Source: Yuukianura sp. NJ FZ-2021
Taxonomy: Eukaryota
Length of the DNA stretch: 64,000 bases
Assembly: GCA_046563655.1 (NCBI GenBank)
Contig: CM102290.1
Location: 7,564,001 to 7,628,000 of the forward strand
Direction: 5' to 3'
Both the position numbers and the translations under genes were made by a program. Every line of letters begins with the position of its first letter. Position 1 is the stretch's first letter. The notes beneath the pieces were generated by a model, which did no database searches, was not told the DNA's origin, and saw only the letters and a program-made list of their open reading frames with translations. This document shows positions 1 through 64,000 of this stretch, piece after piece.

Positions 1-2786
1 TCAAGTTTCAACACCACAATAACTTTACCAGTCAACCAAAATTTACACGGTTCATGCCAAAACCAAATTTGTACACAAACACACAGTTTCAAAACACCTT
101 GTACAAGTGTTCAAAAGTTTGAAATTAAGAAAACCTAATCCTACAGTGAATTTAATTTAAATTTGGACGAAATTTAACCAAGATCTTGGATTCAGAATCT
201 TAACTGTGTTCAAATAGTGTCATTCAGGAGGAGACGCACTTTTCAAAAATATTTGGACTTGATCAATGTAAGTACAAATTTTTCACTTCAGTTTTTTGTC
301 GAAATTTTCGGCAATTAAAATGAAAAATTTATTTGATCAAAAAAATCCTATTTAGTACAACGTTCACCGGTTTTAATTCATTTCGTTTCAGTAATTTGTT
401 CAAATATGTTTGGAAATGAAAAAAAAATGTTCTTTTATTATGTCTTTGTGGACACACCAACAAATGCTCAAATGCTTTTTTCTCTGAAAATTGGCAGTAA
501 CTGAGTGTTTAATTGAACTTTTGCTTTTAACTTACATCCATAATTTTTGCAATCTGGTCGGATCCAAACGTTTTTAATATGTTTAAATATTTTGAAACGG
601 GTTTAAAAGCAAACCGTAGTTACCGAAATTCTAGCACTTTGCTCACCTAATGCTATGAACAGTTAGCCAGTTCATTTTTAATTATAGCAAATGACAGTTC
701 GAACAGATTCAAATGAATTGAACAATTGAAGTCAGTTAGTGCTAACTTAATTATTTAACTTTCAGTTCCTCATTCGATGAAACATTGGTTTTGTTATTTA
801 TAGAACTAGAACCATAAGTCAATTCATTTTTAATAGCAGAGAAAAGGCACGGTGAACTCCTTTTTCAAAAAAATTCTACTATTTTGAACTCCAAATACTC
901 CCGACAGCATTTTGCAATGTGAGGTCAGTGAGAAAAAATAGTGCAGTTGAGGAGGATACCCTTGAAGGCGGATGCAAAATGCAATTTTGTACCCTGTAAT
1001 TTTTGAATTCCCGTTCAAACGTATAATTTTAGGGCTCCCGTGCCACATAACCTGCATCTTTGGTAATGAATGCATCTTTTAGAAAAAAGTTGGCGAATGA
1101 GCACACTTAAAGAACGTCGAATGTGTTTACAAGGAAATCAGGCTCAGATGCAACAAAACGCCGGTAAAAAAAAGTTTTTCACCGGTGAGTTGAGATAGAA
1201 TTTTGGGTAAAAATTTGCCACAAATACAATTAAGCAGTTTTGCATATTTCCCTAGTTTGGAAAGTAAGTTAACAACAAGGAATTGGATTTTAAATTAGTG
1301 TAGGGGCAATTGAAAATTAAAGTAAATCACGACTTGCGCTTAATTTGGAAGTGAGGCCTCGTAACTGCTTCGTTTCTAACCGGAGTGGGTGACATGATTT
1401 TGTTTAGAAACGTAAACTGAATTAGGATAACCTGTTGACTTCAGTCTACTTAAACACACATTTGTAAGATTTCGTGTTTATTGGTTGGTGCTCTAGATTG
1501 GAGGGAACCGTGACACGACCAAACTTGAGCAGCAGGCACTTCATTATACTTTTCTAAGAGTGTTTGGTTGTTGAGTACCTAGGCTAACGACTCCGCCCTT
1601 TCCTTTAGACTAATTGCCATGTAGGGCCCTCCTGTACCCACCACCACAAATGTAGGAGGGGGTGGAGGGCCCCACCACAAAAGCCTTCCTCAGGTTAAGT
1701 TACCATAACGAAAGCCTATTATTTAAAAATTTAGATTAGCACAAGTCGAGAGAAGATTCGGAACAGAGTGGGTTCATTAGTAGGTCAACTCCCATCTTCA
1801 TCCTCTTCCTACCCCACAAACTCATCTCTCAGGTCAATGACTTCTTTTTTGAATTTCCCCCTCCTCTGCTCATTCCATTGACATTTGGACATGATTTCAT
1901 AATAAAACAAACTTTGGGAATGGGAATTATTGAGTCTGTTGCAGAGGAAACCAGGCCAGATAAAAGTTCTCGATTTAAATTGAACTCTGTGATTCAATAG
2001 AGTTAAAGTTTTGAGCTACTTTATGCTCAGTCGTTTCCCCCAAAAAGTAGGAGATGACGCTGAGTGAGGTCATTGCTCCCAAACATATTTCTGGAGCTAG
2101 TAACATGGGGAATGGAGATGAACTAATTGCATAAGGACGCACTTGTGGTAAAAGGAGTGTAACTAGAGTGATTCCAAGTGGGAAAAGTAGGAATCTGGAT
2201 TGGGATCAGTTCCGAAGGGGAGAGTAACTCCTAGTACTGGGCTTCTGGTTCTGGTATCTGGTATAGCCTGGTAAAGCGTGTGGGACTTAAGTGGTTCCTT
2301 TGGCACCTATCCTAAGTGGAAGTGGGTGTCAGTGGGGAAGAGGCCCACTAGTGTAGATGTAGAAAGTAAAGTAGGTTTGGAGGAACAAAATAAGCAGAAG
2401 ATCAATTCATCTGTCTCTCTTCCTTTAAAACTCGGTCACTCACAGTCACAACTTTTGAGCACACGGAAAGTAGAGCATGCGTCGCAGGGATAGGATATGG
2501 GAATAAGTTGCAAAAATAGACTTCAAGGGGTGCATTACCCTAATGCACAATTAGGGGGGATGGGGGCGGGGACCAAACAGTGTACGACTTGAAACTGTTC
2601 GAGGACTGAATAGGGAGCAATGACTTCTCGTTTTGTAATGTCACAATCCAATGTTGTTAATTTCCTAGGTAGGCTGTTGCAAATGGATTTAGAACAAAAT
2701 GGCGTCTGAGAACAGCGAGGATCAACGTGCGCATGACCTCGAGAGGATTTTGCCAATGCTAAGGCACAAATCGAGGCTCCGAAGAG

Positions 2787-5334
2787 ATGCACGAAGGGAA
2801 AAGTTTGAGCAGTTCGGCTACAGGAGGAGATGAAGTCAAAATGGAACTTGACCTGTCCATGGGCGGCAGAAATGGAGAGGTCAAGGATCAACAACAACTT
2901 GATTTGAAACTTTTAAAAAAAACGGACATTGTTCAAAATGGCGGGATTCTTGGAGGAATTGGAATCAGAGGTGGACTGGGAAATAGTAGCAGCGGAGGCG
3001 GAAGTGCTGGAGAAGACTCCAGCAGTGACGAGCCGCTTGTCCAACTTCATCCAACCCGACATCCCACACATCGTCACCGACATTCCCTCCCGCCTAAAAA
3101 GTATCGTCTCAAGGACTCTGGAACGGTTTCGGCATCTCATGGACTGAAGCTGTCCTCCAGTCCGTTTGTGTCATTCGACGCTGGATCGGAAGACAAAGAA
3201 GAAGATGCTGGCGGAGGAAACATGGAGGATTTGAATCAAGATGATGACGACTGTTCTCAGAAAGATGGTTTACTTCAACATTCCTTCACTTCAGGCGAAG
3301 TAATTTGTTCTTTTAGCACTACAAACACAAAATTAAATTGAATTGAATTATAATTTTCCACTAAATTTGTTGTTCTAAAAAAATAGAATTCAGATTCTGA
3401 AATGGGCGGGTATGGAGATGGGGATGAGTCAAGTAAGCAAGAAGGGGATGACGCTGGAAAGAAAATTTTTGAATGTGATGTGTGTAACATGAAGTTTTCC
3501 AACGGGGCCAATATGCGACGACATCGCATGAGACACACGGGTAAAACTTTTAACCAAAATTTTTTTTTCTACCAAAAATTTTTTTAAATGTTTTATAAAA
3601 AATGTTTTATGGTTTTCATATTTTCAAGCAGGAGTAAAGCCATTCGAATGTCGAGTCTGCCAAAAGCGGTAACAACTTAATGACTAAAAATTCTAAAATT
3701 TGGTTTAGTGAAAATTGAAAGATCTAAAAGTAAAACAATTAAAGTTTGGATTTAACTATAAAAAATAAAAGTGTGAAAATTGTTGTTTTAAAGATTTTTT
3801 AGAAAGGACCATTTAGCGGAGCATATGGCTACGCATTCAAAACTACTTCCATTCCGATGTCCAATTTGTAATAAGGTTTAAAATTGAAAATTATACTTAC
3901 TTTTTTTTGAAATGTTGCTCCATCACTCTGAAATGACGGTTTCCTAATTTTTTTAAAATTACCATTTCAGGGCTTCCAAAGACAAATTGCAATGAGAGCT
4001 CACTTTCAAAATGCTCATGTTGGTGGATCTCATGACATTGTGAAAGCCTGTCCACTGTGTACGTACAAGTCAGGGTCCATGAAGTCCCTCCGGGGTCATT
4101 TCTACTCAAGACATGGAATTGACCTTGACAATCCTCTGCCCCATTCACCATCAATCCAATCTGGAACAAACAGTGGAAGTCCAAGTTCTCCTGGAATGTG
4201 TCTCTCTGGTGGTGGAAACGGAGAGTACAGTGAACTAGCACATGCGCTTGGATTCGAAGATCGTGACAAGTGCAACGACTCGTCCCTCATTCCATCACAT
4301 TTCCTTGTGCCTCAAATTGAAATTTCTTCCAATTCACTCTACTCCAGCCCCTTTCCATTTACGGCCGATTCCAGTTATGACCTACATGACTCCAGGCATC
4401 ACTCCAGTAAATCCTTCAAACATAACTGCATGCAGCCATATTTTGTCTCCGAACAAATTGAAATCATTGTTAGTAATATTTCGTGTGCTTAGATAATGAA
4501 GACAGCTCATCACCGAAGAATGTATCACCAAAATCAGACTCCAGTTCAAACATTCCCTCCAGTTCGGATTTGGTCGTTGTGAAACGAGAAATTCTGGAAG
4601 TTGAGGAGGGATCTCCTGAACAGTCAATAACTTCAGGAAGTAGTGGAGATGAAGCAAAGCCCAAGTCAATGTCTGTAGATTTAGGAAATTTACAGGAAGG
4701 GCCGGAAGATCTCTCTTCTGCTGGACAACTCAAATCCGCATTCAGGTTCGTCATCTCACTGCAAAAATAAAAAGTAGAGGTCAGTTTGAGGTCAACATGA
4801 ATTGAATTTTGTGGAATTTCGGGCAGACTCAAGCTCAATTCTTCGTCACTTATAAAAATTTCACCATTGAAATCGCTTCTTGGAGAAGACTGGAAGAAGG
4901 ATGGATCAGCGTCATATTCCAGACTACTTGGAGGGCCTCATAGTAACTCAACCAATGGCAAATCCAGTACTCCCACTTCAGTTAGAACTGGGCACAGTCA
5001 TTCTAGTAACAATGGAGGACACACAGTAAGATTCATATTTTGTATTATATTATATGTATTATATTTTTTGTATTACTTGTTCCAGGGGTCAGAAGGAGAG
5101 GCCATCACGTCTTCCGAAGGGCCAATGACCTTACCAGGCCGTCGCGAGCTTCCCACACAAACTTCTGTCCACCAATGCATTTACTGCAAAATTGTTTTCC
5201 CGGACATTACACTTTACTTTCTACACAAAGGATGTCACTCCGATTCCAGTCCTTGGCGCTGCAACATTTGCGGAGAAGCGTGTTGTAATGTCTATGAATT
5301 CAATTCCCATCTCCTCAGTAAATCTCATCAGTAG
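2787..5334 (+). CDS. Ikaros/Hunchback-family C2H2 zinc-finger transcription factor (~640 aa, 8 exons)
   Basis: Phase-consistent exons 2787-3299, 3387-3540, 3632-3668, 3794-3875, 3971-4406, 4493-4745, 4827-5025, 5086-5334. Four central C2H2 fingers (FECDVC..HRMRH-TGVKP-FECRVC..HMATH; CPIC..HFQNAH; CPLC..HFYSRH) and a C-terminal finger pair (CIYCKIVFPDITLYFLHKGCH..WRCNICG..FNSHLLSKSH) typical of the Ikaros/Hunchback dimerisation domain. The start codon is uncertain (2787 or 2841). Confidence 0.88.
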
Positions 5335-6690
5335 TCTCCACTTTTTGAAAATTTACACTCCGTTAGCACATATTTTATAATAAATTGAATCCCAAAATCC
5401 CAAAAGTTAGCCACAAATAAATCCCTTTCATCATCTCTAAAATCCGGAAATTTTTTAAACAATCAGATTTTTCTGAACAGTGGTAAGGTTAAAACAATTT
5501 TTTTTGAAACTTCAATAGTGTGAGTACATTTTCAACAGATATTTAGATCCAGAACTGGAAACGAAACACCAGTACAAGGGTTACATGTTTCCTGGATTGA
5601 GTTCAGTAAAGTAAATGCGTTAAAATTAGCAGTTCACAACAAAGTATTGATAGGATTTAGGTAAATAGTAGGCACAGGATACAAAACCTTAAAAAATCTA
5701 AACGCAAATGGGAGTAACAATTTAAAAAAACGTACAAACTACAGTTAGAGCTGTGCGGTTTTTGAACAGCTATTGAATAACTTTGAGGTGTCAAATTACA
5801 ATTACTATGTTTAAGTTTCCATTTAAAAGTCACTGAACAGAGGTAGTAGTTTGAGGAAAATAAACGAGAGACGGTATAGTTTTTCAGGTTTGTTTGAGAT
5901 TCGAGAGTCATGGACAAACGTCCATTTTTTAGGAAAATATGTGATTAATTTTTGGGGGAAGTGGTATTCACAGGACAAATAGTTTAAACTAGTTTAACAT
6001 ATGCGAACTACAATTAATATCAATAACAGTGTCTGAGCCAAAAGTATGAAGGTGGGTGTGAAAATTATTGCGAAGGTATTTGACTTCGACAGACATAGGA
6101 GCTAATAACTTGGCAAATCGAGATTCATATTTAAGTTCGTAACGTAAGGTGGACCGTCATGTTAAGCAAAATGACGTTAGACTAGGCGTGTTTCAAAAGA
6201 TCAACGTAACGGGTTTTTAAAGCAATAGAGATTCCCAATCCGAATTTGAGTAAACAGTCAACAACGTAAAAAAAAAACGAACAGAGTAGAGTCGACGCTA
6301 CAAGCGTCACTCAAAAGTAACACAAACAGTGAAAATACTCAAAATTGTGCAGTTATAAATTACAAACACTTATGCGGAAGTAGACGCTGTGGTCTCTGGT
6401 CAGAGGTCAAACGTTATACACTGACCTGAGACCGTGTCACAGACTACCATAGTGTTTACAGGGTACTTAACATGGCCACATGGCAGTGTGTGGTTTGAAG
6501 ATTAGGAACCAAAGGCATGAGCCGTGAAACAAAGTTACAGGAAGCAGTAACAGGTCGCTTGCATGACACAAATCAGAACACAGGAAGAAGAGTTGCTAAA
6601 CTTACTATGTCATACGATTAACTATGGGATATTTGAGATGAGAATTCTGTTCTTTCAACGTTGAGCGTCTCTGTCATTTGTCTCCACTTG

Positions 6691-9600
6691 TTAGATAGGC
6701 CGTGGAGCATGGAGCCCTTCTACATCTTCCCCTAAAATAGGCCAATGGTCACTATTGCTTGGACTCCAATCTTGTAATCCATTTGTCAACTTCTCACTAT
6801 TACTTGGACCCCAGTCGTGTAGTCCGCTGATGAATATAAAATATTTACAATAAAAAACTACATAACAATTGCATTTTTACTCAATCAATGTGCTTACCGA
6901 CTTGACGATGGACGATGCGTGAGACGATGGGCTATTTTACAAAAAAAAACACTTATTTACAGAATTACAAAATATTAAGTATAATCAGCGGCAAGGTTTC
7001 TTACCAATACTGAACCCACCACTGCCTTCTAGCTGTGTCAGAATAATTATCACTTGCCTAGAGGAAGAAACAAAATCATTGTTAAAATTGTTCACAATCG
7101 CATTAAGGTCACAGCAAAGCGTGCTCTCCGAATATAACTTTCTACAACTTCAGCTACTAAAAAGAATTGAAGGTCGAACCGATTCATTGGTGGAACAGCA
7201 TCGACTGTTCTCAACTGGCCCCTTGTTGACACGACGTTGTAACTCTCCTGGCAATCACATTTCACTTGTATCCATTTATCTTCTTGTCGGTTTTCCACAA
7301 CAACGACCAATCCTGCCCATCCTTTGGTTAAGTAGTAGGCAGTCATTCCTTCTCGTCCTTCATGCCGTTGCCCTCTCTCCATTGTCAAACGTATAATTGC
7401 GTCGGCTAGGACGTATGCGGGAGGTGCGATTTGGTCAGACAAAACTTTCTTTGAAGAGTGGATTGACATCACATACTTTGGATAAGGCGTATCAGTTCCT
7501 GTATAATAAACTAATATCATAGCCATTGGCCCAAATGTACTGAAAGTCCAAGCATACCGAGTAATCCAGTTTGCCAGTGGTTGAAGGCAAGTGGTACAGC
7601 AATGTAGAAGCCTGGTTCGATCATCTTATGGCAGCCGACGAATCCCCGAACTTGTCGTTTAGAATGCTCCACAAGTCTTCCCAACACTAGTTTTTGAGAA
7701 TCGCTTTGGCTGGCTTCCAGGCCTCGAAATAACACAACACATAAGTCTAGTTGTGACCGCTGCGACTTTTCCGAGCTCCTAAAACAAATTGAAATTGACA
7801 ATGAATGTGTTAAAATCAAGCAGCGTTAAAAAGCAAATCGTTACCTGTGACCTTCCTGAAATAGCGTCATTTCAATTTCCGTAGCCTCAAGCACAGTGAT
7901 CAAAATGCAAGACAAGTGTTGAAAGTCTGCTGACGGAGGCAATGTTCCATGCAGTCGTCTCTCGAACCAAAAGTCTCTCACTTTGCAGACGTCGATACAA
8001 TCAAAATATCTGAAACGTGCATTCGAAATATGAAGACAAACTATGACTTGTCGCACATCGACGTTCGACGATGATAGAATTTATTACCTTAGCATATCAT
8101 CAAATGAAATCCAGAAGACTCCATCATCTGAGCCTTGTGGCATAAGCTCCTGGCGTAGTTCTGGTGTCCACATCGGCGAAGCATCGCTCCATTCACCTTT
8201 CCAGCTATACCTTCCCCAAGGATTTCGCATTTGCAAAAGTCTATAACATTTAGGCCGAAGTTAGACAGTGCTTGAATGTTACATGTTAATAGTGGCGGGT
8301 TCTTACCGAAGACCATCAGATCCATTGACGTTGAGTACAGAGTATGCGTGTCGAGGGCGAAGACCTTTTTCTCGGTATTCTGCTTCATCTACCTTCATAT
8401 TGCCACCGCCGCAAGATGCTCCCTGGATGAAACAATTTTTATTAATTCGTTGTAATTGTGATTAATTATTAATGTTAAATGGGGAGAACTTTAAGTAATA
8501 TTTATTAAACAAGGCGTACCATTAGGAATCCAGCTGCATGGCAAGAAAGTAATTTAGCCCATACAAGATCTCGATCCAATTCTTCATCTGCTCCATTCTG
8601 TACAATCATAAAGGAGACTTGTAAGTTAAACCCATGAAAATGAACGACTGTTGTACTAACCTGCAGCGGAATGCTTTCACAAGGGTACCCCGTCAATGTG
8701 GCGAGGCCCTCAATCGCTCTACCAGAAACTAATGCTTCGTAACAACCATGAATTTTAGCAACGCCTTTTTCAATCAAAGGAACCCAAAGCTGCTTCCGTT
8801 TCGCCTGTGACAAAGAATATGTGAATTAAACATTATCTGTACAGAACCACATTCTACTCTTATAAGATTTGTACATACTTGGGAGTAGACTAGGTTTTTC
8901 CTTTTATCACACGGTAGGAGGTCATCTATGACGACCGTTGTCCAAGTACCATCCTTACACAAACGAATCAAGTAGGCTCCAACCGATGACATTTCTTGCG
9001 TAACAAGAATTTTCTCGACTAGATCCCTTCGTTCTGCAATAACTGCCAGGGCGCTCAATAGCCAACAATTTCCAAGGACTCCTGCAACAAGTGTAATTTA
9101 TTATAAAATTATTACTCCTCCTTAGCCAAAAGCATTATTAGTCTAAAGCTAACCTTGTGAAATGTCCGCTGGGAGCGGAGTTCGGAAGGTTGCCCACTTG
9201 ATACATTCCGTACCGTGCTCCGTGAGAATATCTTTTGGACGAACCCAATGAGAGACGATATCCCCATTGTTTGCAGCGGCTGCTTTAGGATTGTAGTACA
9301 GCGACTTCGGGGCGGGCGGAAATGAATCATCCACAAAATAATCCCCGGTCTTGTTGCAGAAAGCAACGATTTCGTGATATTTTTGCTTGGTTCCCTTTTT
9401 TGAATGAACAAGCGCTGAAAATCGAGAAGATCCAAACGATTTCTCCTTTTCTTTGTCCATGTCCCCGTTGCTCAAACCTGTGCTAAGATGTGGGGTCTGA
9501 CACATTTCACATGTGCTGGATTTCATCGAGTTCTTGAATGTGCACTTTTCACACAACCATTTCCTGCGGATTCGGGCATGTGATGTCTAGAAGTGAAATT

Positions 9601-11140
9601 CAAAATAATAAGTTGATTATAGGTTACTGTTCAAATTGTAGTTACATCACGTAAATAATGTTCGTTCGTATTACCTTCAGCTCCTTGTTCTTGTCCTTGT
9701 GACACACACTGCAACGATGAGAATTCAAGGGGTTCTGCAAAGTACATTGTTGACAAACCCAGTACTCAATTACAGCGACAGAATGGGGTCGTTCCATCTT
9801 CCGGTGAGACATTTCGGGGGCTTTATCAGAGCTGGAAGACGGCATGACACAGAGTCTTCTTCGTGACGAGGGTTTTGAATTGTTCTTTCTGTTACTGCAA
9901 TCGTCACAGCTTTGAGTTGATGAAGTTTCCAATGAAGAAAGGCATCGAATGCATTTAGTGACCGGCGACACATTGTCTTCCAGCGTTTCCGAAGTTGGAA
10001 GCGAGGATCGACGAATTTGCGAAGACATTTTAGATTTTCCAACACGGATTCCATCGTTTGTTCCTAGGTTGGAGAATGTAGAAGACGTTTCGGTAGAGCA
10101 GATACTTAGCGAGATTTTGTTGCAATTAGTAAGTTGAGTATTAGTTGTAGCAGATATTTGAACAAGACGAGTATCTTGGGATAGAGTTTCCACAATTGCA
10201 AATGCATTCGAAATGCTTTGCAAGCGTTTTTCTACCGCAATTGCAGTTTCAATCGACGGCGAGTTTGGCGTAGACTTCGACTTGGTATCGGTGAGTCTAT
10301 TTTTAAAGCTTACATATTCCTTGTCAACAGAAAGAATCTGACAGCAAGTATCATGAGGCTGAACATGAGTATTCATCGGTGCGGCTGCATGATCAACCGA
10401 ATTTATGGAAGGCAATCCAGGGCTTCGGGATTCACATTTCCCATCCTCACTTCCGGTAGATTCCGAAATTAGTTCTGATATTGAGTTCTCCTCATCGCCT
10501 TTCTTTAATTCAGCTTGCGGTTGTGGAGTTTGATTAAACGTAATCACAGGGTCGTCCTCTAGAATTGGCTCTATCCTCCAGTCACATTTTCCTCCGTTGA
10601 GAGGTCCATACCCTGCATCATCAGCAATGTTTAGTGTAAGGTCCAGGGGGATACAGCCAGCGGTGATGTTTGAATCCGATTCCACATCGGTTCGGTTGAC
10701 TTGCACGTCTGAAAAGTTCGAAGCTGCAGTTATCTTGGTTTACCAAGGTGAGATATCTCAAACTTACCAAGCCCACCTTCCTTGGTACATCCGTCGTTAT
10801 CAGGAGGGATGAAGGTCAAAGTGCGCGTAACGTCTGCCAATTTTTTCATGATCATATAAGCCCAAGGGTTCAGTACCACATCTGACCGAATTTCCTCGTC
10901 TGCTGTCACTGCCTCATCTGATGTGACATCTGACTGTCCGTAAGAATTGCTCAACAATTTCTTATCCTCTTCCTCGGGTGAGCTATAAATAACAGTAAAA
11001 TTGTAAAATTAAAGCAACAAATCAATCAAACGATTAATTAGTAATTACATCCCAAAAATTCCCCACCCAAGGTCCACAAAATGAAAGTGAACTAACCATA
11101 CAGACGATTCTGATGATACGTCAGCTGTTCGCGTCTCCAT
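6691..11140 (-). CDS. sol: Calpain-D / small optic lobes (SOL, CAPN15-like) cysteine protease
   Basis: RanBP2-type zinc fingers ([28 protein letters not shown]). Calpain core with [26 protein letters not shown] (Cys), RHAYSVL (His) and MRNPWG (Asn). C-terminal SOL-homology domain ([43 protein letters not shown]), stop at 6691-6693. The first exons 11140-11097 and 10982-10768 are phase-consistent, but the start is less certain. Confidence 0.92.
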
Positions 11141-12030
11141 GTCATACGCCCCCTCGAACCACAATTACTACCAATCTGTTCCCCGAATTTCGGCTGTGGT
11201 AAATGCGACAATCATCAAGTGGTTCACCTCGCTCATGGTAATGTAAACACCCTGCAACAAAATACATAAGAAAGTCAATAAACTGTACGTCCGCAACGGC
11301 TGGTGCAACAAAGAATCATTTCCTGTCATTTGTAGTAACAAAGTTTACACTAGAAAAACCTTACGAATTGGCTTGTTGCTGTCAGAGCGTGAAACAGTTG
11401 AGGATGTCGATGCGAGCGTTCGACTAGTTATGCCCCCCTTTCGATGACATCAAATTAACAGAAATGTAATAAGGAACTGGAGCAGAATTACGAACAAAAG
11501 AAATTGAAGTGAGACTATGAGTAGGCTACAGACAGACAGATTAGCAAGCAGGAACTGGAAGGATTCCAGGAATCGAACGGATATAAAGAGTCCTTAATCA
11601 AAGACAGCTGGGAGGATGTGGCAACACAGCACAACACACGTCAAACCCCACACTAGCATTTCCAGTCCATGCCCGCCCTCCAGATATTTCCAGCTCCAGT
11701 ATATGACAATGTATGTTTTCCGTTTACCTCTACTTTTTTAATTATTTAATGAGGGTTAAAGCTATCCAGCTAGTTTCACTTAGACATTTTTTTTCGAGTG
11801 ACATGACCTAGGACAGCCCAAAACTGACACATATTACCTTTACTCTAACCTCATGATTATGTAACGTGCAATTTTCCAAGGTTGAAATAAAAAAGATCAT
11901 TGGTGATTCCTATGGTCCTGAGTCCTGAAATTCTCAGGATTTCCAGGAGGATGTGATCAGTAGACGGATCGGACCGGAGAGACGAAACACTCCGAAACAA
12001 TTTGGTTCGGGATGTAAAGTCACTTGTGGG

Positions 12031-12087
12031 TGACTCGTATATCGTGAACTCGTGAGTCATGCGACTCATGAATGAGTCATAGAGTCA
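12031..12087. promoter_or_regulatory. Cluster of AP-1/bZIP (TGAGTCA) sites between the divergent sol and dos genes
   Basis: Perfect TGAGTCA at 12053 and 12073; one-mismatch copies at 12031, 12062 and 12081. Confidence 0.5.
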
Positions 12088-12505
12088 TACCCCAGTTACT
12101 ATATCCAAAATAAACAATCGAATAGTAGTACTGTTAAGAAACTATTTTTATCTTTCCATCTTTTCATTCCAATAAATCATTACTAATTGACAGCCGATTC
12201 CTTTAACTTTGGTGTGGTCATAGTTGAGTGTGAAGTGATTGACTGCCATTACAACTTGAGCAGCGTTGCCGCGTACAAGCATAGCAGCAGCTGTACTTGA
12301 CTATAGACCACTTGATATTGATAATCTCCTTAATTCATAAAGGGCATGGTTAACTAAATTGTGAGCTAAACATCCAAACCTAACATCGACCCAAGTCATT
12401 TGGCTGCTGCCTTGTAATAACCGTACTCTTCATGTTAAAGTTGGTGTATAGTGTTTCGTCCTCTGCTCTGCCTTCTTACGCGACATTTCGAAATCACTAA
12501 TTGGA

Positions 12506-13712
12506 ATGAATAAGTGGTTAAAATGTATCTGTCAAGTTTGTGGGCTCAAAAGCACAGAAGATGGGCTGGATGGTAAGGTCATGGTCATTAAATGCATCTT
12601 ATCTGTATTATAATGCTTTCGGCTGGGCCGTGGTCAGCAGCAGGTCTCAAGGGCTGTTGCGAATATATCCTCTTCTTGTTGAAACGGAAAATTCCCTGAC
12701 CAGATCAATATACTTTGACATTGACATATTTTTCTTTCTGGCTAATCTTAAGTTTAATAGCTGGTATGACTTCATAGGAACGAACAAATTCTTGGTCACA
12801 GCAGAGATTTAGTAGGTTTTTTTTTAGATTAAAAGTTGCAATAATATTTCATTGACGCCTTTATTGCTCAAAATTTTAGCGTTACTTTATAATCCTTTGC
12901 AAAAGTACCAGTTTTGCACGGTAAGCTTCTTCTGGGTAGTTCGAATTTAAATTAATCCCTATTTTTTATTCATAGCATACCGAGCAGAACCAGTTGCAAC
13001 TCCGGGCGAAGTGGAAGAAGAAGCAGAAGTACTGCCGCGCCCATTACGCAGCAACGACAGCAGCCCTACGTTGTCTTCCTCAAGTCCTTACATCCCAATT
13101 TCGGAGTGCATTACAGGGAACCCAATCTTGTCGAATGATTCGTCATCAGCGGGTCATGACACGGGATACTGCAACACAACTTTTTTCCCATTTCCACCCA
13201 GGGTTAACTGGGCAACACATCCCTCCAAACCAGAGTCTGATACCACACCGAGTCCAAGCAAGGTGGGGCCAATTGCTCCACCACGTCCACCCAAGAAGAA
13301 GTCATCACCGTCATTTGCCGGAAATCCAGTGACCCCTATCGCCATAAGCTCATGCACTAGCACTGAGAGCGTGAGAACAGTACCGACTCCGTCCTCTGCA
13401 TCTTCACGCACAGTTTTTCGATACGATAAATTCCATGATAATGAACCAGACCTCATGGGCACATATCTTCAGATTGATGCCAATACTGCCAGCACTGCTA
13501 CTGGTGGGACCGCTAAATTCCATATTAATTCCAAAGGAAACAGTCTGAAATTGAAAGACAAGGAAATGGGACTCCACGTCATTGAAAACAGTGGCGTTGA
13601 GTACAGGATGATTGACCATGTAAAGACAAGGGCCTTGAATCAAATGATCCAGGAACGTGAGGAGCAACTCAGTCGTCCCACAAATCCTACCATCAAATCT
13701 CTGCATCACTAA
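12506..13712 (+). CDS. dos: Gab/Dos (Grb2-associated binder / daughter of sevenless)-like docking protein, short (~267 aa)
   Basis: Exon 12506-12572 encodes MNKWLKCICQVCGL (compare GAB1 MNKWVRCICDICGF, the last PH helix) and splices in phase 1 to 12976-13712. That exon has SPYIPISECITG, the Grb2-SH3 motif APPRPPKK, and tandem SHP2/Csw-type tyrosines (TYLQID; VEYRMIDHVKTRAL). Internal microexons are possible. AATAAA at 14206. Confidence 0.78.
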
Positions 13713-15229
13713 ACGAATGAAAATATTTAGGAACGAACTAGTTTAAGATATCCATATATATTCCACATATATATTTAATTTATGCAATTTCTATTACGAA
13801 TGACTTCAAGCCTCGTGTTGACTATTTTACCGTAAAGGACAATCACAGGCGTAGGCACACTAAATTAGGGCACAATTAGTATGAGGCGTTTGTTCCAAAA
13901 TATTAATTTCTTTTCTGTAATTTGTAAGTGGACTTGTTGGTGGTGATGCCTAATAGCATAAACCCTTTTGCTAGCCCAGCATGAGCCCACTTTGACAATT
14001 TCTGTACGGAAAAGTATGTTCAAACAATTATATTAAGCATGAGACAATCATTCTTCCACTTTTTGAACACTATTTTTAACAATTGACGCAGGTCAGACAA
14101 AGAATAGCACTTATATTTTGAGTTAATCAAAACCCAGGTATGGGTTCACTACTTTCGTCCGCTTGTTATACCTTTGGCCCGCGACACAGTCTTCATATTA
14201 TATTTAATAAAATTTGATTATATTATTTTGAAACAAACTGTTTTTATTTTAGTAAAGTGATTTGGAATTGGTATAAAAATATAAAAGACGATTGCTTTTC
14301 AAATTTCGCGGCAAGACACCATTACCAGTCTCCATTGACGCGATATTGATTTGAAATGAAAAGGGCGGGAAAGGGTATTTGTAGAAGAACCGATCCCGTG
14401 CACAAACAACATTAAATCAATCTAAACTTAACCGCCGCTGTGCGGGGCTCAGTTTGTAGTGGAATGAAATAAATACTATGTACATAATGCGGAATCATCG
14501 ATGGGGAAGTTAATAATTATTGCTTAAAGAACGTAATTAACGATTAATATAACTTTCCGTCGATGAATTCTGTGTTCTCAAATACCAGGTTCAAGAAAAA
14601 AATAAATGGCAAAATTACAAAACTTCCAGTGCGATTTGGCAAATTTCGACAAGTTCAAATACTACGTGAATTCATAATTTTAATCAAAATTTCTTCTCAT
14701 AACTGTTAAAATTAATTAGTATGAGGTTTATCTTCACAGTAATTGAGTATCTAACTAATGTATACCCTGTGGCATAATGTGTTTTGATTGTTTATGCCAC
14801 TTCATGTACTTACGACTTAACACAAAACGACTTAAGTGCTGCACCTGTCAGGTTTTTAGGCAAACGTTCCTTATGTCAGGTTACAGTCACTAACGTTAAT
14901 TAAAAATTCGTGCTAAACGTACTAGTAAGGGAAACGTTTCCAAACGATTCGCAATTTAAAAAGTGGAATTGTATGAATGCAAAACGGTTTCGTCCGTGCG
15001 AAATGTAAATGCAAAATTCAAATGGTTTTGTTTAGTAAGTTTTACTAGGTCATGCACACCAACTTCCCGGCCATATTGAAATACAAGGCACGAGGGGGAA
15101 ACACCACAAAAACCATCTTCATCATCTCATCTCATTACCTTCGTCTCGCTCTCAAAAATACCAAACAATCGATTGAACTACTCCAGAATTAATTAGTCAC
15201 TTCCAGGATTTAGACATTGTGTCATCACC

Positions 15230-18200
15230 ATGAATCCAGCAGTCGCCACACTCAAAAATAAAAGCCTTCCTCCCAAGGAAAACGCCTTATTCAAAAGAAT
15301 ACTGGTAAGTTTGTTACATGGGCAATTGAAAACAATTCGGTGTTCTAGCAAAATGAATGTTAGTACCTGAACAATGATTACGGTTATAACTAAAAATTTG
15401 TGTATCCTAATGATTAGGACCTAATCTAAATAAGTAAATGAGTGTCATTTGGCTTGTCTATGGTCATAATAGACGACTTACTTACTCCTTCGTTTTGCTG
15501 TCACCGTTACCCTGTACGGACTCCTATTAATCTCATGTGTTTGTCGCCCGCCCCATGTCTTCCTGACATGCTAAATGTATTTGTTTGTTGTTGCAGAGAT
15601 GTTACGAACACAAACTGTACAAGAATGGTCTCAAGTTTGCGAAGCAAATCCTGAACAACCCGTTATTCTCGGAACATGCCGGTAAGAATGTACATTGTAC
15701 AATATCAAACGCCATACAAAACACTAGAACGGCTCTTGTTGAATAACATCAGCTGTTTAACTGCTTGGTAGCGTATTAACTAGATAAAGAGATAGAGTCT
15801 TTCTGCCCGGAAGTTCTGGGGCGTTTGCGTATGTGGATGTAGAAAATGTTTAAACTACGTTAGTTATGGGGCTGATTTACATTAAATGAAACCCAGTATA
15901 ATGTTCTCTTTGAATTTCAACAGAAACCCTCGCCATGAAAGGTCTAATACTTAACGCAATCGGGAGACGAGATGAAGCGTACGATTACGTTCGTAGAGGA
16001 CTCAAAAACGACGTAAAATCGCATACATGTTGGCATGTCTTTGGATTACTACAAGTAAGTAACCAAATTATAAACAGGAAAATGAACGTTCATTGTTTGG
16101 CCATCGTGTCTGTATTCCAATAATCTTTTTTGTGTTTCAGCGATCTGAAAGAAAGTACGATGAGGCTATAAAGTGTTATAGAAATGCTTTAAAATGCGAT
16201 CCAACCAACATTCAAATCCTTAGAGAATTGTCAGTTGCACAAATTCATATACGAGATCTCCGGGGATATCGAGTAAGATGGGTTTCGTTTGTCATTTCGT
16301 TTTACTTGTATTTTTTCGATTCCATTGAAAGATTGAAACTTGACTATTCTGATTCCAGGATACAAGAAATCAGCTGTTTAGTTTAAAACCAGCCCAGCGA
16401 GCATCTTGGATTGGGTTTGCTATGGCTTATCATCTAATACACGAGTATAAAATGGCAAATAGGATCTTAGAAGATTTTCGAAAGACCCAACAAACGGTAA
16501 GTCTAACCAAATATGTATTGAACTGAATGTCGTAAGAACTAAATTCATCTTGTGATTTCAGACGCCAACAGCCTACGATTACGAAAATAGCGAATTACTC
16601 ATGTATCAGAACTCAATTTTAGAAGAAAGCGGTGCTTTTTCTGAAGCTCTAGATCATTTACTTGCTAATATGGATAATATTTATGATAGAACAACGGTAC
16701 AAGAGACATTGGGTAAGTCTTGTTCTTGCTCTTATGTACTACATAACTGATAATTAATGGTAATGGTTGTCATATCCGGTGCTAAAAATAATTTTGTTTT
16801 TGGTAAACAGGAAGGCTATATTTCAGACTGAATCAACCTAGGGAAGCAGTACCAATTTTTGAGAAACTATTAGCGAGTAATCCCGATGACGCGGGATACT
16901 ATCGCGGTCTTGAGAAGGCATTGGGCATTGAAGAGTCCACCGAGAAGAAGTTGGCCTTGTACAAAGAATACGAAGAAAAGTTTCCACGCTCAAATCTTCC
17001 TCGCCGACTTCCGCTAGACTGCACAACAGGCGATGAGTTCCTGTCTTATTTGAGGCCTTATATGCTGACAACGTTTGCCAAAGGAGTTCCACCACTGTTT
17101 ACTGACCTTCGTTCTTTGTACGCCGATGCCGAGAAAGCAAAGATAATTGAAAATTTAGTCTTGGAAACAGTCGATGAGTTGGAGAAACTGAGGAGGCTGG
17201 ACACAGGTACGTGAATTCTCAAAGACTGCTTCTACGGTTTGAGAGTAATGATTTTCCATGTATTCCTTTAAATGATGATTAACTTGAGCTTGATGAGAGG
17301 TTTTGATTACAATGTAACTCTGACTTAAAATATTGTAACTAATCAGAGCATTATTTTTTTAACGAGGAATATTTAGCTTTTATTTTCTGTTTTATTTAGA
17401 CTCTGTGACACCTAAATCCCTAACTAGCCACTCTGCAAAGTCTGAAGGTCAGTTCATATAGGAATACGTTTTATATATCTAGTACACACTGTTGTTTCAA
17501 ATTATCTATGTTCTTACACATGGCTTGTGACATTTACGCATAATTTACTAACGTTTTCTCTATTTGACAGATTCTTCAAATATTCCGCCAGCTTCCACTC
17601 TTCTATGGGCATACTTCTATTTAGCTCAACACTACGATTATTTCGAAAATTCGGAAACCGCACTGAAATATGTAAACAAAGCAATTGAACACACGCCTAC
17701 CCTCATCGAACTCTTTAGTTGTAAGGCTAAAATCCTAAAACATGCTGGAGAACTTGAACAAGCTGCGGATATTATGGATGAAGCAAGGGAGTTGGATACG
17801 GCTGATCGATTCCTCAATTCAAAAAGTGCCAAGTACCACTTACGAGCTAACAGGATAGACGTAGCTGCGGAAGTCTGCGGCAAGTTTACTAGAGTGCGTT
17901 CACAATTTTAATTCTGAATTTCTGAAATGATTATTGGCGAATGTTATATTATTCCTTTGATTCTCGTAGGAAGGAACAAATCCGGTGGATAATCTGAATG
18001 AGATGCAGTGCATGTGGTTTCAGACTGAATGTGCCCTGGCGTATCAGAGAACACAACAATGGGGAGAAGCTCTAAGGAAATGTCACGAAGTAGATAGGGT
18101 GAGTAACTTTTCATTTTTGTGGTGCTTTACCAGTGTCTTATCTTGGAATTGATCATTCTTTGATCGAAATGATGCTTATTCCAATGGATCCTTCTGAACT

Positions 18201-21200
18201 CAAAATTCTGATGTTACCATTGTACTCACTGATCTTAAAAATTACAAAAATTGTAATACCGGTGTGCTATTAGTACTGTTTGTTTTCAGACTTAATTTAT
18301 GTTTAATTATTTTGCAGCATTTTACTGAAATTGTGGACGACCAGTACGATTTTCACACATACTGTCTAAGAAAAATGACGCTTAAATCCTATGTTCAACT
18401 GCTCCGGCTAGAAGACGTTTTGCGTTCTCATCCATTCTACTTTAAAGCTGCCAAGTAAGCCAACGTTAACTTTTATTTTTCAAAATAGCATCCTCATAGG
18501 CTGAAGAGTCTGACGCTTTTTTTTATGTAAAAACAAAAGTTCTTTAAGAAATTGCTGCTCATTTTGATCATTTCTAATTTCAGATGTGCAATCGAGGTCT
18601 ACCTACATTTATACGACAACCCATTGAAAGATAGTTCAAACGATGAGCAAGCCGCCACCGGTGAGTTATACAACGTAAACTTTTGTTTTTCCCACGCTTT
18701 TACCTCTTGTGGGAACGTCACTAATTTATAATGCATGTATTTACATGACAATTCCACGCAGTTGAAATCAATGTGCCAGGGACAGTAGCATTTTCGTTCA
18801 TTAGTAACGTCATTAGGCTATCTGAACGCTGACGATGTAGGTGTGAAATCAGAAATAACTTGCCAGTGTCTTCCCTGATCTATGTTTAGATTGGCAGAGA
18901 TATCGTATTCTCCCAGGATGTTTAGTTCTAAATCAGATTAGGGGAAAGTTGATGAGAGCTGAAGGGCGATTGCATGCTGAGTATCAGATTTTGAAAATGC
19001 AACAGTATTTGTCCCACGGAATTGTGAGATTAATCGAAATTTCAGAGAGAAAAGTGACCTTTGAAACATATTGTCATGTTAGGTTTGGTTCCAGCGTTTT
19101 TCGACGGCGATGTACGAAATTATTGTTTTAGAAAATACATTTTTAATTCATAATTCGGACATCTTACGAAAGAACTTTAATAATTTCTCAGGCTCATTTT
19201 GTTAAGAATTAATTGGCATAGTGTTTCTTGGCTTGAGCTTCACTTTTAGTCTCCGGAAGGACGTCTTTGGTTAGAAGGGAAGGATTTGTGCTTTATTATC
19301 TTGCACCGACAGGAATTATCTGTATAATACTTAATTGAATTGCTTAATTAGCAGCTTCCGATTTCCATTGACTCTGTCCGTTATTTTGTTCACATTCACA
19401 AGAAAAAATTAGTTTGGATCCGCTCTTGGCATCTTCGTCTTAATGTAATTGGTTGGTTAGTGACAATGGCCTTTCAGCGCCAAACATAACATTTCCTATG
19501 TACAGAAAAATCCAAGTTTGGGCGAGAATTGGCAAGTGGAGGTTTAAGACTTAGTTTCGAAGATCTAAGCTTTAAGATGTTTAAAAACCTGAATAATCTA
19601 AAGGATTTTCTGGAGTAATTATGTAGATTTTCATATTTGAAAGTAAAAGTTTCCTTCAAAGTGAAGGGCAAGCATATAATTGTCGGTAGTAATTTTGACA
19701 ATTCATCTGGTTCAGCCATTTTTGCAAAGCGGCGTCTCGTCTGATTGGTGACTTTACTTCTTGAAGATTGTAAAAAGTAATTGCGAACATGATTGCGTCA
19801 ATGTTGCTTGCTGCTTGATTAATACTCTTGTCCTGTCCGGAATCCTGATTAAAATCCGGATTCTTGGGTCGCTTTTACAGACTGGTTTGGAGAATGAGTT
19901 TTGGTTTTGTTTTTGGCGTTCACATTGTTTTTTGAAGTTGGGAATTTTAAAAGTTCTGCGAAGATGACGCAGCTTGTTGAAAAAATTGCTTTGTTTGTCT
20001 TGTACGAACACGCGAAATGGTTTAATAGCAAAGTCAGTTTCTGGTTTCCTGCTCTGGATTTTTTCAATTCTATTTCGGATAAAGGTTCATCTCTCACGTT
20101 TGTCTATTGTTTTATTAGTACTTTTCATCTAACCACATCGTAACAAAAATGGATAATATTATTCATGAGTTGTTTGACAGTGACTACTCATAATAACATC
20201 GTAAACTTTGGTTATACTAATATTTTGCAATTCAGTTTCTAACTTTATAGCAACGTGGCGCTACAGTAAAAGTTTACGTTGCGTATCCTGGCATCTTTTA
20301 GGCGGAAATGAGCATGTATAAATTTCCGAAGCTAATTATTTTGCCAAATGGAAGTTGAGAAAACGATATTATTTGTTTAACAGTGAGTTCTTACGTGTCC
20401 ATGTCATTTCTGCTTTAATGTAGTCCTTGAATTTGTAGCCAACCAAGAAGCAGTTTTGTTTGTCTCTCCTTGGCTTGGTACTTGACTCCGCTAGGCGTTA
20501 AACACTTGAGTGAAATTGAAAGGAGTCCATCCGGAAATTGGATTTGGACCAATTCTTGTCACTTACCTATCTTACATTAAATTCTTCAAACGTCATCTTC
20601 GTATGCTCTTAGAGATGACATGGGAGAGAGATGCAATCAAATCAAGCTTTTGTTTTGTAATTGGAGCTCTCATTGCATTAGCATTTTAAACATCTCTTCC
20701 TCTTTTCAACTGTTTCGTCTTAGAGATCATTTGTGTGGCAATGGATTTAAGAGAGTCATTTTTGTTATGCGTAACCTTCTGTTGTCTCTATTAACACAGC
20801 GTGGCATTATACTCGACGAAAAGTGTCATTTGTCGTTGAGAATTCTTTAGGAAAATGGTGTTGATGGTGGCAGTGTTTTTGTTGTATTTGGGCTGATGAT
20901 GCAAGAGGCTTGGGGACAAATGGGAATTAACTCAGAATTTATAATGTTGTTATTTGCTAACCTCGTTCCTTCTGTGTTTGTTTATTGTGGTTGACGTGTC
21001 TGTCTATGCGTCGTGCGTGGTTAAACTGAATCTGATGAGGGTAGCAAATTGGGAAGCTTGTGGTTTTTGGACTGGTTGAATGATTTTCGTCAAAGATGGA
21101 GATCATAAAATTGTCGTCGTCATTGTTTCCTTGCATTGCTGCATTTTGTATAGTATGTGTAAAGAAAATGAGATCAGAAAAAGGCTTGTTGCAGTTTCAT

Positions 21201-24200
21201 TTTGGCAGTCTGTAGTTCTTCCCTTGGGGCCCTTTGCTATCCTACTGAAATTGCAGTAGTAGTGCTAAATGCAATAAATTATAAACAACTAAATGCTGTT
21301 AAAGTGCTCCCCATTTGAAGACTCTTGGATTTTGACGAAATCTATGAACATGTTGGGTTTGGTTCCATTTTAAAAAGACAGGATTGTGTCCTAATGATAC
21401 AGTCTACTTAGCAGCTAACAATCTGATGTACATTAAACCACCCCTTGTATCAATTGTTATAACGGCGGCTTCCGCAAATTGCTCAAAGTAAACTAAACTT
21501 CTCTCGTCTGACTTCGACTTGACTTGACCAACGGACTTTGCACTTGAAATGAATTTGGTCATTTAATAATAAGTGATATTATCTTCTAATTATTTTGCCC
21601 TTTTGTAACGTAATACGTTTAAATGAAGTAAGTAAGGGCGTGGCATTTTAAACTAAATGTCTTACTTTGAGACACAAAATTAAGTTAGGGAAAGATGCTG
21701 GTTGGTGGTTCTCCTGTTTCCTGATTATACTAATTTTTTGGGCCTCATTTTCCTAATTTCTGTTTTTTCATTTGCACAAACAAATACTACAAAAAGTGGG
21801 AAATGTCAATTCAATGTTAGGCAAGGGAAATAAAATGAAAAGTTGCTTTGTAGTGGTTTTGAAGTGTTTCAATTGACATGATTTGGTTTAATAAAGACCT
21901 TGTTGAATTTGACTTACTACTGGTTCAGCCCTTAATAAAATATTAGCAATGATATATAGGGCGGAGTGCGTAATCGTAAGGTAGCATTCATTTTTTTTGT
22001 AAAGGAACCACGCCTTAACTTAATACAAGACCTACGATTTGAATTTTGAAGGTGAATGTGAAGTAAGAATCTACGAAATTATGCCGTGCTTGTAATTGGA
22101 GTTGAGCTGTTTCTGTTTGCCATTATAAGATCAAAAGTTCTTCAAAGTGGCACTTCAAAATGGCGTGGTGGAGGGCCAAACTAAAGTGACTGTTAAAATT
22201 AACCTTTAAAAGTTTATTTTTTTTCACCAATCTTTTTTTGGTTCATGCCCTGTAGCCGTCATAGTATACAGTTGCCATTGCCACTGTGCCAATCATATCC
22301 TCCCAAATCGAAGAAAAAAATGAAGTTGACCCAGTTTTTAAAAGAAAAAAACTGATCTGATATTTTGATGAAGGATTTGGATTACTCAATTCATTGAAAA
22401 AAAAAGATAGGTGACATTCTAACACGTTTCCAACTTTTGACTGATGAGGTGATCACAAGGAAATGAATTTTGAAGTGATCAAGTTATGTTTTAGTAGTTT
22501 GCGTATGTTTAGGACTCCTCAGGGCACTTAAAACCTCTCAACACTATCTTCTTAATATGTAAAGTCCTCATTAATCTTAAGTGTGCATGACTAATTGACT
22601 CTCTCACACGTTCTTGGACTATAATAAACCTCTGGTAACTCTTTCAATAATACACTTTTCAAGTGGATTGTAAAAGTGTTAGTGTCATGACTCGGACATT
22701 TGTAGACATTCATTGATTACACTCTGAAGGAAAAAATGACAAATGACTTTTTGTGGACAACTGAAAAATGAAGACTTTCTGTCTTTGTTTTTCAGTTTTT
22801 TTTTTATTTTCGAAAGTTACAATTTCTTGATTCTTTATTGACGCTTAATTTTTCTTTTTCAATGGATCTACTATACTAGTTACTTAAGAATTGGTATGAC
22901 TAATAGATTTAATTTAATTTTTTATTATTTTTCTTATATATAAAAGTCATTCAATTTGATTTTTAAATGTGTAATTTAACGCAAGTTACAACAAAATAAC
23001 AGTTGAAGTGCTGAAATCACAACAATTCATGGGATACAGAAAGTGGGAATTCTAAAGCAAATTTTTCATTTTTTTAGTTTCTGACGGCGGTTTAACAAAG
23101 TTTATAGAAATTATGGATAATTTTAGGTTTGGGAATTGAAGCTTGGGTAAAATATTGTCAACAAGGATTTTGTCACATAAGTAATTTTTTACACAATAGA
23201 AAGAATTAGTGACACAATTTTTGAAAAATACAGAAAAACTAAACACATAGTTTTTGAGAGTTGCGGTAAAAAAAAAACTGAGAGCAGTTCACAATTTGTA
23301 AAGGTTACAAATATTTGTCGATTGTCCTCCTGAATGGATTCTAGAGCTACCTTTGAAATAATTTGTGGTGAGCGTGTAGATTGTTGATGGTGGTTTTTAG
23401 ATTTTGAGATTGAAGTGTGAATGGGAAATGGAAGCTTTTAGTGGAATATAGTGGTGATTTGTGAATTTGCTCAAGCGATTCCTTTTGTGGTATGGCGAAT
23501 GTCATTGAATTTTGACGAATAATAAGTGTATATTGTAACCTAAAGAACCTTCTGATCTCTCTAAAAACCAAATTTCCTCCTCCTGTAGTACGCCAAAGGT
23601 TAGAGGAACTTGCGACAAATATTTTTAAAATGGAGGAACCAAGCCTCTCCCTTAGGCCTAACAATTAAAAAAACGTTTTTGAAAGTACCCCCTCCAACCC
23701 CTACATCCTCCTCCCTTAACTAATGTATGAAAATCGATCAATCTTTGATCGCAATTTCTAATTGAATGTAAGTCTATAGAAATCATTTTAAACGGCTTAC
23801 GGATAAACAAGTAACTGACGTTGTGTAGTTGCCGATGATGACCAAAACAATGAGGATGCAAAAAATTGGAGTACATTAATTTTTTAAGTTCTGTATAATT
23901 TTTTGTTCTGACATAAAAAATTTTGTATGACATACGGACATAAATTTTTTGTTGTTCTGCCGTTTAAATTGTTTCGACGTAGAGGAAAATGATTTCAGTT
24001 TGCAACTAACGTTATGTTGGATAAAAAAAATCTGTTTGCCATCAGCTACTTACTTCCAAGAAGACTTCCTCTTTAAATTTTCCCTTTCACTGTTCTCGTA
24101 TTCTTCCCATGTATGTAAACTACTTATTAAAGTCGGTCGGTTGTTTTGCTTCCAACTCCCCATTTGTGCCCATTGTAAAAAGTAATTAATTGTTATTGAG

Positions 24201-27200
24201 TAAGTGACAGTTATATAATTTTTCTCAGGTCATAGTATGCATGGTCATGTGGGATCGTCAACATATTTCTTTGGTTTGTGTTGCTAGGTTATAGACTACA
24301 ATATACAAAAAAAGACGATTACATTATGTTGGCAAAGTGCTAATCAAAGCCGAATCTTGTAACTGAATCCTCCAGGCCCACCGCGTTCAAAGGCATAGAA
24401 ACTTCCTTGTGGCGGATGTGGACTAAGGCTTAGTTCCCCTCTAGGTTCTGTTCCATAGATTCCGCTTGGTGTAGGGCCGGCCTTGAGAATTGACCTTGTG
24501 GCCACAGTCTCGGACTCCCTATTGTACGGTGGTAGTGGTTCCCTAAAGATGACCAAGAAATTTTGCAATTAGCTGCATGTACTATATGTACACAACACCT
24601 ACTACCATGACATAATGACACTTTAAGACCCTAACGAACTTAAGTTTACTCTTATGCAATGAATGAGGCGTACAATGGAAAATTAAGAATCGGTTGGGCA
24701 TGGATGCCTTTCACAAGTACAGTATAGCGTTTTCTAATTCCTTGCCTACCTAACGACGTAAGTCACGTTAAACCAAAATTTTTTCATAATTTAGGTATTT
24801 TTAAAAGTAATATAAAAGGAGCAAGAGAGTGACGAGGCGTCGAGGTCGTTTTGACTCAGATGAGATGCACTTGAATTAAGGAAAGGAACCTTAGAATTTT
24901 ACACCTTCACAATAGGGGATAAAGAAATCAACGCAAACGTAGGGCAAATCAAACGTTTCTTGGTAGTATTTGTTCCCCCAAGTTGCAAAATTTTGAATTT
25001 GGTTTTTTGTTTTTCATTGTTTTCTAATGGGTAGTGATGAGTGACACTTGAGGGAGTTTAGGTTACAAAACAAAACAAGGTTTGACCTTTGTAAAGGGAT
25101 TTGTTTCCTATTAGTTTTGCCTTTGAATTGTAGACTCCTTCCGTTGAACATTACGTAATCGTTCTGTTCCTACCAATAAATTGTTGTAAATGATCATTTA
25201 CATTCTATGGTACTTGCTTCTTTTTTTTTTTGCTACGTTGATTAATTAGCTTGAGAGGGTAATTAAGTGGCCTCATACTTTATTTTTGAGCATCTACAAA
25301 AGAAATATGGAACTTTTGTATAAAAAATACTCTTGGGCCATTCGATTTGTTAAGCGTCTTTGAGTTACGCAGAGGATTTGGTTTTTGTAAACCTTGTTTA
25401 CAGCCTGTCCGTTAATTCCACTTCACGCAATGACGAATTTACTTAATGAATTCAATGCTAAAAATTTTTTTACGTGGATGACACAACTATGATTTCATTT
25501 TTTTTTCTGAGAATGTTGTTAGTATATAGTTGGAATAAATTTTGTGCAACCGGACTTTGATCTGGATCTGTCAAGGCCAAAAAGGAGTGAATGTTTAAAT
25601 GTAGAGCACAAATATATCATAGTAACTCAAAATGTCAAAAAAAAGCATGTTGGGATTAATTGAGCCATTTACTGTTGAAGTTTTGCAAAATTTTTGCAAA
25701 GGGACAATGGAAGTGATTCATAATAAATTTAGGTCGCTGAATGGCTAACTACACTTGTACGAATTAAACTGTTTTTCCTGTGTGCTCGTGTCGATGAATC
25801 AAAATCTTTGCTAATTTGCTTAGTTTGCCAAAAATGGGTTTGTGAGTTGAGTTGATTGTGTCTATTGAATTGTACGCGCGTATTAAAAAAGCAGATACGG
25901 TTTTCATACCTGTAGTTGACGAGAACGTCAGCATGAAGTGGCACTACCTGTCCCCGTGCGTCTTGTGGGAGTTGCTGTATGTTGTAATAAGTGTTTTGTG
26001 GTTGTTGTTGATATTGCTGTTGCTGTTGTTGATATTGTTGGTTCGGTTGATAGAATGCTTGTTGCTGAAGTGAAGGTGTAAGGAATTGGGTGGTGAAAGT
26101 TCCTGGACTGTTTCCATCAGGGCTTCGGAAAAAGGCGTTGGGAATGAATTGTCCTGCGAGCGTAGTTCGGTATTGGCTGATCGGAGAGTAATAGCCTTGA
26201 CCTTCTGGACCTTGATATAAAAATGGATTTGTGTAGAATTGAGGTGTTGGCTGCTGTTGTTGAAGTAGTTGTTGCTGAATTCTAGAACGTTCGCTGTTAG
26301 TATTTTCATCTGGAAATATAACTCTTGATCTTGTTCGTTTCTTGGGGATAACGGAAGGTTGTTGGGAATTGTATGTTGGATTAGGAATTCCTGATGAATG
26401 GAACGATTGTTGTGGAAATGAAGTAACTGTAGGCTGAATCTGAATTGTATTCGGAGTGAAAGTTGGGCTAGGAGACTGTTGTTGACCGGTTTGGAGAAAT
26501 GGATTAGGCTGAGTTAGTTCGTAAAGTTGTTGTTGGTTATTAGAAGTAGGCTTGTTTTGAGTAGTTTTTCCAGTTCCGGTTGTCAAATAGGTTGGAGTTG
26601 GGGATACTCCCGGATTTTGGTAATAGGGATCCTGTTGGTAAAAGAAAGCTTGACCTTGGTCGTTGAGATTTTGAAGTGGACGGTGAAATTGGCCAGTGGA
26701 GGTGTATTGATTTTGGTTTGGGGGACTGTTAGTGTAAACTGAAGGAGTAAGTTGTTGTAAAATGGGATTTACACTGGGAAACACTGGATTAAATTGATAC
26801 TGCGGAGATTGTGGTTCAGCAGGTCGAATTTGGCTGTGACCTTGTTGACCGACGAAGGGAGATTTCGGTTGTTTTCGGCCAGGTTTTTTCTTTTTAGAAT
26901 ATTCATAGTCTAGTGGTGGGTCACTACTTGTAGTTTGAGATTGGACAGCACGGTTAGGGTAGCCGAGTTCATCAAATGCGGGGGTAGGCGTTACGTTAAT
27001 TTTGTCTTCACCACGTGCTGCTGCTGCTTCAGCAGCAATTTCCGCTAGTGTTTTCAGTTTTCCGTGAACGTAGAGATAGTTGAGCGGTTTGGGGGTTGAA
27101 GAAACTTTGCGAGGGGTGAAAACTATTGGTTTGGGGGTGGAGATTGGCAGCGCTTGGACTGGAGTTTCACTGTTCACTTCCTCACTGCTCGTCTTGAGAG

Positions 27201-30200
27201 TGTAACTTTTCCCAGACTTTCCCCTGCCTTCCTTCCGTTTCTTTGGAAATGAAGTTATGACTTGTTGTAAGGGGAATGGGGTTGTCGTAGGGAAATTTTC
27301 TTCTAAACTGTCGTCTGGTGGATTTGTAATTGGAAATTTAGGTTTCTTCGCGTTGGCTCGCTGCGGTTTGATGTAAATTGGAGTAGTAGTTGGAGGCAAA
27401 ACGGGAGTAGTTTTGATGTGGGACGTTTTTCTAAGAAAAATTGTAGCAGTATTTTAATATTTGTAAATGTTCTGCAAAATGTGTCACTGTCCTTGTCACA
27501 ACTAAAAGCAAGTATCTACGTCGGGGCTTTGAAACTATAACGTACTGCATTAAGTCAGGAATATTCAATATTTACAACCGAAGCCGCCACCATTACCAGC
27601 AACCAAAACTACCACCATCACCAATGCAAACAAATATTGAATGTTTTTATTGTACGAACTTAGCATCGACATTAGTGAATGTTAGTATTGAATTTGAATG
27701 TTGACTTACTCATAAACCCGGTAAAAATCTCTGGGCGGAGGAACCACGAGTCCTGGAGCAAATGGACCAGGAGGAACAATTGTTGTATTGTCTTCGGGGT
27801 AATCAAAATCGTACGGTGGAGGGAGAAAGATAGAAGGATCGTCTGTTTCGTTGTCTTTTGGATTTAAAACTAACGGCGGGAAGAATGGTGGTGGACCGCC
27901 AGGGGCATTGGGATTAAATCCTGGAGGAGGTCCACTTCCTGGTGGACCAAATGGAAAGAATGGTGGTGGTGGAGGTAGAGTCCCATTTCTGGATCCAGGC
28001 GGAGGTGGATACGGAAAAAACTGTGGAGGCAAAGTTCCGTTACCCGGTTTTCCAGAAGGTGGCTGTCCGTAACCATTACCGTAGCTGTTAGTTGGCGGAG
28101 CTCCGTTTCCATAGAGTCCACCGCCAGGAGGGCCAGTTAGTCCTGGAAATATTTGGGGTGGGGGGAAGGAGTGATTACCGGGACGTAGACCTTGGAATCC
28201 AGCAGGGGGAGGGAGCCCTTGAAATCCTGGAGGCGGTGGACCAAACTGTGGCAATGTTCCGTTGGGAAATAATGGAATAAGTCCTGGAGGTGGTAGACGA
28301 CTTGGGTCAAAAGTTTCATTGAACTCTGCGTATCCAGGCGGAACGGGGAACGGTGGTGGTGGACCAATGAAAATCGGAGGACCAGTTTTGTTGACAAATA
28401 CTGGGAACGGTGGTGGATTGTCAGTGTCCAAGGGAATTCGTAACGGTGGTTTAGATTGGTCTCGCTCGTAGGCATCAATGGGTTTCCACTTGTCACGAGA
28501 CGTGGAGTCAAAGTCACCACCTTTGACGACGAGTAGATGACCGTCAGAGAGCCAGATATCATTTTCTTCCAACTTCCCCAAAGTTTTGTCATTGTCATTG
28601 GCAAAGTCATCACTCTGAGCATAGGAAATAATTCCAGGGGCATTTTGCGATACGTTTCCAAAAAAGTTACTGATCAAAGCATACTTTCCATCTTCTGAAC
28701 CAATCTCCAACGCCAAATTCTTGTCACCCGAACTACTGCCCTTGTTGTTCTCAGGAATTCCTAAATCTTCTTCAGTTGTTTTAGGCGTTGTTGATTTTTT
28801 GGACTTTTGAGGTCGTTTAACTTTTCGACGTCGAATGGATTTTGGTTTTGTGGACTTGTCTGTAGATAGTCGTTGAATGTTTTGTGTCGACGGAGTCTCT
28901 GGCTTTGGAGTAGAAGTGGCAAAAGCAAAGTCTCTTTTGAGTCCTGGCAATATTCTATTGGTTACTCGAGGCGTTGTTGACTCGATGGACATTTCCGAAA
29001 TGTTGTATTCATCTTCATCATCGTCGTAGATCGGAGCATGTGTTTCAGTCTTAGGTTCTTCGTAGGATTTGACAGTGAGTCTTGGAATAAGGGATGTTGG
29101 TGGTGACGAAGTAGTTGGTTCAACTGCTTCGCCATAACGAACACCAAGAACTTTTGTCCTGTAGTTAAGAACAGGTTTCTGTGAACTGAACACTGAGGAT
29201 TCTGGATATGGCTCACTAACACTGTCACTGAATACTCCGGGCAACCAATTTCCGGAGAGGAGGCAGCAGACGGTCAAAATGACGATACGCTTGTCACGAC
29301 AATTCATTTTCCTAATTTTTCAATTCAAATGGACAAACTTTTAACAAAAAAATTTTAACTTGATTGTCCATTTGAAACAGGAGTTTTAATAAGCAAACCT
29401 TGTCCTAAAATTAATTTCCAGGAAATGCAATGAAAAAAGTAAAACAAAAAATTACTTACGATTTGTGCATAGTCGAGTCCGACTGTGAAAATCGCTTGGT
29501 ATATTCCCAAGGCATTGTAGGACGTATCACTTATCGCTCATTCACATGAAGAATTTTTAAAGTATTCATTATAGTTTTCCAGAACTTATTATTTACGTTT
29601 ACTCTGTCTATGTGGACGTGTGCTTGAAGAATTTTTTTTTTCAAATTGTTCACTGGATCGTTCAGATAATCTTAACTGGTATTTTACACTATGAAATTTT
29701 TTAATTGTTTGAGAACAATGGCGTAGCGTTGGCGTCCTGCTTGACCGGCAGGTAGAATTGGAGTGGCAGGTTTTTCCTAAGGAATAGGTTGAAGACTGAC
29801 TAAAAGGCGAGGCGTAGGGTGACAATGCATGTGGCAGGGGGTAGTTTTGTTGGTGGATTTTTCCATGCTTTGGGTTTAAATGAATATTATGGGGGTAAAG
29901 TCAACTTTGAAACCTGTGAATAATCAAATGCCTCTTGTTTTTTTTTAAACCCTAGAGCATTTATCGGAATCTGAACTGAGGAAACGACGGAACAAGGAGT
30001 TGAAGGCCAGAAGAAAAGCAGAAATGGAGCAGAAGGTATATTCACCCCCCTGATTTTTCCACACTTTCTTTGAAATTTTGGTGGCTGGAGGGTTTATTTT
30101 TTTATTCAACGATTTAATAAGAAGCCACTTAAAATTATAACGAGATCGTTCAGGCAGTTTTGAGAGAGCAGACCATTGTTGTTTTTGATGAGAGTGGAGT

Positions 30201-30867
30201 TGGTGGATGTCTCATTGTTTTTGAGTTTTATACGTAGGATTTGTTTTTGATGTTTCAGGAAGTAGCTTTGGCGGAAACGAAGAAGGAGCGTCATGCTAAG
30301 TCAAAGCAGGCAATGGCGGATGATGGAGAGTATCATCCTCCACAAGCGGAAGAACTTAATTCGGAGAGTTTAGCTCGAACAACAGAACCACTAGAGCAAG
30401 CAGTCAAATTTCTGGAACCGCTCCAGTCATTCGCGTTTAACAGAATGGACACACATCTTCTTGCCTATGATATTTATAAACGGAAAGGTGGGTTTTCAGA
30501 TGCTTTTAGCTGCAATTGTTGTTTTGGAATTCATAAAAGTTACCTTATGTTTTGTGTTTTTTAGACAAACCATTGTTGATGTTGAGGAGTCTCAAACGAG
30601 CACTGAAAATTAGCCCAAGAAACCGCACATTATATGAATTTCTAATACATTTTCGACAATATATGCAACAAAGGTGAGGTTTTTTTTTTATTCAAAATGA
30701 ACATTGGGCCTGAACTGAAATTGAATTTTTGTTCATGTTTGTCTTCTTCCAGGTTATCCACTCTTCAGGAACCGCTTCAAGGGTTTATGAAAAATGAAGT
30801 CGAGAAACTTTATGAAGCGGCGAAATTGGAAGATTGGATGCAAGACTTACAACTAACAAACGACTAA
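15230..30867 (+). CDS. NAA15: N-alpha-acetyltransferase 15/16, NatA auxiliary subunit (TPR protein, ~768 aa)
   Basis: Exons 15230-15304, 15597-15681, 15924-16054, 16141-16272, 16359-16496, 16562-16712, 16811-17206, 17571-17893, 17970-18098, 18318-18454, 18584-18660, 29956-30035, 30259-30487, 30565-30673, 30753-30867, all phase-consistent. Hallmark motifs: [81 protein letters not shown]. Confidence 0.95.
24344..29307 (-). CDS. Secreted Pro/Gly- and Gln-rich glycoprotein (~1105 aa), nested antisense in an NAA15 intron; possibly cuticle/apical-matrix associated
   Basis: Three phase-consistent exons 29307-27710, 27430-25910, 24542-24344. N-terminal signal peptide ([20 protein letters not shown]) and no other obvious TM segment. 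Motif-like islands [26 protein letters not shown] and [13 protein letters not shown], repeated NGTLP sequons, poly-Q tracts. Function is inferred only. Confidence 0.85.
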
Positions 30868-31224
30868 CAGAACGGCCCCAGCTTTTGTTTCTTATGTTTC
30901 TCAAAGTACGCTACCAAGAGTATTGATCACTGCAAAACTTCAATTTTCACCAAAATTATATACTAATCCATATTACTAGGGGAAAAACAACCAAAGTAAT
31001 AGAAATAACGAAAATTACCTAAGAAACAGTTGCGGCTCAGGATCGGGATCCAATTCAGAACACTTCTGTACTCCAGAAACTATAGACGAAGTGTATTAGG
31101 CAATGGGGAGGCTTTGGATAAAAAACAAAGGCAACCTTGAATTGAATTATTTAATCTTGTAATTCTGTCAGTGCCTTGGCTAATAAGTGTGTTGAACTTT
31201 GTGTACATGTATTCTACCAATATT

Positions 31225-31625
31225 GTCCGTACAGGGAAGGATTCTGCGCAGGCACTCTTAAGTCTCCAGTGAGTCAGGTTTATCTGGCCATTCAGTCGAC
31301 CAGTAAACTGGCTCCCGCTTCTTGTTGTTCGGATGGCTAATAAGCTTCATTCGAACAAATTCGGGAATGATAACATCACATTTGGAAAACCGGAATTAAG
31401 TATTCTGAGGACTTGGAATTTTCAGGCCGAGGGAAATACGAATACTATTCGGGGTAAATCAGAGAATGCTGAAGTCGAGTTAATCCTAAAAAAAGTTACA
31501 TTTAAGATGTATCACTCGAAATTTTGCCAGTGTGACTTACTCCGTTGTAATGTTACGTTGAAGGTGTACAGATAAACCTGATTCACCCGAGTACGCTTGA
31601 GCTGGTCCTTCCATCATCTTCGGAT
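31225..31625 (+). ncRNA. Predicted large structured RNA element in the NAA15 3' UTR or an independent ncRNA
   Basis: Nested complementary segments, including the 18-bp pair 31269-31286/31569-31586, with several G-U pairs valid only on the + strand. AATAAA at 31656. Confidence 0.55.
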
Positions 31626-32370
31626 CGGTTTTTATCATACTATGGCAAACTTGAAAATAAATCATGCCAGGAACTTATACAAAAGCGTTTCCTTTGAGAA
31701 AACTAAATTATTGTACGTTCTCTTTTAATATTATTGTAAACTTTTTTCCCTCGAAGGTGAACAGAGTGTATTTGATGCTCAATTTGTTGGAATTGTCACT
31801 AAATAACAGGATGTTAAGTAAAACGTTTTAAACTTTATTCGTACAACGTGTTTTTAATTGGTCCACATTTCTTTTCAACGTATGGCATTACAAAACATCA
31901 TTTTAAAAGTAGCTAAATAACCTACTATAACTCAAGAAAGGTACTAAAGGAAGACGTATTTCGTAACTTCTAGAAATACATACACAATTACACAGATTCC
32001 CCCCTATTCAGTTAGTCTAACTTTTTTGAAAAAGTTGGTAGCTAAATGAAATACTTTGGCACTTACCTGTCAAGTTACCGTTTAAAAAAAAGTAATGATA
32101 ATAACAGAGGAAGATTTTAAGTAAAAAATACAAAATATTCACACTGAACATAATAGGATGACATTCACTTAATATTATCTTTTGCACTCGAATTAGGATT
32201 ATTGCTATTGAGTTTGTTATAATAATAATAATTAATTAAGTATTCATAAGGTAAAGTGAAGTCCACAATTGGGTTTTTTAAATTGAATCATTTAAACTAC
32301 TATTCTAGTATTATAAACAGGGACGGTTGGGAAGATTGAAATTTTGAGTCTTGGATTGTTTTTTTTTAAA

Positions 32371-35300
32371 TTATGTTGACATTTCTGAACCTAACGTTTC
32401 AACAGGTTTCCCATTGCCATGTCCATTAGTATTACTTGCCATTTTCTTTTCATCCATTTCCAATCCACCGTTGGTGTATGGAATCGTCATTCCATTTTTC
32501 ATTCCGTTAGATTTTTCCATGAATCCACTGTCCTAAAAATTCAACAAATTTGGTTTAAATCTCTTTAGAAATTTAAGTTCTTATTAGACAATTTCAAACA
32601 ATTTGAACAGTGAGAACATTGAAAGCAGAAGGTCATGCGAGACGAGCGTAAAATATTAGCTAATTTTTGACTTAAATAAAGTAAGCTGATTTTGAAGCGG
32701 GAGCAGTGTAGCTTGCAATGTTGAAGTTGAAGCGATGGGAAAAAAGTGTGAAAAATACCTTGAACCCTTGAAAAATGTTTAGAATAAGAATTGAAGAAGA
32801 GAATTTTTAGTTGAAAGATTGAGTGTTATGTTTGGCAAGTAGTGCTTCCCCCACCGGATGCTTCAAAAGCAAAGATTTTCAAAACAAAAAAAAATTAAAA
32901 ACCAAGTTGTGGCTGCATCAGCAGAATTTTGAGAAACCCCCAGCGATTGTGCAGATGAAACAAAATTTTAAATTGCCCCTGAAGTACTGCCCCTGTTTGT
33001 TTTTAATTCTCCAATAAGTTGGAGAGGACCAAAAAATTACATTATAAAGAACTCACTTTTTCTTCCGGTGAAATTGTAGATCGCTGACTTCGTGCTCTGA
33101 AGTACGACTTGGCTACAATGATTAATCCAAATAGGCACAGGACACAGCCAAAACCAAAACAGGCAACAGTAATTGCCAATTCAGCAATTCCAGGAACAAA
33201 TACAGCTTGGCGAATCAAAGTAGTGATTTTTTCTGGCATTTTCTCGATTCCCTATAAATAATCACGAATTTTTGGAATTAAGGAGAAAAAAAATTGACCT
33301 GTCAAAAAAAAAGTTTGCAGCGTTTTGTGTGACTCCATCAAACAGATGAAAATGAGGAGCATCATTTCACAAAATGGAACAAAACTAAGATCTAAAAAAG
33401 AAACTAAAATTTCCAAATTTTGAAAATTTATATCTCCAGAACGGAAACCGATAGGGAGCTAATCTCTTTGAGAAAAACTTTCAAAAAAAAAACACAAATT
33501 TTAACAAATATTGAAAACTCCAAAATCGAAAATCATGCTTTTCGTCAAATTTTGAAAAAAAGAGCATGAACTATTACAGAAGTCCATGGATTTTTTCGAA
33601 ATTTTTCCAAAATCAGAGGGTACCTTTTTAAAAATTTCTAAAAATACTCCATATTATTGTGAAATCAACTGCGAAGAGTCAACTCTCTATCGCTTTCCGT
33701 TCACGAGATATGAGTTTTTAAAGTTTTTGAGAATTAAAATAAAACTGAAAATTCATAACTCAGGAACGGAACGCGATAGAGAACTAATTTCTTCGTGAGA
33801 AACTTTCAAAAAAATGAAGAATTTTCGAAATTTTGAAAAGTTTAAAAGCACACGTCCAGTTTTGGTCAAATTTTTGAAAAAAAAAAGCTGAATTTCAAAG
33901 CACTTTTGAAAATGGAAAATGAGCTTACATCTTCAAACCAAATGACAGGAACAAGTACGTTGTCCAGTTTAGCTGCTTGTGGAATATCGTGAATCTTCGT
34001 CATTTGGATGTTTATTTGAACTCGACCTTTAGCCTGCAGCGGAATCCCGAGTTTCTGAAAAAGAAAAGTTGAGAAATAAGATTATTTTTTTTAATGCTTT
34101 GTTTACACAAAAACGCGTCATTTTTTCAATAAAATGATGAACTGTGATGTTTTGTTGGTCTTACAGGTTGGATGTCAATGTAGAACTGATGACGAGCGGG
34201 ATCTGGATGTAGTCCGACGACAGCTTCGCGCAGGCTTGGATCACCGTGAAGGAAGTGCGGAAAAGAGATGAATACCGGAGACCCTTTAATTGAAAATAGC
34301 ATACAAAGATATCCACTATTCAAAAAATTGATACTTTGGATTTAATTTACTAAAGAACGTACCAAATTGACACACAGAAATGTTGAATGTTCCACGACGG
34401 GAACATGGTGGACCATCGCCACAGTAGCATTGATTTTCAGGATACGTTTGGACGTCACCAAAAGTAGACTCCACTGGAACAAATCTGAAATTTCACAGTT
34501 TCAAATTTGGTTTAGTCATTACGATAAAAACTAAGCTTTTTTTCAAAGTCGTATTGCTTTGGTATCGACTGGTACCGGTAAACTGGAAGTTCTTGTTGAG
34601 TTGTAGATTCTTTGTACTTAAGTTGTAGAGATCGACACATATCCGGTTGAAATATGTAAATGGTGGAGTTTTCCGTTAGCATTGACGGAAAAGCTGACGC
34701 ATCCGTTCCGTTAATCATGTTGCAGTAATCATCGGATCGAATCGGGCGAACACAAGTTTCACCCTCTTCTTCATCGTCAACTTCTTCTTCGTCATGAGCC
34801 GTTGGTTTAGTACAGTTGTCCTTTGACCTGTCAGTGTCATATGGATTTTTCCATATGTCCAACCGTGTCTTCCCATTCCAAACGTCAATGCGAGCATAAT
34901 CTGACAACTTTTCCTGTCCACTGAATACTGTAAATACTTGTCCAGGCGTGTCATTCTTTCCGTAAAACAATCCAAACTTGTCAAAAGGTACGCGTTGACC
35001 AGCTCGTAAAATAGATTTTCCAAGATGCAGCAGCGGATCATCATAGCCCCACATCATGTTCCTTACGCTCTGTTCCTGGAAGGTCGTGAGTTTCAGAAGG
35101 TCAAGGATTGTCGAAATTGCTTTTTTGGGTACGCCCGATGCATATTTCAAGGAACTGAGGGCACTCTGTCAAAAGCAAAATCAAAGTTAACATAGTAGAT
35201 GTGGTACTGTAAAATTTTAAAAACGGCTTATATCTGATTCATGCAACATTTTGAGACTCAAGTAAAGGCGTTTGTCTCAAGTTATCATTTCTTGAGGATT

Positions 35301-38300
35301 TCGTTTGTTAGGGAGATACGGCACGGCGTCGTGTCTGCTTGACCTTTGAACCTGAATTTCCTATCTTGCAGAATAACTGTAACTTATGGCAGAGCCTTCG
35401 TTTCTTTTGACAGGGAATGACTTAGGGAAGGTTCTGTGTGATCCCTTGGTAATATTTAGTGCAGTGGGGAAATTTTCGTGGGTCCTCATTGTTCTTTGTT
35501 CACTTTGAAGATTGTACTTAAGTCTATTTTTGGGACTTACGAGGAGGGGAATATTGGGCAGGAGGTAGACGTCGTCTTCACTCCCATGGGAGAGAGAACG
35601 TTCAAAGTAGTACAGTTTCTTCTGACGATACGAAAGTGTTCCGTTGGGATGCCAAGTGACATTGACCTTTTCCCACTTTTCACTGAAAACAAAAGTACAC
35701 GATGTGAAATGAGAAATAATTTTTACTAAAATGTTTTTTTAGCTTTAGTTTTACTTTTCATGTAAACGCAAGAACTCTCAGCGGAAACTTACCTATACGT
35801 GTATGGACCGAATTCTTGAAGTACAAGTTTGATTGTGCCATTGCTTTCTAGGAATTCGTTTGCATTTGAGACATTAAAAAAGTAGACGCGTAGAATTGGA
35901 GTAGCTGGAGGTTTACGCCACAGTTCTAGCGTTTCTGTTCCTTCTTGTAATGGAAGTCTCTGAAATTCAGCAAATCCAAGGTTCAAAATTTCGAAAATTC
36001 TACTTTTTCTCGAATTTTGTATCAACTAGTAGCTTCTATTGGTTTTGCTACTATTGACAGTGGTAATATATTGAGTGCAAGAATAGAATAAAGTTTAGTT
36101 CGTTTACTTTTCATTATTTGCCTGCATACCAAAAATAAATTAAAAATGTGCATATTTCTTTTAAATTTCGGCGAAACTATTATCCTTCCAAATTCGAAAC
36201 GTTTTTCCCTGGACTATTGTGAGTATAATGTAATGGGTTAAGTACAAAAAGCCCACTTAAAGTTGTTTTTGTTGCGGTGGATTGATAGAATGTTGCGCAG
36301 GCGAACAAGCCCCTTTCCCTTTCAGTACAAACCATATAGGTACAAGTACAGAGCGTAAAGGGGATTTCAAAATCGAAACATCCAAATCCGGTTTTTCTAA
36401 TGAGTCAAAATTGAAAATTGGCACAAACGAAATGGAAAAGAGTGGGATTGCGTATGAGCATAGGCTAGAACAAGACGACCTTTACCAACTTAGTACATGG
36501 GCCGCTTGATCATTGGCCAAAACGGCCCTTCGCCAGTGGAGCGCAAAGATGCAGTAACAACAATTAAATGGGGGGAACAACATTTTACAGTAGAAAAAAA
36601 GAACAATTCCTAAGTCTGCATGTTTTGACAGGGTCGATGCATCTTGATTTCGTCTGTTGTGTTAGAAAGGGAAGGTGTTTTAGCATGCGTGCCAAATTAG
36701 TTTTCAAAAAAAAGAATTACATTTTCATATAACTTAATTTTTTCTTTGAAAATATAACTTACGGAGGCTATGACAATGTCCACGAGGGATTGGAAGAACA
36801 GGAGAGTCAGGATTCCCACGACGATGAGGACGACGCCTGCCGCAATGGCCAACGCTGAAAAAAAAAGTTCAAAATTTTATTTAGTTTTTGATTTGCTAGT
36901 CACATATTTTTGACATAAGTTAGATTGCTTTGCATTTTGGAAATTTCATGTACTGTCAGCATTTTTTTTCTACGATTTTTAAAATCGATACATTTGTGAA
37001 TTTGGTAAACGCGCTTGAAAGCTTATGTACTTTTATTAAAAAAATGAAAACAGTCATTTTCCATGACCAAACGGAATTGTTATACACTTGAAATTTTGTC
37101 CGTTGGTTGAAATACAACGTATGTATGAGGTGACTTTCTGGAGGGGAGGGAAGGCAGAACGACGTAGGGAACCAAGGCCTTTTGGAGGCATGCTCCCCAT
37201 TGACATGGTCCCTTAAGGGCTTGCACAGGATACTTGCTTGGAAAAGTAACAATGGAGGCCTTACAGGTGGAGAAATGCTTTCTAAGGTTCCACTGGGACG
37301 AACTAGATTTCATGGTCGATGGCGACGGATCAGGAATTGGAAAGTTTCCCTGCCACCAACACCACCAATCTCCAACGTCCAACAATTCATGTATATTACG
37401 GATCATATGAATTTTTGTTGGACGCAGAGACGTTTGCCTTGAAGAAAACACTGACGTATTTCGTGTTACTTTTTTAATAATCCCAGAATTCTTGTAATTT
37501 GACAGAACAAACCGCTATAACCTTGTGACGCAGTTCGAACGCAAAATGACGCTTGTGAGAATTGACATATTTAAAATCTAATTCAAAATCTAACTGGTTA
37601 TTACAGTTATTTTATACCACATTAATCCCTTGTACTACATTCGGCTGAGTCATCCCGTTTTTGGTAAGTAACTGTGACGCAAACTAATGCTAAGTGAACC
37701 ATATGAGGTGACAATTAATCCGGATTTACACAATTTCATTTCACAAATCCTGCTTTTATACAGATCTGTGTAAAAGTAGTCTGTATCTAACACAAGTTCA
37801 AGTTTTTGCATTTTTCTTCAGAATTTCCTTTAACGTCTAAAATAAAAATCTCCAACTTTTATTGAAGATTTCGGTAGTTGATATTATTTTTTTTTACTGA
37901 CGCGTAGACGAGAAGTTTGCTTTGACTTAAGATTTGACTTCGTACGTTGTTTTTGTGGATTACCTTGATACACTCCCTGTACACTGTAAATCTTACAATA
38001 ATTCACTCCATTTTATTCGGTAAATCGTGATATGACATAATGATTTGTTGCACCTACGTAACATGTAAGAATGAATGAATACTAATGGGGTGATTCCCAT
38101 GTTACCTTGCTTCAAAGTTTTTCAATGTCACCAAAGCTGAAGGTGTGAGAAATGATAGTGCTAAACAATGGGCAGAGGTGAATGAGTGTCTAATACTAGT
38201 AATGTACAGGCAGATCTTTTGGAAGCATTAAAGCTGCATTTTCGCAACAACAATAATTAAAAACAAAGCCAATGTGTACCAACCGACCTTCTACCTTTTC

Positions 38301-41300
38301 ATTGTAAGTTTAAACTAAATATTTTAAAATTCTACAACAAAAGACAAAATTTTACAATAAAAGGCAAATTTTTACAAGAAAAAGCAAAATTTCCCCTCGG
38401 ATAGGTGGAAGTCACTATTTTTTGAACCAAACGCTCTTCTCTTAAGCAAACATAGCGCTCTTCTTTAAACGTTAAGCAACATGGTGCAAAAATTGTGTAT
38501 TTGTCAACTCATTTTTAGGCTTAAAAAACTTGGAATCTTAATGGTTTGATGCAAATTGACACCTACTTGCCTAACTTTGATCGACTGAAATAAGTGATCA
38601 ACTGGGGTAATTTTCACACCAAAGTTGTCACAACGCCATTTCAAATTGGAAACTCACACATTCTTCAAGGAAAATCAATCAAGATCTTTTGTACCTAAGG
38701 AAGTGAAATTGTGCAAAGCCCGATATGCACTGAGAACCTGCCTTTCACGAATCATTGAATGACAATTGACAAGAACAGTGCCACTTAATTACACTCAAAA
38801 CCTTCAATCTACTCTAACCAAAAATTTCAAAAATTTTCGGAGCAAAGAACATAAAAGTTTGGGAAGTTTTAAACTCACGGAGATGACACGAAATAGTTTA
38901 GAAAATTTTAACATTTCCAAAAGTGTCATGGCTGAATCTATTTCATATGTGAAATGAAAGGTGTGACAAGATCATAAGGTCATTGTCAGAAATCTTTGAT
39001 AGAAATTATCTACTCTGCAACTTCGTCTGACGAGAGATGAATTGGGAAGATGCAATTGCAATAATATTGTTCCCACTGCGACCCAATTCTCATCTCTCAT
39101 GATCACAAGTTATAAGCAAAACAAAACAGATTCACCGCGGTGATAAATACGAAAATTGCATTTTGGTGAGAATGGGAAATAAAAGTATAAAAAGAGGAAC
39201 CTCGAAATTAAACTATAATTTCTTTGATTCAATTTCAAATCTCTTTGTATTTCTCCTATCCTTCACTTTTGCCTGTCTCTTAATTTTTCCTTTTAAGACT
39301 TAATTGGAATTTTGGAGAGATTAACATGTAAACAAAAACAAAACAATCGTTTAAGGATACGGAATTGTAGGGCTAGAGGAAGGAAGTTTTAGAATTTGAC
39401 GTCTTTCAAGAAATATAATGAAACTAAAATGGGTTGAAATGACCTCTGTCCATGTAAATGTTCTTGAGTACCACAAGAATCCATGGTCAAACGAAATAAG
39501 ACACATTTCAAAAGGCACGAAAATAAGAATGGTACACCACCACCACTACTTACTAACCTACTAACATTACAATAGGAATGAATTTGCAAATTGTTGTGTC
39601 TGTAGGTTAACTGTTGATATCATGTGCCAATTGCTCCTTAAATTGTTAGGTTAGGTTAGGTACCTACTTAAAAACGTTTATGCTTTACCACATTCCAAAT
39701 TACCCAAACAATTACTAATAAATTTTCCAAACGCTTTTCAAAATCTCAGACTTCTGTTTCTTCCAAATCAAATATCGCAAAATATTTGCGATAGTACTTG
39801 AATTGTTTTGGAGAAAATTTGATTCGTGAGTCATGACAAACACAACTGGTGATGCACAACTGTAAAAAATAAATTATATTTATGAAACAATTTTTGAACG
39901 GCGTTTTTCAATTTGAAACTGAAAGCGAAGTTATTTCATCTGGTGTGTAATTTTTTTTTGAATAAACAAAACGTATTATTGGTGTGCTCAAATATTATGC
40001 CGTGTAGTTGCAGAAAATCAATGAATTTGTAAATAGGCGTCAAAATGAACAACAGGCTTAACTTAATTTAACTTACATCACGATCTTAATTCCAAAATTT
40101 TCTTTCCTAAAGCGTCATGTATTCTTTCCTTAAGTTTGTTTCCGGTAAATCCAGATACAAAGTGCACATGAACTTATGTTAAAAAAATCTTTGATAAGGC
40201 AATACTTTACAAAAATTGGGCTGATTCCACTCCTTACTCATTCCGCAATCACGTAATAAACTTGCACGTCAACATCTTACAACTTGGATATGTCAAATGC
40301 ACTGCATAGGCAACATATCATGAACTGAATCTAAAAAGACCGTGAACATAAATACAAAGTTCATAGTCGGTTGAGGCAGTTGTGAAAGATCATTTGGATT
40401 TCAAAAAACTTTCATTTGCACAGGGATTTTTTGATTAAAAAACTCAACAAGTCCTAAAAAATCAGGACGTGATGAAATATCTAACAGTAACAAACACTTT
40501 GGAAGAACAAAAGAAGCATCAATGTAATTTGTGTTTTCTGGTCCCCATTGTGAAATCTCTATTTGTATCCTTGTATGTTGATTTTTTTTGTGCAAAGACA
40601 AATACTGGTTTTATAACTGGAATTCATGCTGTACACTAGTACACTTGAACCAATGTTCTACGGAAGCAATCCATGAGTGGTTAAGTTCACTTATAAAAAG
40701 AAAAAGAATTATGTGAATCTTTCTTTAGTTGTTTTTTAGTTTAGCACAAGTGTACATACTTAGGCTTTGATGATTCCATGCGGATAATACATATTCTTAT
40801 GAATCTGAATTGATGAACTGACGCAGACATTGAAGCACTACAGAAAGAACAGTCCATTTCCCACAAGTGAAGTGTGCTACACTAGTTAAGTACTAATTTA
40901 GATTTTCCTATTACCATTATGTACCATAACTTCAGCGGCTATAATTCTCTTAAATCTCAAATGATGCAATTGAAAGACCTTGAGCCATTGTCCAGCCCAG
41001 AAATTATGGAAATTGAAATGGAGACAATGCTATTGTTGACGTGAACAGTAGACTTCTGGACTCGAGAACAAGAATATGTTTAGTTAATTTCAATTTAGAA
41101 AAAAGGACTCCAGGAATGGTAAAGTGCGTTTTGAGAACTTTTGGCAGTGGACTGGAAAATTGTAATTGGATAGCTTAAGATGTTGACGAGTTGACAATCA
41201 ATCAGCGTCTTTCAATTTTACAAAATAAGCACCGTGTAGTCAACAATTTGCAACTAAAACAATAATGACAAAATATAATAAATCTAAAACTCAAATGGAA

Positions 41301-41506
41301 GCTTTTTAAGTACTAAATTAAGTTTTAATGATAGCCAAAATTAGAAAAAAAGATGACAGGAAGAAGGATTTTATTGATGAGTCACGTTTTGATTTTTAAA
41401 ATTCATTGAAAGAATTCAAAATTTTTAACTTTGCTCATAAAACCAAATCGGTTATGGAAGACTCACCGAAGAAAGCTTGCATACTTATGTTCAAAAACCT
41501 AACCAT
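32371..41506 (-). CDS. CD36 / scavenger receptor class B family protein (~584 aa, two TM helices)
   Basis: Exons 41506-41467, 36854-36763, 35959-35793, 35682-35541, 35165-34576, 34484-34363, 34283-34165, 34054-33929, 33251-33057, 32532-32371. N-terminal TM (LAIAAGVVLIVVGILTLLFF), VYFFNVSN, EFGPYTY, WGYDDPL, CNMINGTD, SFPHFLHGDP, LVPVIWFE, and a C-terminal TM. Confidence 0.93.
33420..33920. repeat. Intronic composite repeat with direct and inverted copies (MITE/Helitron-like relic)
   Basis: GAACGGAA.CGATAG.GA.CTAAT.TCTT.G.GAAAACTTTCAAAAAAA occurs at ~33440 and ~33765. An inverted copy CTCTATCGCTTTCCGTTCACGAGATATGAGTTTT at ~33685-33719 forms an imperfect ~35-bp palindrome with 33748-33783. Confidence 0.7.
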
Positions 41507-44500
41507 GTGCACTAGAGCCTAGAATCTGTCGATCTCTGAAACTGAAAGCGTGCGAACTTATCTACTCAATTGATTTCGTTCCCGTACTCCTATTCGCTTG
41601 TGTATCTCAATCCAACTGTGAAATTAAGTCCACTTCACCTAGTTGTCAATCGCCTCTTATTTCTATTAAGATAACAATAATTCCAGTTCTACTTTGTCAC
41701 TTTCAAAGCACCACTAAAACCTACCTGTCAAGCCTAAAAAAGTTTCAATAGCTTTCAATAGAGAGGTTGTGGTTGACCCCTCAGTTTCAATTTTTCGAGA
41801 AAAACCTTCGGATTTTTATTTAGAAAAGAACTAATTTAAAAAAAAAATAGGTTCGTTGATGACCTCAGTCATTTTCAGTCAACCCAACTGAAAACTAGGA
41901 TTTTACCTTGGGCTAAAAGTCATTAAGGTGTCATTAGACGCTATTTTCTTTTGTGCTACGCAGTGTAAACACAATTGCTCCTCTGGATTGGTTCAAAACT
42001 GCATAGCTTTTACGCAAGCTCGTCCAACTTACTATGACTTCCCGAAAAGACATCTCCATGGATGCGAATCGGATTTCATAACATCTTTGACATTATGCTC
42101 AATAGTCAGATTTGCGTAGAAGATTTAAGGCCGAGTAGACAATGCATTTTTGTTGGCAATTGTTTTCCTAAATTCCTAAATTTACAAACGCTACTAACTC
42201 TGCTACAACTTTGCAAAAACTGTCAAAAACAAAATGCACGTGGAACGTAACATTTTTGAGCGACATTAACTGTTTACTGTTGACTACAGTGATGTATACG
42301 GAAAAAAAATTAGTTAATAGTCCATGACTTTATCTGCTCCGCTTATTCAAATAATTAACTCATGCGCCCTGTCTTTCCTTCAAAAAACGCAAACGCACAA
42401 GCAGAAAATGTAACAGAAAGAAAAATTCAGAACTTACTGGTCAGAATTGGGCGTTTGAGCATTTTGAGCAAATTTGTTTAGGAGCGTTTCGGCATACGAA
42501 GATCCAAAAATCCTGTTTTTGAATTGAATCCTCGTTGGTTCTCTTGCACGTTCTGTCCTTCCACAACTCTGTTAAAAATCAACCAGGAACAATAATGGCT
42601 ACTTAATTTTTTTTTTCGAAACGAGATGAATATTTAGTTGCCCCTAGCAACTTCCTGGCTGCATTATTGTTCTGTGTCGGTCACTAGTACTACTAAGTCA
42701 ATAGGGTGATGTGGTAGAAATGACTGACTTGAATTTTGGGAGAGCGTCGTCGTGTCTTGTAAAAGTTATAAAATTGATGATGATGGTAGTGGTAGTACAT
42801 AGGGAGGGCGAGGGAAGAGGGTTAGGATTTAAGAATAAGGATTTTTGGCTGACTTACACGAACAGAACGATGATGGTGCTGTATAGAAACCGATGAAGCT
42901 TCTGCTTTAAGGGTGGAAGTGCTAAGAATAAAAGTGTTGTTGGGTCCACCTTGGTATAACGTTTTTGGGAAGCTTAGGAAGAAGCAGAAGGGGATCAAAG
43001 ATGGGTACTTAAGGCACTTCTTCGGATTTCCTTCCAAGTCCAAGGGGTTCGTCGTAGTCCAAAAAAGGGGGCGGTGTGAACGGCCACGGTTTAGCAACTT
43101 TAAGGGCTACCAAAAGTTGATTGACGGACCCAGGGCCAAGGGCTAGCACAAGAAAATGCTTAACTTCTTCAAGTCAAAATCCTGTACTTTTACACAACTT
43201 TTGCTTTTGAAACACGCCTTTGTACTTCGAACTACTTTTAAACAAAAAAAAACAATTTTGAAAAGTTACAGAGTCATCGAGGAGATCTCGGACTCAGCTA
43301 CACAAAACAAAACTTTTTAAAGAAAATGTGTCATTGGACCGAAACAATCAAATTTTCTTTTCAAAACTCGTGTTAAAAATTTGGTCTACAGATCCAATCA
43401 ACACTTGAAAGTTTTAATCTGTTGTTGTGCGTTGATGAATCTCTTTTGGATTAAAAGCTAGCAGGAAGATTTTATAGAGCTGGTTAGGAAGCACATGTAA
43501 CTTTGGAACTGGGTTGTCACTAACACAAAAAAAATTTAACTAAAACTAATATTTAACAGAGATAAAAATCGAAGCGTCTCTTTTCAGATCAAAGTGCAGA
43601 GGGCAGTTTGGGGAAAAAGATTACAAAGTATATTGGGCCAACTGAACTGAATGTGGTCCAATGTTGTCCGTGGTCCTTTGTGAATTGAAATCACTGTTGA
43701 AACTAATACACTGCTCAGTGTTCACTCAGTCATGACTCCTTTGACTAACTAACCACAACTGAATTGACTCCAATATTACAAACGTAAGGGAGAAATCAGA
43801 AACTTCTTGGCGGCATTAAGTTAGCCGCATACTACTGCAAAAGCGCCTAAATCTTGTGAGCACTTCCACTCTGATGCTCTCCCAATTCACAAAGGCCCAA
43901 AAACAAAATTCGCAAGTGGCTTTATCCACAAATGATTTACACACGAGGGTTGTTCACATCCTAAGTGCGCGCAACACATACAAAAGATAGCATCCCCAAA
44001 TACTCACACTGTGTGACATGAAGTATTTTAAGAGTTGGCCACTTACTGAAAGAATGGACACCAATTGTACTTTGGAAGCCATCAAATGTACAACAGAAAC
44101 AACATGGCGACTAGTCCAGTGTCGTCTAGCGTGGTACAAACGGACATTATGACAAGAGACCATCATGGGCCCTTGCTTTTGTTTTGGAGACCTTGCTACA
44201 TATCAACTGCAATCCAATGACCTCGGCCTCGATTCCCCATCACTTATTCACTTATGGTAAAAACCAAATATGACATAGAACAAATAAAAGTTCATTCACA
44301 AAGTGTTCAACTTAAGGACCAGCAGTGAACTGCACTTGCCCTTTACCTCTTGACATTATAGTCGATAGAAAATTTAACCAATGTTTGTAACAATTACAAA
44401 GTCCAACAGTGACGCTTGCGTCGAAACTCTTGCTCAGCAGTTTTGGAGAACTGGCTTGCAGCAATGAAATTAAAAAAATATCGAGTCATTTCATTGGAAT

Positions 44501-45468
44501 AACGTTCATTCCACATTGCACTGAAAATGATTAGACTCCAAACAGGCCAATTGATGCACAAAATAAGTTTTGAAGTTCATTTTGATTCGAGATTCTAATT
44601 CTAAATCATCCTCCTAAACTTTTGCTCGGCATTAATAAAAAAAACGAGAGGTTCTTTTGCAACAATATTGAAAAAAAAAGTTCTTGAATATAAAAAACAT
44701 CGTCGATTGGAAATGCTTCACAGGAAATTGCAGTTTCAGTGTTTTGCACAGTCAGCGTCAAAAGTTAAGTAAAGGCTTAAAAACTAGCTGGTAATACAAG
44801 TTGATATCCAGCAAAGAAGAAACGCAGAAAGTGACACACACAATTAGATTAGCAATTTTCGTGATAAATGTTTGCGTAAATTATTGTGTTTTCGAAATAG
44901 GACACGAACATTATTCATTAAAAGTTAATTAGTAGAAAATTGTTCGGAACAATAATGCTATTGTACCAAGAATACAATTGGGTTGTTGTGACCCGGTTCA
45001 AGTTGAGACGCCAAGACGTGTGTTCCCGCCAAATTTGAATCGTATGTCTTGTCACCAAGATCAAGAACTTTTGCGAATTTTTTTTTGTAAACCCATTGTG
45101 AATGTAGTGTTCTTGCAATTTTGAAGTTTAGCTTTAAAACTTTTGCAAAAGCAGCACCCGGTGGTTAGTTTAGTTAGTGCTACCTTTTCTGGACGAGGGA
45201 TTCGCAAATTGCAAAATCGGGTATGTCCTATGTGCCTGTTTAAGAAATAAGAAGACGGGCTGGCTGACGTGGTATCATTCAATTCGGTTCTGAATTCTGA
45301 ACGTGAGCACACAAGCACAATAGGTCATACAGGTACGCGGGTACGGACGGAAGTTATACAGTTTGCGGTAAAAGAAATCAACCTTTACCGAAGAGGAGTG
45401 AAGAAGGAGTTTTTGGATCAGTGTTCCCTAGACAACGGTGGTCTAAACGGCCGTAAACCGTTGAAACA

Positions 45469-46270
45469 ATGTTCCAAGCGACAGACTCACAGAGTAAGAA
45501 AATTTAATTCTCATGAAATTCATTACGTTTTCGTCTTTTCGGTCGTGAATGTGCTTGCTGGGCATCACACTTTAAAAATGAATCTTTTCCGTAAGCTCGT
45601 AATGACAATGTCAAAGGGATCAAGACAGCGTAATGTTCATTTTGATTGACATGGTTTGAATTGAGAATTGCATATAATGTGAATCTTGTTTCCTCTATTT
45701 ACAGAAATTGGGATTGCGTTGGTTGGCTTCGGAGCTGCCTTCCTCGTCCTTGGTGTAATACTTCTGTTTGATAAGGGACTGCTGGCCATTGGAAACGTAA
45801 GAAACGATTAAAATTGTGTTACCAGTATCAATTTGTAACTCATGTCGCTGAACTTATTCGTTTGGTTTCACAGATCCTATTTTTGTCTGGTCTTGCATTC
45901 GTAATTGGACTGACTAGAACGTTCCGTTTTTTCTTCCAATGGGATAAACTAAGAGGAACTACCTGTTTCTTCGGCGGTATTTTTGTGGTACTCATCGGTT
46001 GGCCAATCGTTGGCATGATCATCGAAATGTATGGTTTCATCCGACTGTTCGCTGGATTTTTCCCATTTGTGATTAATTTCCTTCGAAGAATGCCAGTTAT
46101 TGGAACCATCCTCAATTTACCTGGTATCAGCAAAGTAAGCACTGAACTGTTCTGGTACTTGATAGATAAATGGACAGGGGATTGAGATGGTTGCATCACG
46201 AATTATTCCTTTTCCTTTGTTACAGTTTGTGGATCGCGTGGCAGGAGATCAGTCTCGCTCAAATGTATGA
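45469..46270 (+). CDS. GOLT1B: Golgi vesicle transport protein GOT1/GOLT1B (140 aa)
   Basis: Exons 45469-45493, 45705-45796, 45874-46134, 46226-46270. TDSQKIG..LLFDKGLLAIGNILFLSGL..IGLTRTFRFFFQ..GWPIVGMIIE.YGF. AATAAA near 46394. Confidence 0.95.
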
Positions 46271-46662
46271 TACTTTCTGTTTCTGCTAATCTTCACATCT
46301 CTATCGTAAATTACAAAACATTTTTTTAAAGATCGACTTAGAAGTACAGTTCGCTACCCTGTACTTGCAAATCCATTTCGTACTTTTGAATGTAATAAAT
46401 TAATCACTCAACAGATCGATCCCATGACCTAGCGACAAACAAACGGTGCCCACGTCTTCAAGTTCAAGGCAGCAATCTTCGTCAAGCAAAAAAATTACCA
46501 ATGAGTTTACTTACTTGGAGTCCATTTAACAAGTAACGGAAAGGGAAATATTGATGACACATCAAATAACATAATATACTACATATTTTCTTTAACAAAT
46601 AACTTGATCACTAGCTTCTCGTTCAACTTATTTCCAGAATGAGCGTTATAAAATCTTCTAAG

Positions 46663-48337
46663 TTAGACAGCTGGGGTGGCTAGAGGTTTCGGCTCTTCAG
46701 GTTCTGCATCGTCTTCGGCGACGTGATGAGTAGTTGATTCCTTTGGATTCTCCTTTTCTTCTTCTGTCGGAGATGTTGGCTGACTGTAGTCGCTAGTCCC
46801 ACTGTCTGTTCTATTGATAACTGCCTGGAAGTGTTTGTCAGGACTGGGCTGGTCATTGTCTAACACTGACTCTGCCTTTCCGTCACGGTCAACGCCCTCA
46901 TCCTGGGAATCAGACGGTTTCAAAGAACTGTTGCTATTTGACAGAGTCACGTTCGGATTTTGCATTTGCTTGTACTGCTGCTGGAGTGATGTCTGGAATG
47001 GCTTCCTAGTTTTATCACCTTTCCTCCACAAAATGATTTCCTATCCAAACAGGATAAAGATGTTTGAAGAATAAAGAAGGATAAAGTTGATTTTCCAAAA
47101 GTTAATTCCAATGCTAGTAGGCTTGAATACTTTACCTGTTGCTTGAAGTATCGACGATCTTCTTCATCCACAAGCACAAGATTCAAGTAATATCTAACAG
47201 AAAATTTCTTGTTCACATCCTTCATTGTCGGAAGGAGCTCGTAACCAGCTAGAAACACACGAATTGGAATGCTCTCCCCACGAACTGGTGCACCATCCAT
47301 AATCTCGTATTTTGCGATTGTTTCGTTCTCATTGAAAGTGTTAGGACCTGTCATAAACAAGTAGAGTAATTAAAACGTGTTTTAACATAATTTTTAACTT
47401 CAAACTTACCAGAACCAGTTGTTTCCCGCTTGATAATGGCAATTTCCATATGCTTAATTTTGATTCGAACGAGAAGAAAATAAATCTTCCCGACAATGAC
47501 ATCCTTCAAGTGGTACTTGGATTTATTGTATTCAAATTCAATATGTAGGCAGTCCTCGATCCCAACTTCCATCTTAATGCTACTGTTCATCTCAGGATAT
47601 GAACTCAGTTGGTGGACGATGATTTCTTTCTCCTTGATTATATCACTGAGCCTTCTGACGATTGTCACCCTTAAAAAGTACCTAGAAGAGTCACCAAACA
47701 AATTAGTACTTTCCAATTTGACATTTAGTATTTAAGATTTTTACAGAAGATAACTGAGTTACTGAGTTTTATACCTAAGTTTTACGTTAGAGCCTGTGTA
47801 GGACTCAAAAGGCTTCTCGACATTGACAAATTCAAAGCTGTAAGACGTATGCTGGAAAAGGTCACCGGGTCGAGCGAGCTCTTTGACAAGGGATAGAAAG
47901 TCATGGTGATTCCCTCGATCATAGTAAAGCTCAATTTGACCTATCAATTCTATTTTGATGCCATAGTGGTCCAGTCTTGACCCAGCCTTCTTTAGCTGAA
48001 TGTTAACCTTAAAGGTTTAGAAAAACGACAAAATTAGAGTTTCTATTGGCTAAATTGATTCATAATACTTATTCAGATAAAAACATGTCACCTTTCCAGA
48101 AACAGTCTCCCCGTCATAGTAAATCAGATATCTATCCTTCCTCCCGTCTTCATTCTTCAGTTCACCAGTCTTTCTTGTGTCTTGTCCATCCAGAACAATG
48201 TCAATTTCCGCACTTGGTCCAAATCCGAAAAAGTTCTGAAATATTTGTAAGATTTACATCACCACAAGGTTTAGCATTCAGCACAAACTACGGAAAATTT
48301 GGTAACATTATTTCTTTGCCTGCTTCTTGCTTACCAT
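46663..48337 (-). CDS. VPS26: Retromer subunit VPS26 (~413 aa)
   Basis: Exons 48337-48335 (ATG only), 48235-48092, 48007-47775, 47681-47410, 47347-47136, 47040-46663. Motifs [71 protein letters not shown]. Confidence 0.97.
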
Positions 48338-49445
48338 CTTTTGTAACAGCAACTCTCTAATAACAGGAATTCAAGGCACACAGTGTAGTAGTTAGTAATT
48401 ATTAATCTATTCGATAATTTATCGCCAGGGACGTCTACGTCTTGGTAGTAAACGAAGAGGCACAGGGTGATGGAGACAGTAGTGCACTGTCCGGCGGTGT
48501 CAACCCCCTGAAGTCACCTTTCCGATGACACGGAGTTGTGACTGGCCAAAAGTTAGCTAATTGTTTTGTTAATTATTAATTAAATTGAGTCAATTTAATT
48601 GACTTTACAGAAACCCACCCCAATTTTAATTATTATGGAATCTGGAGGAGTAGAATTTCAATACTCCGCCTCACCACACTCGCACACGCAACACAACGTT
48701 GCCAACCAACCCACGCATACAAGTCGTCCTTCTTATCCACACGAAATCCGGAAATTAATTTATTATTACAATTAATTTAGCAATTCTTAGCTAATTTCTG
48801 TTCTCATTGACCTAAAATTATTAAATTCTTGTCCAGAATGTGAAGAAACATTAAAAAATGAACATGGACAAAGAAACTTGCATCCAAATTTCGTAATTTA
48901 CAATTCAAACAATAAACAAAATTTTTTGGAGAGTAAAGTGTCGTACTAAAAGTTAATGAATGAATTAAAAATTGCGTTTTTTCAGGCGTAAGGCAGTAGT
49001 GGATTCAAGGCGGAGTTAATTAGGATTTGCAATTAGCGCAGGATCGGGAATGATTTGGAGATTTAACTCAAGGGGCGGAGAAGCATTTTGTTCTAAAAGG
49101 TTCTGTTTAAAAAACAGTATATTGGATGCTTAGGAAGTATTTGGGTGTTGGATCAATCCAGTACTTTGGATCCGAGATTTAAGTGGCTGGAGGTGTGATA
49201 TGGGAGGTTACCTTGTTCGGTAACTCATTCAGTCGTAGCCCTGGATACCTCTTGAGCTAGATCATCTCCAAGCGGACTTCGGATCTCTTAAATCCAATCT
49301 TCATCTGATCTTCATCCCTCTCAGTTCAACTTTCACAGCATCCATAGGAACAATAGGGAAGTGCTAATTGCTTAATTACAGCAAGTGAAGCCAATTACAA
49401 GTTTGTAATCATTTTCAAAGATCATCTAAAGCAGAAACAATAGAG

Positions 49446-52400
49446 ATGGGTGAGCGGTGGTCGTACGGGGTGACTATTGTTGGTGTTGTTTGGTTGATTG
49501 TTGGTCTTTGTCAGAGTCAAAGTTCAGACGACGCCTATTCGGTCGACATAACTACTCCAGGTAAGAATCGTGTTTTGACACTTTTAAATGACAAGCAATG
49601 TTAAACAACTCTGGATAATTTTAAGCTTTTCTGGAGTTGGTTTAGCAAGGTTCCAATTTGAAAATCAAAGTAATGCATTAAAAGGTTAAATGTTTAAATT
49701 TAGAAAAGAAAAAGTAGGATTTTCCGTCTTCCGGTTTTAGCTCCCAAAATGAGAAACGTGCCGATGAAAATTTTATTATCACAGGTCAAATTGTTGTTGA
49801 ATTTCAATAATCGATGAAAAAAGAAGTTTCTTTGTCTTTGTCGGATTTAAGCGTCCAACAACTTTGTTTTCTTCGCTCTACTGATAGAAGTCGAAATTTT
49901 CTAATTAGCTTAATCAATGAAACTAATTAGTTTTGAATGGAAGCGAAATGTTTCTCGATATTTCTTTCAATAATTTAACACTAAATAGGAGATTTATAAA
50001 AAAAAATTTCTTTGCGATTTTCCGACATTTCACATTTTTCTTTAACAAACTTTTCAGTTCTACCCGCAACATACCTAATTATCTAATTGTTTAATTATCT
50101 AAAGCAATTACTTATACTTTTAAATTACCTAAAATTTTAAATTTGTAAACGGATTTAACGTAAAGTTAAATACTGAACGTATTTCTTAGGAGGACTAATA
50201 CCTCAACCAAATTTTGAAGTTTAGTGGTTACACCAGAAAAAGATTCCAGTGTCAATTCAACGTTTTTTTAAATTGTGGAAACCATGGGAAATTGTTATTG
50301 ATTTTGCGCTTTTCACAAAATCAAGTCTTCCAGCTTCCGGCAGATTTAACATTAGAGTAGTAGCGTAAGTTGTTGAATTAGATGACCTCTGACCCTTGAA
50401 ACGAGGAAAAGCCAAGCCCTTTGACTCTTATTGGAATAAAGAAAACACGTTTCTTTTGTTAAAAAGAAAAAACACTTAATTAGACTCAAATAAAGTAGAA
50501 AGTGGGCACTGGAGGTCCAAACTAAAGAGCTTGAAGGGGTCCAAGGAAGGGAATTTGTGTAGAATTGATGATTACTTGTCCATGACACCAAGGACTCATT
50601 CCAAAAAGCATAGAAAAGACGGAGGTTCTTTATTGCTTGAAAAGCAATTTAAGGGCCATTTCTATCCTTAGAACCAAAACAATTGTCCTGGCAGGATCAT
50701 TCTAATTAAGGAGATTCAAGTCCCTTAAGGAGAGCATGTACATGGAAAATTAGTCAAGTTCATCTTATGTACACAGCCTCCTCCAGAGGTCATTTTGAAA
50801 AGATCAAATCAAAGGAAATGGAACTAGACACGCAATTCAATTGAATGACGCTCATAAACAATGGTCTTTAAAATACTCAACTTTCGTTTCTGTCTTTTCT
50901 CATTTTCACAAATCGTTGTGTCAGAAATTACTCAAAAAATACAAAAAATTCCAGGAAGAGAGAAAAATTTGCAACTTTGCTCAGCCTCAAAGTTGACGTG
51001 AATCATTTTATGTTTCATCTGGGTAATGATAAATTGGATTGTAGTAAATGTTAATGATGAATGAAACAAGGAGTTCAAGAGAACCGCCAAACGCTGTTGA
51101 CCCCCAAGTAACTAACTCTTGAATTTGAATTATGCCCAAGTAGCATAAGGTCATGGAGTCCCACTGGAGGTAAACGTTGTTGATAATCCCATGATTACTT
51201 TAATAATGGAAATGGACACTAACGCAGTGGGGCATACGTAGCTTACCAAAAAAGTGGAAATCGTTTTGGCCAAGTTTTCATGTTGTTTGGTTGATCTCGT
51301 GTGTTGATGCGTCTTGTACCCCAGTTTGTGTTCTTCTTCCTTAAATGGACTTATAACCCTCCTTAACTGTCCTTGTAAAGTTGTTGAAGTCATGGAGAGG
51401 TTACCGGAGGTTGAATGTTATTTCAATTACAAAATTCATTTTTATTAGAGACTTCATTATGGAAAAGTAAAAGGAGACAAGTGAGCGTTGCAACAACCCC
51501 CTCCAGTCACCATAAAGTCACCATTAACGACGACGTAGTCTCAAAAGGACTTTGGGCATTTAGTGTCACTGACTTTTGCACAGCCCGGTTCCCATTAGAA
51601 GTGTGAAAAGCTCTTATCTGAGAATCTTTAGTGTCGGATTTACATCGATTTACTAAAAAAAGAGACTTTTTTGCAAGTTGGATTTCCTCTGAGCATGAGC
51701 TTTGCTTGGAAGTTCTTCAGTGGTAATAGTTGAGCAGAGAATGTTTAAAATTTGTCCAAATAAGGGAATGGCCTGTCAGGTCGGGTCAGTCCGAGTCCAA
51801 AAGATCCCGTCTATCTATGCCTTCATTGTGGATCCAGTTTAGAACTGCTTGGATGGCTGGAAGATGTTCCAGAATATAAATGATAGGAAATGGGAGGCTA
51901 ATAGTGTAAGGAATGATGAATTAAACAATTCTTTCTAACGAGCCCTTCAGTCAAACGGGGGAAAGGTGAGAAAGGACCACCAAAATAGAACACTTCATCC
52001 CTCCCACAACTTGTGGGCCACAAGTTCACTTTTTCAATTAAAAGTTAATGTACTATATGAATTAACTTAAGACGATGTTTAAAAAATTTTAAAAGCTTCA
52101 AGACGCACAAAGAATTATGAAAGTTTGCCTCGAAAGAAAGTGAATCCTGGCGAAATCTGCTGAAAATTTAGACAGTTTAATTTAGTTGTTTACTTTTTTT
52201 TCAAGTTTTTGGTTTTGTATAGATGCTAGCTCTGGAAATTTAATCAGTTAAATTTCTAACACTTTGCAGAGCAAAATTTGAAAATTTTTGGTAAATGTGT
52301 AACTAAAAAACTTTGAATGACAGGTTATAGTTCAAAGGCATAAAAGTCAGAGGAGTTACCACCTTCGAAGATTTCTTTGGGCCCTTAAGTGTCACTTTGC

Positions 52401-55400
52401 TAAAAAATGAGTCATCAATTCCAATCTTAACTCCTTCCCACTCACAAGGATGGATCATAATTCAAAAAATTACAATCAGATACATGTGATCTTTGAAGAT
52501 TCCACTTGTCGTAACATTTCACCAAAACAGTCGAAAAGACTTTTTACAGGTCTAACGCCACAAGGCTTCGACTCCATTCATTCTTCCTTGGAAGTTTGAA
52601 CAATTTGAATTAAAGTTGTAACCTCAAATGTTGTACCTCACTTGAATTGAGCAATTTTTTTTAAAATTATATTTAACTCCTTTTTTGATTTTTTTATACA
52701 CAAATACCTAATTTTGATTTTTGAAAAAAAATCAGTTTTCGAACGTAACAGTTGCACCTTGGATCGTTTGCTCTTTTTTTTTCCAATTACCGATTTGTTG
52801 TCACAATTTTCCCTAAGAAACAGATTACATTAAGATTCGTTTTTTTTGAAAGTGCACTGGAGAGGTTGTTTCTGTTGGCACCACGTTTCAAATACTTTTT
52901 TGGTTGAGATGTGATCATCATTAAGTCGTATTTCACACCAAATGTTTTGACAAACGATTATCCGCTTTCTGTTCTAAATCCATCCTTCCAGAACTGCGTC
53001 ATATCCATTTCCCTTAAACTTCCGCTTCAACTATCCATCTAAGGTTTCATCACGAAAAACTTATTATTATAGTTTCACTTTTCACTTTTCATGTTCATTT
53101 CCACCAACATTTCTTACCTAAAAACGTGCAAATTTCAACAACTTTTCAAACATGTCCAACATTCTCCAAGTAAAAAAATGCTAATTTTCAACGTATATGG
53201 CGCCTGAACGTTACGCCTGCAAAAGCAATTCCAAGTAACTATTGAAATGGTGAAATATTTTAATTTCATTTTTCAATTTCAATTGGCAATGTGGCACAAA
53301 ATTTGCGAACATTTAACTTGGAAGTGAATGCTTGCGCTGCAGGGATGTAATTGTGGGGTCGTTAGACACAAAGGTAGTACATGACGGTGACATTCCTTTT
53401 ACGACCGATTCGAATTGACATGTCCGTTGGTCATCTGTAAACGAATCGAACAGGGAACTTTGTAATGTTGGATTCGATGTGAAATGGGAAGTTGACTTTT
53501 GTAGTTTGGAATGGTGGTCACAGAGGTTTTTAGCTGAAATTTTTTTTATGAGAAACCTGCTCTATTCAAAATAATGAAGCTATTGTGTTCGTTGATTTGG
53601 AAAATCATCTTCGTTATTGAATTACTCTTGACATTGTCACTTTTTTGCCTACTTTCCATCTGCTTTCAAAATCCCCAAATTCTGAATGCCTTCTTGGCTT
53701 TCGGGTGACCTTTGGCTTCCTAAATATCCAAGTTATAAAATTCCTTACAACTTCTTCAAACTCATCGCAAAAAGTGAAGTTGTGTTAATCTAACAGTCAA
53801 ATTCGAACACCAGGAACAGCAAGTTATTCTTCTTAAATTTTTGCATGAAAGCTGCGGCAAAGGTCAATTTCCTACACTACACGAGTATCAGAGAAATTCT
53901 ACACATCGCATGCGTTTTTGACATATCATGGAAGCATTCTTAAAGAAAATTGGACAGTAGTTTTGTGCAGACGTCATTGTTGACCTTTGATTGTTTTGGA
54001 AGGGCGTGTGCTCTGGAGTCTATTAGCTTCCTTTGAAATCCAAGCCTTCGTTCCATTTCAGCATCTTGTCAGATTGACACAAAGTGGATTTGTTCTTTGT
54101 CGTCTTTTGACAACTGACAAAGTCGTTCCGTCTGCTCCACTTGACTTTGAATTTGCCTCCATAGACTTAATACACTATAGACTTTGTTCTTATTTGAATG
54201 CTCAAAGACTCCCTCCATTTCCTTGTTCTGCCAAAACTATTTATTTTGGCCCTGCCGCTTTGACTTTGGCTATGGACTTGGCTCCTGTCTCAACTTGAGA
54301 CTCTCAACCTATAAGCAAATAAATAAGTGGTTTAATTTGAACTTTGCAAAAAGGGAGCAGGAAGCACGTTCTGGAAACACAATTTGCTCCTCTCTTGACA
54401 TTTATGATACAAACACCTCTGGCGTTGTAAAGTGACACCTTGATGGACTTTTAAGTCCTTGTTTAACTGAAAAAGCTTAAGAGGCTGAAAAAAACTTCTT
54501 GGCTTCACACATTTTTGTTTGTAGTGCTTCTCCAAAAATGGTTACACTATTTAATGGTTACGACTTCGAAATTGTTAAATTCGAGTTGTGATTAGCCAAA
54601 AAATTCAGAAAAGTAGTGAAGCCACATTTGGTTCAGAATGGCACTAGAATTGTTGAAATTTAATTGTCGGCGTCTTTACTACATACAAAGTTCCCGACAA
54701 CTCGCTTGTATTAATTGGAAAGACAGGGACATGATTTCTGATCTTCTTGGACGAATTGGAGGTTTCAACAAAAAATATATCAAAAAAAACTTTTTGTTTT
54801 GAAAAAAGCTGTGTAAGGGTCCCTGGGCCCCTTTGTTATAAAAAGGAAGTTTCAATGAAAAGTGTGGTGGTTAAAAAATTTACGATTTGTCTTGTACGGT
54901 AAATGATTAGGCAGAACCATGGTTTTACGATCCAATTAACCTGGGCCTTCAAAGTCCTTTACAGTTCCTTTAAGGGCTCTCGCAGCCCACCCCCAGACTT
55001 TTTTATGTCCAATGTCCAACAATCAATGACTCTTCAGCCGCTTTGACTAGCCTAATCACTTTCTCCATCAGCAGTATTGTAGGACCCTTAGAAACAACAC
55101 TACTGGCAAAACTCCGGTGTTTCCATAGTCCTTTGGACTCTGAGACCTTTGACATGACACTGGAAATGACAGGAACAGGAGATAACACCCTTCACCCAAG
55201 AGTCCTCCACTGGTTAGTAGACTAGTGACTGACATGGGGGGACTTCAAGGGACTAAAAAAGTTGATGCGAAGGTTGACATATGAAAGGGACAGTTTTGAC
55301 GGTAACAAGGACCAAATTTGGTCACAGAAAGTCAAATGGAGACTATCATTCCGCTCAAGATTTTTGCCGCACGTGGATAAAGTACTATAGTTTGAATGAA

Positions 55401-58400
55401 TTTAATGTTTTGAATTTATAAGGCATAAGTTTAAATAATATTTTGAATGCTTTGATGTTATAAGGTCAACTGGCTGCAAAAGCTTATTGCCAAATGAGCA
55501 AGACAATAGGAAGTTTTTAGCTTAACAATTTTAGTTTTCTTCTTGTAGCTAAATTAATTCAAATTAAGCTACTATTGGATTTAAGTTATGATTTATAGTT
55601 TTTCAGTTAATTAATTGGAACGTTAGGATTGGGAATGAAGCCATTATGTAACAACTGCGTAGATTGAAGCATTTGTTGGCGCCAAATTCAAACTGTTAAG
55701 TATGGCCTCCATGATGAATTTCTGGAGGGATCCCTTAAGGTTGACCAGTATCCTCTGAAGTATAAATAACTGCGGGATAAACTGCTCGTACTGCCTGTCA
55801 ATTGTTGTAACAAAGTGTTGACACTAATAACAGTTTGGAAAACAACAGCAAAAGGGAGTTGGCAGTTGGCACACCAGCAACTATACAGCTACCACAAGCT
55901 TCAACCCATTTTTCAAATTCAGTTTTTCGAAAAACGTGGCTTTAGTTGTTCAAAGTTGTGCAGCATCTTTGACCTAGAAAGTAGGATGCTGGATGCTTGG
56001 GGAATTTATAAGAGAGTGTAAGGACCGCCTCTTGTGACATGCCACAGAGGATGACATGTCACGTCAAGCGTCAAGGAAGAGGTCCAGCCCAGATTAGAAT
56101 CACACGCGGTAAGGCTCAAAACAAGGTGTGAGCCATTGGCCATAAACGCAAGGGCACTCACCATCATCTTCGTAGGAGACCTCAAGGGCCCCCATCGTTG
56201 AAGCCACTCAATGATTTTTCTCCAAGTCTTTTCAACGAAAACAAAACTCAAATCAAAATTTTACTTTTTTAGAACTCCGTTGAAAAAAATGGATCCTGTT
56301 TCAGATTATGAATTCCAAAGCATTAGGTCCATGATGTTTGAGAATTCAATGGCGTTATTTGCTTTGAGGGTACAAAATGCCTGGATTTTGAAACACTTTA
56401 ATTAAAATTGAAGGGAGAGAGGACTTAATTAGGCGAGAAGTGAAGGTCAATATAATTTTTGAATCCCTTGGAGTGAGACGAGGAGACTTTTTGGATTTCA
56501 GAATTTGAAGCCCTTCCCAAGTCCCTTCGTTGTCCAAATGGAGACTTGAGAAATACTGCCAGAATATCAACGTTTGTACCGAAGGCTATTTATTTTGATG
56601 TGGGTGGACAGATGAGGTCGCCACCACTTTAAATGGTGTACAGTACCCACTAACAACCACGTACACATACAACCTAAACTTTTCTAATTCTTTGCTCATT
56701 TGATTTGAAACTGGAACACACAAGAATTTGAACCCAGTCTAATCGTTTTGTATTTTGGCTTAATTTTATTTATTTTAATTTACAAAGATTAGCCCAGATT
56801 TAAACCAAGATCAAAATTTCTGGAAGGTTCTACAATGCAAAAGCTTGTTAAGTGTTTTAAACGCTCTGGGTTTGCTTGGGATTTTATTTGCGCTTTAGTT
56901 CGCAAAAGTTTCAGTACTTTACATTATTTTCATCTTTTTAACTAAAATGCTTTGGACGTGCCAATTAGGGTAAAGTCTTTTTATGGAAGAGGACATGATG
57001 CACCTCCGGGGTAATGGACAAGCAAATTGGCGACGTCTGTTAATAAAATCTGCAAAATCTTTTAGTTTCATCTTCCTTTACGGCAGGGATTTCCTGCTAC
57101 ACAAGATACTGAAGAGCATTTAAGATGCACATCTTCCGAGTCCCTCAAGATAAAAGGTTTTGGAATTGTTCAAAAGTTCAGAATTTGTAACTTTGTGACA
57201 AGCCGCTTTTGTTTCCGAAGAACTTTTGAGATTTTTTTTTGTCGTACTAGTGGTTGTAAATAATTCCATGATGCGTGTGGGTGTAAAGGTTGCTGAGACA
57301 AATCCATTTTGAATTCATTCCAAGATCACTTCAACTAAACTTGTGTAGTCTAAAAGAAACAGTTTATGTTAACCAATTTATCCAAAGTGTCACATTGGAT
57401 TTATTTTTCCAGGCACATTACAATCAACATTTAGAAATGATCATTTAGAAACTTTTGAAAACGAGAAACTGTTTACAATTTTTTCAAACAAATGCTGGAT
57501 TTCTTTTATTAGAAAAATGAAAGTTATCTGTTCGTTAGAAACTGCCAAAAAGATTTTGACAAATGGAAGGCGTTTTGGGGGCATTTTGTCTTGTTTTTTT
57601 TTAGAGTTTGTCACATGTAGCATCTGCTTGATAATAGTTTTGTGCTTGTTCAAACAGTAATTTTTTTTGTAACTTTTCTTTTCAACTGAAGCCAAAAAGT
57701 TAATAAATGATTTTCCGAAAGTCTCATTAGGGACCCAAACACTTTTGAACAAAAAAGTAAAAGGCGAAGCGTCCCAAGGGAAACTCAGCTTTTTTGGACA
57801 AAAATGAATCCCTGTCTGACTGTTTTTGTGAAACTTTTTTTGTAATTTGTCTTAAGAGCGTGTCCGAACCTTCGAAGCTTAAATCAGTGTCGCTTGATCC
57901 TGCTGCATCTGGACAGATCAATCAACTGTCACTGTTTGCACTTCACGCTCTTCTTGGCTTAAGTGTCTTTGGAGTGGGCCCTTGACAGAAGGACTTTTAA
58001 TTTGGGAAAATTGGATTTGGAAATTGGGATTTATTTTGGAAGTGGATCTAATCCAACAAAAGTTAAATTCCATTCACCAACACAAGCACAGGCGACACTT
58101 CTGCGCATTTTGAATATTTTTTTCTCCAATTCCAAAATGGGGAATGAAACGGCGATTAAATTTATGGATGGGACCTGAAGAGGTTGAAAAGTTTCACTAA
58201 GGGTTAAGGGCCCACTCCAAAATTATAGCCCTTCTAAGGGCTCATGTTTAAAAAAATCCAACGGAAAAATTTGGGATTTTTTAATAAGCTTGTTTCATAA
58301 GTTGAAACTTTCTTATGGTTTAAATTAAATTATCGCAAATTTCTGATCTACCTCTTCAAAGTTTTACTTTCATTAATATCTTAAATTGTGCTGTTTTAAT

Positions 58401-61400
58401 ATTAAATAATATGTTATAACCGAAGACAAAAAATTTGGCTGCTTCAAAAGGTCAAAGAGGTTAATGGTTCCAGTTGGAGACTTTCTGCTGAAGTGAATGA
58501 TGATGATGATGCTGAAGGGATGCTGGGGGAAGGTGATCTTTGGTATTTGAATGACTTTTACGGTATTTCATTGTTGGTTGCATGGAGTTGTTGGAGATCA
58601 ATTGTTAGAGTTAAAGAATAGTCTCCGTTACGATTATGATTATGGATTTGAATTGTACTATTTGTTTACAATATTTGAAATGCTATTCCCCCGGTATATG
58701 GGGGATTCGTGAACCCTGACCTTTCTCCTCTTGCGTAATTCCAAGCAGGGTGGAATTGACAATGGGAGGATCAAAAGCACAGCAGGGTGGCACTCCGGTG
58801 GGAACTGACCTCAGAACCACCAAATCATCATCGTTGCGTCCCATTTACTTCAACGGAACAATTCCGAAACGACATCCACTCCACTTTCAATGTTCATAAT
58901 GTCCATAGTCAATTCAAAGCGGAATAATTTAGTTCCAAGTCCTAAATTTAGGATAAAATATGGTGATTTAAATTGTTATAAATTACTATTACGATACAAA
59001 ACATGTCATTTTGTTCAAACAGTTTCTCGAGCGGAGTATTTCACCATCATATCTGTATAATCGTGCTGTTCCAGATGCAACCTGAACAAGTTTTTGAAAC
59101 TAAATTTTTCAAAGCCCAAGCTATTATGCTTTAGGTCAAATTCGTTTTCTAGCTGTTCCGTCTCTCAAATTAGTTGTTTCTTGAGTTTTTAAAAATACAT
59201 TTCCGTTAAAATTATTTCTTTCATGCAATTTTATTTTGTCTTCAATTGGGCACAAATTAACTCCGACTTGGAATGTGTTCAACGGACACTCCATAATGCT
59301 TCGGAGGAACACAATGTGTAGTTTACCACCAACAATTTCGTAATCCGCTTCAAATCTTACTACTACTGGTGGTGTACCTCACAGTGGTGACCTCCCACAG
59401 TAGTCAAATATATGCTGGGTCATCGTCGCTTTGACTCTGAAATTTTAGAAATTGAAAAACGATTTTTAATTTTTTTTCTTCTTTCAGGCTTGTTAGACGA
59501 AAGCACAATTTCTGAAAATGAAATTGCTGTATTTCCATCAACAACATTGAGGACAAACAAAGGCCGCCGACCTTCTCACTATAATCCCAAAATCCAAAAT
59601 TTCGAAATTTTGAAACCATTTATCCCGGATAGCTCATCATCAAAAGAGTCAAACTCGATTGGAAAACGGAAAAATTTTCGACTCATGAATTTTCTGAAAC
59701 AGTTTCAACTGGACTTTGCAAAATTCGATACAAGTTGCGTAAAGCGAGGAGGGCGCGGTGTTCCAGCTCCAGTCGTAGCCAATGGGTATATTGCCAAGTA
59801 CACCAGGTAAAGGTCAAAGGTCAAAGATAACCTTTTTTCTTATGGAAAGCTCAACTAAAAAAATTTTCTTTTGTGTTTTTCGTAGAAAACGAAATCCGAA
59901 TGTGCCGCGGAATCGCTATGGACTGACAATGTACAAATGTGATTCAGGATTTGAATTTCCACCAACTTCAGCAGATCGGATGTTCTGTTCAAAAAATAAA
60001 TGGGTTGGCCCAAGACCTGTTTGTCTTCCCAAAGGTTTCAGTCTTCTTTTTTTCGTTTTTCGAAAATCTGTTATCCCCTTTATACACTTCTTTTCCAAAA
60101 ACAGAATTAGTAGAATAAGATTAAGACGAGTGTTAAAGTCTAGCAACGCCTATAAAGATGCTCCAACAGAAGGTTACGTCTGAAGACACTTTTATTTATG
60201 GGATGATTATTATTCCTTGGTCAAAGTCATGTTATCCCACTACCAATAATAAGAGCACGAGTCTTCTTTTAGTACAGAATAGACTTACTTTTTGGCTAGG
60301 TTAGGCCAGACTAAGACGCCACTTAACACTTTTTATGCCTTCCTGCCATCACAATTGTCCTCACCGCTTGATTAATCAGGTGAAAATTACTGGGTTTCAA
60401 AGCATAAAAAAACCTTGATTGAGAATCTTGCAAGCGAGTTTTAAATTGGACAAAACTTTAGCCGGAACCCGCATATTTTCGTAAAACTGGCTGTTGGCTA
60501 CTTTTTTTTAATTCTAGGATTTCAAACTGTGACTACATTTTCGAAAAAAGCTACTTTTTAAAAGTCCCACTTGAATTTAAGCACGCTATAAAATGTTTTC
60601 TAATTTAGGCACTTTGGAAAATTCGGAATCGGATTGTACCAAATGCAACCAGATTTGTAACAGAGATGAACATGAACCGTCAACAACTATTTGTGCATGC
60701 TACGCTGGATATGAAATGGCCAACGGCTCCTGCGCAGACGTCGATGAGTGTGCAAACAACAACGGCGGTTGTTCTGGAATCTGTTTCAACAAACCCGGGT
60801 CTTTTCAATGTTTTTGTCCACCAGGATTCCAAGTTGCCCCGGACGGAAAGAAATGTATTGACAAAAATGAATGTCTTCTGCGCAATGGACATGGACCGTG
60901 TCAAGACCGTTGTAGTAATACTATTGGACATTACACATGTAGCTGTGAACTCATTCCAGGAACAAGGTTGGCAGCGGACAAGGTGAGCCAGGAACCGAAT
61001 ATGCCACTAAAATATTTAAACCTTTTCAATTGGAAATGCTTTTTGTTTTTTTCCCATTTTAGCATTCATGTGAAGACATCAACGAATGTGAGGAGAACAA
61101 TTTTGGCTGCAGTCATAGTTGCTTGAATACTTTTGGCAATGCATTTTGTTCATGTCCAACTGGATTCACTCTGTCGACACTGGACTACAAAACATGCATC
61201 TCAGACACTGAAAATGAATCAGAATCTGATAAAGTTGTTATGGACTTCAGTCCAGAAAATTTAGTTGAACCTGCAGAAGAAACCGTGACGGCGCCACCTA
61301 CAAACGACATTTTGAGTATCCCAGAAATTCAAAGTAGTCGGCAGTCCGAATGTCCGCCGGGATCCGAACCCGATTCGGACAATCCTCAGATTTGTGTTGA

Positions 61401-64000
61401 ACATGAGGATTGCAGCATCGGAAATGGAGGATGTGACCACATTTGTGTCCCGTCGGGATCTTTCAGATTCTGCTCATGTCGCCCCGGTCACGAACTTCTG
61501 AACGAAACGGCTTGTGTCGATGTCAACGAATGTCTCCAGGAAAATGGAGGTTGCGACCATCAATGTGTGAATACTGACGGGAGCTTCTACTGTGACTGCA
61601 AAAGTGGTCACATGCTTCTGGAAGACAAACGAACATGCAAAGGTCATCTTTTGAGATACACTTTTATTTTGTAACAAACAACTTGTGTAGTGTTCGCTTC
61701 CAAAGTTTTATGATATTATGCATTTTAAAAACTTTAAATCTCATTCTGAGTTTGTCTTTTTATACTCTCACTTCAGTCTTGCACTTTTGTTCTAAATTTA
61801 ATTTCACAACTTTTCTTTGGAATAAAAATTTCCAACTGTCATCTCTTGATTTCGTTTCTACTTTCTCTTCAATCGTCTTCCGGTGCCATGTTTTCCTCGA
61901 ATCAGCTTGTTTACACATTGTTCATGTAAAATTGTTCGTTTTGTAGTCGAATACTGTCAAGAACCGCCAAAAACCTCAAGACTAGCGGAATGGGACTGTG
62001 AAATTTCCGTTGGAAGTGACGCTCAACCGATAAGTGGTGACCTACGACCCATCGGTACGCGCTGTAAACTTCAATGCCAGGCGGGAACAGTGCTACAAAC
62101 TAAAGTTCTTCCTGTTCCGTCTTACGTCAACATTTACCATCCCTTCCACTATGAAATTGTAAGTGACGAGCCTCAACCAATCATAGAGAAGGAAGATCCT
62201 CTGGTCATCAAGTGCTTGGCAACTGGAGTGTGGTCTCAGAATAACGGTGACCTTGAACTCGTCACTTGCATGTCACCCAACTGCCCACGGCTTACAGAAC
62301 CGGAACACGGCTCACTCTTTCCAGAGAGTTGCCTGGAAGAGGAAGGAGTCCAAGTGGGGGCACAGTGTTTCGTTTCGTGTTCACCGGGGTGAGTCTTGTA
62401 ATATTATTTATTATTATATTTATATTTTCTATATATTTTTGCATATATTAATTATTATATTAGGTATTACCCAAAGAATGGCAGACTCCGAACTTGCTCG
62501 AAAAGTCTGACGTGGTTTCCGGAAGAGCGACCAGTTTGTTTAAAACTTCCGCCAACTCCACGACCTCAAATCCATTGCCCTTCGGACTTAGTCGTGGATT
62601 TGAAGGCAGGCCAATCCTCTGCGCATGTCATCATTCCGCAACCGCAGGCTAACATGGACTGGTACAGGTACGCCAGCGGTATTTATAATTACCCCAGATA
62701 TGTTTCTGCTATTTTGAAAAACCCGCCAAAATCTTTCTTCCTGTTGAATTCAGATATGTCCAAGCAGACCCACCTTGGGCCAAATCCCTGGAGTGGGACG
62801 TCCCCGCCGGTATTACGGTAGTCGTCTTCACCGCACGCAGTCCAATATCAAACGATAGTGCGACGTGTCATTTTAGAATCCATATTGTCGGTAAATATCA
62901 ACTATACATTAGAAACTTTACCAGCATGCTGCGTGTGGGCTTCGCCTAGAGGCCCAGACCTGTTCAATCCCCCTAATTTTATTTTTCATTAGGATTTTTG
63001 AAAATTCAAACACATCCAAAAATGGCATTTTAGATTTCAATTCAATTTTAACTCATCTTCCTTTCAATCCCCCTAATTTTATTTTTCATTAGGATTTTTG
63101 AAAATTCAAACAGATCCAAAAATGGCATTTTAGATTTCAATTCAATTTTAACTCATCTTCCTTTCAATCCCCCTAATTTTATTTTTCATTAGGATTTTTG
63201 AAAATTCAAGCACATCCAAAAATGGCATTTTAGATTTCAATTCAATTTTAACTCATCTTCCTGGTATTAACTATCAATTGTGTCTACAATTTATCCTTCA
63301 TAAATGTTCCTCGTGCTGTCATTTCAATCTGAAATTTGAAGCCTTCACAACATGCAAAGAGGGGACCCTTCCCACCAAAAAGATTTTTTTTTGTTGAAAG
63401 CGATCGGGCTTATCGTTCTACGTGAAAGGAAGAATTTTTTTTTTTTTTGCAAAAACTTGTCAAAAAAATAGTTTTTTTTCCCTGGATCCGAAAAATTTTT
63501 TAGTCCAGTTTGAGATTTTCATAAAAAATTTCGCTAAAACAAGGTTTTACAGTTTAAAAATAAGCTGTAAGTGGGTTTGGGATAGAAGTGAAAAAACTTT
63601 TTCGCAAAGTTCAGAAATGACAAAGTCCAAAAACATGCAAAGGGGGGACCATTCCCACCAAAAAGATTTTTTTTTGCGGAAAATGATGGGAAATAGTTTC
63701 AAAAACCCATCAGCATTATGACAGACAATTTTATTAATGACAGCGTTCAGTTAACTTTATAACTTTTAGACCGAGAAGCTCCACGAGTCCAGGGTTGTCC
63801 CACCTCATTTGACCTTCGACTTGACCCAAGTGAAACTTCCAAGGAAGTTTGGTGGTCTGACCCCAAGTTCACAGACAATGTCCAACTGCACTACGTTCAA
63901 CAGAGTCATACTCCAGGTCATCTGCTTGCTAAAGGAACACATCATATTACGTACGTGGCTGGAGATGCTGAAGGGAACAAGGCACGATGTGCATTCACAA
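49446..64000 (+). CDS. Secreted Sushi/CCP + calcium-binding EGF + HYR domain extracellular protein (3' incomplete)
   Basis: Signal-peptide exon 49446-49560 (phase 1), a 9.9-kb intron, then exons 59488-59806, 59886-60034, 60609-60982, 61063-61642, 61947-62388, 62464-62667, 62754-62890, 63770->64000. CCP module ([20 protein letters not shown]), several cbEGF repeats (DVDEC, DKNEC, DINEC, DVNEC), two further CCP-like modules, and HYR repeats (IHCPSD..; [33 protein letters not shown]). Joining the first exon is an inference. Confidence 0.88.
62909..63740 (-). mobile_element. Putative non-autonomous Helitron-like element filling an intron
   Basis: On the minus strand it ends ...GTTTCTAA|T (CTRR followed by T) with a GC-rich subterminal hairpin (TGGGC..GCCCA, ~62935-62956). 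It contains the 100-bp tandem array and a ~40-bp direct repeat (ACATGCAAAG.GGGGACC.TTCCCACCAAAAAGATTTTTTTTT at ~63350 and ~63633). The 5' boundary is uncertain. Confidence 0.5.
62963..63262. repeat. Tandem repeat, 3 x 100 bp
   Basis: The unit TTCAATCCCCCTAATTTT...AACTCATCTTCCT starts at 62963, 63063 and 63163; copies differ at only one or two positions. Confidence 0.97.

Follow-up and report, generated by a model that had tools for sequence, protein, structure and literature searches.

Background

An intramolecular duplex that arises from an inverted repeat within the transcript is common to ADAR substrates and to hairpin-RNA (endo-siRNA) loci in UTRs; in hairpin-RNA loci the duplexes extend over hundreds of bp. 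Another class is formed by the duplexes that STAU1 binds in 3′ UTRs. According to excerpts of PMC10164587, the span of these duplexes has its main peak at 252 nt, the median number of paired nucleotides is 20, and the stems are symmetric with few bulges and A-U-rich when they are long range. Excerpts of PMC6238398 describe the Staufen-binding site of ARF1 as a 19-bp stem with two wobble pairs. With respect to origin, template switching has been proposed to create perfect RNA stems in a single event; in the events covered by the excerpts of PMC8794818 source and target lie at most 8 bp apart, and longer distances are only speculated on.

Here we describe an element related in build to these systems. 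The window, by which we mean the whole 64-kb stretch of Yuukianura sp. NJ FZ-2021 DNA that was analyzed, contains after its NAA15 gene a solitary imperfect long-range inverted repeat with interrupted helices, of which 31225 and 31625 form the outermost pair. The Staufen1 duplexes, as far as the excerpts describe them, are similar in several respects. The longest helix of the element has 18 bp with one G-U pair, compared with 19 bp and two wobbles in ARF1; its arms are 282 nt apart, compared with the main peak of 252 nt; A-U pairs have a comparable share, 10 of the 18 core pairs; and the element, too, is presumably located in a 3′ UTR. An uninterrupted helix in the Staufen-type range (about 12-19 bp or more), few bulges and arms more than 100 nt apart are all found in it. 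However, the Staufen1 duplexes were defined by cross-linking of human STAU1, and the element resembles them in dimensions only.

Analogously to ADAR substrates and hairpin-RNA loci, the element is an inverted repeat that could form an intramolecular duplex, but its longest helix has 18 bp and its whole stem consists of about 54 interrupted pairs. Foldback elements and MITEs, like it, fold on both strands and have an inverted repeat around a non-coding spacer of a few hundred nt; unlike them, the element is single copy, shows no target-site duplication, and has its best-kept repeat in an internal position. Finally, it resembles template-switch stems in that a near-perfect inverted block lies inside poorly pairing flanks, and in that the window holds an excess of such repeats. 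In contrast to the events in the excerpts of PMC8794818, with at most 8 bp between source and target, the arms of the element are 282 nt apart, which is evidence against a template-switch origin.

Results and discussion

Architecture of the stem

In the MFE fold of the + strand, the left arm of the long-range stem (31225-31298) pairs through interrupted helices with the right arm (31556-31625). They enclose a loop of about 257-260 nt (31299-31555), which contains a side hairpin, what the preliminary description had called a second arm, and an A-run at 31487/31488. The core of the stem is a helix of 18 uninterrupted pairs between 31269-31286 and, within the right arm, 31569-31586: 7 G-C, 10 A-U and one G-U (31273-31582), with 282 nt separating the two sides. 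Its 5′ side begins with a donor-like GTGAGT hexamer. A T5 run, read from the sequence at 31629-31633, lies just 3′ of the stem. All of the helices that had been named in the preliminary description were found in place, off by 1-2 nt at most.

The 54 long-range pairs of the + strand fold (27 G-C, 20 A-U and 7 G-U) by themselves account for -61.1 kcal/mol, and the 46 of the - strand fold, one of them G-U, for -48.5 kcal/mol. Pair probabilities on the + strand, calculated in contexts of 409, 833 and 1601 nt, are 0.86-1.0 at 8 of 9 test pairs; the core reaches 1.0, and the innermost test pair, 31298-31556, has a probability of 0.51.

An 11-nt direct repeat, TGGCTAATAAG, is present at 31177-31187 and 31334-31344, 157 nt apart. 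One copy lies 5′ of the stem and the other within the loop of the side hairpin, where a single nucleotide polymorphism (31341) falls inside it. This direct repeat may well be due to chance.

Folding strength of the whole and of its parts

As folded by RNAfold, the 409-nt element has an energy of -133.2 kcal/mol on the + strand, compared with -104.2 ± 5.6 for dinucleotide shuffles (z -5.16, a value reached by none of 100), and of -118.1 kcal/mol on the - strand, compared with -93.1 ± 6.1 (z -4.11, again 0 of 100). A second, independent set of shuffles gave z values of -5.72 (+) and -3.89 (-). Folding in excess of shuffled controls, as the preliminary description had expected, is thus observed, but on both strands and not on one.

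The excess is distributed unevenly. When the parts were tested as arm-against-arm duplexes, with 500 shuffles per test, the core duplex (31269-31286 with 31569-31586) had z values of -8.12 (+) and -6.86 (-), and on neither strand was any of the 500 shuffles as good. The outer extension (31225-31268 with 31587-31633) follows with -3.47 on the + strand (2/500) and -2.28 on the - strand (16/500). The inner extension (31287-31320 with 31520-31568) is no better than shuffled sequence, at -1.14 (+, 71/500) and -0.74 (-, 105/500), and the interior 31313-31525, comprising the side hairpin and the second arm, is likewise at chance level (-1.32 and -1.23). Since the excess stability is confined to the core and its outward extension, the signal is one long-range stem, not a multibranched domain. 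Of the multibranched structure of about 400 nt first described, the long stem stands, whereas the interior and the inner extension, with z about -1, do not.

At the DNA level, local alignment of the whole arms gives a score of 45, compared with 17.5 ± 3.5 in 500 shuffles, and the core supplies 32 of it. Beyond the core the arms can barely be aligned, so that an old long duplication is not demonstrated.

Strand bias

The folding energies of the two strands differ by 15 kcal/mol. About 10 kcal/mol of this gap is reproduced by the shuffles, and most of it is therefore due to the + strand being richer in G+U. The residual asymmetry concerns the G-U pairs, which make up 7 of the 54 long-range pairs on the + strand and 1 of the 46 on the - strand. 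Seven out of eight corresponds to a one-sided binomial P of about 0.035 prior to any correction for the choice of the + fold by eye, which biases the G-U count. As both strands fold significantly, the element is in the main an inverted repeat at the DNA level, with a modest + bias. The structure had been described as strand-specific; this holds weakly, in the excess of G-U pairs and the better outer extension on the + strand, whereas both strands are strong outliers.

The outer extension and the G-U count both leave room for selection on the + strand RNA. The corresponding alternative is that the NAA15 3′ UTR contains a cis-regulatory domain kept by selection, which would serve as a platform for dsRNA-binding proteins or as a clamp that sets mRNA stability, localization or poly(A)-site use; we regard this as possible, though rather unlikely. 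Several observations are in its favor: z values of the whole fold between -5.2 and -5.7 on the + strand against -3.9 to -4.1 on the - strand, the outer extension (2/500 against 16/500), the seven G-U pairs against one, and dimensions that agree with those of the STAU1 long-range duplexes. In addition, the outermost helices are retained in the 1601-nt context on the + strand only and are lost on the - strand. Opposed to this are the mostly compositional nature of the strand energy gap and the choice of the + fold by eye, with its effect on the G-U count. The same figures for the outer extension and the G-U pairs are also the evidence against the mutational origin that we prefer and that is taken up in the Conclusions.

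Genomic setting

NAA15-like exons are found on the + strand from about 15254 onward. The translation of 30238-30564 matches the Pfam family NatA_aux_su (E 1e-15), and the NAA15 orthologues that were found, with at most 50% identity over a query of 130 aa, are mapped by tblastn up to 30674. Introns were delimited by eye from the sequence at 30488-30564 and 30676-30752, as was the probable stop codon, a TAA at 30865-30867 on the + strand in frame with the last exon (30753-30864). A profile made from the last 190 residues of 7 orthologues matches 30537-30674 (E 9.1e-8), and from 30675 to 40000 it gives nothing significant, the next best match having an E of 1.3. C-terminal NAA15 exons hidden within or beyond the element were accordingly rejected, as the C-terminal profile has no significant match down to 40000. 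Judged by these profiles, the NAA15 protein encoded here seems either to be without the last ~100 residues conserved in the orthologues or to have diverged past recognition in them; that is, its C-terminus could be truncated or strongly diverged.

Some further features of this region may be mentioned. Between 30871 and 31215, a few frames are to the eye faintly reminiscent of the C-termini of the orthologues, none of them significantly. Two indels after the stop, at 30893 and 30979, have lengths that are not multiples of three; they come from one run with a depth of 4.7 and could be errors. On the opposite strand, within the large NAA15 intron between the exons at ~18668 and ~29955-30259, there is a stop-free frame of 537 codons (27706-29319, - strand), which is Pro/Gly-rich and without a Pfam match.

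The element begins 358 nt past the probable NAA15 stop. The first AATAAA after this stop, in a motif scan of 30861-33100, is a candidate poly(A) signal at 31656-31661 on the + strand, and 31 nt lie between it and the last pair of the stem. The placement of the structure in the preliminary description, downstream of the NAA15 stop and ahead of a T5 run and then an AATAAA, is therefore confirmed in that the element comes after the last recognizable coding exon with AATAAA 31 nt on. It is plausible from this arrangement that the element occupies the distal part of an NAA15 3′ UTR that would end at AATAAA 31656. The short distance from the end of the stem to this signal also speaks for a selected 3′ UTR domain.

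A gene of the CD36 family is located on the - strand, convergent on NAA15 (PF01130, E 1.6e-42, 34512-35168), with an apparent last exon that extends to ~33042. Its presence raises the question of whether the stem is instead formed by a - strand transcript, either a long 3′ UTR of this gene or an antisense RNA. Most of the stem, the core included, does form on the - strand as well. However, motifs resembling poly(A) signals on that strand, at 33002, 31853, 31834 and 31724, would all be reached before the element, the G-U pairs favor the + strand, and the outermost helices disappear from the - strand in the 1.6-kb context. A - strand origin of the structure is, in our opinion, very unlikely.

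RNA genes and coding capacity

Rfam covariance models gave no match at E up to 1 on either strand of 30500-32500, and none at the gathering score in the whole 64-kb window. This is in keeping with the remark in the preliminary description that hallmarks of SRP, RNase P/MRP, 7SK and telomerase are not recognizable. No tRNA-like gene was found in the window by ARAGORN, and a tRNA-derived SINE was rejected on this basis. Animal pri-miRNAs have a stem of ~33-35 bp with a small terminal loop, and hairpin RNAs a very long near-perfect duplex. With a loop of ~257 nt, 18 bp as its longest uninterrupted helix and no match to an Rfam miRNA family, the element was rejected as a locus of either type.

RNA polymerase III is expected to stop at an internal run of four or more T. 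Two T4 runs, at 31419-31422 and 31522-31525, precede the T5 run, and a Pol III transcript ending at T5 was rejected for this reason. The T5 run after the stem had nonetheless suggested a stand-alone structured ncRNA, which is disfavored by these internal T4 runs together with the missing Rfam match and, in the window, the absence of a tRNA-like gene. A related idea is that the element is a spliceosomal intron with paired ends, given that GTGAGT (31269-31274) opens the 5′ side of the core and CAG (31569-31571) its 3′ side. However, the putative acceptor is without the pyrimidine tract that is present at the two neighboring introns, and splicing would presumably be impeded with the donor inside an 18-bp helix. 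If GTGAGT were used as a donor, the helix would bury it. An RNA gene ending at T5 or an intron of this kind is hardly to be expected here.

A stop-free frame spans 31273-31575, most of it within the loop 31299-31555. It has no Pfam match at E up to 0.01, and its sole match at E up to 1 has an E of 0.082 and 13.5 bits, compared with a cut-off of 23.3. As frame-breaking indels in the A-run occur among the sequencing runs and there is no family match, this frame was rejected as a coding exon.

Copy number

BLAST of 31150-31700 against the 64-kb window returns only the query itself and its own arms, so that the window contains the element once. Five DNA runs contain the stretch, and four of them were examined here. 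In each of the four, a single contig crosses the element, and its depth accounts for the entire contig depth summed over the element; one contig of 21.7 kb covers the whole 2.7 kb examined around the element, and the contigs of the four runs include no additional one over it at 85% likeness or more. Many dispersed copies, named in the preliminary description as the mark of a foldback transposon, are thus not seen: the element is single copy in the window and in the contigs of the four DNA runs.

These data bear on the possibility that a decayed foldback transposon or MITE was inserted downstream of NAA15. The inverted repeat with its spacer of ~280 nt and no intact coding frame, the folding of both strands, and the presence of other inverted-repeat loci in the window, one of them repeat-rich (33400-33800), are what would be expected of such a remnant. 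However, the window has no further copy, none of the four runs has another contig over the element with a likeness of 85% or more, the best-kept repeat lies not at the ends but 34-44 nt inward of the outermost pairs, and no flanking direct repeat was seen by eye at 31225/31625 or at 31235/31612. We consider a transposon improbable.

The 18-base pattern of both core arms was found at 79 metagenome loci. BLAST of 29900-33000 aligned no more than 25 nt among the best 40 matches listed, and alignments confined to at most 25 nt around the pattern indicate chance matches. Three of these loci, L003, L022 and L062, which are on unrelated contigs, have the pattern twice on one strand, at a distance of 234 or 396 nt; the pattern there is probably a bacterial coding motif that is repeated and has no relation to the window.

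Population variants

Nine SNPs are present in the element in the four DNA runs (31246, 31287, 31311, 31322, 31341, 31414, 31439, 31474 and 31485), and the A-run at 31487/31488 varies in length among the runs, with indels of +1, +3 and -1. Nine SNPs in 409 nt is not a lower density than in the flanks, which have 13 in ~1225 nt and 8 in ~967 nt; a selected domain gains no support from this comparison. Two details are more favorable to it. First, none of the SNPs listed for the four runs falls in the core or the right arm. Second, the arm SNP at 31287 (G>A) converts a G-U pair to A-U.

In contrast, two of the three SNPs in the region of the left arm are disruptive. A long-range G-C pair is lost through the change at 31246 (G>C), at a cost of +4.2 kcal/mol, and a local hairpin pair of the MFE fold through that at 31311 (G>T), at a cost of +3.1 kcal/mol; no compensating partner was seen for either. 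Taken together, the nine SNPs have a mean ΔΔG of +0.76 kcal/mol, compared with +0.75 for computed substitutions (P 0.52), the latter representing 963 of the 1227 possible substitutions, from positions 31225-31545 only, so that those in the right arm are left out. The agreement with random substitutions means that the stem is not spared by population variants, and argues against a selected domain. The earlier suggestion that the G-U pairs indicate selection on the RNA is likewise not supported: the nine SNPs disrupt the fold to the same degree as random substitutions do, and there is no compensatory change among them.

Inverted repeats in the window

The folding of the element was ranked among 636 windows of 409 nt, taken in 100-nt steps, after regression of the MFE on base composition. 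The element is 4th of 636 on the + strand (z -4.02) and 4th of 636 on the - strand (z -3.38), and on each strand all three better-ranked windows belong to a single repeat-rich locus, 33325-33625. Inverted repeats with at least 17 of 18 matching positions within 600 nt occur three times in the 64-kb window, at 31269, 33684 and 57968. Shuffled windows contain 0.165 of them on average; 28 of 200 hold at least one and none of the 200 reaches three. The core by itself is thus not rare at the scale of the window, whereas the core together with its outer extension is. Three repeats against an expected 0.17 suggest that repeats of this type are produced in this genome by a general mutational process.

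Of the same build is the repeat at 57968-58221. It is a 19-nt inverted repeat (95% complementary) that forms a 19-bp stem around a loop of 216 nt, with a z of -2.93 on the + strand; it lies in DNA in which no coding frame was recognized by eye and has no sequence similarity to the element downstream of NAA15. The occurrence of similar repeats elsewhere in the window is a further point against a selected domain.

The same counts are relevant to the simplest alternative, namely a chance helix that was found by scanning the whole window by eye, the rest being ordinary folding. The occurrence of such repeats in 28 of 200 shuffled windows agrees with it, as does the chance level of the interior and the inner extension. 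However, an outer extension beside the core is itself unlikely by chance (2/500 on the + strand), three repeats are found in the window against none of 200 shuffles with that number, and the element has rank 4 of 636 on both strands. A chance helix therefore appears highly doubtful.

Two other loci are worth recording. On both strands, no part of the window folds more strongly than 33325-33925 (z -4.3 to -5.2), which includes the repeat 33684-33782 and contains a 69-nt direct pair (325 nt apart, 83% identity) as well as inverted repeats with arms of 44 nt and 35 nt. Situated amid the - strand exons of the CD36-family gene, it is probably intronic, and it looks like a repeat or transposon remnant. 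Another inverted repeat, at 43660-43910, has arms of 28 nt that are 82% complementary and 195 nt apart.

Conclusions

The best explanation, to which we give about an even chance, is that mutation gave rise to a solitary long-range inverted repeat, most likely located in the distal NAA15 3′ UTR. The evidence for it consists of the robust stem, its outlier status on both strands, the excess of repeats in the window, the single copy and the position. Such a repeat would have arisen by local inverted duplication or by template-switch copying, and would be neither a transposon nor a dedicated RNA gene. In the NAA15 mRNA, pairing of its arms would create a double-stranded clamp immediately ahead of the poly(A) signal, with ~260-400 nt looped out. 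The clamp could compact the UTR, as other long-range 3′ UTR duplexes do, and could offer an A-form helix to proteins with dsRNA-binding domains, of the Staufen or ADAR type.

That this clamp at the end of the NAA15 3′ UTR has been selected and recruits a Staufen- or ADAR-type dsRNA-binding protein is, in our estimate, unlikely. If it were true, the clamp would link the mRNA encoding the NatA auxiliary subunit, in its level or its location, to a dsRNA-binding pathway. Among the titles and abstract openings returned by a full-text literature search, no such control element is mentioned for NAA15. Should the stem be both transcribed and conserved, it would represent a compact, non-mammalian example of a long-range 3′ UTR duplex, carried by the mRNA of a housekeeping factor of N-terminal acetylation.

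Nothing yet shows the stem to be more than an ordinary by-product of mutation. In a more general sense, the locus illustrates how an eye-catching fold can boil down to a single inverted repeat on a background of ordinary folding; such repeats also seem to arise in this genome at a rate above chance.
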